Part shown: in pieces, positions 1 to 44,788 of the stretch | Position numbering within the stretch: position 1 is the stretch's first letter | Layout of the letters: the number at the start of each line of letters is the position of its first letter | Assembly (NCBI GenBank): GCA_004524535.1 | Contig: SDNY01000012.1 | Location: 1-44,788 of the forward strand | DNA length: 44,788 bases | From: Promethearchaeota archaeon | Lineage (GTDB): Archaea; Asgardarchaeota; Lokiarchaeia; Sigyniarchaeales; SOKP01 | Reading direction: 5' to 3' | Notes under the pieces: generated by a model | Database searches by the model: none | Told to the model about the DNA's origin: nothing | What the model saw: the letters and a program-made list of their open reading frames with translations, nothing else | Made by a program: the position numbers and the translations under genes

Positions 1-576
1 CCTGGCAGTAAAGCAACCCAGCTAGGACAAATTATGAAAAATAAAGGAAAATTAATTTTAATTGAAAAAAATAAAAATAGAATTCCTGCTTTAGAACTTA
101 ATATTAGAAGAATGGGAATTACTAATTCAATAGTCGTAAATATTGATGCAATTAATATTGAAAAATTAAAGATTAAACCAGATAAAATCTTATTAGATGC
201 TCCTTGTACAGGAGAAGGCTTAGTAAGACAAGATATTAGCAGAAAAAAAAGTAAGAGTTTAAATGATATAAAAAAAATGGCAAATGTTCAAAAAAAACTA
301 TTAATAGCTGGTCTAAAGATCTTAAAGCCTAATGGTCAATTATTATATAGCACGTGCTCAATTGGTCCAGAAGAAAATGAACTTATAGTTAACCACGTAC
401 TTAAAAATAATTCAAACTTTTCTATCGCTAAAATTCCCAATCAATATGGAGTCAATGGTCTTACTAAAGTTTATGGAAATGTTCTAATGAATGAATTACA
501 ATTTTCTCAAAGATTATACCCTCACATTCACGATACCATAGGATTCTATTTCTGCGTGATTAAAAAATTGGAATAA
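1..576 (+). CDS. RsmB/NOP2 (NSUN) family RNA cytosine-C5 methyltransferase, 5' truncated by window edge
   Basis: Frame is open from base 1 (PGSKATQ, motif I remnant); has ILLDAPCTGEG (motif IV) and YSTCSIGPEENE (motif VI) with both catalytic Cys. Confidence 0.93.
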   Translation, partial: PGSKATQLGQIMKNKGKLILIEKNKNRIPALELNIRRMGITNSIVVNIDAINIEKLKIKPDKILLDAPCTGEGLVRQDISRKKSKSLNDIKKMANVQKKLLIAGLKILKPNGQLLYSTCSIGPEENELIVNHVLKNNSNFSIAKIPNQYGVNGLTKVYGNVLMNELQFSQRLYPHIHDTIGFYFCVIKKLE

Positions 577-602
577 AAAAAGTATCTTAATTATATTTTT
601 CT

Positions 603-1184
603 TTATTGTTCTCTCCTTAGATAATAACCTTTATCGTTTAAATTTAAGGCAATCAAATCAGTGATATTGAGATTTTGGCTTGTTTTATAATCGATTTGAG
701 ATCGGGCTATGGCAATTAACTCATTTAATCTGTTAAAAACTAATAAAAACTCTTTTTTTCCTAAATTAGAGGATATCTTTATTATCATTTTCTTTAAAAT
801 TTTATTTCCATATAGAATAGCTTTTTCTCCGTCATCATTTACTTGTATTTGATCTTTCTCAGAAAAGCAGTTTAGATTATTTAAAAACTCGGCACCCTCT
901 AAACTTAGGAAGAATTGATTCCTTTTTATAAAACCAAAATATAATCCTGCTGAATCGACGTTTCTATTAAACTCTATAGTATCTAAGAATTCCCTTAAAT
1001 TATTAGGAACTAAGAAAATAGAAGGAAATTTGTTTTTTGAGCTTAAATCCTTAAGTAAAATAAATAATTTAAATTCAACTTTACCCAAAATTTGTAAGAT
1101 ATTAGTAGAAATCTTTGAAAGAGAATTAATAATTATCTTTTTTTCAGTATCATTGACAATTCTAAAGTTTTTTAGATTTTTCAT
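603..1184 (-). CDS. NIP7-like ribosome biogenesis protein (PUA domain)
   Basis: SAGLYFGFIK...FFLSLEGA, then a PUA-like half (EKAILYGNKI...LVFNRLNELIAIA) ending DKGYYLRRE, which matches the NIP7 C-terminus. Confidence 0.8.
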   Translation of the reverse strand: MKNLKNFRIVNDTEKKIIINSLSKISTNILQILGKVEFKLFILLKDLSSKNKFPSIFLVPNNLREFLDTIEFNRNVDSAGLYFGFIKRNQFFLSLEGAEFLNNLNCFSEKDQIQVNDDGEKAILYGNKILKKMIIKISSNLGKKEFLLVFNRLNELIAIARSQIDYKTSQNLNITDLIALNLNDKGYYLRREQ

Positions 1185-1268
1185 AATTGATTATAATTGA
1201 ATAAATAGAAAAGAGATATTTGTTATATATTAATCACTAAAATTATTAAAAAATATGGAATAAAAAAT

Positions 1269-1985
1269 ATGGGCATTCGCAAAATCGAAGATGAGATTGA
1301 TTTAAAAGAAGCAATGAAAAAAAAAGCTGCCGAATTGAAAATAAAGGAAATCAAAGCTAAAGCTTCTGTGGAAAATCTCACCAAGGAAAGACTCAGTGAA
1401 TTAGCTAAAAGACATGGTGTAATTTTGGCATTAAATCCGAAATTAAAAGGAGAAGTTAAAAGATTACAGGAAAAATATAACATTGCATCATCTAAAATAA
1501 TAACAGAACAAATTTATGAATCTGACGTAATGAAGACCAAATCTAAAAAAATCGACTTTGAAAAGCTGGGGTTGCTTGCTTATCAACGAGTATTAATGCG
1601 TAAAGAGGAGACAGGAGGGATAATGCCAATATCTGAAGTTTTCGAAACAATAAATACAGGAATTTTAAAAGGAAATGTTGAGATCAAAGATCTAATAAAG
1701 GCAATGAACCTTTTGAAAAAAATGAAAGTCATTGATGATGTAAAAGAATTAGATTCAGGCGCTACAATAATTCATTTTTTTCCAGTTCAATATACTGGCG
1801 ATGAGGCAAAAGTTATTGAATTAGCAAAAGAAAATGATTATCTTTCAATTGAAACGGTATGCACTGCATTCAAGTGGTCTCAAGCGCGAGCCTTAAAAGT
1901 TTTAAACTCGCTCGAAAACACAGGTATAGCAAAATTTAGAGAATCTTTGTTGACAGGTAAACAATGGTTTTTCCCATCAATATAA
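1269..1985 (+). CDS. ESCRT-II EAP30-domain protein (Vps22/Vps36-like)
   Basis: N-terminal MGIRKI plus coiled coil, ETGGIMPISEV, and tandem winged-helix C-terminus (WSQARALKVLNSLENTGIA...WFFPS); adjacent to Vps25- and Vps4-like genes. Confidence 0.85.
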   Translation: MGIRKIEDEIDLKEAMKKKAAELKIKEIKAKASVENLTKERLSELAKRHGVILALNPKLKGEVKRLQEKYNIASSKIITEQIYESDVMKTKSKKIDFEKLGLLAYQRVLMRKEETGGIMPISEVFETINTGILKGNVEIKDLIKAMNLLKKMKVIDDVKELDSGATIIHFFPVQYTGDEAKVIELAKENDYLSIETVCTAFKWSQARALKVLNSLENTGIAKFRESLLTGKQWFFPSI

Positions 1986-1991
1986 AAGAAT

Positions 1992-2876
1992 TTATTCAAG
2001 CTTTATTTTAAAAGCAATTTGCCCATCTTCCGTTTTAATAATAGAACCTCTATTGTCTTTAGATAAAATTCTAAATACTTCTTCTAAATCATCTTTTGGA
2101 AGAGAATTTAGTCCTATTTGAGCTGATTCTCTTATCTCATATATTAAAATTGGACCAACCTTACCGGAATCAATCGCCCAATCATATAAGTCATCAGCCC
2201 AAACTTCAAGAGTTTTCCAATAAACTCTTATTTTGTCTTGTTTTTTTGATATAAATTTAGCAAGTTCTTGATTTACTAATTCTTCAGCAATTTCTTTAAT
2301 TGCTTCTTGACGATTTTGAAAATTTGAAAATGGTTTTTCAGAGATTACCTCTCTCAAATATATAATATGAAGTATGGCATATTTGGCGTAATCAAATGTA
2401 ACTTTTGACCACTCGAGTTTCCAGGATTCATAATCATTTGGATTTTTCTTTTTATTTGGGATAGAGTACATAAATTCATACTTCTGTTCTTCAAGCCATG
2501 GGTATTCATTTAATAATTCTTCATAAGGGCTTAATTCCTTCTCGATAACACCTGTTTCACCTATGATCTCCTCTTCAAGAGCTTGGAGTTGTTCCTCTAT
2601 ATAACCAGCATGTTGTTCATAAGTTCGTTGATCAATATCTTCAAATTGCTTAAGTAGAGCTTTGTCAATCTCATTTAGTTTACTTTCTATAACATCTACT
2701 TTAGCTTCGTATTGAGCCTCAGATTGAATTTCTTCGTTTTCGGTGGAGGTGGAAGCTACAATTTCTTGTTTGGCGTCTTCTTTTTGCCTCTTTAATTCTC
2801 TTAATCTCGCAAGCTCTTTTCTAAGTGTTTCAAGCTCAGTTTCTTTAAGTTCTTCCCTAGGTTTCTCTCTTTCCAT
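1992..2876 (-). CDS. ESCRT-II Vps25-like protein with long acidic N-terminal coiled coil
   Basis: C-terminal half has Vps25-like features (WKLEWSKV, VYWKTLEVWADDLYDWAIDSG, IYEI, AFKI); lies 6 nt downstream of vps4 on the same strand. Confidence 0.8.
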   Translation of the reverse strand: MEREKPREELKETELETLRKELARLRELKRQKEDAKQEIVASTSTENEEIQSEAQYEAKVDVIESKLNEIDKALLKQFEDIDQRTYEQHAGYIEEQLQALEEEIIGETGVIEKELSPYEELLNEYPWLEEQKYEFMYSIPNKKKNPNDYESWKLEWSKVTFDYAKYAILHIIYLREVISEKPFSNFQNRQEAIKEIAEELVNQELAKFISKKQDKIRVYWKTLEVWADDLYDWAIDSGKVGPILIYEIRESAQIGLNSLPKDDLEEVFRILSKDNRGSIIKTEDGQIAFKIKLE

Positions 2877-2882
2877 TTTTAA

Positions 2883-4097
2883 TTATTCTCCAAATTCTTC
2901 CTTCCAATCATCATACTGTTTTAAAGCGGAGTCTGTTGTCATGGGTTTTACTTTTTTAATTGAATTTTTAAAATCATTCAAATTAATATTTCTAACCTTT
3001 ATTTCTTGATCTGATTTTTCTAATAATCCGCCCATGTCTAATTCTCGAATTGGGAGCATTATTACTTCACGACATACATTTGCAATATCTCTCCCAGAAT
3101 AACCTTCGGTTCTTGCTCCTAACTCTATGAAATCCTCGTCATCCAAAGAGGATTCTATTCCAGCGGTGTGAATCTTGAATATTGCTGCTCTTGCTGGTAA
3201 ATCTGGAAGAGGAACATATACTTTCTTTTCAAATCTAGATAACATAGCATTATCAAGGTCCCAAGGTCGATTTGTTGCTCCTAATACAAGTAGAGGTTTG
3301 TCGTGACTTGTTTTTAAACCTTGAATTTCGCTTAAAAGTTGTGTTTTTACACGTCTTTCACCACCACTTTCGGTGCCCTCACCTCTTTTAGTAGCGATTG
3401 AATCTATTTCATCCATAAAAATTAAACTTGGAGCTTTCAATCTTGCGACTTTAAATAACGCTCCAATCAATTTTTCGCTTTCTCCTAACCATTTGCTCAG
3501 TAAATCTGCTGAAGATGCGCTAAAAAAAGTTGCGTTGCATTCAGTTGCGGCAGCTTTAGCAAGAAGAGTTTTCCCACATCCAGGGGGTCCAAATAATAAA
3601 ATTCCAGCCCATGGTTTCCTAGCTCCAGTAAACAATTCGGGTTTTATCATTGGTAATACAATGGCTTCTCTTAAAGATTGTTTGCAATTTTCCAATCCTG
3701 CTATTTCTATCCATCGTACATTAGGAGATTCTGTAACTATAGTTCCTGAAATCATATCAAGTAGCTCTTGTTCTTCTTCACTGACACCTTCTTCTTTTGC
3801 TTCAGATTTATCAGCAGCAGATCCAAAAGTGCCTGTTGACGCAGTTCCTCTACGTGTTGACTTTCCACTTACTTTTAATCTTAATATTTTTGCTCTGCTA
3901 ATATAATCTTCAGCACTCTTTTGAACATTTTGCCGCATTATTGGATTTTTGTTAAATCTTAAGAATTGTATTAAGATTTCTGCTGCTCGTTCGTATTTAT
4001 TAATCGCCTGATGAAATTTACCAGCGTTCTCAAATGTTATTGCTTGATTCGCTTCTTGTTTTGCATATAGTAATAATTTTGAATCACTTGAACTCAT
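2883..4097 (-). CDS. vps4: Vps4 AAA+ ATPase with N-terminal MIT domain
   Basis: MIT-like three-helix N-terminus, Walker A GPPGCGKT, pore loop SKWLGESEK, Walker B IFMDEID, SRH ATNRPWDLD..SRF, C-terminal WKEEFG. Confidence 0.93.
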   Translation of the reverse strand: MSSSDSKLLLYAKQEANQAITFENAGKFHQAINKYERAAEILIQFLRFNKNPIMRQNVQKSAEDYISRAKILRLKVSGKSTRRGTASTGTFGSAADKSEAKEEGVSEEEQELLDMISGTIVTESPNVRWIEIAGLENCKQSLREAIVLPMIKPELFTGARKPWAGILLFGPPGCGKTLLAKAAATECNATFFSASSADLLSKWLGESEKLIGALFKVARLKAPSLIFMDEIDSIATKRGEGTESGGERRVKTQLLSEIQGLKTSHDKPLLVLGATNRPWDLDNAMLSRFEKKVYVPLPDLPARAAIFKIHTAGIESSLDDEDFIELGARTEGYSGRDIANVCREVIMLPIRELDMGGLLEKSDQEIKVRNINLNDFKNSIKKVKPMTTDSALKQYDDWKEEFGE

Positions 4098-4341
4098 TCA
4101 ATTAAACCTTTTTTATTGCTAATTTTTCTATTGTTAATATAGCATTTTTGATATATATACCTAATCTAATTTGAATATTAGTACTAATATATCCTTTCGA
4201 TTAATTCGATATAATTTAAGTATGAAATATTGGACCCCAGAAATAATTATAATATAAAGTTTATACTATAATATTATATTAAAAAATTTTTATTAAATAT
4301 TATAAAAATAAATTAAAAATTATTTATGGTGATCAAAAAAA

Positions 4342-4980
4342 TTGGGACTACTTTCAGACTTAAGCAGATGGTTATCTGGAGGACGAGGGCGAGGCAAACG
4401 GGATAATATTCGTTCTGCCAGTATTAAATTAAAAATATTTAACAAAAGATTGATGAGACAATCAAAAAAATTAGAAATGAGTGCGAAACTAGCAAGAGAA
4501 AAAGCAATTAGATTGAGACGCGAAGGGGATCTGCAAGGTTCCAAATTCCACGCAAGGAATTATCTCCAAGTTAACAATCAAGCACGAGCTGTCGATCACT
4601 TTCGTACGAATATAGAAAGTTTACAATTTAAATTAGACAACGCAAGTGCGATTAAAGATGTTGCGGGAATTTTCAAAGGCATTGCCCAATCTGTAGCTGG
4701 ATTAAAAAGAAATCTCTCGATTCCACAGATCACTGAATTGATGAAAGATATCAACATGGATATAGAAGATTTTGAAGTTACACAGGAAATTACTACAGAC
4801 GCAATGACGGATATGTCTATGGACACGGCAGTTACTGATGAGACCGTAGATTCCTTCTTGGCGGAAGTTGACGCAGAAATTGGAATAGAAACAGGCGTAG
4901 CTTTACCTACTACTGCCGGAGGTAACCAAAAAATAAAGGACCTTGAAGAAGAGCTAAATCGCCTTAAATCTAACGAATAA
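4342..4980 (+). CDS. ESCRT-III subunit (Vps2/24/46, CHMP1-3-like Snf7 family)
   Basis: TTG start; basic helical N-half, acidic C-half and MIM1-like tail DLEEELNRLK; divergent from vps4. Confidence 0.88.
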   Translation: MGLLSDLSRWLSGGRGRGKRDNIRSASIKLKIFNKRLMRQSKKLEMSAKLAREKAIRLRREGDLQGSKFHARNYLQVNNQARAVDHFRTNIESLQFKLDNASAIKDVAGIFKGIAQSVAGLKRNLSIPQITELMKDINMDIEDFEVTQEITTDAMTDMSMDTAVTDETVDSFLAEVDAEIGIETGVALPTTAGGNQKIKDLEEELNRLKSNE

Positions 4981-5110
4981 TTTTATAATAGAATTCTTCT
5001 TTGTTTTACCCTTACTTTTGTTAAAAACTAAGTAAACTTTTTAAGATAAAAGTTTATTTTTAAATTATTTACTAACTTATAGTACAAAATCATTTTAGAA
5101 GTGAGTAACT

Positions 5111-6118
5111 TTGAATCCAGAATTAATTACAATCGGCAGCTGTACCCTTGATGTTATCATAGAGATAGATGACATATTACGTTTTGAATTATTCGATAAA
5201 GATATAATAAAAAAATATACCGCTATTGAATATTCTCGAAAGTTGAATGTTAAAAGTGTAAGATTCGTACCAGGAGGGTCAGGCTCAAATATAGCAGCAA
5301 ACTGTTCAATGTTAGGATTAAATGCATGTTATATTGGAATTTTAGGAAATGACTTCTCTGCCACAATATGTTTAGACGATTTAAGGAAGAGAGCGGTAGA
5401 TTTATCTCAAGTAGTTCAAACTGATAAGGATTCTACTGCTTTATCAGTAATTTTAAAAACTCCTTGGGGTAAAGATCGAAGTATTCTAGCATATAAGGGT
5501 GCGAACAATTTATTAAAACCGTCTGATGTTAAACCAGAATTATTTGGTGAGGTTAAGGCTTTTGCATGGACTTCTTTAACATCCGATACTGGTTGTCAAG
5601 CAATAGAAAAAGCAATAAAACTTACAAAAGATCATGGCGGAAAGATTTTTGCGGCACCAAGTATGTCAATTATTAAAAATGCTACTAATTGGGCAAAAAC
5701 ATTAATTTCCCAATCGGATGTGGTATCAATGAATATGGAAGAAGCTCAAGAATTCACGGGAAAAAAGAAAAAAACTTTAATGATAAAAGATTTTATAGAT
5801 ATGGGTGTTAAGTTAATTTCTATAACGGATGGTCCAAATGGGAGCATAATCTCTGATGGTGATACAATTATAAACAGCAGCATCTACACGGGTGATGTAA
5901 ATGATACAACTGGAGCAGGAGATGCCTTCCTTAGTGGAATTCTAGTCTCTATTCTGAATAATTTTAGTTTAGAAAAAATATCTAAATTGGCTACTGCTAT
6001 GTCCTTTTTGGAGTGCAAGGAGATTGGTGTTAGAGAAGGACTCCCTAAGAGTCTACAAGAATTAGAAACTTTTGTAGATACAAATACCCTTAACCAAGTT
6101 ATTTCTAAAGTAGTTTAA
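5111..6118 (+). CDS. PfkB/ribokinase family carbohydrate kinase
   Basis: PGGSGSNIA N-terminal signature, NMEEA, and DTTGAGDAF C-terminal signature. Confidence 0.92.
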   Translation: MNPELITIGSCTLDVIIEIDDILRFELFDKDIIKKYTAIEYSRKLNVKSVRFVPGGSGSNIAANCSMLGLNACYIGILGNDFSATICLDDLRKRAVDLSQVVQTDKDSTALSVILKTPWGKDRSILAYKGANNLLKPSDVKPELFGEVKAFAWTSLTSDTGCQAIEKAIKLTKDHGGKIFAAPSMSIIKNATNWAKTLISQSDVVSMNMEEAQEFTGKKKKTLMIKDFIDMGVKLISITDGPNGSIISDGDTIINSSIYTGDVNDTTGAGDAFLSGILVSILNNFSLEKISKLATAMSFLECKEIGVREGLPKSLQELETFVDTNTLNQVISKVV

Positions 6119-6173
6119 ACCTTATAAACATCAAATTTTAATTTCTTGGATTACTCACTATAATATCTAAAAA

Positions 6174-6305
6174 GCGCTCTTAGTATAGTGGTAAGTATAC
6201 CAGGTTGCCAAATTGCTGAGATTTTCTCAGAATGTTAATACCTGGTGACCCGGGAAGCCATCTCTAATTCAAAGAGGCTCGGGAATTCAATCCCCGGAGG
6301 GCGCA
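6174..6305 (+). tRNA. tRNA-Gly(GCC) with two introns (6211-6239 at 37/38; 6255-6285 at 53/54)
   Basis: Acceptor GCGCTCT/AGGGCGC+A; anticodon arm CCAGG-TTGCCA^A-CCTGG; T arm CCGGG^TTCAATC-CCCGG; both insertions fold as bulge-helix-bulge motifs. Confidence 0.9.
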
Positions 6306-6350
6306 TACTTATTTTCTTAAGTTTTTAACACATCTGATAAATTACTTAAA

Positions 6351-7199
6351 TTAAATAAGTTTTAGGAAACCCGAAGCATCCGAAGTTTCACTAACATTAA
6401 CTTCAAAATAATATTTTAAAATATTAATTATAAAATTTAAGTAGGTTTTCTGTAATTTGAGATTAAACTTTTCTATTAGAAAATCAACGATTATCTTTAC
6501 ATCGAGTTTTTCAATTTGTTGTTCATTAGCATAATCTACAATGGATTTTGACAATTGATGTGATTTACGAATCTCGTTTTTTAACATAATATAGCTATAG
6601 GATAAATCATGCTCGGATAAAAAACTTTGAATAAAATATTTCTCCACCTTTAGTTTTTTATCATCTATAATCTTCTCAATATTATTTAGAATTTTATTAC
6701 CCTCGAATACCATGCAATCTTGATATTCTTTTTTATTTTTTTTGTAATCTTGGTTATTTACAATTTCAATTTCAGCTTTAAAAGCATCTCGAGTAATATA
6801 ATTAAAAAAATTGTGAATATGTTCATATAAAAATTCTTGATCGGAGACTAGTACAATTTTTTGCTTAGAGAAAATTGATTTGAGAACATAAGTAAGCAAT
6901 AATGCAGATAAATTAAGTTTAATTAAATCTAAATTAATTACTTCCTTAGAGGGAATTTTTTTCTCTTCAATTTCTTCAGACGGAGCGATATCTGGCAGGT
7001 CAATTTTAAAGTCAGCAATAAAATAATCCCTTACTTTAAGATTTCTATCAACATAAGCGATAAAAGTATGTTCGCATATTGTACCCTCTGGAATATTGAT
7101 CGCCAGTAGCCCCTTAGAAACATTTTTTAAATAATCTTCTGAAATTTCTATTTCTCCATTTGCGGAGCATGATGGACAACGTATTTTAACATGAGACAT
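6351..7199 (-). CDS. Hypothetical protein: N-terminal Zn-ribbon-like domain (CPxC...CxH) plus possible DENN-like core
   Basis: CPSC...CEHTFIAYVDRNLKVR, then LKSIFSKQKIVLVSD resembling the start of a DENN core (by eye only). Confidence 0.55.
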   Translation of the reverse strand: MSHVKIRCPSCSANGEIEISEDYLKNVSKGLLAINIPEGTICEHTFIAYVDRNLKVRDYFIADFKIDLPDIAPSEEIEEKKIPSKEVINLDLIKLNLSALLLTYVLKSIFSKQKIVLVSDQEFLYEHIHNFFNYITRDAFKAEIEIVNNQDYKKNKKEYQDCMVFEGNKILNNIEKIIDDKKLKVEKYFIQSFLSEHDLSYSYIMLKNEIRKSHQLSKSIVDYANEQQIEKLDVKIIVDFLIEKFNLKLQKTYLNFIINILKYYFEVNVSETSDASGFLKLI

Positions 7200-7377
7200 G
7201 ATTATTCAAATTGAGTATTTAATAATGAAATTCAATTAATTTTAAATGTTATAAGATAAATATGATAATTTGATAAAATAACAATATTTTTTATATTTAT
7301 ATCTAATGAAATATAAATCCTTTTTTTAACAATTTTGAGAATGAAATATAAGGATTCTAAATCTTAATTAATGCTGT

Positions 7378-7857
7378 CTAATATCTTTGAATTTTTGCAT
7401 AGTGTCTTTCGATTATATTTGCAATAAAGATGCATGCAATAGCCCCCAAGACTTCAGCTATAACAAATGAATAAATATTGTTAAACCATATAATACTAAT
7501 AAAATAAGAAGGAAAGAAAAAAACGCTAAAAATCGCGAAAATAATTAATAGTGGTCTTACAACAGGAGCTTCGAGGAGCTTTCTAAATCTAACTTTTTCA
7601 ATTATCCTTTTAGCAAATCCACGTTTAATTTTCCTACTTCGTTGCACTTGGGCATAACTTTCATATATAATTATAGAGCAGTAAAATAATGCGAATATAA
7701 CCCCTATTGGGATTAAAATAATTACAAGATAATTTCCTATACTTAGAAAATATTGTGCAATAAAAATATAAAAAGCTTGAAAAATTGCACAGAGACCAAA
7801 GAGCATTAAAGCTATGCCAAAATATTCACGCTTAACCCATCGAATTTTTAAAGGCAT
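7378..7857 (-). CDS. Hypothetical integral membrane protein (about 4 TM)
   Basis: Two pairs of hydrophobic helices separated by a basic loop; immediately downstream of tRNA-Val. Confidence 0.7.
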   Translation of the reverse strand: MPLKIRWVKREYFGIALMLFGLCAIFQAFYIFIAQYFLSIGNYLVIILIPIGVIFALFYCSIIIYESYAQVQRSRKIKRGFAKRIIEKVRFRKLLEAPVVRPLLIIFAIFSVFFFPSYFISIIWFNNIYSFVIAEVLGAIACIFIANIIERHYAKIQRY

Positions 7858-7895
7858 TTCTTCATTATCCTGAGTTAATTATTATTGTATTTAAA

Positions 7896-7969
7896 TGGGC
7901 GCGGCGAGGTTTGAACTCGCGACCTTCCGCACGTCAAGCGGACGTCATACCGGGCTAGACCACGCGCCC
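7896..7969 (-). tRNA. tRNA-Val(GAC), intronless
   Basis: Reverse complement GGGCGCG...TCCGC-TTGACGT-GCGGA...GCGAG-TTCAAAC-CTCGC-CGCGCCC-A folds into a full cloverleaf; CCA not encoded. Confidence 0.95.
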
Positions 7970-8276
7970 AAAATTAAAAAATTATTCTTAAACTCTAATA
8001 TCTCTTTAAGATGTATGTGAATAATATTACTATAAAAGAATTATTCTCTAAATATTAAATTTATTGATTGTAAATCATATTTTCAGAAAATAACCTCTTA
8101 TATGATTCATATAATCTCCTTTCTTAAAATGCGATTTCTATAAAATTTTTATCTTAAAAATGTATATAATAGAATTATAACATTTTATATAGTAAAAATT
8201 CCCAATTTATATTAAAATAAAAAAAAGGATTGGTGTTTTTATAATTTCCAAATCGGAACTTACTAAAAAAAAAAAC

Positions 8277-8534
8277 ATGAAAAAGGCTATTATAATAATT
8301 GCCGTTGTTGCTCTTTTAACGACTTTTTCAATAACGATAATTATTATTTATTTAAATAGTCAGTATTATGAAGGTGATGGCAAAGATTCAGATGACGATG
8401 ACAATAGCGCAGATGCCAGTGATTCTGGAGGAGGAGGCTGAGGATGTATTATCTTTAAGCAAGGCTTCTCAAGTTATAACCTCAATAAAATATACGGCAT
8501 TAAATTAATACAAATCCAATACCAAGTATTTTAA
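8277..8534 (+). CDS. Candidate small membrane-anchored selenoprotein (85 aa if TGA 8439-8441 is Sec; 54 aa if it is a stop)
   Basis: MKKAIIIIAVVALLTTFSITIIIIYLNSQYYEGDGKDSDDDDNSADASDSGGGG(TGA)GCIIFKQGFSSYNLNKIYGIKLIQIQYQVF*; SECIS-like hairpin just downstream; absent from the ORF track. Confidence 0.68.
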
Positions 8535-8563
8535 AAGAATAACCAAAAATCGCCCCGAATTGA

Positions 8564-8600
8564 ATGATTCTTACGAGAAAAAATGGAGTCGTAAGAGGAC
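8564..8600 (+). promoter_or_regulatory. Eukaryote-type SECIS-like element (3' UTR)
   Basis: ATGA-T-TCTTACGA-[GAAAAAATGGAG]-TCGTAAGA-G-GA-C: UGAN/NGAN tandem G.A core, perfect 8-bp stem, apical A-run. Confidence 0.72.
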
Positions 8601-8658
8601 TGACCTTTGCGAAGGTATCGGTGAAATAAAAATAAAAAATAAAAAATAAATTATAGAT

Positions 8659-9879
8659 CTATAATTTTTTTTCTCTTAACGCTCGAATCATAGGCAAGTC
8701 ATTTCCAGATAGAATTTCGAGCATGGCTCCACCTGCTGTAGATATGAATGAAACTTGATCATCTTTGCCAGACATTGCAGCCGCCGCTCCCATTTCCCCT
8801 CCGCCTATTATGGTTAAAGCTCCTTTTTTAGTGGCTTCCACCATTGCATCAACCATATCCATGGTAGCAGCTCTAAACACTTCTTTTTCAAATATGCCAG
8901 GAGGTCCATTTGCTACTATTGTTTTACATTTTAATATTACATCTTTAAAAGTTTCTACTGTTTTAGGTCCAATGTCCCCAGTGGTTGTATTTGCTGTTCC
9001 AGCTTCATCAATTGTAATCGCTTTTCTATTCCCATTATCATCAATAATTAAATCTTCAGGTAAGATTATCTTGTCTTTGTATTTATTATACGTTTCAATA
9101 ATCATATCCTTATTTGCTTCCAGATCCTTTGCCGTAATTTTAAGGTTAATCTCTCCCATGTCTTTACCTAACGCTTCAAAGATTAAGATAGCTGTTAATC
9201 CTGAGCATAAAGCATAATCTAATTTGTCATTGTCAAAATTGTATTTCATAGCTTTAAATTTATCGATTGCTTTTGCCCCTCCGATAAGCATCGCCATAGG
9301 TTTATCAGGTGCTTCCACTATTTTTTTTAAATTGTCTAATTCCTTATCAGTTATTGGGCCAGCTAGCATCTTAGGCCAACCTACGATAGATGCATGTGCT
9401 CGATGTGCTGCTCCAAAAGCATCCACTATAGCATAATCCACCAGGGGAAACAATGTCTTTATCAAATCAGTATTCTCTGCTTCGGAAAAATCTTTATATC
9501 CCTTCATTTCAGCTTCATATTTACGTATATTATTCAGTACTAAGACTTCTCCTGGTTTAAGATCTTTTATTGCATTGACAGCATCTTCACCATAAATATC
9601 CTTGACAAATTTTACGGGTTTACCAAGGAGTTTTTCGATTTCTTTAGCATGAATATCTAAATCGGTGAAATCATCCATACCTGGTCTTGATTGGTGAGCC
9701 ATAATAATTACAGCACTCTCATTGTAAATATCCTTCAAAAATGGAACCAATACTTCAATTCGAGGGGATTTGGTAATTTGCATCTTTTCTACATCTATGT
9801 TGGAATTGATATCCACCCGCATTATAAGCTTTTTTTTTTTTAAATCGACATCTTTATAGGATGTATAATCAATCTTCAT
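8659..9879 (-). CDS. pgk: Phosphoglycerate kinase
   Basis: RVDINS, AHQSRPG, DAFGAAHRAHAS, IGGAK, NGPPGIFE and STAGGA motifs. Confidence 0.95.
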   Translation of the reverse strand: MKIDYTSYKDVDLKKKKLIMRVDINSNIDVEKMQITKSPRIEVLVPFLKDIYNESAVIIMAHQSRPGMDDFTDLDIHAKEIEKLLGKPVKFVKDIYGEDAVNAIKDLKPGEVLVLNNIRKYEAEMKGYKDFSEAENTDLIKTLFPLVDYAIVDAFGAAHRAHASIVGWPKMLAGPITDKELDNLKKIVEAPDKPMAMLIGGAKAIDKFKAMKYNFDNDKLDYALCSGLTAILIFEALGKDMGEINLKITAKDLEANKDMIIETYNKYKDKIILPEDLIIDDNGNRKAITIDEAGTANTTTGDIGPKTVETFKDVILKCKTIVANGPPGIFEKEVFRAATMDMVDAMVEATKKGALTIIGGGEMGAAAAMSGKDDQVSFISTAGGAMLEILSGNDLPMIRALREKKL

Positions 9880-10031
9880 AATTCATCACTCTAGATTTTA
9901 TTAAGATTATATTTTATGATTATTTTGAATTCTTATTATCTTTTTTTATATTTAAAAAGAATAAAAGATTTAACTATTAAGTTAAATTGAAAGAAATTAT
10001 AATTAAAAGTTAAAATCTTATTTTTAACAGA

Positions 10032-10817
10032 TTGGTTATGGAGAATATTAAGGAAATTTTAAAAAAATTACTGGAAAAGGAATGTTCAATCGAAGAAGCT
10101 GAGAAACTTTTAAAAGCTAATTTAATAGAAGAAGTAGGAGATTTAGCAAAATTAGATGTTTTTCGAAAGACGAGGACTGGTGTCCCTGAAGTTATACTTG
10201 CTCAAAATAAAGAACGCAAAATTATTATTGATATTATTGAACGCTTTCTGAAAATAAATAAATTTGCTATAATCTCTCGATATATTGAAAAACAGAGGGA
10301 ATTTATTGTCGAAACCTTCGGAAATGAGGATAAATATGATATTGAGATAAATGAATTAGGTAAAATTATAATTATTAAAGAAAAATCATTTGATTTTCCT
10401 AAGAGAGGGGGGATTGTGGGGATAATCACTGCGGGAAGTTCAGATATTCTGGTTGCTGAGGAGGCAAAAACCACAGCAATAGCTATGGGATGTGAAGTAT
10501 TAACAAGCTATGATGTAGGAATAGCTGGTGTGCATAGAATTTTTGCGCCCCTCAGCGAAATGATCAAAAGAAATGTTCATGTGATTATTGTTTGTGCCGG
10601 AATGGAGGGAACTTTACCTGGAGTTGTTGCTGCATTAGTAGATATACCAGTTATAGGCGTTCCCATTTCTAGTGGTTATGGACTTGGTGAAAAAGGGAAA
10701 GGAGCACTTACAACTATGTTACAATCCTGTTCTCCTGGCTTATTAGTTGTAAATATTGATAATGGTTTCGGAGCTGGTGCTTCTGCTGCTTTAATTGCTA
10801 ATAAAATAGTAAAATAG
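10032..10817 (+). CDS. larB: Nickel-pincer cofactor biosynthesis protein LarB (PurE-like)
   Basis: RTGVPEVI, AGSSDILVAEEA, DVGIAGVHR, AGMEGTLP, PISSGYG, SCSPG...VNIDNGFGAG. Confidence 0.92.
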   Translation: MVMENIKEILKKLLEKECSIEEAEKLLKANLIEEVGDLAKLDVFRKTRTGVPEVILAQNKERKIIIDIIERFLKINKFAIISRYIEKQREFIVETFGNEDKYDIEINELGKIIIIKEKSFDFPKRGGIVGIITAGSSDILVAEEAKTTAIAMGCEVLTSYDVGIAGVHRIFAPLSEMIKRNVHVIIVCAGMEGTLPGVVAALVDIPVIGVPISSGYGLGEKGKGALTTMLQSCSPGLLVVNIDNGFGAGASAALIANKIVK

Positions 10818-11016
10818 CTTTAATATAATAATTACAGCTTTAGAATGGGATTTAAAAGAGAACTTTTTTTATAAAATGGGAATAAAATGGGTATATTCAA
10901 ATAAGCTTTTGATTAAACAAAAGTTCATTAAACTTAAATAGATGTTTAAATATATGTATTATTGGACTAATTTTTAATTAAAATCTAATTTAAAAAAAAA
11001 TTAATAAGCATTCAAG

Positions 11017-11556
11017 TTGAGACCAATGGTCGCAATTATGAACAACAGTTTTTTTGAACAATCTAAGTCTTTTTTTGAAGATGGTGATATCAAGAATACA
11101 TTAGAAACGTACGAGAAGGCTATTTCTTATATTGATCCAAAGGAGAAATCGAGTTATCTCCAATTCTTAAACCAGATTCTAAGTTATTGTAGGGAAAACA
11201 ATCTAAAAGAAGAGGAAGCGGTAGTTTTAAGATCTTTAGGCAGAACTCATTCCATCTTTAAGCAATATGTTGAAAGCTTAAAGTATCATGAAGAATCTTT
11301 AAAGATTCAACGAGAATTAGGGAATAAAATAGATGTTGCTGAAGGATTATTGTATCTTGCCGAGGATCTTGAAGTTTCTGGTAATTATGAAAATTGTATT
11401 AGAGCTTTTCAAGATGCAGAAGAATTATTTCGAGAACTTGGAAAACTACGAAAAGCAAAAGAAATTAAAAAAGAACTCTCGCGCTTAAAGGATTTTTCAA
11501 AGCAAATGGTTGAGGATGAATACTACCTTAAAGAATTCAATATAGATAAATATTAA
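11017..11556 (+). CDS. Tetratricopeptide-repeat protein
   Basis: TPR-like helices (LRSLGRTHS...SLKYHEESLKIQRELGN...AEGLLYLA); true start may be a downstream ATG. Confidence 0.8.
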   Translation: MRPMVAIMNNSFFEQSKSFFEDGDIKNTLETYEKAISYIDPKEKSSYLQFLNQILSYCRENNLKEEEAVVLRSLGRTHSIFKQYVESLKYHEESLKIQRELGNKIDVAEGLLYLAEDLEVSGNYENCIRAFQDAEELFRELGKLRKAKEIKKELSRLKDFSKQMVEDEYYLKEFNIDKY

Positions 11557-11596
11557 GCTAGCATTGTCAACCAAAATTATTTTTTTATTTTTTTAT

Positions 11597-12937
11597 TTAA
11601 TGGTTATTCTTTTTATATTTATAAAAAAACTGCTCAATTTTTGCTTGAGTGAAAAATAGAATTTCTTTTAATGAAAGTCCTGAATCCTCAGCAATTCTTC
11701 TAAGGTCTTCATTTTCTGGCTTAATATTCACTATCTTCCTTTCTTTTTCAGTATCAATATAAGAGATTTTATATTTTAAAGCATAGATTTTTCCATTTAT
11801 TTCAATATCAGTGTTTTCAATTTTTCTCTCAACGCAGACTCGGCTTATCGTATTGAATCTTACTCCTAAAGTTCCTAACTCATATAAGAATTTTTCAATA
11901 ATTTTAAATTTATATTCAGGTTGACATAATACCTTAATATTATGACTCGGTCTATTTTTTTTTGTAATACTTGGAATAATTTGTATATCTAATATATCTT
12001 CTTTTTCTAACGTTTTAATGAAGTTTCCGATTACCTCCCCTGAAACATCGTCAACATTAGTTTCTAAAACTGTGATTGGTTCTATATAATCTTTTAAAGG
12101 GTGAGATTCAATGAGAATTTCTTCTTCCTCCATCTCTCCATAATATAACCGCAAGATATTTAAAAAATTATTAAATTCCTTTTGCCCCGTACTGTATATC
12201 ACTTTTTTAAGTCTCGCTTCACATGGAAAATTCATTGTATTTAAATTCGCTAACAATGCCGCTCCCGTAGGAGTTACCAATTCATTCTCAATTGGACCAC
12301 TATATACAATTAAATTTGATTTTTCTAAAATTTTCAAAGTTGCGGGAGCTGGTATTGGTAAAATTCCATGGGCTGTTTTAATTGTACCACCACCTAAAGG
12401 TAATTTACTGCAAAATATTTTAAAATTATTATTGAAAGCACCTATTGTTTCCAATGCTCTTGACACCCCAATAATATCTATTAATGTATCAATAGAACTT
12501 AACTCATGCAAATGTAAATTTTCAATTAGTTCACCGTGGATCTCTGCTTCAGCTTGAATTAATGTATTTAATACATTATTAGCGTAATTTTTAGCTTCAT
12601 TTGTCAAATTATTATCTTCCAGAAATTTATTTAACGAGAATTTTAAAACGTTTGCTGTTCGATGATGCTTATTTTCTTTAATATCTATTTTAAGTTTATT
12701 TAATTTAATCCCTGATCGCTTAATATTTACTAAATCTATTTGTAATTTGGACACACCTGGAAGGTAATCTTTCAATGTTTTTAATTCATTTAATAAAGTA
12801 TCTGAATCTGGAACAAACCCTAAAAGTGAAGCTAAAAACATGTCACCCGATATTCCAGAATTAATCGCATCGATATATAATAATTTCATTTTGATAGTAG
12901 TTTTTTTTATTGAATACATTAGAATTTTTATGAGCAA
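11597..12937 (-). CDS. larC: Nickel-pincer cofactor biosynthesis protein LarC (nickel insertase)
   Basis: GISGDM, AEAEIHG, HLHEL, AHGILPIPAPAT, ELVTPTGAA, LETNVDD, KKNRP; likely start is ATG at 12889 (MKLLYIDA). Confidence 0.92.
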   Translation of the reverse strand: MLIKILMYSIKKTTIKMKLLYIDAINSGISGDMFLASLLGFVPDSDTLLNELKTLKDYLPGVSKLQIDLVNIKRSGIKLNKLKIDIKENKHHRTANVLKFSLNKFLEDNNLTNEAKNYANNVLNTLIQAEAEIHGELIENLHLHELSSIDTLIDIIGVSRALETIGAFNNNFKIFCSKLPLGGGTIKTAHGILPIPAPATLKILEKSNLIVYSGPIENELVTPTGAALLANLNTMNFPCEARLKKVIYSTGQKEFNNFLNILRLYYGEMEEEEILIESHPLKDYIEPITVLETNVDDVSGEVIGNFIKTLEKEDILDIQIIPSITKKNRPSHNIKVLCQPEYKFKIIEKFLYELGTLGVRFNTISRVCVERKIENTDIEINGKIYALKYKISYIDTEKERKIVNIKPENEDLRRIAEDSGLSLKEILFFTQAKIEQFFYKYKKNNH

Positions 12938-13049
12938 TAAAACACAAATAAAGAATAACTAAAAATAATTATATTGATATGTTTATAATAAATATAAGAA
13001 ATTAGAAAAAATAAAATTAGACATTTAATTATTAGATTCGATTTAAAAA

Positions 13050-13787
13050 ATGTCAGAACTTCAAACTTTAAAATGTTATTTGAATCAAGTACCTGCGACG
13101 ATAATTCAATTATTAGGTCTTAAACCCCCATTAAATACGATTTCTGAACCGGTTCAATCAATATTAGAGATGTATCAGGATATTGAACGAATAAGTATTA
13201 ACATGATAGATAACTTTGGTTTATTTGAAATTACTTACCATAAACCTCAATTTATGATAACTAACTCTGAAGTAATGTTGCTTTTAAGTACCAAAAATCC
13301 TTATACATTAGGCGTTTTGCACCAATTGATGTTTGGTGGTTTTGAAATTGAACCTAACGGTTTTCATTTACTAAGATATCTTAACGATAACGGTAAAAAT
13401 TCGTGCTTTATTGCGAGAAAAAAAGATTTGGAGCGTTATGATGGGGGAACTCTCTCAATCTCTAAAGACACTGATATGTCTACATGGGTGGAATCTGCCA
13501 AAACAATTAATAAATACACATTATCATGGATGCATTATTTGGATTTTGAAAACCTTCACAAACAACAACAAAAGTTGAAACAAAGAACCCCCGAAGATTT
13601 GATTCAAAAATTAATCCTCCGTACTGATAAATGGATTTTAAGCAATTACAAACAACTTAGAAGAAAATCTTTAATGATTATCCTCGGTGACCATGGGAGA
13701 TCTAAATTAAATCTTGAGTATTCTGGTAAAATCGCTCAGTGGCGTGAAGCAAGTGTACCGATCGCTATTTTTATAAGAAAGCCTTAA
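13050..13787 (+). CDS. Alkaline-phosphatase-superfamily-like protein (compact, divergent)
   Basis: IDNFG (cf. DGxG), YLDFENLH, ILGDHG and VPIAIF resemble AP-superfamily metal-binding segments. Confidence 0.5.
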   Translation: MSELQTLKCYLNQVPATIIQLLGLKPPLNTISEPVQSILEMYQDIERISINMIDNFGLFEITYHKPQFMITNSEVMLLLSTKNPYTLGVLHQLMFGGFEIEPNGFHLLRYLNDNGKNSCFIARKKDLERYDGGTLSISKDTDMSTWVESAKTINKYTLSWMHYLDFENLHKQQQKLKQRTPEDLIQKLILRTDKWILSNYKQLRRKSLMIILGDHGRSKLNLEYSGKIAQWREASVPIAIFIRKP

Positions 13788-13845
13788 TGGACTCTATTTA
13801 ATAATTTAATATATTTTAATTTAATAAAGGAAAAAATGAATCTAG

Positions 13846-14406
13846 ATGGAAGAAGATAAGGAAGATTATAAGCGATTCACTGTTTCTCTTCCACAAAAAT
13901 TATACGAAGCCTTCGAGTCTTTTAGAAAAAAAAAAAAATGGGCAAGATCCGAAAGCATTAGAAAGGCTATGAAATCTTTCATGATTAGCGAAGAAAATAT
14001 AGCTGAATCGTCAGGAAACGTTGCAGGATGCATCACAATGATTATGGCTCATGAACATATCAAAGAGATGGATGACCGTGATGATCTTGCTTTTGACCTA
14101 AATAATGAACATGATCACGATCATGACCACCAACACGCTCATGAATATATTTCTAAACCTATTTACGCAAATATTCAACAAACTGATTCCCTTTTATCAA
14201 AAGATATCCAGCATCATTATGGAGATGTTATTCTTTCAACTTTACATGTCCATTTAGAGTTTGAAAAATGTATGGAAATTATCGCAGTATCAGGATCCTA
14301 TGAGAGAGTAAAAAATTTAAGGGACGACCTTCAAAGATTAAAGAGCGTGTTATCAATTGGATTTTTTGTTGTTGATAAAGAAGATAGCGTTGATTCAATC
14401 GAATAA
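13846..14406 (+). CDS. nikR: NikR-like nickel-responsive regulator (RHH plus Ni-binding domain) with His-rich insertion
   Basis: RFTVSLP...RSESIRKA ribbon-helix-helix; IQHH...STLHVHL...CMEII gives the H,H,H,C nickel ligands. Confidence 0.85.
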   Translation: MEEDKEDYKRFTVSLPQKLYEAFESFRKKKKWARSESIRKAMKSFMISEENIAESSGNVAGCITMIMAHEHIKEMDDRDDLAFDLNNEHDHDHDHQHAHEYISKPIYANIQQTDSLLSKDIQHHYGDVILSTLHVHLEFEKCMEIIAVSGSYERVKNLRDDLQRLKSVLSIGFFVVDKEDSVDSIE

Positions 14407-14422
14407 TGGATTAAAAAAAGTG

Positions 14423-14501
14423 TAATAAGAATAAAGTTTTCCTATTCTCTAAAAAAGGGTTATCTGATAAGGCGATTGGAAGGAAAGTTTATTCTTTATT
14501 A
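14423..14501 (+). other. Long imperfect inverted repeat / stem-loop downstream of nikR (possible terminator or structured RNA)
   Basis: TAATAA-GAATAAA-G-TTTTCCT (14423-14443) pairs with AGGAAAG-TTTATTC-T-TTATTA (14481-14501): 20 bp with one G-U and two single-nt bulges. Confidence 0.45.
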
Positions 14502-14642
14502 GGTTAGGTGTGTGTTAATTATTATTTGTTTAATCTGTAATTTATATTCTAATACTGCTATAATTTACTAATTTATATTAAAAAATAAAAAGAAAATTAG
14601 AATTAGAAAAAAAAAGAAAAATTAAATTATTAAATTAATTCA

Positions 14643-14849
14643 TTATAAATCCTTTTCTTGAACGGTCTTTCTGCCATTAGCTTTAGCCCTGCTTATTGCT
14701 TTATCGAGAACGTCGATAATCGCATCGTTAAGAGAAGCTCCATCGATTACATCTCCACTCGTATTGCATCCTTTCGATTTAATATATTCTCGAACTTTAC
14801 TCTTAACAAAAAGGGCCTCGGCCTTGGCTCCTGCTGCCTTTTTAGCCAT
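14643..14849 (-). CDS. Short histone-fold protein (truncated-alpha3 type) with Lys/Ala N-terminal tail
   Basis: LFVKSKVREYIK (alpha1), NTSGD loop, long alpha2 ending KAISRAKANG, then RKTVQEKDL. Confidence 0.85.
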   Translation of the reverse strand: MAKKAAGAKAEALFVKSKVREYIKSKGCNTSGDVIDGASLNDAIIDVLDKAISRAKANGRKTVQEKDL

Positions 14850-15322
14850 TTTTATATTCCTCCATTATTGTTTTAGATATAATTTAAAAATAAATTTAAA
14901 ATTATTTTAAATTTAAATATTGATTAGTTAAGCTTGTTTTTAAACTTTAAGGTTAAACCATCATAGAATGTTAATAATGTGGGTCTAAATGCATTTTTTA
15001 GTTACACAAAATAATTCAAAAATGTAAGCGGAATAAATCATTTTACGAAAAAACACGAATATATATCATTGATCTCATTGTAGAGCTAACTCTTTTGAAT
15101 AATTATCTTAAATTTAACATAATTTACAATTAGAATAATTTTTAAAGAGTTGCATTGAGATTGAAAATTGGTGAAATTTTAAAAGAAATTACAGAGAAAA
15201 ATAAATCAAAGATTACTTAATATTTTAAAAAAGACGAAATTAGATTTTCCTAAAAATTAAAAAATTCATAAAAATGGAAAAAAAAATTAAAAAAAAAATA
15301 ATATTATAAATTTCGTTATATT

Positions 15323-17059
15323 TTACATCCGTTTCTTTTTCATGATGACATAGATAAGTGCAACGGCAGAAATTGCGGCTGAGGCTAATAAGATCGTAAC
15401 CTCATACCCAGGAATAAGTGGAGCAATACTTTCGATCTTGTAGAATGTATCAGAACCCTCAAATTCAATTGAAATTTGACCTCCTGTATCACCATAAGTA
15501 TAGATTATCTTATAGTCTTCACGAGAATCATAAAGCAGAGGATCAACTTCTACTGTCTCAGGAACATCATATATATCTTTTGCCCATTCATATTTTACAG
15601 TGACAATTCTTCCCTCAACTGTAATACCACCATTATTTAAATCATCCTTCCACTCCATTCCATCAATTTCTAAATCATCTCCCCAGATCGCATCGCCATC
15701 AATATCGAAATCATCGATTATTTTCTCAAGGTATTTATCCACAGGTTGCATGGCATATAATCCTTCTTCAAATAAGAGAGCCAAGAATTCTTTCTTCTGT
15801 AATGGGATTACATCTAGGATGAAATATTTAATATAATTGAGTCCGGCAGGAAACCCCAGATATTGTTGAATAAGAGTATCGCCACTCGCATTAAGAAGAG
15901 CTTCAAGATATAGGTCAACTAAATTTCCAGTCTCACATGCTTTATAAAATAAAGCTTTCTTATCTTTAAAAGCATCATTCGCTTTTAATCTATCACTGAT
16001 TGATTTGTTAGCTATGTCCCAGAAAAGGCTTTGATTTTCAGCCCTACCTTGATATTCCATTGACCCTGCTTTAAAATCCTTAAATATCCTTCTCATTTGT
16101 TGTATTCCTTCTATGATCTGATCAACCATAAAAAGTTGGCGCTGCCAGTATGAGCTAAATTGCTTATATAACTCGAGATAGTCATGTGGATCCTTTAGAA
16201 TAGCAAGAATCTCTTTTTTTTCATCTGGATCGGATTCATAATCCCCATCCTTGACAAAATCCCAAGAATCTATTTCAACTTCAGTTCCTGTGTATTCCTT
16301 AGCAAAGGTTTCTTTGGATTCCTCTTCGCTTAATACACCAACTTCTGATCTCCAGTGAGTGAAATCTGACCAATTAGCGATTACCCAGGGACTGGATTCA
16401 TTATAATTACCTAAGACAGTATCACCAAAATCAAATACTTTTGTTCCCGGATTGTTCGGATCTTCGGTATCATATATTACCTTTGTTAAAATTTCTAGAT
16501 ACGAAAATGGTGCACAACTATCAGCAGCACCATTTGATACAGTAAAATTTACAGGCCAACCTGGATCAATAACAACCTCTAGTTTGTTTGGATCTTGGTT
16601 TACTGAATCATTTCTCCATGCTGCTTCCGCTAAGATCTCATCTATCTTTTCACCCACAGACCAATATTCTGCAAGTTCTTTTCCCATAATTGTTAGTGGC
16701 ATACCCTTTTCGTCAGTTGGTAAATCTCTTGTCATTAAGTGATCCGCGAAGAAATTAATCTTTACGCCGTCCCAGTCATTAATTTTGATTTTTGATTTTG
16801 CGCCAACTTCATCTGCATCCCCGCCAATTTTTTCTGAAACCTTATCATTATTATCATCGCCTAAATGTTCACCCCATGCATCCTTATCATATATTTTAAC
16901 TTCTCTCTCCACTTCCGTTCCCCTTGCTTGTTCTGGTATACCTAATTTCCAATGAGCACCAGCAGCAGGTTGAGCCACCATTGATACAGTGCTTAGTATA
17001 AAAATGGATGTAAAAATTAGGGCATATAAAATTCTTTTATTCATATTGCTTTCATCCAA
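15323..17059 (-). CDS. Acidic cell-surface protein with signal peptide and IPGY-type (Loki-CTERM-like) sorting signal
   Basis: MNKRILYALIF...AQPAAG signal peptide; C-terminal IPGYE plus TM helix plus KKKRM; several N-x-S/T sequons (NDS, NFT, NES, NWS, NQS, NKS, NAS). Confidence 0.8.
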   Translation of the reverse strand: MDESNMNKRILYALIFTSIFILSTVSMVAQPAAGAHWKLGIPEQARGTEVEREVKIYDKDAWGEHLGDDNNDKVSEKIGGDADEVGAKSKIKINDWDGVKINFFADHLMTRDLPTDEKGMPLTIMGKELAEYWSVGEKIDEILAEAAWRNDSVNQDPNKLEVVIDPGWPVNFTVSNGAADSCAPFSYLEILTKVIYDTEDPNNPGTKVFDFGDTVLGNYNESSPWVIANWSDFTHWRSEVGVLSEEESKETFAKEYTGTEVEIDSWDFVKDGDYESDPDEKKEILAILKDPHDYLELYKQFSSYWQRQLFMVDQIIEGIQQMRRIFKDFKAGSMEYQGRAENQSLFWDIANKSISDRLKANDAFKDKKALFYKACETGNLVDLYLEALLNASGDTLIQQYLGFPAGLNYIKYFILDVIPLQKKEFLALLFEEGLYAMQPVDKYLEKIIDDFDIDGDAIWGDDLEIDGMEWKDDLNNGGITVEGRIVTVKYEWAKDIYDVPETVEVDPLLYDSREDYKIIYTYGDTGGQISIEFEGSDTFYKIESIAPLIPGYEVTILLASAAISAVALIYVIMKKKRM

Positions 17060-17270
17060 TTTTTTTTACAATTTTTATTTAAAATAAATTATATTATATT
17101 AATTTTTAATACTAATCTTTTTAAATGTATCGATTAGCAATTTAAAAAATAAATGGTTTTAATAATTAATTTTTCATAACTTATTAATTAGTTAATGAAC
17201 TTTTGAATTCTAAACTCAATTCTTTACATGAAAAATCGAGCTTTTTATATTCTAAGTTTAAAAAAATAAT

Positions 17271-18074
17271 ATGATCATCGAAGATAAAACCAAAGCACGA
17301 TTTAAAATAAAAAGATCTGTGTTTAAAAAGAACATCCATACCTTATTTATATTCAATAAGTCTGGAATCTGTTTATATAGTCGAAATTTTACAACTTCTT
17401 ACGAGATAGAAAGTAAACAACTTATAAGTTCCTTTTTTACCGCTCTAATGTCGTTTACAAGGGAGCTTTTGAAAAATGAAGTAAAGATTATAGAAATGAC
17501 GGATGTAAAATTAGTTGTATTTGAAAAAAATACATTTTATTATGGTTTTTTAACAGAAGCAACTGAAAATATTATTTTCTTAGATGAAGTCGCCTCAAAA
17601 ATTAATTCTCAATTTATTGATTATATCAGTAGGAATAATATTGATATCAACATGGAATACATTCATGATGAAAGATTTGACCTCGAGATTGGCGACCTAA
17701 TAAAGGATATCTTAAGCTCCGAATTTGATTTACGAAAAGAACAGAAAATTATTGAATTTTTAAACGAAATCTCTTTAAATACAGAAATAAAGGGAATAAT
17801 TTTATTAACTGATAAAGGCCGAGTGATTTATACTACATTTAATAAGATAGATCTACGAAATTTTTCAAAAGAAGTTGATTTTCGAGTCAAAATCTGTAAT
17901 AATTCAATTTTAAAATTATTCTATACATCTAAAAACAAAGAACTTATTTTTTCTGATTATATCGAAGATTTGTATTTTGTAATTTTAATTTTTGATACAA
18001 GGACAAAATTCGGTGTTGCTGAATATTATTTACAAAAGGTTGTGAATTTTACTAAGAAAACTTTAAGCTATTGA
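17271..18074 (+). CDS. Longin-like domain fused to a roadblock/longin-like second domain
   Basis: LFIFNKSGICLYSRNF...LISSFFTALMSF is longin-like; IKGIILLTDKGRVIY is roadblock/profilin-like. Confidence 0.65.
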   Translation: MIIEDKTKARFKIKRSVFKKNIHTLFIFNKSGICLYSRNFTTSYEIESKQLISSFFTALMSFTRELLKNEVKIIEMTDVKLVVFEKNTFYYGFLTEATENIIFLDEVASKINSQFIDYISRNNIDINMEYIHDERFDLEIGDLIKDILSSEFDLRKEQKIIEFLNEISLNTEIKGIILLTDKGRVIYTTFNKIDLRNFSKEVDFRVKICNNSILKLFYTSKNKELIFSDYIEDLYFVILIFDTRTKFGVAEYYLQKVVNFTKKTLSY

Positions 18075-18080
18075 TGATTT

Positions 18081-19667
18081 TTAGTTAAATTTCCAAGGAA
18101 TATAACAACCTTTGATCTTAAGAAAATAGTCCTCAATAGAGAAATTTAGTTCTTTTTGGGTTCTTCTCAAACTTCCAAAATTAGCTCCGTTTAAATAGTA
18201 ATTTATAAGAAGATCACATATATTTTCATCCCCAAGAGAAATTAAAGCTTGTAATTTAGCATTATTAATAATATTCTTTAAGTTTAAAAATTTTAATTTA
18301 ATGGTTGAAATATTTTTTAATTCTTGTTCTAATTTTTGATATTTTAACTTAAAGGTCTTAATATTTTTCTTTAAAAAAGAGTTAATCTCTTTTTCATAGG
18401 GAGTATTTAATTTAGGAACTAACGGATTAACACTTACTCTAAGAGAAGCTCTATTAAAATTTATATTGCCTAATACTTTTAGGAATTCAATTGTCTCGTC
18501 TATTTCGTGCTCAGTTTCGTTAGGGAGCCCTATTAAAAAATATAATTTTACGTTTTTAATTTTGGAATCTTTAAGTTCTTTAAGGAGTAAAATTATCTTA
18601 TTATTTGAGATTTTTTTTCCTAACTCATATCTTAATTTTTCCGATCCTGTCTCTGGTGCTACTGTAATTGTTTTAATATTCCCTTTTTCAAGGATTTGAA
18701 TCACTTCAGATGTTAGATGCTCAATTCGAATTGATGGAATTGATAATCTTTTACCTTTATTAATTATAAATTCGCATATCTCGGAGAATTTAGGGTGACC
18801 AGAAACACAGGAACCGATTAGACTAATTGTTTTAAAATCCGAATATCTTATTCCTTCTTCTATAGCATTTGTAATGTTTTCAAAACTTCTATTTCTAAAA
18901 GGAGAATTATGAAATGATGAAATACAAAATTTGCATTGAAACGGACAGCCTCTATTTATTTCAATAAAAAATCTATCTTCAAATATCGCATTTTCACTTG
19001 AAGTTTTGGTAATTAATTGGGAATTGGGAATTGATGAATCGTCAAGATTTTTAAGAACAGCTCTTTTAACCTTATTACTACGAGAAGGAACGTAAATACC
19101 TTCAATAGAAGTTGCTAATTTTAAAAATTTGAGGAAGGTTATGTTTTTAGATTTGTACTTTAAAAATAATTTAAGGAGTAAATCTAAATTTGGTTCTGAA
19201 TCTCCTATAAAAAAAAGATCAAATACTTTACTTAAAGGCATAGGATTAGAAGTTGCTACTGGCCCTCCCCCAACAATAAGTGGGAATATTCCCTTTTTTT
19301 GAATAAAGGATTCTTTACGCTCTTTATAATTTAAAGGAATCCCCGCTTTCTCTAATATCCATAAAATATTCTTAACATCATTTTCAAATTGGAGTGAAAA
19401 TCCTAATATATCAAATTGGTTCGGAAGAATTTTATTTTCAATACTTCTTAGGTTGTCTTCAGAAGTTGTATCTTGAGAGGCAGGAAATTTTATACGCTCA
19501 GGCAAGAAAATCCGCTCACAAACATAATTTTCGTGCGAATTTATCATAAAGTAAAGAAGTCTAATTGAATACGATGACATAGCAATCTTATAAACATTAG
19601 GATAAATCAACCCAAACGATAGGTCAACATTTCGCCAATCCTTTATTATACTATTTTCATTATACAT
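18081..19667 (-). CDS. Radical SAM protein with N-terminal B12-binding-like domain
   Basis: YPNVYKIAMSS, DILGFSLQFE, GGPVATSNP, RGCPFQCKFC (CxxxCxxC), APETGSE, YFLIGLP. Confidence 0.88.
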   Translation of the reverse strand: MYNENSIIKDWRNVDLSFGLIYPNVYKIAMSSYSIRLLYFMINSHENYVCERIFLPERIKFPASQDTTSEDNLRSIENKILPNQFDILGFSLQFENDVKNILWILEKAGIPLNYKERKESFIQKKGIFPLIVGGGPVATSNPMPLSKVFDLFFIGDSEPNLDLLLKLFLKYKSKNITFLKFLKLATSIEGIYVPSRSNKVKRAVLKNLDDSSIPNSQLITKTSSENAIFEDRFFIEINRGCPFQCKFCISSFHNSPFRNRSFENITNAIEEGIRYSDFKTISLIGSCVSGHPKFSEICEFIINKGKRLSIPSIRIEHLTSEVIQILEKGNIKTITVAPETGSEKLRYELGKKISNNKIILLLKELKDSKIKNVKLYFLIGLPNETEHEIDETIEFLKVLGNINFNRASLRVSVNPLVPKLNTPYEKEINSFLKKNIKTFKLKYQKLEQELKNISTIKLKFLNLKNIINNAKLQALISLGDENICDLLINYYLNGANFGSLRRTQKELNFSIEDYFLKIKGCYIPWKFN

Positions 19668-20466
19668 TTGAGTCTTTTTCTGCCTTCAATTTTTTAATTT
19701 CTTCAACGATTAAGGGCAAGATTGTTCCAGTTTTATGATGAATTACAATTTCTGCTTTATTATCTAAATGTGTAGGTCTATCGTTTACGATTATTAATTT
19801 ACCCCCTTCACTTAAAGTATATGCCGGTAAATCACAAACAGGAGCAACTGAAAGTGAAGATCCAGCAATTAACATAACATCTGCTTTTTGCGCTAATGCC
19901 TGGGATTGATAGATTTCAAAAGTAGGTAGACCTTCTCCAAACAGAACAACTGATGGTTTTAATGGAGCAGTGCATATATCACATGTAGGAGGATAACTTT
20001 TTTCTTTTTTCAATTTTTGTAGTACTTGTTTTTTTGTGTATGATGCTCTACATCCGAAACAATTAAATCGATTAATATTTCCATGAACCTCATATACCAA
20101 TACGGACCCAGCTTTCTGGTGTAATTCATCAATATTTTGAGTGATTACTGCTTTAAGAAGATCCATATCCTCCAGTTCAGCGAGCGCAATATGACCAGGA
20201 TTAGGATTTGCTGTGAATAATTTAGGTGCTACTTTTTCAGCCATTTGCCAAAATTTCTGAGGGTCACGTATAAAAGATTTTATGTTTCCATATATCTCGG
20301 GTTTGTATTTTTCCCATATTCCATGATCACCTCTAAAATCGGGTATTCCTGATTCTGTCGATATACCCGCTCCCGTCAATACGACGGCACTTTTAGATTT
20401 AAAAAGAAGTTCCGCAGCTTTGTGAATTTTCTCCCTTTGAGTATGTTTTAAAATTTTTGCCCCCAT
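19660..20466 (-). CDS. cobB: Sir2 family NAD-dependent protein deacylase
   Basis: GAGISTESGIPDFRG, TQNIDELH, HGN, two CxxC, KPSVVLFGE, GSSLSVAP. Confidence 0.93.
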   Translation of the reverse strand: MGAKILKHTQREKIHKAAELLFKSKSAVVLTGAGISTESGIPDFRGDHGIWEKYKPEIYGNIKSFIRDPQKFWQMAEKVAPKLFTANPNPGHIALAELEDMDLLKAVITQNIDELHQKAGSVLVYEVHGNINRFNCFGCRASYTKKQVLQKLKKEKSYPPTCDICTAPLKPSVVLFGEGLPTFEIYQSQALAQKADVMLIAGSSLSVAPVCDLPAYTLSEGGKLIIVNDRPTHLDNKAEIVIHHKTGTILPLIVEEIKKLKAEKDSNV

Positions 20467-20744
20467 CTAAATCCAATTTTTTTTTATTATATTATTGCTT
20501 TTTAAAAAGACGTATCTCCAAATTCCTATTCGTATAAATTTATATCATTTTTCTTTTGTAAATGATATATTAAATCTTATTAATTTCTAAAATAATTGAA
20601 AATTAATATTTTTGATTAATTTTCATAAAAGATTAAAATATTCAATGATATTACTCTTTAAGAAGAAGCCTTAAAAAAATTTAACTTTTTTGTCCTTAAA
20701 TTACTTAAAATTAAGAGCTCTTATAAGTAAAAGGATTCTTACAC

Positions 20745-21647
20745 ATGACAAAAACACAAATAAGCTTCGGAATTGTCTTAAAAGATGAAATACTATATTG
20801 CTCGAACGAAGATAAATATAACTTCCTTGAAATAATTTTATTCGTTGAGAAACTTATTCGAAGTTTTAATCCTAAACAGACATGGCGGTTAAATAGTATT
20901 TATTTAAAAAGGGCTAAGGATAAAGAACGATTATTTATTCGACATGAGATTACTGAAACAAATAAAAACTTGTTCTTTATAGTGAGCGGGGCATATGAAG
21001 AAAACTCTCAAGAGATTCGAAAGATGTTAAAAAATTTTTTTGAAAAGGTGAATACTAATTATAATACTGGAGAGCTATTAGAAAAATCTTCAAAAAAACC
21101 AATATTTAAAGAAATTATTGACAATATTACTGATTTTTTATGGAATAAATATGAAATTCTTTTAGAACAGGAGGAAATAAAACAAGAAGTTGATCATGAA
21201 ACAACTAATAAAATATTATATGGAGGAATTTCAAGCCAAGGATTACCAATTATATCAAAATTGTTTGATCCAACTCTTTTAAATAATTTAGATAAAAAAA
21301 TAACCACTGAAAATATTGAATTATTTAATTCTAGTTTTTCAGCGCAATTAGCTACAATTGAAATGAATACATTAATACGGACTAACAAATATAAGATCAA
21401 ACAGATTCATATATTTGATTTAGAAGATAAGAAGAACAAAAAAATAATTTTATATGATAATATTGATAAAAACCATTTTTCTTTAACCATTTTTGCATCT
21501 GGGAATTTTTTTGAAATTAAAGATCTTATGAAGTTATTAAAATTCCAAATCTCTAAAGAATATATTTTACATAAAGAATTCTCAGGAGATATTAAAACAT
21601 ATAAATATTTAGACAATTATTTTTTAGGTTTAGATAGAGAATTTTAG
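20745..21647 (+). CDS. Hypothetical protein, possibly tandem longin-like domains
   Basis: Two beta-beta-alpha-beta-beta-beta-alpha-like units (FGIVLKDEILY...; ILYGGISSQGLPIIS...FSAQLATI). Confidence 0.45.
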   Translation: MTKTQISFGIVLKDEILYCSNEDKYNFLEIILFVEKLIRSFNPKQTWRLNSIYLKRAKDKERLFIRHEITETNKNLFFIVSGAYEENSQEIRKMLKNFFEKVNTNYNTGELLEKSSKKPIFKEIIDNITDFLWNKYEILLEQEEIKQEVDHETTNKILYGGISSQGLPIISKLFDPTLLNNLDKKITTENIELFNSSFSAQLATIEMNTLIRTNKYKIKQIHIFDLEDKKNKKIILYDNIDKNHFSLTIFASGNFFEIKDLMKLLKFQISKEYILHKEFSGDIKTYKYLDNYFLGLDREF

Positions 21648-21668
21648 TGAAAAAACAACTCTTATTAC

Positions 21669-23438
21669 TTAGGCATTCGCTTCGGCAGTACCCTGCTTCT
21701 TTTTCTGTTCCTCTTTTTTAAATTTACGCAACAAACGAGAAAATTTTAAAGGTGTATCTTGATAATCGAGTTCTGAAAGCGCTTGATCCTGATAAGCTTG
21801 TAAAAGCTTGTTGGAAAATTTTTGCCAATCTCGACAGATAGCAAGGGTATCAGCATCGTTTTTTAATAAGCTTTCATGAGACATTATTCGGAGAAACTCA
21901 GCAGCATAAGGTTCAATAACATCAGATTGAGCACCTGCTAGGAGATCTCGAGCAAAGTCATCAGCAGGATACCAATCTCTAACCCTTTGAAAATCACGAT
22001 GGATTTGGGTAAGTAAAACGTTGCGAGGGCCTTCCCAGAGCTCCATAATCATAGAATCACGATGCACGCGTGGAAATGATAAGAAATCTTCCATAATTCC
22101 ATGACCTCCAAAAAATGAGATTGCCATTCTTATCAAAGCTGGAGCTTCGTCGCATACGACAATCTTTTGCAGCATTACAAGTTCACGTAGCCTAAATCTT
22201 CGTTTACGTTCAGTTATATCTACAATTTTTTCCAAGTCTCTTAATCCCGCAATTAGTTCTTCACCAAAATGAATAAATTCAGAATAAACTTTAAATGCTC
22301 CTGCTGCGGATCTCATAGCTGCGTGATTTAAATCATTAATCTGATTTATCATTAAAGGAAACTTTGATACTAGAACTCCAAAGGCGGTTCTAAATTGAGC
22401 ATATAATGTAGCTTCACGAGCAACTCTCAATGCTCCACTTGCCATTGCTAATCCAATATCTAATCGTGATAATGACAGAACAATCCCAACAATGTCAGCT
22501 AATCCTTTTTCAAGAGGCCCTATAGGATAGGCAACAGCACCATTATATGTTATTTCTGCTGTTGGTAATTCTGCTGTTCCTAATTTTGGTTTAAGTCTAT
22601 CTATTGTATAGGAATTTCTTATTTCTTTCTCCTTATTTTTTGGTAACCAAGCTGGAACGACAAATACCGCAATTTTAGTGGATGTAGGAGTTCCTTTAGG
22701 TTTAGCTGTTACCACAGCATAATCTGTATGTATTGCTGAACAAAAAAATTTCTGTCCATAAATCCTCCAGCAATTCGAGATCCCATCAGGACCTTCAGCC
22801 TCCTCAAAAACGGCTTCGACGAGATTTGATGGAACATCACTACCTCCTTGAATTTCAGTAACAAATTGAGCTCCCATGCCATATTCACCACTACTATATT
22901 CGCCCGTGCCATTTCGAACATGTTCTAGAATTTTTAATGCTTCGGGATCTAACATATCTTCATATTGCTGCAGGAGCCAAACCATTCCATGGGTACAAAC
23001 TAGAGGACAGATTACACCGAATTCCGAATTTTGAGATAATAAAAACAATTTCGCAAACCTACTCCATGGACTATTCCTATTTGGATCGAACAATCCAAGA
23101 CTGAATATCTCTTTTTCTAAAATTTCAGTTTCAGCACATCGCTCTATTCTGTCAATTCTATGATTATGAGCATCGTAATGTTTTATTTGAGTAACTTTTA
23201 TTCGATTTTCAAGATCATTACCTTTATCAGCTAAATCCCTAAATCTAAAAGACACATAATCAGAAAGAGCAAGAAGTTCTTTATTTATTTTTTCAAATTC
23301 ATCTCCAGTATACTTTTTAACTAAAGCTTGGAAAAATTCGTCATCTTTATAATAATTAAATTGATTTCTGACAAATAGATAATCGTCAAAAGAGTAGGGA
23401 TTATTTCTATTTCCTTCCTCATTAATTTGGGCGCACAT
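21669..23438 (-). CDS. Acyl-CoA dehydrogenase family protein (AidB-like)
   Basis: CPLVCT, AQFVTEIQGGSDV, GQKFFCS, RLKPKLGT, RTAFG, GGHGIMED, ELWEGPRNV. Confidence 0.9.
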   Translation of the reverse strand: MCAQINEEGNRNNPYSFDDYLFVRNQFNYYKDDEFFQALVKKYTGDEFEKINKELLALSDYVSFRFRDLADKGNDLENRIKVTQIKHYDAHNHRIDRIERCAETEILEKEIFSLGLFDPNRNSPWSRFAKLFLLSQNSEFGVICPLVCTHGMVWLLQQYEDMLDPEALKILEHVRNGTGEYSSGEYGMGAQFVTEIQGGSDVPSNLVEAVFEEAEGPDGISNCWRIYGQKFFCSAIHTDYAVVTAKPKGTPTSTKIAVFVVPAWLPKNKEKEIRNSYTIDRLKPKLGTAELPTAEITYNGAVAYPIGPLEKGLADIVGIVLSLSRLDIGLAMASGALRVAREATLYAQFRTAFGVLVSKFPLMINQINDLNHAAMRSAAGAFKVYSEFIHFGEELIAGLRDLEKIVDITERKRRFRLRELVMLQKIVVCDEAPALIRMAISFFGGHGIMEDFLSFPRVHRDSMIMELWEGPRNVLLTQIHRDFQRVRDWYPADDFARDLLAGAQSDVIEPYAAEFLRIMSHESLLKNDADTLAICRDWQKFSNKLLQAYQDQALSELDYQDTPLKFSRLLRKFKKEEQKKKQGTAEANA

Positions 23439-23650
23439 GTTTTTATCATTTATTATTATTTTATTTCAAATTAGTAGAAGTTTAGCTTATTTATATATAT
23501 ATTACTTGGCAAAAATTAAAAATTAATATTAAATAACAAAACGACATAAAGAAAATTCAAAAAGAAAGAATCGATAATTATTCAAAAATTAAAACATCAA
23601 AATTTGTTAGAAAGAATAAGGTTATTCTTTAATATTTTTATATGAATATT

Positions 23651-24430
23651 TTAATCAAAATTCGAAGTTTCTTCTTTTTTATTATTAGTAGTGTGTGTGT
23701 TTTTCTTTACAAATTTCTTTACATTGATGCGTTCTGTTCGTTTAATCTCAGATTTACGACTCCTTTTTACATCAACTTCCACTATCTCAAATTGCTCATC
23801 TGGGCTTACAGCTTTATCTTTAATACCCTCGGGAAAAGAGATCAAAACACTCTTAATGAGTTTGGAACTAGATAGTGGATAGATAGTTTTCGACACCCTT
23901 GCTATTTGGTTTTGAAATTCTCCGTAAATCATTCCAATAATAAATTTTTCATGATTCAATGACTTAGCAAATTCTTTCAGGATATCGCGTGAAATCTTCC
24001 TTATCAAAACGATCTGCGAACTTCTCGCTCGTTTAATTGTACTACATATAGTTGTAACACGGAATACAAAACCATCTTTAGTTGTAAGATTTTGAATTGT
24101 TTGAATCTTCGTAGCTCCCCTCCCAACGAGACTACGAACGAAATCATTAGTATATTGATGACCTATAAAAATAGTCTCGCATTTTTTTGTCTCAGGATTA
24201 ACATTTATAACCTTGAACCTTAGCTTTAAATTAATATCATTGAAATCATCAGTAAAATCGAATAATAAAGCCTCTACTGTTCGACCTAAAACCGTATTAT
24301 CTAATCCAAGAATTTCACCTATAGGTTTAAATTTAAAGAGTTTAGGGGTAATAATTTCATACCAATCCTTATCCTTAAATGATACTTTTTTAATCTTAGC
24401 TTTTTTTTTCCTTTTAGCTTTCTGACTCAT
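23651..24430 (-). CDS. rps3ae: 30S ribosomal protein S3Ae (eS1)
   Basis: KDWYEIITP, GRTVE, DFVRSLVGRG, TKDGFVFRV, SQIVLIRK, KTIYPL; charged C-terminal extension. Confidence 0.92.
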   Translation of the reverse strand: MSQKAKRKKKAKIKKVSFKDKDWYEIITPKLFKFKPIGEILGLDNTVLGRTVEALLFDFTDDFNDINLKLRFKVINVNPETKKCETIFIGHQYTNDFVRSLVGRGATKIQTIQNLTTKDGFVFRVTTICSTIKRARSSQIVLIRKISRDILKEFAKSLNHEKFIIGMIYGEFQNQIARVSKTIYPLSSSKLIKSVLISFPEGIKDKAVSPDEQFEIVEVDVKRSRKSEIKRTERINVKKFVKKNTHTTNNKKEETSNFD

Positions 24431-24461
24431 TTTATCAATTCTGTTTATGGGTTAAAATAAA

Positions 24462-24920
24462 TTATTTAGCTACAAGTGTTCTTATCTTTTCGGGATCGTA
24501 TTTGAAGTCCATCGGTAATACTCTAGTTTTTTTATAATATTTAATTAAGCGATATATCTTCGATTCTGTCCGTTGTAATCCTTTTTTTCCTTCAAGATCT
24601 TTATGGTTCGATTCAAGATGTTTTCTTATATTTAGAGCCTTTTTTACTAAATTTGTTAGATCTTCGGGAAGAGAAAATTCAATTTCATTTTCTTCGAGAA
24701 TTTGGCTTATTTTTTTCCCTGCGACAACCGAGACTAAAGGTACACCATAGCTATCCCTTAATATATTACCTATTATTGATTTAGAGTATCCTTTTTTGGC
24801 TAATTTGACAACTAAATTTTCAACTTCCTCCGCGGATCTCTCAATCCAAACAGGTTTCTCCAATCGTGGAGGTCTTGTGGAACCTGATTTTCCCTTCTTT
24901 CTACTGTGAAATCTTGCCAA
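24462..24920 (-). CDS. rps15: 30S ribosomal protein S15 (uS15/S13e type)
   Basis: ARFHSRKKGKSGSTRP, LRDSYGVP, LPEDL, HLESNHKD, ESKIYRLIKYYK; TTG start. Confidence 0.96.
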   Translation of the reverse strand: MARFHSRKKGKSGSTRPPRLEKPVWIERSAEEVENLVVKLAKKGYSKSIIGNILRDSYGVPLVSVVAGKKISQILEENEIEFSLPEDLTNLVKKALNIRKHLESNHKDLEGKKGLQRTESKIYRLIKYYKKTRVLPMDFKYDPEKIRTLVAK

Positions 24921-24925
24921 TATTT

Positions 24926-24965
24926 CTCTAACCTTTAATCATTTTCCTCTAATCTTTAATCATTT
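24926..24965. repeat. Two-copy tandem repeat (period 21) directly upstream of rps15
   Basis: CTCTAACCTTTAATCATTT (24926-24944) and CTCTAATCTTTAATCATTT (24947-24965), 18 of 19 identical. Confidence 0.7.
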
Positions 24966-25155
24966 CGGGCAATCTCCCGAAAGATAATTTCCTATTAATA
25001 TTTTTACAAAACACTTAAATCATTATTAAAAACTTAATTCAAAAACAATTCCTTAATACTTTAGAGGTATAATAGAGCAAAATAAATAAAATTTTGGAAT
25101 TTAATCAATTCTTTAAGTTGGTATTTTTATTTTATATCTCATTTTATATAGAATT

Positions 25156-25749
25156 ATGCAGAAAGAAAATTTAATATTAAATTTTGTTACGGGAAATAAA
25201 AGCAAATTTAATGAAGGTTTGAAAATATTTCAAACTCAAAAAGTGGAAGTAATATTACAGCAATTAAATATAAAAACAGTCGAAATTCAAGCAGATAATA
25301 TAAAAGATGTTGCTTTATTTAAATTAAATTCAGTTAAAGACAAGATAAATAGTTCTTTCTTCATTGAAGACTCAGGATTTTTTGTAGACAAACCATTAAA
25401 AGGATTTCCAGGTGTTTTTTCTTCTTATGTTTTTAAAACTATAGGTGATGAAGGTATTTTAAGATTAATTGACGATTTCGAGGGATCCCGAGCACATTTT
25501 TCTGCTATAATAGCTTTATATTTTAAACCTTTAGATAAAATTCTGTTATTTGAAGGTGAAGTGAGAGGAAAAGTATCAGATAAAATCAAGGGAAAGGGAG
25601 GATTTGGTTTTGACCCAATATTTATCCCAGATTTAATACCCAATAAGACATTTTCAGAGCTTACTCCTCAAGAAAAGAATGAAATCTCTCACCGAGGTCA
25701 GGCAATTAGAAAGCTGATTTCATTTCTAAAAAAAAATTCAGCCAAATAA
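25156..25749 (+). CDS. XTP/dITP diphosphatase (RdgB/HAM1 family)
   Basis: VTGNKSK, EDSG, GFPGVFS, GFGFDPIF, EKNEISHRGQA. Confidence 0.94.
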   Translation: MQKENLILNFVTGNKSKFNEGLKIFQTQKVEVILQQLNIKTVEIQADNIKDVALFKLNSVKDKINSSFFIEDSGFFVDKPLKGFPGVFSSYVFKTIGDEGILRLIDDFEGSRAHFSAIIALYFKPLDKILLFEGEVRGKVSDKIKGKGGFGFDPIFIPDLIPNKTFSELTPQEKNEISHRGQAIRKLISFLKKNSAK

Positions 25750-25792
25750 AAAGGATAATAAAATTGAAAAATGCGAAAAAGCTGTTATTATT

Positions 25793-27175
25793 ATGAAATA
25801 TACACCTGATAAAAAATCTATAAGAACTCATGAGGTTCCACAGTGGTTTCATGACGCAAAACTCGGCATTTTTATCCATTGGGGTCTTTATTCTGTGCCT
25901 GCATTTGCGGTGACTGGTATGGACATAACTGAAACTATGGAAAAATTAGGGTTAGAAGGTCATTTTAAGAATAATCCTTATGCAGAGTGGTATTTAAACT
26001 CATTAAGAATCCCTGGAAGTCCGACTGAGAAATATCATAAAGAAACCTATGGAGAAGATTATTCCTATGATAATTTTGTTCCAATCTTTAATGAAGAGAT
26101 TAAGAAATGGGATCCACAAGAAATGGTGGATTTATTCAAAAAGGCGGGGGCTAAGTATGTCGTATTGGTTACAAAGCATCATGATGGATTTACTTTATGG
26201 CCAAGTAAATACAAGAATCCAAATAAAGAAAACTATTGTGCCAGTAGAAATATTGTGAAGAAGCTCACTAATGTCGTTAAAGAAGCGGGTTTAAGAATGG
26301 GATTTTATTACTCGGGTATTCTTGATTGGTCTTTTGAGCCAAATCCAATAAAAGATGGTAAAACCTTTTTAGAAAATGGTGTCAAGACTCCCGAGTACAC
26401 TAAATACGCAGATAACCATTGGTATGAATTGATTGATAATTATGACCCTATTATCCTTTGGAATGATATCGGATACCCACCACATACTAACCTTTATGAA
26501 TTGTTTGCGTATTTCTTTAATAAACACCCCGATGGCGTAATAAACGATAGGTGGAGGCAACCATTCATTGAAGGCAAAAAAAATACAAATATTACTTTTA
26601 AAGATTTCTCCACTCCTGAATATGAGGTATTTAATAGAATCCAAAAAAGAAAATGGGAATGCACTCGGGGTGTTGGTAATTCTTATGGATACAATAAATT
26701 TGAAACTGAAAAGGATTACATGAACTCGGAAGAATTAGTGCGAATGTTTATTGATATAGTAAGTAAAAACGGGAATCTATTACTAAATGTAGGTCCTATG
26801 GCTGATGGCACAATCCCAGATTTTCAAAAGAAATGTTTATTAGGACTTGGTAAGTGGTTGGAAGTGAACGGAGATGCAATTTATGGAACTCGTCCTTGGT
26901 CAAAGGCTGAAGGAAAAACTTCAGATGGTATTGATGTGAGATATACCCAAAAAAAGGATTCTTTATACGCTATTTTATTAGATACGCCAAAAAGCAATAA
27001 TACTACAATAAAATCTCTTATCATTGAAAAAGATTCCAAGGTACAATTGTTAGGATACGAAGAAAATCTAATTTGGAAACAAGAGAATGACAATTTAAAG
27101 ATTTCTATTCCAGAAAATTTAAGCCATGCCATTGCGTATTCATTTAAAATAATGCCAAGACCAAAAATAAATTAA
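25793..27175 (+). CDS. Alpha-L-fucosidase (GH29)
   Basis: WFHDAKLGIFIHWGLYSVPA, YAEWY, TKHHDGF, LWND nucleophile, VSKNGNLLLNVGP; no signal peptide. Confidence 0.93.
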   Translation: MKYTPDKKSIRTHEVPQWFHDAKLGIFIHWGLYSVPAFAVTGMDITETMEKLGLEGHFKNNPYAEWYLNSLRIPGSPTEKYHKETYGEDYSYDNFVPIFNEEIKKWDPQEMVDLFKKAGAKYVVLVTKHHDGFTLWPSKYKNPNKENYCASRNIVKKLTNVVKEAGLRMGFYYSGILDWSFEPNPIKDGKTFLENGVKTPEYTKYADNHWYELIDNYDPIILWNDIGYPPHTNLYELFAYFFNKHPDGVINDRWRQPFIEGKKNTNITFKDFSTPEYEVFNRIQKRKWECTRGVGNSYGYNKFETEKDYMNSEELVRMFIDIVSKNGNLLLNVGPMADGTIPDFQKKCLLGLGKWLEVNGDAIYGTRPWSKAEGKTSDGIDVRYTQKKDSLYAILLDTPKSNNTTIKSLIIEKDSKVQLLGYEENLIWKQENDNLKISIPENLSHAIAYSFKIMPRPKIN

Positions 27176-27195
27176 AAAAAAAGAGTTCAAGTTGC

Positions 27196-27549
27196 CTATT
27201 TTTGCTTCAGCTTATTTATTTCATCTGTTAATCTAATAACATCTTGCCTTAATCTCTCGTTCTCTTCAAATAAAGTTTTTGTCATTGCTACAACTTGCGC
27301 TTTAGAAAATATGTTATCGTCCTTAAGTTCTTGAACCTCTGCATGACGTATTTGGAGATTATTATCAATATATAAAATTGTTAAGAGTTCTTTAACCTCA
27401 TTATCATTAATGGAATCGTGAAGTATAACATATGGAAATGGAAACTTCGTCCGCCCTTTACACAGTTCTTTACTCAGATTTACTTTATGTGTACTATTAC
27501 AAATTGGGCATCTATAGTGTTTTACTATTTCAAATTCTTCATTAACCAT
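27196..27549 (-). CDS. Small hypothetical protein with CPxC motif and C-terminal coiled coil
   Basis: YRCPICNSTH...LYIDNNLQIR, then heptads LFEENERLRQDVIRLTDEINKL. Confidence 0.7.
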   Translation of the reverse strand: MVNEEFEIVKHYRCPICNSTHKVNLSKELCKGRTKFPFPYVILHDSINDNEVKELLTILYIDNNLQIRHAEVQELKDDNIFSKAQVVAMTKTLFEENERLRQDVIRLTDEINKLKQK

Positions 27550-27602
27550 AAATAATCTATATGCCTTATCGTTTAAAAATAGAGACTGTTAGAGGAGAGA
27601 AC

Positions 27603-28325
27603 TTATTTTTTTTTTAAATAATTTAAAATTTTTAAATATAGATCCTGCTCAGCTTCTTTCTTGCTTTTACATTCTTCTGACTTTATGTCCTTTTTTAAGG
27701 GAATTAAAATTTTATTATTGCGATCTAAGATTTTGGGATTTTTTGCAATCCATTTAGGAGCGTGATCGGAACCTTTGTTAAGGAATTCTGTTTTTATTAC
27801 TGGAGTGATTCTATGTCTTTTTTGTATATACTCCAATAACTTGTTCTTGTTCAGAATTGTCTCATTAATGATAAAATCCCAATCATCATAAAATCGATTA
27901 ATTACATTCTCTTCAACTAATTTAAGGTTTGAATCTGAATCGAGAAAAATTGCACCACAGATTGCTTCAAAGACATCCGCTAGAATCCTTGTCCCTTCAA
28001 TTACTTGTTTTTCTGATTTTAAGATGAATTTCTCTAGATTAAAATAATCCTTCGAAATTTTGCTTAAAGTCTCATCGTTTTCTAAACACTGCTTAATTAT
28101 TGTAATCTCGCCAGGGTCTATTAATCCTTCTTTTATTTTCTTTGAAATAAAAATTAATTTAATTACGGCATCTCCTAAAAGTTCTAATGCATTATAATCA
28201 AGAAGATCTAATTGTTTACCTAATTGAGGTGTAGTTAATGCATTCCTTAATAAATCCTCATTTTTAAATTTATATTCAAGAAATTCTTGCAACTCTTTTA
28301 AATTATCATTTTCATTTTTTAGCAT
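27603..28325 (-). CDS. rnc: Ribonuclease III family protein (RNase III domain plus dsRBD-like domain)
   Basis: LEYKFKNEDLL..AL, signature NALELLGDAV, LADVFEAICGAIFLD; dsRBD-like KNKLLEYIQK...GSDHAP...SKKEAEQ. Confidence 0.88.
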   Translation of the reverse strand: MLKNENDNLKELQEFLEYKFKNEDLLRNALTTPQLGKQLDLLDYNALELLGDAVIKLIFISKKIKEGLIDPGEITIIKQCLENDETLSKISKDYFNLEKFILKSEKQVIEGTRILADVFEAICGAIFLDSDSNLKLVEENVINRFYDDWDFIINETILNKNKLLEYIQKRHRITPVIKTEFLNKGSDHAPKWIAKNPKILDRNNKILIPLKKDIKSEECKSKKEAEQDLYLKILNYLKKK

Positions 28326-28389
28326 CTTTCTAATTTACTATTATTTTCAGATAAATTTAAAAATTTAGACATTTCTATATTAATATATA

Positions 28390-28824
28390 ATGGAAGAAGA
28401 AATTGGAAGATTAGGTAAAGTTCTTTCAATGATTAAAGGAATTGAAAGAAAGAATTTAGAATTTGAAAACTACATTTCAAATCTGAATATTTATTCAAGA
28501 ACGGATTTACTAAAAGAAATCTCTTTTAATATAATTAAAAATAGCAAACTCTTTCAAGGATTAAATGTTGATTTCAGAGATGTACAGGTAGTTAAAGATA
28601 AAAAAGAAGAAATACTAACCAATAATTTTATTGAGGCAACAATTTTAAAAATTAGAAATAATCCTATGAAAAAAATTATTTTTTTACGAGAATTTCTCGA
28701 TAATTTAAAAGATATCTCTCAAAATGATAAAGATGTAATTTTACAATCATTAAAAGATAAAGAAGACGAAGAATTAAACCAAGAATTATCTAATTTGGTG
28801 CAAATTTTTAAAAAACATGATTGA
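28390..28824 (+). CDS. Hypothetical protein
   Basis: 144-aa ATG ORF filling the gap between genes; helical and charged; no motif recognised. Confidence 0.65.
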   Translation: MEEEIGRLGKVLSMIKGIERKNLEFENYISNLNIYSRTDLLKEISFNIIKNSKLFQGLNVDFRDVQVVKDKKEEILTNNFIEATILKIRNNPMKKIIFLREFLDNLKDISQNDKDVILQSLKDKEDEELNQELSNLVQIFKKHD

Positions 28825-28902
28825 GAATAAAAATTTCTTTTTTTAGATTAATGGAGAAAATATCTGATCTAACAATAATTATTGATAAAAAAGAAGGTAA
28901 AA

Positions 28903-29169
28903 CTAATAGCCTGACTCTTCTCCTCCACTAAAATATTCTTCGAATGCTTTACGATCTTGGTCAGAAATTCTATCTCCTTTAATACCCTCTTTAATAATAA
29001 TTGGAGCAACTTCTTTATCATCATGCCTAATCGTTTTAATAATCTTATATTCTTCTCGAGACTCGCCTATCTCAAATTCCTCATCGCACGCTTTACAGTA
29101 AAGCTTACCTTTCTTAGGGATCAACATATTTCCACAAGCTTCACAGAACCTCATGTTTTTCAAGATCAC
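28903..29169 (-). CDS. RpoM/TFS-like protein with N-terminal Zn ribbon only
   Basis: MRFCEACGNMLIPKKGKLYCKAC matches the TFS/Rpb9/C11 N-ribbon; no second ribbon and no RSADE loop. Confidence 0.75.
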   Translation of the reverse strand: MILKNMRFCEACGNMLIPKKGKLYCKACDEEFEIGESREEYKIIKTIRHDDKEVAPIIIKEGIKGDRISDQDRKAFEEYFSGGEESGY

Positions 29170-29479
29170 CTTTTTTTTTAAAAATACTCTAATTTAAATC
29201 TTTCGTTTTTATTATCGATTTTATTAATCAACTTTATAGTAAAACTAAATAACATTTATAAATTTATCCAAAATCATATTATTATGGATTATTTGTCTAT
29301 TTAAATTTATTGTTTTAATTTATTAGTAATTGATGATTAAAAATCTTATTAAATCAAAGTGAAACCATATAAAGATTTATTATTAACAATTTAATACTTA
29401 ATATATAATTCTATTTTAATCAAATATTCATTTAATTAAAAAAAGAATCGATATTTTTAACCAAATTGACCTTTAGGTA

Positions 29480-30208
29480 ATGATTTTGAATGATAAAAAA
29501 ATTATAATTGGACATCGAGGAGCAAATAATGTTGCTCCAGAAAACACATTGAAATCTTTTAAAATGGCAATCGAATTAGGGGCAGATTACATAGAATTTG
29601 ATATTCATAAATCCAAGGATGGAGAAATTGTTGTAATGCATGATTCAAATACTTTAGCGACAACAGGTCATAAAGGCTTAATAAGAAGGATGACATTGGA
29701 AGAATTGAAAGAGTTAGATTGTGGAGAAGGTGAAAAAATTCCTACCTTACAAGAAGTAATTGAACTTGCGAAAGGAAAAATAGGATTACAAATTGAAATC
29801 AAGGCAAAAAGTCTTGCGGATTCTCTTGTGTCTCTTCTGAAGAGTGAGAATTTAATAGAATCCACATTAATTTCTTCTTTTTTGCATGAAGAACTTCTAA
29901 AAATTCATAAAATCGAGCCAACCCTTAAAGTAGCAACGCTCGAGCCCATTACAACTAAATTCTCAAAAGAATGGTCCTACCTCGGAGGGATCATTAATAA
30001 TGCTATTAGGCACAGTTGCCATGCAATTCATCCTCGATATAATCTGGTAAATCAAAAATTCGTAGATTTTATTCATGAAAACAATTTAAAAATAAATATT
30101 TGGACGGTAAATAGTAAAGCTGCGATGAAAAAATTTGTTAGGATGGGGGTTGATGGGCTTATAACGGATGATATTTTAAAAGCAAAAGAAGTTTTAGAGA
30201 AAATGTAA
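29480..30208 (+). CDS. Glycerophosphodiester phosphodiesterase
   Basis: IGHRGA...PENT, IEFDIH, VVMHD, IPTLQEV, IEIK, WTVN, GVDGLITD. Confidence 0.94.
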   Translation: MILNDKKIIIGHRGANNVAPENTLKSFKMAIELGADYIEFDIHKSKDGEIVVMHDSNTLATTGHKGLIRRMTLEELKELDCGEGEKIPTLQEVIELAKGKIGLQIEIKAKSLADSLVSLLKSENLIESTLISSFLHEELLKIHKIEPTLKVATLEPITTKFSKEWSYLGGIINNAIRHSCHAIHPRYNLVNQKFVDFIHENNLKINIWTVNSKAAMKKFVRMGVDGLITDDILKAKEVLEKM

Positions 30209-30321
30209 TATATCTACATCTTTGAGTTTTATGATTAATGTTCTAAACTCTACAATAAAATATTTTAGTAATTTTTCAATATCAATTTTATACAAGAAAT
30301 TATTAGTAAAGAGATTAAATT

Positions 30322-31812
30322 ATGTCCAATTCAATTGACTCTAATGGGATAAATTTTGAGCGCCTTTTTTCGCCACGGGCTATAGGAATTATTGGAGCAA
30401 GCTACGATCCAGCAGGCGGTGGATTTTTTGTAAGATGTATGAAGGATAAATTTCGAGGTCCTATGTATTTGTTTAATCCTCGAATGAACGGTAAGGAACT
30501 TTATGGATATAAAGTTTATAGCTCAATCTTGGAGATTCCTGACGATAAACCAATTGATTATGTAATTTTAGCTGTACGCGCAAAATTATGTCCGAAATTA
30601 CTCGAAGAAATTGGTCAAAAAAAAGTTCCATTTGTTACAATTTTTTCTTCTGGTTTTCGTGAGGTAGGAAATGAAACCCTTGAAAAAGAAACGTTGCAAA
30701 TTGCAAAAAAATATAATATCCGGATTATTGGTCCAAATTGTATCGGTGTTTATAATCCAAGTTCAAATCTTTATTTTGCTTATGATCAATCTCGAAAAGC
30801 TGGAAATTTTGGTGGAATCTTTCAGTCTGGTGGAAACTCTCAAAATATAGCTCAGCTTGCGGTTTCTTACGGTGTTTATATCTCAAAATTTATTTCAATC
30901 GGAAATGCTTTAGATTTAGGGCCTCCAGAATTTCTAGAACATTTTGTAAATGATGATTATACCAAAATTATCGGTTTATATCTTGAAAATTTGCGCTCTA
31001 TAGAACAAGGTCGTAAATTTATAGATAGTGTAAAAAAATGCAATTTAAATAGGAAACCCGTGATATTGTGGAGAGCAGGATATGGTGAGGCAACTAAAAA
31101 AGCAATTTTATCTCATACAGGAGGGTTAGCGGGAAATAACAAAATTTGGAATGCTGTTGCTAAACAAACGGGGTGCTCTTTGGTAACTAATTCGACAGTT
31201 TTAGCAGCTTTAGCGAGTGCATTTAAACTAACTCATTTGCCAGAAACGCGTAATGTTGGAGTAATTGGAATAGGTGGTGGTTCGACAATCGAAGCAGTAG
31301 ATATTCTCGAGAGTTATAATCTAAAAATAGGGTCATTAACAGAAAAAACCATAAAAAAAATGAAGAGATATATTCCAGATGTTAATACAAATGTGGCTAA
31401 CCCAATAGATCTAGGAGGATCCGGCATTCGCCCAGATATTTATTATAGATGCCTGCTCTCATTAGATAGAGACCCTAATATTTCTGCTATCGTTTTTATA
31501 AAAGATCCTGAAAGATTTGGGAATTTCTCAACACTTTTAGATGAGATGGGCTTTAAAGGATTAGATTTAAATAAAGAATTTATAAGATTTATCTCTAAAG
31601 CTAAAAGTGTATGTACGAAACCATTGTTTTGTGTAATGTTAAAAATTAATGAGGGGTTTGAAGAATACAAGAGCCGATATAAGTTTAAACTTAAACTTTT
31701 AAATCGAAACGTTCCCGTTTTTGAATCTCTTGAATTGGCTGGTGAAGTTTTGGATAAAATGAATACATATAGAAAATTTCTCCAAAAACACGGAAAATTT
31801 CCTAAAACTTAA
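30322..31812 (+). CDS. ADP-forming acyl-CoA synthetase alpha-subunit-like CoA-binding protein
   Basis: PRAIGIIGAS, SSGFRE, IGPNCIG, QSGG, SIGN, phospho-His SHTGGLAG, NPIDL; no beta subunit in the window. Confidence 0.88.
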   Translation: MSNSIDSNGINFERLFSPRAIGIIGASYDPAGGGFFVRCMKDKFRGPMYLFNPRMNGKELYGYKVYSSILEIPDDKPIDYVILAVRAKLCPKLLEEIGQKKVPFVTIFSSGFREVGNETLEKETLQIAKKYNIRIIGPNCIGVYNPSSNLYFAYDQSRKAGNFGGIFQSGGNSQNIAQLAVSYGVYISKFISIGNALDLGPPEFLEHFVNDDYTKIIGLYLENLRSIEQGRKFIDSVKKCNLNRKPVILWRAGYGEATKKAILSHTGGLAGNNKIWNAVAKQTGCSLVTNSTVLAALASAFKLTHLPETRNVGVIGIGGGSTIEAVDILESYNLKIGSLTEKTIKKMKRYIPDVNTNVANPIDLGGSGIRPDIYYRCLLSLDRDPNISAIVFIKDPERFGNFSTLLDEMGFKGLDLNKEFIRFISKAKSVCTKPLFCVMLKINEGFEEYKSRYKFKLKLLNRNVPVFESLELAGEVLDKMNTYRKFLQKHGKFPKT

Positions 31813-32585
31813 TTCTCTTTTTTTAAGTGAGATATTTCTATAGGCCGACCAGGGCTTCCTTGATAATAACGTTTTCCTTGTTTTCCTCGCCAATTTTTAT
31901 GGAGAACCGTATTTGGAAAAATTACGTAATTTTCTGTAGTTAATACCCCAGGACCAGCAATTATACCTGGATATAAAGTACTATTCTTTCCTAATTTAAT
32001 CTCTAACATACTAATTTTGCCAAAAATTGTATTAACCGCATGAGAAGATAGTCCAGTAGTGGGATAAATAAACACGTTATCGCCTAAATCGGTAAATTCT
32101 AAACCTACATAACAATCGCAATAAATTACATTTTTTCCAATTTTATTATGACCAATTCTTCGAAGGGTTCTATTAATTAACCAAGGGAAGGGAGATTTGG
32201 CAGTTAACCACATCGGGTATTTAATAATGAAGCCCCGTTTATGATAATATTTAATCATTCTGCCCTCTTCACTATTAGCATCATCAAGAACTCGTTTAAA
32301 TACCCCTTGTAAGGGAGGGGCTTTTTTATTCCATTTTCTAGCCCAAAAAGCGGTAAATTCGATTAATATTATTAAATATGCATAGTATAAAAAAAGAAAT
32401 AACCCGGGTAATATAAGCAAGTGAATAATTAGTGGAATTGAAAAAGGAATTATAAAACAATACTCAAACAATAAAAACAATCCTAAACACACATATAAAG
32501 GAACTAAAAAGCTTAAAAAATTAATTTTAAAGAAATCTAATGCAGGAAGTTCAACTGTTTGTTGTTTTTTTTCATTATTTTCCAT
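31809..32585 (-). CDS. Membrane protein with C-terminal left-handed beta-helix (hexapeptide-like) region
   Basis: Two N-terminal TM helices, then KIGKNV, DLGDNVFI, KLGKNSTL, IAGPGV and GSPGRP. Confidence 0.65.
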   Translation of the reverse strand: MENNEKKQQTVELPALDFFKINFLSFLVPLYVCLGLFLLFEYCFIIPFSIPLIIHLLILPGLFLFLYYAYLIILIEFTAFWARKWNKKAPPLQGVFKRVLDDANSEEGRMIKYYHKRGFIIKYPMWLTAKSPFPWLINRTLRRIGHNKIGKNVIYCDCYVGLEFTDLGDNVFIYPTTGLSSHAVNTIFGKISMLEIKLGKNSTLYPGIIAGPGVLTTENYVIFPNTVLHKNWRGKQGKRYYQGSPGRPIEISHLKKEN

Positions 32586-32664
32586 AAAATTATAAGGTGT
32601 AACAAACTTTAAAATTCCTTTGATTCAATGGAATTTTGTATCTTAAAATGACTAAACAAGTATG

Positions 32665-35826
<3,162 letters not shown>

Positions 35827-36086
35827 TTATAAATATTGATTAAAATTATTAATTTTTTACCAAAAAGAATAAGAGTCTTCCTTAAAGTGTATGTTTTAAA
35901 ACGATAATTAGTTTAACTAAATACCACAAAATAGCATTATCTTTCCTTGATTTGATGATAACACACATAAAAAGATTTATTATCTCATTTTGACAATTTT
36001 GATGATATTATAATTTCTTATGAAAAGGAAACATTTTATATTTTAATTTATAATATTTTTATATTCATTTTTTAGTGCATTAAATC

Positions 36087-36905
36087 ATGGAAGAATCGGT
36101 TAAACACAAGGCAATCATTATTATAAAACAAAACATTAAAAACCTTGATTTAATCAGTTATTTTTGCAAATCAACAATTAAGACTCCAATATTCTTGAGT
36201 GTAATTCAAAGGAAATATCCAGAAATAAAACCTTTATTAAAAAAAAGATTAATTATAGATTTAAAACCTGTTAAAAGTTACGAATTCTATCTTGATAAAT
36301 TTGAGAACTTTTTTTATCAAAAATATCAAGAAAAAATTGATTTTTTAAAATATGAGATTTGGAAAAGAAAAAGAAAGAAGGATGATTTAATTAAAATTAC
36401 TGAAGATTGTGTCCCAGATACTGATTGTGAGGATTATGACCAGAAACTTCAGGAGGTACTTGTTTTTGCTCGAAAAGCGATAAAGGATCTGGATAAAATG
36501 GAAATGGAAAAGGAAGATTTTAATAATGTAATTGGGCACTTACAAGAAGAAATGAAAAAAGATCCTTTTTACAAATTCTTATTTTTTATTCGAAATGATA
36601 AAGATATTATCTTTAATAAAAGAACAGAAGATAGGGAAGGTATTATTCATAAAAAGATATTAAATTATTTAAATGAATGTGCTGAAGGGAAAGGATGGAA
36701 TTTATTTAAAATTCTTAAAAATAAAGGTTTTTTTAAGGAGTATTCACCTGCTAAAAATTATTTTATTTCTGATTTGGGTTTATGTGTTGATATTAAATTA
36801 AGAGAAATTAAATGGTTGAGTGATGATGAGAATTATCAGAAGAATGAACAAGAAATTGCTCAAGAAGAAGAGTTTAATAAGTTAAAAGAAATTTTCAATT
36901 TTTAA
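36087..36905 (+). CDS. Hypothetical protein
   Basis: 272-aa ATG ORF, K/E-rich; no motif recognised. Confidence 0.65.
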   Translation: MEESVKHKAIIIIKQNIKNLDLISYFCKSTIKTPIFLSVIQRKYPEIKPLLKKRLIIDLKPVKSYEFYLDKFENFFYQKYQEKIDFLKYEIWKRKRKKDDLIKITEDCVPDTDCEDYDQKLQEVLVFARKAIKDLDKMEMEKEDFNNVIGHLQEEMKKDPFYKFLFFIRNDKDIIFNKRTEDREGIIHKKILNYLNECAEGKGWNLFKILKNKGFFKEYSPAKNYFISDLGLCVDIKLREIKWLSDDENYQKNEQEIAQEEEFNKLKEIFNF

Positions 36906-36926
36906 GAGAATTATTAAAATTCTAAA

Positions 36927-38168
36927 TTATAAATCATTTGTTATCCCTTTTTCTAGTGGCTTTTTTTTAAGATGGAGAGGAATAATCTTTTTGAAAGCCA
37001 TAAAAAATGCTACTACAGCTAATAATCCCATGCATACACCTAACCAAGCAGGATCATAAAGAGTAAGAATAAGTGTGCCTATTATTGGTCCTGCAATTTG
37101 GGCAAGACTATCTAAGGTGGTTGTATAACCATTTATTTTTCCTACCTCATTCGGCTCAACAGATTGGGTTACTTTACTTATTAATAATCCTCTTGAACAT
37201 GAAACGCCATAACTTATAATGAGCATTAATATAAGAAAAGTCCAGACATCTCTTACAAATCCAACAAGAAAAAAAGTTATTACAACTATGAATAATCCTA
37301 GTTGTGTCATTCGTTTCTCTCCTAATAACTTGAGAGTAGGTTTAAATAAAGTAAATCTAACTATCGCTCGAAAAATGCCTGAGATTGTTAACAAAATTCC
37401 AATTTCTAATGCACCAAGACCGAGTACAAGTCCGATAAAAATTGTCAGCGTAGTTATGTACATTGTAAAAGAAAAAGTATGAAATGCATATTGGGTCATA
37501 AGATAGGACGCATCTTTATTTTTTCTTAACTTTAATTTAATCTTAATTTGCTTCTCAGCATCTAAACGCTTTTCTTTAGGCCATGATTCCTTCACAAAAA
37601 AAATTGAAATCATGATTGTGGTAAACGAAAGCCCTGCTGCAGCTAATCCTGCAGTTGCTACTGGATATTCAGGACCTAAAATACGTAGAATTGATAAAAT
37701 GCCTCCTAGTCCCGGTCCAACAAGTCCTGCAAGTACATGGACCACTCCCACATTCGTCATTTGAAGACCTCGATCTTTTGGAGGGGCTGTGTCTGTTATA
37801 ATTGCTTTTACTAATGGAAAATTACCACCAAAAATTCCGTCAACAATACGGGCAAGAAAAAGAAGATATAACGAGTTAGAAAAAGCTAATATTAAAAATG
37901 CTACACAAGTTCCAATTTGAGAGATTATCAAAATAGGTTTTCTCCCTACTTTATCACTAATTTTTCCCCATATCGGTGCAAATACTAATGTAAAAACAGC
38001 ATTTGTTGCTAATAATAAACCAATTACTAAAGGTGTCGTCTCAAAAACGTCTATAAACGTTGGCAAGAATGGAATGATTATGTAGAAGCCTAGGATATCT
38101 ACAAACATTCCTATCCATAGGGGTCTTAATTCAGGAAACTTAACTTTCTCTCTGTGGTTAACATTCAT
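36927..38168 (-). CDS. MFS transporter (DHA1/TetA-like)
   Basis: About 12 TM helices; motif A GKISDKVGRKP; ARIVDG; GPGLGG. Confidence 0.92.
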   Translation of the reverse strand: MNVNHREKVKFPELRPLWIGMFVDILGFYIIIPFLPTFIDVFETTPLVIGLLLATNAVFTLVFAPIWGKISDKVGRKPILIISQIGTCVAFLILAFSNSLYLLFLARIVDGIFGGNFPLVKAIITDTAPPKDRGLQMTNVGVVHVLAGLVGPGLGGILSILRILGPEYPVATAGLAAAGLSFTTIMISIFFVKESWPKEKRLDAEKQIKIKLKLRKNKDASYLMTQYAFHTFSFTMYITTLTIFIGLVLGLGALEIGILLTISGIFRAIVRFTLFKPTLKLLGEKRMTQLGLFIVVITFFLVGFVRDVWTFLILMLIISYGVSCSRGLLISKVTQSVEPNEVGKINGYTTTLDSLAQIAGPIIGTLILTLYDPAWLGVCMGLLAVVAFFMAFKKIIPLHLKKKPLEKGITNDL

Positions 38169-38268
38169 GATTCTAATTAGATAAATATAGGTTCAATGTT
38201 AAAGGGAATTCAAAAAGAAATTTAAAATTACCATTTATGAAGTAAAAATATCAATAAAAAAAGATTAA

Positions 38269-39102
38269 TTATTCTTTTAAAAAATCTAATATCGCTTGAT
38301 TTACTTCTGGAGCTTTTTCAAAAGGAGAATCATGTCCAGCGCCGTTAATTACTTTTAAAATACTGTTAGGAATTCCTTCATGGATTTTTTCATTTGCATA
38401 TTTCGGTGATATTCTGTCTTTGTCAGCTGTTAAAACCATCGTTGGGTTCTTTATTTCATGAAGACGACCCATTATTTTATGCGCTTTTATCGCATTTGCG
38501 CTATTTTCTATGTCTTGAGGAGTTGCGGGATTCGTTGAGTTTAACTTTATTATATCCTCGGCAGAAAATAAACCAAAGAATTTTCTTTTTGGATCCTCTT
38601 GCATTAATTTTTTGAATTTGCGAGTATATCCAAGGGCGCGATCGAAAAATGCCTTAGTAGGATCTTTCAAAATTTCGTGATATCCATCAATCAGACCATT
38701 CTTATACATGATAAGTCCTTGTTCGTTAGGAAAGCCTGCAAAAGTGTTAATTAATATTAATTTATTTACTCGTTCAGGATATTTTAATATAAAGTTCTGA
38801 ACAATCATGCCTCCCAGAGACCATCCAACAATGTGGGCTTTCTCAATCTTCAAAAAGTCCATTAATCCCTTAATATCTTCTACATACATATCCATAGTAT
38901 AAGGAATGTTAGGACGATCTGACTTGCCCGCACCACGATTGTCAAATATTATAACTTTAAATTTTTCGGATACTGCTCCAATTTGGCACATCCAGGTTTC
39001 TTTTACAGCACCATAACCATGAACAAAAATTACAGGATGTCCATCACCTTGAATTTGATAGCAAATTTTTATTCCATTAACTTCAGCAAACTGTTCACTC
39101 AT
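38269..39102 (-). CDS. Alpha/beta hydrolase
   Basis: HGYG oxyanion loop, DNRGAGKS, GWSLGG nucleophile elbow, D...GH triad residues. Confidence 0.92.
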   Translation of the reverse strand: MSEQFAEVNGIKICYQIQGDGHPVIFVHGYGAVKETWMCQIGAVSEKFKVIIFDNRGAGKSDRPNIPYTMDMYVEDIKGLMDFLKIEKAHIVGWSLGGMIVQNFILKYPERVNKLILINTFAGFPNEQGLIMYKNGLIDGYHEILKDPTKAFFDRALGYTRKFKKLMQEDPKRKFFGLFSAEDIIKLNSTNPATPQDIENSANAIKAHKIMGRLHEIKNPTMVLTADKDRISPKYANEKIHEGIPNSILKVINGAGHDSPFEKAPEVNQAILDFLKE

Positions 39103-39150
39103 AATATTACAGTAATTATTTTAGATGTTTTAAATTTATGATTTTAATTT

Positions 39151-39996
39151 TTAACTTTCCAAAAAATCTAGTATAAGTTTGTTTACTTCGGGGGCTCGTG
39201 AATAGTGAGATTCGTGCCCAGCTTTATCTATCACTTTAAAGATACTATTAGGAATTCTTTGATGTATTTGTTCTACGAAAAACTTAGGAACTAACTTATC
39301 GTGAGAGGCAGTAAGCAAAAGGGTTTCATTTTTAATTTGATGCAATCTTTCAAATGTGCTATGTGACTTAATAGCATGTGCCTGATTTTTAATATCAATT
39401 GGTCTAGAAGGATTTGTTTTAATATACTCTATAAGATCCTCTACTGACCAAATGCCATAAAATTTTTTCTTAGGATCAGCTTCCATCTGTTTCCTAAATT
39501 TTATATGAAATCCTAAACGTGTATCCCGCCAAAATACTTTTTCTGGATTGCTTTGAATTAGGTTATATCTTTCAATTTGCGCTTTTTTAAACATTTCAAT
39601 ACTCTCTTTATTCCGCATTCCCGCACTCGTATTAATTAAAATTAGTTTATTCACTTTTTCGGGATATCTTAACACGAAATTTTGAGCGATCATACCACCC
39701 ATGGACCTTCCCATGATATGTGCTTTCTTAATTTTAAGAAAATCCATTAATCCTTTTATATCGTCAGCAAACATTTCCATTGTATAAGGAGGCTCTTCTG
39801 GACGACTGGATTTTCCGGCTCCACGTAAGTCGAATATAATAACTCTATAAATTTTTGAAAGATCGCCAACTTGTGCTATCCATGTTTCTTTTTTAGACCC
39901 AAAACCATGAACACAAATTATTGGGTAGCTATCCTCCTTACCGTGGATTTTATAGCAGATATTAATACCATTAACATAAATAAAATGTTCGCTCAT
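39151..39996 (-). CDS. Alpha/beta hydrolase (tandem paralogue)
   Basis: HGFG, DLRGAGKS, GRSMGG, HDKL...AGH; collinear with the neighbouring hydrolase. Confidence 0.92.
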   Translation of the reverse strand: MSEHFIYVNGINICYKIHGKEDSYPIICVHGFGSKKETWIAQVGDLSKIYRVIIFDLRGAGKSSRPEEPPYTMEMFADDIKGLMDFLKIKKAHIMGRSMGGMIAQNFVLRYPEKVNKLILINTSAGMRNKESIEMFKKAQIERYNLIQSNPEKVFWRDTRLGFHIKFRKQMEADPKKKFYGIWSVEDLIEYIKTNPSRPIDIKNQAHAIKSHSTFERLHQIKNETLLLTASHDKLVPKFFVEQIHQRIPNSIFKVIDKAGHESHYSRAPEVNKLILDFLES

Positions 39997-40084
39997 AATA
40001 TTATTAAAGCTTTGTTTCTAAAAATTAATTCTAATATTTTTTTTTAACACTTTTCTAAGAAATCTAAAATTAATTAAAAAAAAA

Positions 40085-41137
40085 TTAAATCCTACATATC
40101 GGAAAGCCACAGATTTTGCATTTCCCTTCAGAATCTATCAAGAATTCTTCAATACCAAAATTAACTCGTTTAATTACGGTTTTTGAACAATTTGGGCATA
40201 TTGTATTTTCATATTCAGTAGTAGGTAAGTTTCCAAGATAAACATATTTTAAACCAACATTTTTCGCAATTTCATAAGCATTTTTTAAGCTCTTGATTGC
40301 TGTAGGATTATGAATTCCATACTCATAAGATTTATAATGCGGAAAAAAACGGCTAATATGAAACGGTGTAAATTCTCCTAAATCCTCTAAAATTCTCTTT
40401 GCAATTTGTTCTATAACCTCATTATCAGAATTTAAATTCTCAATTAATAAAGTCGTAATTTCCACGTGTACTCCCAATTTCTTTGCCAATTTTGCATTTC
40501 GCCACACTTTCTCAACATCAATATCACAATATTGTTGCACCATTTTTCCCCCTCCTTTTATATCAATATTAATTGCATCGAGCCCAGCTTCTACTAAGTC
40601 CCTCAATACATTCTTTGTCATATAGCCATTTGAGACATACGTATTATATAACCCCTCTTTCTTAGCTAATCTAAAAACTTCAACAGAATATTCGAATAAT
40701 AATGTAGGTTCATTAAAAGAGATGGAAATCCCTTTACAATTATTCCTTAATGCAATATCTATGAATTTTTCAGGTGATAAAAATTCTTTTTCCTTCCTTA
40801 CTTTATCTAAAACAGAAGGATTAGGATGGGAAATGTGGTGATTTTGGCACCAGAAACAACTAAAATTGCATCCATAAGTCCCTATTGTTAAAGCAATGGT
40901 TCCAGGATAAAAATGAAATAGCGGCTTTTTTTCAATAGGATTAAAAGATAGAGCAGGAATACAACCAAAAACTATAGTAAAAATTTCACCATCTTTATTT
41001 ATCCGAGTCTGACAAAAACCAGAATTTCCTAATGAAATTTTACATCTTCTTTCACAGGTTAGACATTGAGAAATTTTATCGTTAATTTTCTTTTGGTATT
41101 TAGATATTTTAAAAAATTTTGGATTAATGGAATACAT
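40085..41137 (-). CDS. amrS: AmmeMemoRadiSam system radical SAM enzyme (PFL-activase-like)
   Basis: CLTCERRC...GFCQTR, PIEKKPLFHFYPG, GCNFSCFWCQN, NEP, HISRFFP, YVYLGN, C-terminal CPNC...CKIC. Confidence 0.9.
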   Translation of the reverse strand: MYSINPKFFKISKYQKKINDKISQCLTCERRCKISLGNSGFCQTRINKDGEIFTIVFGCIPALSFNPIEKKPLFHFYPGTIALTIGTYGCNFSCFWCQNHHISHPNPSVLDKVRKEKEFLSPEKFIDIALRNNCKGISISFNEPTLLFEYSVEVFRLAKKEGLYNTYVSNGYMTKNVLRDLVEAGLDAINIDIKGGGKMVQQYCDIDVEKVWRNAKLAKKLGVHVEITTLLIENLNSDNEVIEQIAKRILEDLGEFTPFHISRFFPHYKSYEYGIHNPTAIKSLKNAYEIAKNVGLKYVYLGNLPTTEYENTICPNCSKTVIKRVNFGIEEFLIDSEGKCKICGFPICRI

Positions 41138-41365
41138 TTATACTTCCTTAAGCACAATAATTTCATTAGGTAAATGCTTTTGTAGCATCTCACTTACACT
41201 ACTATCATCTGATATTGGAAGCCCTCTAACATAAAATTGAGAGTTCTGGGGATCTGCATTCCATTCGAATTCATTTAAAAGGTATGTTTTTAATTCGCCA
41301 AACTTTACATCTGGATCTAACATAAAATCCTCCATAAGTTTTTCGATATCTTTCATGTTAACCAT
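41138..41365 (-). CDS. Small protein with possible ubiquitin-like (beta-grasp) fold, no C-terminal GG
   Basis: LDPDVKFGELK...QFYVRGLPISDDSSVSE...NEIIVL follows the ubiquitin/SUMO residue pattern by eye. Confidence 0.55.
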   Translation of the reverse strand: MVNMKDIEKLMEDFMLDPDVKFGELKTYLLNEFEWNADPQNSQFYVRGLPISDDSSVSEMLQKHLPNEIIVLKEV

Positions 41366-41477
41366 TTTATTTAATCAACTCAAAGAATTAGTATTTTATC
41401 GAGTTAATAATATATTATATTTATTTTTAATTTAATATTTGTGAATTTTTGATAATTACTGTTTAATGAGTTTTCAC

Positions 41478-42290
41478 TCAAATTACGCCGCCCATCTGAA
41501 GCGTAATTAAACATATAAAATATATTAATAGGAAATTTCCAATTAAAATTCCTATATCCTTTACTCCTTGAGTAGATTTAGTTGGACGCCGGAATGTATA
41601 AATTGTACCTATTGGTAGGAAAACGAAAGGAAAGAAGTAGAATTGTTCCAAAATAATAAAAGCCCATAATCCTAATATAAATGAAATTATTGAAGAAATA
41701 ATTATTATTAGTTGGCATTGTCTTAAACTAAAGTATTTCGTCAAAGAGTCCGAATCTATTACTTCATGTACAAATTGACCCGTAAGAGCAAAGGCAAAAA
41801 ACGTTATTAATAATGGCAATTCTGTATTAAGATCCAATAATTGCAAACCTGCATCAATTTTAATCATAAAATACGGTAAAAGCATGTGGGAGATCCCCAG
41901 TGAAATATGATTTAAAAAAGGAATTGGTTTTAACCATAAACAATATAATAACACCGAAATTATGATTATGATTAAAAAAATCGCATTAAGAAAATGTTCA
42001 ATGCAAGTTCGTAATAATAAAGTGAGGCCTAATGTGAAGCTAACTACTCCTATAGTAAATATCTCTTTTGGATGATATCCCTCCACTCTTTTCAAAGTTT
42101 CGGTCTCATTTGGATCTCTCATATCAATTACATCATTCCACGTATTTCCTGTAATTGCTAAGAATATAAAACCAATAAGGATATCAAGATGATAAAATGG
42201 ATTTAGTCGATTAAGATAAATAGCCATTAACATCGGGATTATAACGCTAAAAGTATATTCTAATCTCAACAATCCAAATCTGCTTGACAT
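41478..42290 (-). CDS. UbiA family prenyltransferase
   Basis: Multi-TM; first Asp-rich motif NTWNDVIDMRD; YCLWLK; second motif HEVIDSD. Confidence 0.8.
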   Translation of the reverse strand: MSSRFGLLRLEYTFSVIIPMLMAIYLNRLNPFYHLDILIGFIFLAITGNTWNDVIDMRDPNETETLKRVEGYHPKEIFTIGVVSFTLGLTLLLRTCIEHFLNAIFLIIIIISVLLYCLWLKPIPFLNHISLGISHMLLPYFMIKIDAGLQLLDLNTELPLLITFFAFALTGQFVHEVIDSDSLTKYFSLRQCQLIIIISSIISFILGLWAFIILEQFYFFPFVFLPIGTIYTFRRPTKSTQGVKDIGILIGNFLLIYFICLITLQMGGVI

Positions 42291-42440
42291 GACAACCGCA
42301 TCCTTCTATAAATTATTAAATATCACTGCTTCTGATAAACTTAGATTCATTTTTTTCTACTGACATCTATTTAATTTTAAACTTATAAATATTTAACCTT
42401 TTTTTTAACCTTAAGGAAATCAAATTATAAGATTTTTAAT

Positions 42441-43268
42441 CTAAAAATACATCAAGAGCCCTAAACTAATTAAAACAATTGCCACAAAACACTGGAGCGT
42501 GACTTTTGGCATTTTATTTGAAATTTTTGCTCCTATTATCGATCCTAGAACTGCCCCAATCCCAATAATTATCCCTATTAAATAATGTATTTTTCCAATA
42601 ATTACTTTGACAATGGTATTAAATATTGCTGTAAAAAATATAATAGAGGTTGATATTGCCGTTGAATTATGAATTGGATATCCTAAGACAATATTAAGAG
42701 TGGGTACCATAACTACGCCTCCTCCAATTCCTATTAAATTAGCTAAAAATCCTGCTAACATAAATAATGGGATGCTTTTTTTAAGATTGGCTTTATAATC
42801 GAAATCTTTAAATGAAAAATCCTGTAATTCCTTATCATCAGTTTGATTTTTTAAATTTTTATGGGTCTTTATTGCTTTATATATCATGTTTAATCCGGTG
42901 ATTAACATAACCGTTGCAAATATTAATCTTAAAGCTGTATTATCTATTTTGATTATTAAAAAGATTATTGTGCAAATTAAACTTCCTAAAATAGTAAATC
43001 CTGCTAATATTATCGATAATTTTAAATCGGTCCTTCCTTGTTTTAGATAAGTGAGGAACCCTGCTCCCGAAGCAATTAAAATTATAAAAGTAGAGGTGTC
43101 TATTGCTTCATTTATTGGAATAATAAAGAAAAGTGTTAAAATTGAGACGATAATCACACCAGCTCCGATACCTGCAATAGTACCGATCATCCCAACAATT
43201 AACCCAAAAATTAGTAAAATAATTATTTGCCATAAAAGTTCCATATTAAATGTAGAAATTTGGCACAT
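42441..43268 (-). CDS. Sulfite exporter TauE/SafE family protein
   Basis: Duplicated GIGAG/GIGGG...P motifs, AIDTS/AISTS, about 8 TM helices. Confidence 0.9.
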   Translation of the reverse strand: MCQISTFNMELLWQIIILLIFGLIVGMIGTIAGIGAGVIIVSILTLFFIIPINEAIDTSTFIILIASGAGFLTYLKQGRTDLKLSIILAGFTILGSLICTIIFLIIKIDNTALRLIFATVMLITGLNMIYKAIKTHKNLKNQTDDKELQDFSFKDFDYKANLKKSIPLFMLAGFLANLIGIGGGVVMVPTLNIVLGYPIHNSTAISTSIIFFTAIFNTIVKVIIGKIHYLIGIIIGIGAVLGSIIGAKISNKMPKVTLQCFVAIVLISLGLLMYF

Positions 43269-43376
43269 AATTATTATTTTTCTAATTATTTTTAAAAAGA
43301 TAATAAAAGGAAAATCACTAATAATATTATATTAATCAATTATTTAAGATAATTAAATACTTAATTAAAGAATTAA

Positions 43377-43784
43377 TTGGGGTTTAACTTGACCGACAAG
43401 GATATGCCAGTACTGGAATTAAAACCATGCTCTCGATGTGGAAATCCTTTTTTAGTTAGTAAAGACGAAGATTTAAAGAAAATTGTGTGTGAAAATTGCA
43501 TTAAATTAGAACAGAGAAAACGAGAATTACAACTTGGCGTGTTTGATAATGTAATTGAAGTAGAAAACAAAATGGAAGCCAGCATAAATGAGATGAAAAA
43601 TACTTTAACTTTATCAAAAGGAACTTTCAATAAACAATTTTATATGAATAAAATTAAGAAACGAGCTGAAGCTCTCTGGAGATCGATTGAATTGATTGAG
43701 AAAATTGAGGAAACTAAAGAAGAAAAGTATATTGATGAATATAAAGAAATGTTTGAACAATTGAAAACCGATTTTAACGATTAA
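43377..43784 (+). CDS. Hypothetical Zn-finger plus coiled-coil protein
   Basis: CSRCG...CENC followed by long charged helices; start may be ATG at MPVLE. Confidence 0.7.
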   Translation: MGFNLTDKDMPVLELKPCSRCGNPFLVSKDEDLKKIVCENCIKLEQRKRELQLGVFDNVIEVENKMEASINEMKNTLTLSKGTFNKQFYMNKIKKRAEALWRSIELIEKIEETKEEKYIDEYKEMFEQLKTDFND

Positions 43785-43800
43785 GGCATTAAAGGAACAA

Positions 43801-44601
43801 TTATTTTACCTGTTTTTTAAATATAAACGCAATATTCATTACTTTTTTTAGCGAATGATATTTTGCGTCAATTTTCATTAATTTTGCTCCAATATTAACT
43901 ATTATGTCCCAAAACACACGAAAAATAATATTTGAACCATACCAATTTCGTAATTTTATTAAATTTTCTTCTGTTTTTTTAGGATTAACTGATTGAATGT
44001 CAGCAATTTTCATAAATTTTCCATATACTCCAAAAGTTCTTATGTTTTTCAAATCATATTTCTCGAAAAGAGAATAGATTTGTTCAATTTCATATCTCCT
44101 ATAATGCCCTATTAGTTGGTCTTGATAAGTATAATTCTCCATTCTATGGGGCACCGTTATAATAGCGACTCCATTCTCTTTTAGGACTCTACTTATTTCT
44201 GATATTGCCATTTTATCGTTTTTAATATGTTCTAAGACATCAAGAGCGCTAATAAAGTCAAAGCATTTATCACGATAGGGTAATCTCGTGAGATCTCCAC
44301 ATATAGGATGCCAAAATTGATTTAAGACTCCATTTTCTGAATTCTTTAAATTAATTTTAGAATATTGCTTTAATGGTAAGTATGCAATATCAAAAGTAGA
44401 TCTATGTGCAATATTTCCTAAAAAATACAAAAACGAATTTCCTGAAGAGCCCAAATCAATTCCGTTTTTAAAATTTATTTTTGACCCTATATTTGCTTTT
44501 AAAAGATCAAATTTACATTTTATACCTGGAGAAATAAGATACTCTGATATTGTTCTTTGAGAAAAATTTGTGTGTGCCTCGTAAAATCTTTTTTTATTCA
44601 T
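43801..44601 (-). CDS. Class I SAM-dependent methyltransferase (Methyltransf_11-like)
   Basis: IDLGSSG, GDLTRLPY...FDFISALDVLEHI, RVLKENG...TVP, GHYRRY. Confidence 0.88.
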   Translation of the reverse strand: MNKKRFYEAHTNFSQRTISEYLISPGIKCKFDLLKANIGSKINFKNGIDLGSSGNSFLYFLGNIAHRSTFDIAYLPLKQYSKINLKNSENGVLNQFWHPICGDLTRLPYRDKCFDFISALDVLEHIKNDKMAISEISRVLKENGVAIITVPHRMENYTYQDQLIGHYRRYEIEQIYSLFEKYDLKNIRTFGVYGKFMKIADIQSVNPKKTEENLIKLRNWYGSNIIFRVFWDIIVNIGAKLMKIDAKYHSLKKVMNIAFIFKKQVK

Positions 44602-44680
44602 TAGAATGGTTTTAAATTATTATTTCGTAATTAAATAGAAAAAAAATAAATTAGTTAATTTGAAAAAAGAAGGGTACAAA

Positions 44681-44788
44681 TTATTCTTGACTCTTGTACA
44701 TTGAGTACCCAATAAGATAGGCCAAAATAACTACTCCAAACGAAATCGCACCGGCAATATAGAACCACCTTCCAAGCTCTCCTAAAAG
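44681..44788 (-). CDS. C-terminal fragment of a membrane protein running off the window
   Basis: Open frame LLGELGRWFYIAGAISFGVVILAYLIGYSMYKSQE* ending at TAA 44683-44681. Confidence 0.6.
   Translation of the reverse strand, partial: LLGELGRWFYIAGAISFGVVILAYLIGYSMYKSQE

What the first reader, a model, noticed from the sequence alone, without database searches (positions are those of the whole stretch)
8277..8534. Hidden candidate selenoprotein: TM anchor, acidic linker, GGGG-Sec-Gly-Cys
Seen: an ORF absent from the track, with MKK plus about 23 hydrophobic residues, a D/S/G linker, then GGA GGA GGA GGC TGA GGA TGT. The frame stays open 30 more codons to TAA 8532-8534, and a SECIS-like hairpin follows. 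Known: Lokiarchaeota use selenocysteine with eukaryote-like 3'-UTR SECIS elements; the selenoproteins I recall reported there are metabolic or redox enzymes (SelD/SPS, HdrA, VhuD/VhuU, peroxiredoxin-like). Inference: an 85-aa membrane-tethered protein presenting a U-x-C redox motif on a flexible arm, possibly a new selenoprotein family.
Basis: partly seen in the sequence, partly recalled or inferred. Interest (0 to 1): 0.9.

Follow-up and report, generated by a model that had tools for sequence, protein, structure and literature searches.

The report
Hidden membrane-anchored selenoprotein gene
A small unannotated gene in this Asgard (Loki-type) archaeon almost certainly encodes an 85-residue membrane-anchored protein containing selenocysteine, and it founds a selenoprotein family that homology-based surveys have missed.

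Summary
ORF 8277-8534(+) reads MKK, a 21-residue TM helix, a 30-residue acidic/Gly linker, GGGG, TGA (8439-8441), Gly-Cys, then 28 more codons to TAA.

At 8546-8630 lies a Loki-type, eukaryote-like SECIS: AUGA, a 9-bp stem, an A-rich loop ending AG, then GA. A covariance model built only from the SelD and two HdrA-VhuD 3' regions of this genome ranks it as the best non-seed hit genome-wide (51.2 bits, E 4.5e-8). That is above the VhuU and Prx-like SECIS elements.

The genome has SepSecS, SelB, a PSTK-like gene, Sec-containing SelD, and an intron-split tRNA-Sec.

Four congeners carry the same gene beside pgk. In all of them:
- the TGA is conserved;
- the Gly and Cys codons after it change only synonymously;
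- 24-30 codons stay open after it;
- the SECIS shows compensatory changes.

Twelve related metagenomic proteins either stop at the Gly run or carry W at that column. None has Cys there.

No Pfam or NCBIfam family matches, and no paper found describes it.

Verdict: a genuine new Asgard selenoprotein family (about 0.8). Its function, probably an extracytoplasmic selenol/thiol redox or metal site on an acidic tether, is inferred only.

The parts
8277..8534 (+). Complete selenoprotein ORF: 85 codons (Sec at codon 55) plus the TAA stop
   Evidence: Orthologs with the same architecture occur in G008, G005, G007 and G004.
8286..8348 (+). Single N-terminal transmembrane helix (aa 4-24), preceded by Lys-Lys
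   Evidence: Mean Kyte-Doolittle hydropathy is 2.94 over 21 aa. AlphaFold2 gives a helix at aa 2-35 with block-mean pLDDT 85-93 over aa 1-20. The N flank is net positive and the C flank net negative in 10 of 12 family members; one has no N-flank and one has a net-zero N-flank.
8349..8438 (+). Acidic, Ser/Gly-rich, probably disordered linker (aa 25-54, net charge -8) ending in GGGG
   Evidence: Linker length is 23-35 aa in 12 members. Indels here are in frame: 18 nt versus G008 and a 12-nt insertion in a contig of run X4. pLDDT falls below 50 from aa 46 on.
8439..8441 (+). In-frame TGA read as selenocysteine (Sec55)
   Evidence: TGA stands at the same column in 5 of 5 genomic orthologs. It is unchanged in contigs of two other studies that cover it (X2 record 3; X4 records 10 and 11).
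8442..8531 (+). Post-Sec tail: Gly56-Cys57, a hydrophobic stretch, then a poorly conserved 30-codon tail
   Evidence: G-C is nearly invariant. These two codons show only synonymous third-base changes. Frame 0 is open and the other frames are not.
8532..8534 (+). TAA stop codon
8546..8630 (+). Loki-type (eukaryote-like) SECIS element. AUGA 8564-8567; 9-bp stem 8568-8576/8589-8597; apical loop 8577-8588; GA 8598-8599; side hairpin 8603-8616; closing stem about 8555-8558/8618-8621
   Evidence: Model R1 gives 51.2 bits and E 4.5e-8 genome-wide. Covariation across 16 SECIS elements: 92% of cells paired, 19 of 19 pairs with changes on both sides, 0 of 500 shuffles as high. Features match the lokiSECIS described in PMC4989117.
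8665..8672 (+). Run of 8 T after the SECIS, a possible archaeal transcription stop (inferred only)
   Evidence: Read directly. Oligo-T termination in archaea is general knowledge and was not tested here.
8659..9879 (-). Convergent neighbour, phosphoglycerate kinase (context only; conserved synteny)
   Evidence: tblastn finds pgk beside the gene in G000, G008, G005, G004, G007 and G012.
7895..7970 (-). Upstream neighbour, tRNA-Val(GAC) (context only)

Best explanation
Positions 8277-8534 are a real, monocistronic selenoprotein gene. The UGA at 8439-8441 is recoded to selenocysteine by the Loki-type SECIS that starts 12 nt after the TAA stop (AUGA core 125 nt after the UGA). Recoding uses the genome's tRNA-Sec, SelB/EFSec, PSTK-like, SepSecS and SelD system. 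The product is an 85-residue single-pass membrane protein. It has a short basic N-terminus, one TM helix, and a linker of about 30 residues that is strongly acidic and disordered. The linker ends in Gly-Gly-Gly-Gly-Sec-Gly-Cys and is followed by a short hydrophobic/amphipathic tail. What is shown: gene anatomy, conserved TGA, conserved SECIS with covariation, Sec machinery, and family membership. What is inferred: by the positive-inside rule the N-terminus is cytoplasmic, and the acidic arm holds the Sec/Cys pair outside the cell about 30 residues from the membrane. There the pair most likely cycles between selenol/thiol and selenenylsulfide, acting as a tethered minimal thiol-disulfide (redox) centre; I put this at about 0.4. 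The main alternative function is binding a soft metal or metalloid. The confidence figure below refers to the core claim that this is a genuine Sec-decoded membrane protein.
For: SECIS. Model R1 was built only from the SelD and two HdrA-VhuD 3' regions. In the genome scan, 7 of 7 hits with E<0.01 lie just downstream of ORFs with in-frame TGA: the 3 seeds, this locus at 51.2 bits, VhuU at 44, Prx-like at 32, and a C103 ORF at 46.2. The next hit has E 0.6. In 39 control loci holding weak TM/acidic protein matches, 34 have no R1 hit at E up to 1 and one has only a 16.9-bit hit (E 0.67).

Orthologs. G008, G005, G007 and G004 all have a TM helix, an acidic linker, a Gly run and U-G-C. All keep the TGA, followed by GGA/GGT then TGT/TGC. 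All have 24-30 open codons after the TGA, and a SECIS 93-125 nt after it with compensatory stem changes.

Wider family. Of 13 hits among 1.84 billion representative proteins, 5 end exactly at the Gly run and 7 carry W at the Sec column. The W is read as a TGA=Trp gene call, which is an inference. P0002 likewise carries W at that column.

Strain variants. Contigs from two other studies keep TGA-GGA-TGT, and one shows an in-frame 12-nt insertion in the linker.

Machinery.

Topology. Flank charges are consistent across the family and the TM helix is predicted with confidence.

Hint of an extracytoplasmic redox role. In a look-alike family (TM, acidic linker, C-x(1-3)-U), 2 loci sit beside a CcdA/DsbD_TM-type gene.
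Against: No Cys-for-Sec homologue was found: 0 of 5 genomic orthologs and 0 of 13 library hits. The classical Sec/Cys criterion is therefore unmet.

Between the closest pair (G000 and G008), the 26 shared post-TGA codons show 5 amino-acid changes and no purely synonymous change. The pre-TGA part shows 5 synonymous and 5 non-synonymous changes. The tail beyond roughly 8 residues is therefore weakly constrained. AlphaFold2 gives pLDDT below 50 from aa 46 on.

In G005 the ORF ends at a second TGA 15 nt before the SECIS core, and this one must be read as a stop.

Distribution is narrow: 5 of 9 genomes of the genus, 4 of 80 pgk loci of related genomes, and 5 strong hits in 399 genomes of the phylum.

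The covariation alignment was fitted to the model.

There are no transcript, ribosome or peptide data. G000 has no detectable CcdA-type partner, and the Cys next to Sec is missing in some relatives. The redox-couple reading is therefore inference.
Confidence: 0.8

Rival explanations
1. This is a genuine selenoprotein, but the Sec (with or without Cys) site on the polyacidic arm binds or hands over a soft metal, a metalloid or selenium itself (for example Ni, Cu, Hg, As or Se trafficking or detoxification at the cell surface). It does not act as a redox couple.
For: The linker carries net charge -5 to -16 in 12 members, which suits cation capture. The neighbouring Cys is dispensable in some relatives: U-G-F in P0016, U-A-M in G017, U-S-T in G012. 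G000 has no CcdA-type reductant supplier detectable.
Against: There are no metal-transport or resistance genes beside it; the neighbours are tRNA-Val and pgk. Most members keep a Sec/Cys pair at 1-3 residues' spacing, which is typical of selenenylsulfide chemistry.
Confidence: 0.25
2. The TGA is an ordinary stop. The product is then the 54-aa TM-plus-acidic peptide, and the downstream SECIS-like structure is a relic or has another role (a K-turn protein site or transcript stabiliser).
For: Gene callers call it that way (P0003, P0004, P0010 and others). The post-TGA tail evolves fast and has no confident fold.
Against: Gly-Cys after the TGA is kept with synonymous changes only. Frame 0 is open in 5 of 5 lineages for 24-30 codons at 20-32% GC, while the other frames carry 1-5 stops. 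The hydrophobic motif after G-C is shared with distant metagenomic members. In this genome every R1 hit at E<0.01 follows a TGA-containing ORF.
Confidence: 0.08
3. This is a young, lineage-restricted gene that arose by capture or duplication of a SECIS next to a small membrane ORF. Sec may be inserted, but the protein has little or no selected function.
For: Distribution is narrow. The tail is weakly constrained. No ORF of this architecture occupies the pgk slot of the other related genomes surveyed.
Against: The architecture, linker length (about 28-31 aa in most) and the G-G-G-U-G-C core persist down to 28-40% identity within the genus and in at least 12 metagenomic clusters at 50% identity. 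Maintaining a UGA/SECIS pair is costly.
Confidence: 0.07
4. The ORF is a precursor. The TM helix and linker act as an anchor or leader, and a short Sec-containing C-terminal peptide is released after cleavage at the Gly run.
For: An invariant Gly run stands immediately before Sec. The tail is short and variable.
Against: There is no peptidase, transporter or modification gene nearby. The TM segment (20-23 aa, hydropathy about 2.9) looks like a stable anchor.
Confidence: 0.05

Closest known systems
lokiSECIS-dependent selenoprotein genes of Lokiarchaeota/Asgard archaea (SelD, HdrA-VhuD, VhuU, Prx-like; Mariotti 2016 PMC4989117, Huang 2024 PMC11227280)
   Same: In-frame UGA plus a 3' element close to the end of the CDS, with AUGA, a 9-bp stem, an A-rich 11-12-nt loop ending AG, and GA. 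It scores between the known elements of the same genome with a model trained on them.
   Different: The protein is unrelated to any of the 7 Asgard or 11 archaeal selenoprotein families listed (named sections and passages read, supplements not seen). It is tiny, membrane-anchored, has no enzyme domain, and no Cys homologue was found.
Eukaryotic SelK/SelS-type membrane selenoproteins (features recalled from memory)
   Same: It works alike in outline: one N-terminal TM helix, a disordered Gly-containing segment and a single Sec far from the membrane anchor.
   Different: Sec here is followed by 24-30 residues and is not at the extreme C-terminus. The linker is acidic, not basic or Pro-rich. The predicted orientation is C-terminus outside. 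No Pfam match of any kind reaches cut-off even at E up to 10. It is not a member.
Adjacent Sec/Cys redox centres: the thioredoxin reductase C-terminal Gly-Cys-Sec-Gly arm (recalled) and the bacterial 'Prx-like (UGC-containing)' and 'UGSC-containing' selenoproteins (PMC2398784, passages read)
   Same: A Sec and a Cys sit 1-2 residues apart, flanked by Gly, on a mobile segment. The U-G-C tripeptide itself occurs in the Prx-like (UGC) family.
   Different: Those motifs are part of thioredoxin-fold or flavoenzyme domains in soluble proteins. Here there is no such domain.
Membrane-anchored extracytoplasmic thiol-disulfide oxidoreductases fed by CcdA/DsbD (general knowledge)
   Same: Predicted N-in/C-out anchor with a redox-type chalcogen pair outside. 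Two loci of the look-alike C-x-U family lie beside a DsbD_TM-type gene.
   Different: There is no thioredoxin fold. No CcdA homologue was detected in G000 with the two queries used.

Membership tests
Asgard (lokiSECIS-dependent) selenoprotein gene | In-frame TGA conserved at the same column in orthologs | tested here: met
   5 of 5 genomic orthologs have TGA there. Three contigs from 2 other studies also keep it.
Asgard (lokiSECIS-dependent) selenoprotein gene | lokiSECIS just downstream of the CDS: AUGA, 9-bp stem, about 11-nt A-rich loop ending (A)G, then GA | tested here: met
   Read. R1 gives 51.2 bits, E 4.5e-8. The definition is taken from PMC4989117 passages. The loop is 12 nt here and 11 nt in G005, G007 and G004.
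Asgard (lokiSECIS-dependent) selenoprotein gene | Coding conservation continues past the TGA | tested here: met
   G-C is kept with synonymous codon changes, a hydrophobic stretch is conserved, and frame 0 alone is open. The distal tail is weakly constrained.
Asgard (lokiSECIS-dependent) selenoprotein gene | Sec machinery in the genome (tRNA-Sec, EFSec/SelB, PSTK, SepSecS, SelD) | tested here: met
   PSTK-like, 144 bits, below the curated cut-off; tRNA-Sec at C188:21782-21896, split by an insertion of about 31 nt.
Asgard (lokiSECIS-dependent) selenoprotein gene | Existence of Cys-containing homologues (Sec/Cys exchange) | tested here: not met
   None among 2 hits, 13 hits, 160 and 399 genomes, or pgk-adjacent slots. 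This is a supporting criterion, not a requirement.
Asgard (lokiSECIS-dependent) selenoprotein gene | Selenium actually incorporated (75Se or mass spectrometry) | not testable with these tools
   No RNA or proteome data could be reached.
SelK/SelS family | Sequence match to the family profiles | tested here: not met
   In a Pfam scan of 5 members at E up to 10, only sub-threshold TM or low-complexity hits appeared.
SelK/SelS family | Sec within the last few residues of a cytosolic, basic or Pro/Gly-rich tail (recalled definition) | tested here: not met
   Sec is followed by 24-30 residues. The linker has net charge -5 to -16, and the flank charges predict the C-terminus outside.
Thioredoxin-fold selenoproteins (Prx-like UGC, UGSC-containing, DsbA-like) | Thioredoxin-like domain around the U-x(1-2)-C motif | tested here: not met
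   There are no Pfam or NCBIfam domain hits. AlphaFold2 shows no folded domain.

The most novel reading that the evidence does not exclude
The locus is the founding member of a hidden class of obligate-Sec, single-pass membrane mini-selenoproteins in Loki-type Asgard archaea. The class includes the GGG-U-G-C type here, the C-x(1-3)-U types in sister genera, and possibly the G-C-U-U protein on contig C103. These proteins display a bare selenol on an acidic tether at the cell surface. This would be an archaeal functional counterpart, conceivably a forerunner, of eukaryotic membrane selenoproteins of the SelK/SelS kind. It could also be a surface redox contact used in exchanges with partner cells. 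It would further mean that Asgard selenoproteomes are systematically undercounted by homology-only surveys.
Probability: 0.15. Interest if true: 0.9.

Novelty: new variant of a known kind. Interest (0 to 1): 0.72.

Why it matters
Published Asgard selenoproteomes were built by homology to known families. They list 7 Asgard families and 11 for all archaea, all enzymes or thioredoxin-fold proteins.

This gene shows that a SECIS-first search finds additional families without homologues. Here the product is a membrane-anchored protein with no enzyme domain and apparently no Cys counterpart. That is unusual for selenoproteins and argues that selenium itself is essential to its role.

It adds a natural, very compact UGA/SECIS pair (93-125 nt apart) for studying how the eukaryote-like SECIS works in archaea that lack SBP2. 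It also raises the question of what a selenol does on the outside of an Asgard cell.

The same scan turned up more unlisted candidates (G-C-U-U and C-x-U proteins), so the class may be broader.

Tried and rejected
**Rfam**
- At gathering score on the window, only tRNA-Val was found.
- At E up to 10 on 8200-8720, no SECIS family appeared, only noise. PMC4989117 likewise reports that standard SECIS models miss lokiSECIS.

**Folding and descriptor scans**
- Plain MFE folding of 8530-8660 was not better than shuffles (z = -0.95).
- My loose regex descriptor was not specific: 134 hits against 90 in shuffled sequence. I used it only to spot candidates.

**tRNA-Sec**
- RF01852 found no tRNA-Sec over cut-off in G000 or in 9 genomes of the genus.
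- ARAGORN found only 9-12 tRNAs in the genome and no tRNA-Sec.
- It was resolved by BLAST of the G008 candidate against G000.

**Expression and population data**
- The look-up of sequencing runs listed no RNA holder.
- Read laying on 4 DNA runs gave only partial contig cover. X5 laid nothing, and X3 laid only an upstream piece.

**Structure and family searches**
- AlphaFold2 with a 13-row alignment gave mean pLDDT 60 and no fold beyond the TM helix, so no fold search was run.
- The protein-atlas search did not take the read-through protein.
- The search for homologous proteins returned 2 hits only.
- Pfam and NCBIfam gave nothing above cut-off.

**Looking for a Cys version or the gene elsewhere**
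- R1 over 80 pgk loci found only the 4 known orthologs.
- An ORF screen of those slots found nothing new of this architecture; its one other hit (L132) is an unrelated ORF with 2 acidic residues after its hydrophobic stretch.

**CcdA-type partner in G000**
- PF02683 best score was 18.2 bits, below cut-off.
- The L065 protein query found nothing.

**Rejected readings**
- The SECIS does not serve pgk: it is on the opposite strand, and the pgk ORF is intact without a TGA.
- The alternative-frame ORF 8368-8508 is not the gene: no conservation was seen for it.

**Earlier notes of this scan**
- Nothing was on record for selenoprotein words in this genome.

Full report
**1. The observation**

The sequence is exactly as described.
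- ATG at 8277 opens MKK followed by 21 hydrophobic residues.
- A 30-residue D/S/G/N-rich linker follows and ends GGA GGA GGA GGC.
- TGA stands at 8439-8441, followed by GGA TGT.
- The frame then stays open for 30 codons to TAA at 8532-8534.
- Under table 11 only the 54-aa version is listed.

From 8546 to 8630 lies a structured element:
- AUGA at 8564-8567;
- a 9-bp helix at 8568-8576/8589-8597;
- a 12-nt apical loop (G, six A, UGGAG);
- GA at 8598-8599;
- a small side hairpin at 8603-8616;
- a closing stem.

Thermodynamic folding alone does not stand out (z = -0.95). Rfam has no matching family. That is expected: the discoverers of the Loki SECIS report that standard SECIS models miss it (PMC4989117, passages).

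**2. Is the hairpin a SECIS?**

The genome holding the window is G000 (3.66 Mb, 30% GC, 198 contigs, 99% complete).

Its SelD gene carries an in-frame TGA. Its 3' region has the same layout as the candidate's hairpin, almost motif for motif. Two HdrA-VhuD operons (VhuD with two TGAs) and a Prx-like gene have it too.

I built a covariance model (R1) from the SelD and the two HdrA-VhuD elements only, leaving the candidate out. I then scanned the whole genome.
- The three seeds score 83-101 bits.
- The best non-seed hit is the candidate: C37:8546-8630, 51.2 bits, E 4.5e-8.
- An element on C103 scores 46.2 bits.
- The VhuU SECIS scores 44 bits.
- The Prx-like SECIS scores 32 bits.
- The next hit has E 0.6.

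All 7 hits below E 0.01 lie directly downstream of ORFs with in-frame TGA. Only 150 of about 2,400 first-look candidates were scored, so the census may be incomplete.

As a negative control I scanned 39 loci that merely contain TM-plus-acidic protein matches. Thirty-four gave no R1 hit at E up to 1, one gave only a 16.9-bit hit (E 0.67), and the other 5 turned out to be further selenoprotein genes.

The element meets the published lokiSECIS definition: AUGA, a 9-bp stem, a loop of about 11 nt starting with adenines and ending (A)G, GA after the stem, and a position close to the CDS end.

**3. Sec machinery**

- SepSecS: 484.8 bits.
- SelB/EFSec: 245.6 bits, 3.3 kb from SepSecS.
- Sec-containing SelD.
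- A PSTK-like gene: 144 bits, full length, below the curated cut-off.

tRNA-Sec was at first missing. In congener G008 a candidate of 44.2 bits lies 77 nt upstream of SepSecS. BLAST places the G000 copy at C188:21782-21896(-), again next to SepSecS. Its anticodon loop reads C-U-U-C-A-A-A, and an insertion of about 31 nt interrupts the T-arm region. This explains why the models missed it.

**4. Orthologs**

A six-frame search of 60 relatives found the gene in four other genomes of the same genus: G008, G005, G007 and G004. Protein identity to the window ORF ranges from 28-30% to 86-88%. All four share these features:
- a basic N-terminus, one TM helix and an acidic linker;
- a run of Gly (one Gly in G004), then TGA, then Gly-Cys, then a hydrophobic stretch;
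- codons after the TGA that read GGA/GGT and TGT/TGC, so they vary only at synonymous third positions;
- a frame that stays open for 24-30 codons after the TGA, while the +1 and +2 frames carry 1-5 stops each in 10 of 10 cases;
- a stop codon 13-41 nt before the SECIS core;
- the SECIS core 93-125 nt after the TGA;
- a position convergent to pgk.

R1 finds exactly one SECIS in each of 16 loci (5 orthologs, 5 look-alike genes of other genera, 6 elements from G000). On that alignment:
- 92% of cells pair;
- 19 of 19 pairs show changes on both sides;
- no shuffle of 500 reaches this;
- slid controls pair at only 37-50%.

The caveat is that the alignment was fitted to the model. The compensatory changes are also visible by eye.

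**5. The wider family**

A word-based search of 5.8 billion proteins gave two hits:
- the G008 product truncated at the TGA (48 aa, an NCBI record);
- a 103-aa metagenome protein with W at the Sec column.

A full HMMER profile search of 1.84 billion representatives gave 13 hits:
- 5 end exactly at the Gly run;
- 7 read G-G-G-W-G-C or close variants (one G-W-G-F, one S-W-T-P-T-N-C);
- 1 (255 aa) looks unrelated.

I read the W as TGA called under a TGA=Trp code. This is an inference, because their DNA was not seen. None has Cys at that column.

In 160 genomes of the class and 399 of the phylum, strong matches are confined to the five genomes of this genus. Two further cases exist:
- G017 (another genus) has TM, acidic linker, S-G-G-G-U-A-M, cut by a contig end.
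- G012 (another genus) has TM, acidic linker, D-G-G-U beside pgk, with its own SECIS.

Of 80 pgk loci from related genomes, only the 4 known orthologs have a SECIS in that slot. No Cys version sits there. Record titles of these relatives read Promethearchaeota/Promethearchaeia, the Loki lineage.

**6. Population variants**

Contigs from two other studies cover the TGA-GGA-TGT stretch without change. One carries an in-frame 12-nt insertion in the acidic linker. The few substitutions fall in the linker, in codon 74, and between the stop and the SECIS.

**7. The protein**

- No Pfam or NCBIfam family reaches its cut-off.
- AlphaFold2 predicts the TM helix with confidence (aa 2-35; block-mean pLDDT 85-93 over aa 1-20). 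It predicts nothing else (pLDDT below 50 from aa 46).

Across 12 members:
- the TM segment is 20-23 aa;
- in 10 of the 12 the N flank is net positive and the C flank net negative (-2 to -7); one member has no N-flank and one has a net-zero N-flank;
- the linker is 23-35 aa (mostly 28-31) with net charge -5 to -16;
- the tail is 11-31 aa.

By the positive-inside rule (established knowledge; inference here) the N-terminus is cytoplasmic and the Sec arm is outside.

**8. Mechanism**

Shown: a conserved UGA/SECIS gene in a Sec-competent genome.

Inferred:
- SelB with Sec-tRNA-Sec, directed by the 3' SECIS, inserts Sec at codon 55.
- The product is a type II membrane protein.
- Its acidic, probably extended tether presents a Gly-flanked Sec-Gly-Cys pair at the cell surface.
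- The pair forms a reversible selenenylsulfide and acts as a minimal tethered thiol-disulfide exchange centre.

Supporting hints come from look-alike small proteins in sister genera. These carry C-F-U, C-K-R-U, C-D-I-F-U or C-P-P-U after the same TM-acidic design, each with a SECIS. One has a Cys form (G-C-N-C) that still carries a SECIS. Two of those loci lie beside a CcdA/DsbD_TM-type membrane thiol-disulfide transporter gene (28.5 bits against a cut-off of 27.1; the two copies are 70% identical).

Against this: G000 has no detectable CcdA, and some relatives lack the neighbouring Cys. Metal or metalloid binding is the main functional rival.

**9. Weak points**

- No Cys homologue was found.
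- Between G000 and G008 the post-TGA tail shows 5 replacements and no purely synonymous change. Only the first 8 or so residues after Sec look constrained.
- In G005 a second TGA must act as the stop.
- Distribution is narrow.
- There is no expression evidence.

**10. Comparison with the literature**

- Huang et al. 2024 (PMC11227280; sections on methods, distribution and SECIS read) used homology to known families. They list seven Asgard families.
- The 2026 review PMC13188914 (passages) counts 11 archaeal families.
- Mariotti 2016 (passages), Sun 2021 (passages) and Valentin-Alvarado 2024 (passages) report only HdrA, VhuD, VhuU, Prx-like and SPS.
- Full-text searches for Asgard with selenoprotein, transmembrane and SECIS, and for Asgard with 'novel selenoprotein', found no description of such a protein.
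- Supplements were not seen.

The closest resemblances are functional, not familial:
- SelK/SelS-type membrane selenoproteins (recalled);
- the Sec/Cys arm of thioredoxin reductase (recalled);
- the bacterial UGC- and UGSC-motif selenoproteins (PMC2398784, passages).

**11. Verdict**

This is a real, previously unlisted selenoprotein gene (about 0.8). It is the first small membrane-anchored one proposed for archaea, as far as the searches above show. Its function is unproven.

Noticed in passing
G000 contig C103, about 8875-9500 (-) (loci L020, L049); ortholog in G001 (L102): Another unlisted selenoprotein candidate. An ORF downstream of an ORF I took for a methyltransferase by eye (not searched) ends ...D-S-G-C-TGA-TGA and continues 33 codons to a stop just before a SECIS (R1 46.2 bits). 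Both TGAs and the post-TGA sequence are conserved in G001 (...D-V-G-C-U-U...), so it looks like a protein with two adjacent Sec residues.
   Followed up: partly
G000 contig C103, about 7590-7660 (-) (locus L020): A second, near-identical SECIS-like element lies 1.3 kb downstream of the first. It follows a Cys-rich gene (C-G-F-C-G-T-C-G motif) that ends in TAA and has no in-frame TGA, so it is an orphan or shared SECIS.
   Followed up: partly
G000 contig C188:21782-21896 (-), next to SepSecS (20404-21705): The tRNA-Sec gene is interrupted by an insertion of about 31 nt in the T-arm region, relative to the uninterrupted copy in G008 (L087). It is probably a non-canonical intron, and it hides the gene from Rfam RF01852 and ARAGORN.
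   Followed up: partly
Loci L064, L070, L077, L084, L086 (C-F-U), L065 (C-K-R-U), L066 (C-D-I-F-U), L075 (C-P-P-U), from genomes of sister genus g11: A second group of small proteins has the same design (basic N-terminus, TM helix, poly-Asp linker, Cys-x(1-3)-Sec), each with a SECIS that overlaps or abuts the ORF end. In the C-F-U subgroup the 40 residues after Sec are well conserved. L065 and L066 lie beside a CcdA/DsbD_TM-like gene.
   Followed up: partly
Locus L062 (G086): A Cys form (D-D-D-D-G-C-N-C, TGT where relatives have TGA) of the C-x-U type still has a SECIS (31.8 bits), which its ORF reads through. It also contains a duplicated 10-residue segment. This may be a recent Sec-to-Cys change or an assembly artefact.
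   Followed up: no
Loci L095 (G001) and L105 (G003): A small zinc-ribbon-like ORF (two C-x-x-C pairs) ends ...K-TGA-TAA, with a SECIS (52 and 44 bits) about 100 nt downstream and a Prx-like gene after it. This could be a C-terminal Sec.
   Followed up: no
G000 whole genome: ARAGORN finds only 9-12 tRNA genes in a 3.66-Mb genome rated 99% complete. Most tRNA genes are presumably intron-split or unassembled.
   Followed up: no
window 6351-7199 (-) and 7378-7857 (-): Two ORFs upstream of tRNA-Val (282 aa with an N-terminal C-x-x-C, and 159 aa with several hydrophobic segments) have no Pfam match at E 0.001.
   Followed up: partly
G000 contig C36, about 5650-6100 (-): The Prx-like selenoprotein has the motif S-D-S-U-T-M-A-F-C. 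Its SECIS has a longer 5' internal loop than the others and scores lowest of the known elements (32 bits).
   Followed up: no

Follow-up and report, generated by a model that had tools for sequence, protein, structure and literature searches.

The closest described relative of the element reported here is lokiSECIS (Mariotti et al., 2016, PMC4989117), which, going by the texts of both papers, is the same structure as the Asgard type I eSECIS-like structure of Huang, Xiao and Zhang (2024, PMC11227280). In the text of PMC4989117, AUGA is the defining motif of this structure, its helix is described in general terms as shorter than that of eukaryotic elements, UGA codons located very near the element act as stops, the stop codon of VhuU.1 is the UGA within AUGA, and standard SECIS models miss the element. 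The Asgard type I model, as worded in the text of PMC11227280, allows an upper stem of 7 to 15 bp with at most two mismatches and a loop of 8 to 20 nt. Seven Asgard selenoprotein families are given in the texts of PMC4989117, PMC11227280, and PMC13188914, namely, SelD, VhuU/FrhA, HdrA, VhuD/FrhD, Prx-like, AhpF-N-like, and DsbA-like, and according to these texts all of them were found via homology to known families or through Sec/Cys pairs.

In the window, i.e., the whole stretch of 44,788 nt analyzed here, we identified a Loki-type SECIS candidate at 8555 to 8621 on the plus strand, within the 3' untranslated part of a small gene (8277 to 8534). Judging from the nucleotide sequence, it is very probably a Lokiarchaeota-type SECIS that serves this open reading frame (ORF), whose UGA at 8439 to 8441 would be read as selenocysteine. 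Like lokiSECIS, the candidate has AUGA before a 9-bp stem, a run of A at the start of the loop, AG at the loop end, and GA after the stem, and it is found a few tens of nucleotides past the stop codon of a same-strand ORF that contains UGA: it lies 29 nt behind the TAA at 8532 to 8534, and 122 nt separate the in-frame TGA from AUGA. With nine pairs, no mismatch, and a 12-nt loop, it falls within the Asgard type I ranges. The published behavior of UGA codons very near the element, which serve as stops, is likewise seen here in G005 and in vhuU. It differs from lokiSECIS in its gene, which is outside the seven published families, and in its loop, which has 12 nt and a leading G, whereas the PrxL, VhuU, and HdrA-VhuD elements in the text of PMC4989117 have loops of 11 nt. 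Longer loops are also found elsewhere, with 12 nt in another element of the same genome (C103b) and 13 nt in the vhuD element of genome G009. The element thus represents a type of RNA signal that has already been published, and what is new is the gene that it serves and, as far as the published texts allow this to be judged, a third arm.

On the plus strand, the spacer that leads from the TAA stop to the SECIS (8535 to 8554), which changes faster than any other part of the locus, is followed by the 5' strand of a closing helix, H1 (CCGA, 8555 to 8558), which can pair with its 3' strand UCGG at 8618 to 8621. AUGA, which makes up the core on the 5' side, occupies 8564 to 8567 and is invariant in the element alignments A1 and A5. 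Helix II comprises 9 bp (8568 to 8576 with 8589 to 8597), in which U8568 and UCUUACGA (8569 to 8576) pair with UCGUAAGA (8589 to 8596) and G8597, with U.G as the closing pair and no mismatch. The apical loop of 12 nt, GAAAAAAUGGAG (8577 to 8588), has the layout G-AAAAAA-UGG-AG, and in the alignment to our model R1 (see below) one inserted G offsets its A-run. GA at 8598 to 8599, the 3' half of the core, precedes C8600; at this core position the SECIS family shows GA or AA. AUGA and this GA are proposed to form the tandem G.A/A.G pairs of a kink-turn, with a geometry that would follow from the motif. Behind the core, ACCUU-UGCG-AAGGU (8603 to 8616) makes up the third arm, H3, a 5-bp hairpin, and an A-rich tract (8624 to 8650) lies between the SECIS and the end of pgk. 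In the unconstrained minimum free energy (MFE) fold, the main stem and H3 form, and the closing helix, which has only 4 bp in our assignment, shifts to 8550 to 8554 with 8620 to 8624. The first-pass annotation, which had been made without database searches, had placed AUGA, the stem, the loop, G-GA-C, the second hairpin, and CCGA/UCGG correctly in the sequence, and the eukaryote-like core that it described, with adenosines at the apex and an upper stem that is short, is what the text of PMC4989117 describes for lokiSECIS.

The candidate shares with eukaryotic SECIS elements of form 1 the AUGA_GA quartet, the unpaired adenosines of the apical loop, the 3' untranslated location, and the presumed action on a distant upstream UGA. 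However, its helix II of 9 bp is shorter than that of eukaryotic SECIS elements, which exceeds 9 bp, and its lower part is a three-way junction rather than a simple helix I. In addition, SBP2 is not known from these archaea according to the text of PMC4989117, and the candidate has no match among the SECIS families of Rfam. The VhuD SECIS of Methanococcales and Methanopyrus, as presented in the text of Mariotti et al. (2016), resembles the candidate in that the latter has GAC, but it carries the GAA_A bulge and the GC-rich stems of classical archaeal SECIS elements, of which the candidate has neither; this classical euryarchaeal bulge and GC-rich stems are absent from 8550 to 8623.

We assign the element to the host genome's own SECIS family on the basis of pattern and covariance-model searches of the 3.66-Mb assembly (30% G+C, 99% complete). 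The pattern required AUGA followed by a stem of 9 bp, an A-rich loop whose last base is G, and then GA or AA. Its loose form (AUGA, stem, GA/AA) matched 840 times in the genome, and filtering left 23 matches, 8 of which, the candidate included, represent one evident family. Six of these eight elements are located 1 to 13 nt behind ORFs with an in-frame TGA, namely, hdrA-vhuD (twice), vhuD, selD (11 nt past its stop), and two unknown ORFs; the eighth, C103b, follows a 224-residue ORF without any in-frame TGA, so that a SECIS by itself is no proof of a selenoprotein gene. A covariance model built from the seven other elements, with the candidate left out (R1), gave 46.9 to 57.7 bits for its training elements, 40.8 bits for the candidate, 35.3 bits for a ninth element behind vhuU, and at most 24.4 bits for the rest of the 150 first-look candidates scored among 7,224 in the genome. 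The stop codon of this vhuU is the UGA of AUGA itself. On the 44.8-kb window, with filters off, R1 scored the candidate at the same 40.8 bits and the second match at 16.5 bits.

For a second model, R2, which covers the entire three-way junction, 13 elements were used, with the candidate and its orthologs left out. It scored the candidate at 64.7 bits, within the range of its eight own-genome training elements (60.7 to 78.7 bits), and the orthologs of the candidate at 47.1 to 74.6 bits, while the best non-member among the 150 of 9,232 first-look candidates scored in the genome reached 27.1 bits. The latter match, C195:2112-2192, is located inside an ORF without TGA and is a probable false positive. 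At the candidate locus, both models matched the plus strand only. The hairpins that had been expected behind selD, hdrA, and vhuD of this genome were found, and the covariance-model comparison suggested along with them matched the candidate to the elements behind selD, hdrA-vhuD, vhuD, and vhuU. Rfam at gathering score detected only tRNA-Val and no SECIS in the whole window, and at E ≤ 10 it returned for 8200 to 8700 ten chance-level matches, among which SECIS families are absent.

The stability of the fold by itself is ordinary, with an energy of −16.9 kcal/mol that was equaled in 29 of 200 shuffles. A z score of only −1.13 and the 840 matches to the loose pattern would fit with a chance hairpin in AT-rich DNA, but such a hairpin would hardly score 64.7 bits where the best non-member in 3.66 Mb scores 27.1, nor would four distinct orthologs preserve it through compensatory changes, and we regard the probability of this explanation as practically negligible. 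The hairpin is deemed to stand above chance because of its match to the genome's own SECIS family, and not because of its stability. We also consider it very unlikely that the element is a kink-turn RNA unrelated to recoding, such as an L7Ae-binding regulatory or stabilizing 3' element or a part of a C/D-box small RNA. The AUGA...GA core is indeed the signature of kink-turns in general, and according to the text of PMC4989117 these archaea have no known SECIS-binding protein; nevertheless, the same motif, loop, and arms occur behind selD, vhuD, hdrA-vhuD, and vhuU with like scores under both R1 and R2. A weak C/D-box snoRNA-like match at 8388 to 8457 (18.8 bits, E = 0.54), which could be taken in favor of a C/D-box RNA, is at chance level, below the gathering score of 45, and lies inside the ORF rather than at the element.

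The lower part of the element had been suggested to be branched instead of forming a simple helix I, and the comparison with other SECIS elements bears this out, since the 3' hairpin and the closing helix recur in them with compensatory changes. From these sequence comparisons, we conclude that both the 3' hairpin and the closing pairing of CCGA with UCGG are real and that a three-way junction is common to the elements. Downstream of GA, the other elements have a few bases, a hairpin of 4 to 6 bp, and then a strand pairing 3 to 6 nt upstream of AUGA. In a set of 17 elements, 9 from the host genome and 8 from relatives, unconstrained folding gave a three-way junction in 10, and a fixed rule detected it in 15, versus 3.7 ± 1.6 (maximum 10) in 300 flank shuffles. 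When the 17 elements were aligned with MAFFT without any structure fitting, 79.1% of the cells were paired, versus 54.0 ± 2.0 in shuffled alignments, and the covariation score was 0.639, versus 0.189 for shuffled alignments (the observed value being reached by none of 500) and 0.13 to 0.21 for slid controls. In this alignment, helix II was 92.1% paired, with both sides changed in all nine pairs, and H3 was 82.9% paired, with both sides changed in four of five pairs, whereas pairing in H1 was low (56.9%) because the register of this helix shifts. A model-fitted alignment of 23 elements, which is structure-biased by construction, was 82.1% paired as a whole and 94.2%, 86.7%, and 61.6% paired in helix II, H3, and H1, respectively. 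Among the four distinct orthologs alone, both sides changed in 6 of 18 pairs, versus 0 to 1 in slid controls; four of these changes fall among the nine pairs of helix II and one in each of the other helices, that in H1 being a change from G-C to A-U. CCGAA/UUCGG, homologous to H1, is found in genome G005 and in vhuD elements.

The side hairpin, the closing helix, and the three-way junction are without mention in the SECIS text of PMC4989117 and PMC11227280, whose figures and supplements may show them, and the terms "three-way," "junction," "lower stem," and "helix I" are absent from the text of Mariotti et al. (PMC4989117). Going by titles and abstract openings, the few papers retrieved on transmembrane Asgard selenoproteins, on SECIS with a three-way junction, and on lokiSECIS report neither a small membrane selenoprotein nor a three-armed SECIS.

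The element occupies the 124-nt gap between two convergent genes, the small ORF and pgk (8659 to 9879, minus strand; Pfam PF00162, 320.6 bits), and this location would also suit a hairpin that is only a terminator or 3'-end structure of pgk or of the small ORF. The possibility that it is nothing but the pgk terminator had been raised along with the original reading; between 8100 and 8800, neither strand yielded a terminator-like site, the mean in shuffles being 0.4. On the minus strand, the T-rich tract precedes the hairpin; on the element's own strand, the tract that follows it is A-rich, and only this plus strand is matched by the models. Furthermore, the element recurs behind unrelated genes that have no pgk in their vicinity, and the compensatory changes maintain three specific helices together with an unpaired AUGA/GA core. 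We therefore hold a mere terminator to be extremely unlikely. The minus-strand T runs directly after the pgk stop, at 8624 to 8650, are likely the oligo-T termination signal of pgk, an assignment based on general knowledge of archaeal termination.

The candidate selenoprotein gene (8277 to 8534, plus strand) consists of 85 codons plus TAA and encodes, with TGA read as U, MKK, a hydrophobic helix of 23 residues, a linker that is first acidic and then rich in glycine, G-U-G-C, and a tail of 28 residues. The hydrophobic stretch of residues 4 to 26, AIIIIAVVALLTTFSITIIIIYL (8286 to 8354, plus strand), is presumed to be a single membrane helix, and the same helix layout is present in all relatives aligned. 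With MKK before the helix and the acidic stretch after it, the positive-inside rule predicts a topology with the N terminus in and the C terminus out. The proposed Sec codon is the in-frame UGA at 8439 to 8441 on the plus strand, which corresponds to residue 55 within the motif G-U-G-C. No Pfam family exceeded its cut-off for the ORF and three relatives, which gave only subthreshold matches resembling membrane helices.

A word-indexed search of 5.8 billion proteins returned two relatives, and an exhaustive profile search of 1.84 billion representatives returned nine, eight of which were inspected. At the place of the UGA, four of these eight have W, the gene caller having read TGA as Trp, and the other four end just before it; the relatives from the word-indexed search follow this pattern as well. 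A Cys form at this place was found neither by the word-indexed search nor in the eight of nine relatives inspected from the profile search, and since the family has no Cys homolog found, confirmation of the ORF through a Sec/Cys pair is out of reach. Selenoprotein families that occur only in the Sec form do exist.

If the UGA is decoded as we propose, the closing helix CCGA/UCGG would carry two arms, the SECIS proper and the 5-bp side hairpin. The SECIS arm, with its AUGA...GA core expected to adopt a kink-turn, its 9-bp helix, and its A-rich loop ending in AG, would recruit archaeal SelB/EFSec loaded with Sec-tRNA(Sec) on the mRNA, either directly or via a kink-turn-binding protein, and the ribosome would insert selenocysteine at the UGA 122 nt upstream instead of stopping. 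We infer the kink-turn geometry, the recruitment of the factor, and the insertion of Sec itself. The expected product is 85 residues long, and in it a membrane anchor at the N terminus is followed by the acidic/glycine-rich linker, the Sec-Gly-Cys pair, and a hydrophobic tail that is short; it is probably an outward-facing, membrane-tethered selenol/thiol redox or metal-binding peptide, with regard to both the predicted topology and the predicted chemistry. In layout, it is similar to SELENOK and SELENOS, eukaryotic selenoproteins of about 90 residues that cross the membrane once, in which the N-terminal membrane helix precedes a disordered segment rich in glycine and Sec is situated toward the C terminus. 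We claim no sequence relation to these proteins, and the candidate differs from them in having about 30 residues after Sec and a Cys two positions on, as well as in its orientation, which is cytosolic in SELENOK and SELENOS and would be outward here.

Homology searches indicate that the host genome encodes the machinery for selenocysteine decoding, within which the assignment of the PSTK-like gene is below cut-off (144.4 bits, cut-off 290.5). SepSecS was detected with 484.8 bits and SelB with 245.6 bits (cut-off 242.25), and selD itself contains one in-frame TGA at the usual site, FGUSCKLG. By its SECIS type and gene set, the host would be of the Loki type. Rfam RF01852 gave only three subthreshold tRNA-Sec matches in the genome, which are Arg, Ser, and Gly tRNAs, and ARAGORN returned no tRNA-Sec from it with introns allowed or not; across the nine genomes of the genus, RF01852 produced no match over its cut-off. 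In the same-genus genome G008, a tRNA candidate of 44.2 bits has the anticodon UCA. Only with this candidate as DNA query was a tRNA(UCA), the presumed intron-bearing tRNA-Sec, recovered from the host genome; it is 99% identical to the query, adjoins SepSecS, and is interrupted in the T arm by some 30 additional bases.

The serious rival to selenocysteine decoding at this locus is an intact but fossil or orphan SECIS, as one such element, C103b, exists in the same genome behind an ORF without any TGA. In that case, the UGA would be the true stop of a membrane peptide of 54 residues, and the element would be a leftover vhuD-type copy or act only weakly. The near identity of its helix II to that of the G009 vhuD SECIS (88% over 39 nt) fits with a vhuD-type origin. 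The comparison with G008, where the locus is 91% identical overall, provides evidence on both sides. Between the window and this genome, we counted 0 differences in the 77 upstream positions (8200 to 8276), 11 in 144 within the ORF before the UGA, 0 in the 3 of the UGA codon, 7 in 90 within the ORF after the UGA, 4 in 21 within the spacer (8532 to 8552), and 1 in 72 within the SECIS; the divergence of the coding parts amounts to 7.6 to 7.8%. The lone indel is an 18-nt in-frame gap, located in the ORF before the UGA. Codons before the UGA show six synonymous and four amino-acid-changing differences, whereas all six changed codons after it alter the protein, one of them to a stop, so that the G008 frame ends four codons earlier. 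Because of these six changes, the tail after the UGA is taken to be weakly constrained, and the changes count in favor of an orphan.

Against an orphan stands, in the first place, the conservation around the UGA. In an alignment of nine members (A9), with 21 to 82% identity to the window protein, the sole invariant columns are G54, G56, and C57, and no motif other than G-[UGA]-G-C is invariant, so that the G and the C right after the UGA are kept where other residues vary. The frame stays open for 24 to 30 codons past the TGA in the four distinct orthologs, and the chance of such an open frame after any TGA triplet of the host genome is 0.09 to 0.14 each. The SECIS, the most conserved part of the locus, is always located behind the extended stop and not behind the UGA, and it is present in all five family members for which DNA is available. 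G005 retains the order of tRNA-Val (minus strand), ORF, SECIS, and pgk (minus strand) seen in the window; G004 and G007 also have the ORF and the SECIS, and in all three genomes TGA stands at the place of the UGA. The ORF, the G-U-G-C motif, and the SECIS are thus conserved together in syntenic orthologs, in line with the first-pass annotation, which had linked the element to the upstream TGA. We consider an orphan SECIS unlikely and retain selenocysteine insertion at 8439 to 8441 as the preferred reading. In strain contigs from two other metagenomes, which are fragments of low depth, the acidic linker carries an in-frame insertion of 12 nt and the spacer varies at 8540 and 8542; two of the contigs extend into 8546 to 8619 and show no difference there.

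Selenocysteine decoding is further favored over an orphan by a wider set of small ORFs. A profile of the four orthologs, selected for the helix and the linker and neither for SECIS nor for the position of Cys, was run over 153 genomes of the order. TGA-containing matches were found in five of the nine genomes of the genus, the host's own included, and in two genomes of another genus. Outside the ortholog group, 12 of 25 loci have a SECIS detected by R2 just downstream on the same strand. In each of these 12 SECIS-bearing loci, which belong to other genera, a small ORF encodes a hydrophobic helix at the N terminus and an acidic linker and has its UGA at most four residues from a Cys, in the motifs CKRU, CKIU, CDIFU, CFU, ULC, UPNIC, and CPPU.

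A search that starts from the SECIS thus finds further genes, which are very small, lineage specific, without Cys relatives, and cut at the UGA by gene callers, and therefore the selenoproteomes of Asgard archaea are probably undercounted. Tentatively, and with less than even confidence in the proposal as a whole, we suggest that the element marks one member of a superfamily of membrane-tethered micro-selenoproteins, large and so far uncatalogued, in a single Asgard family; jointly, these proteins would form a surface layer for selenol/thiol redox or metal handling. Its members would each have an N-in anchor helix, a flexible acidic or glycine-rich linker, a Sec/Cys pair (UGC, ULC, UPNIC, CFU, CKxU, or CPPU), and a SECIS of their own, and the third arm would be the site at which an archaeal SECIS-binding factor docks as the functional counterpart of eukaryotic SBP2. 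In 150 sampled genomes of the class, R2 found matches in 2 of 13 and 0 of 3 genomes of two sister families and in all 125 genomes of the host's family, with 1 to 14 per genome; the three-armed fold, present throughout these 125 genomes, therefore provides a sharper search model than the published description of the hairpin only.

In addition to the 85-codon ORF in the window, we found a candidate for a second unlisted selenoprotein on contig C36 of the same genome (minus strand, locus L010). R2, a covariance model of the three-way-junction SECIS built from 13 elements that include neither the window element nor its orthologs, gives a strong match of 66.5 bits there, with the AUGA of the core at 5717, and this element lies 4 nt 3' of a 126-residue frame with a single in-frame UGA (...YYSSDSUTMAFCGN...). 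Contig C103 (minus strand, locus L013) carries two SECIS elements 1.3 kb apart, with AUGA at 8933 and 7651. Upstream of the first lies a frame of 164 residues in which two UGAs stand side by side (...DSGCUUEQV...), and upstream of the second there is a Cys-rich 224-residue ORF (CGFCGTCGGG...), which ends in a TAA stop and contains no UGA. This second element could be an orphan SECIS, or it could serve the upstream gene as an additional SECIS.

Other genera of the family contain 12 more small membrane-anchored ORFs with a UGA near Cys, each with its own SECIS (loci L052, L053, L055 to L059, L061, L062, L065, L066, and L068). Their Cys/UGA motifs comprise CKRU, CKIU, CDIFU, CFU, ULC, UPNIC, and CPPU, and in several of these loci the end of the ORF and the SECIS overlap. 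At L057 and L058, GUGA appears to take the place of AUGA.

The tRNA-Sec gene (anticodon UCA) of the genome holding the window adjoins SepSecS on contig C188 (21790 to 21905, minus strand; L136, 1464 to 1579). It is overlooked by the Rfam model RF01852 and by ARAGORN since its T arm is interrupted by ~30 bases more than are present in the uninterrupted gene of the same-genus genome G008, and this sequence comparison suggests a non-canonical intron. Over the whole genome, which is 99% complete, ARAGORN reports only 9 tRNA genes when introns are not searched for and 12 when they are; in many cases the tRNA gene is probably interrupted or has not been assembled.

In the window, the 77 nt 5' of the ORF ATG (8200 to 8276, plus strand) are 100% identical in G008, whereas the ORF itself (8277 to 8534) differs by ~8%, a pattern that points to constraint on a promoter or 5' leader. 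Inside the ORF, a fungal C/D-box snoRNA model matches weakly at 8388 to 8457 (plus strand; 18.8 bits, E = 0.54), its CUGA overlapping the proposed Sec codon; this match is at chance level. Upstream of the ORF, the TATA-like sequences TTTATATA and TTTATATT are present at ~8184 to 8214.
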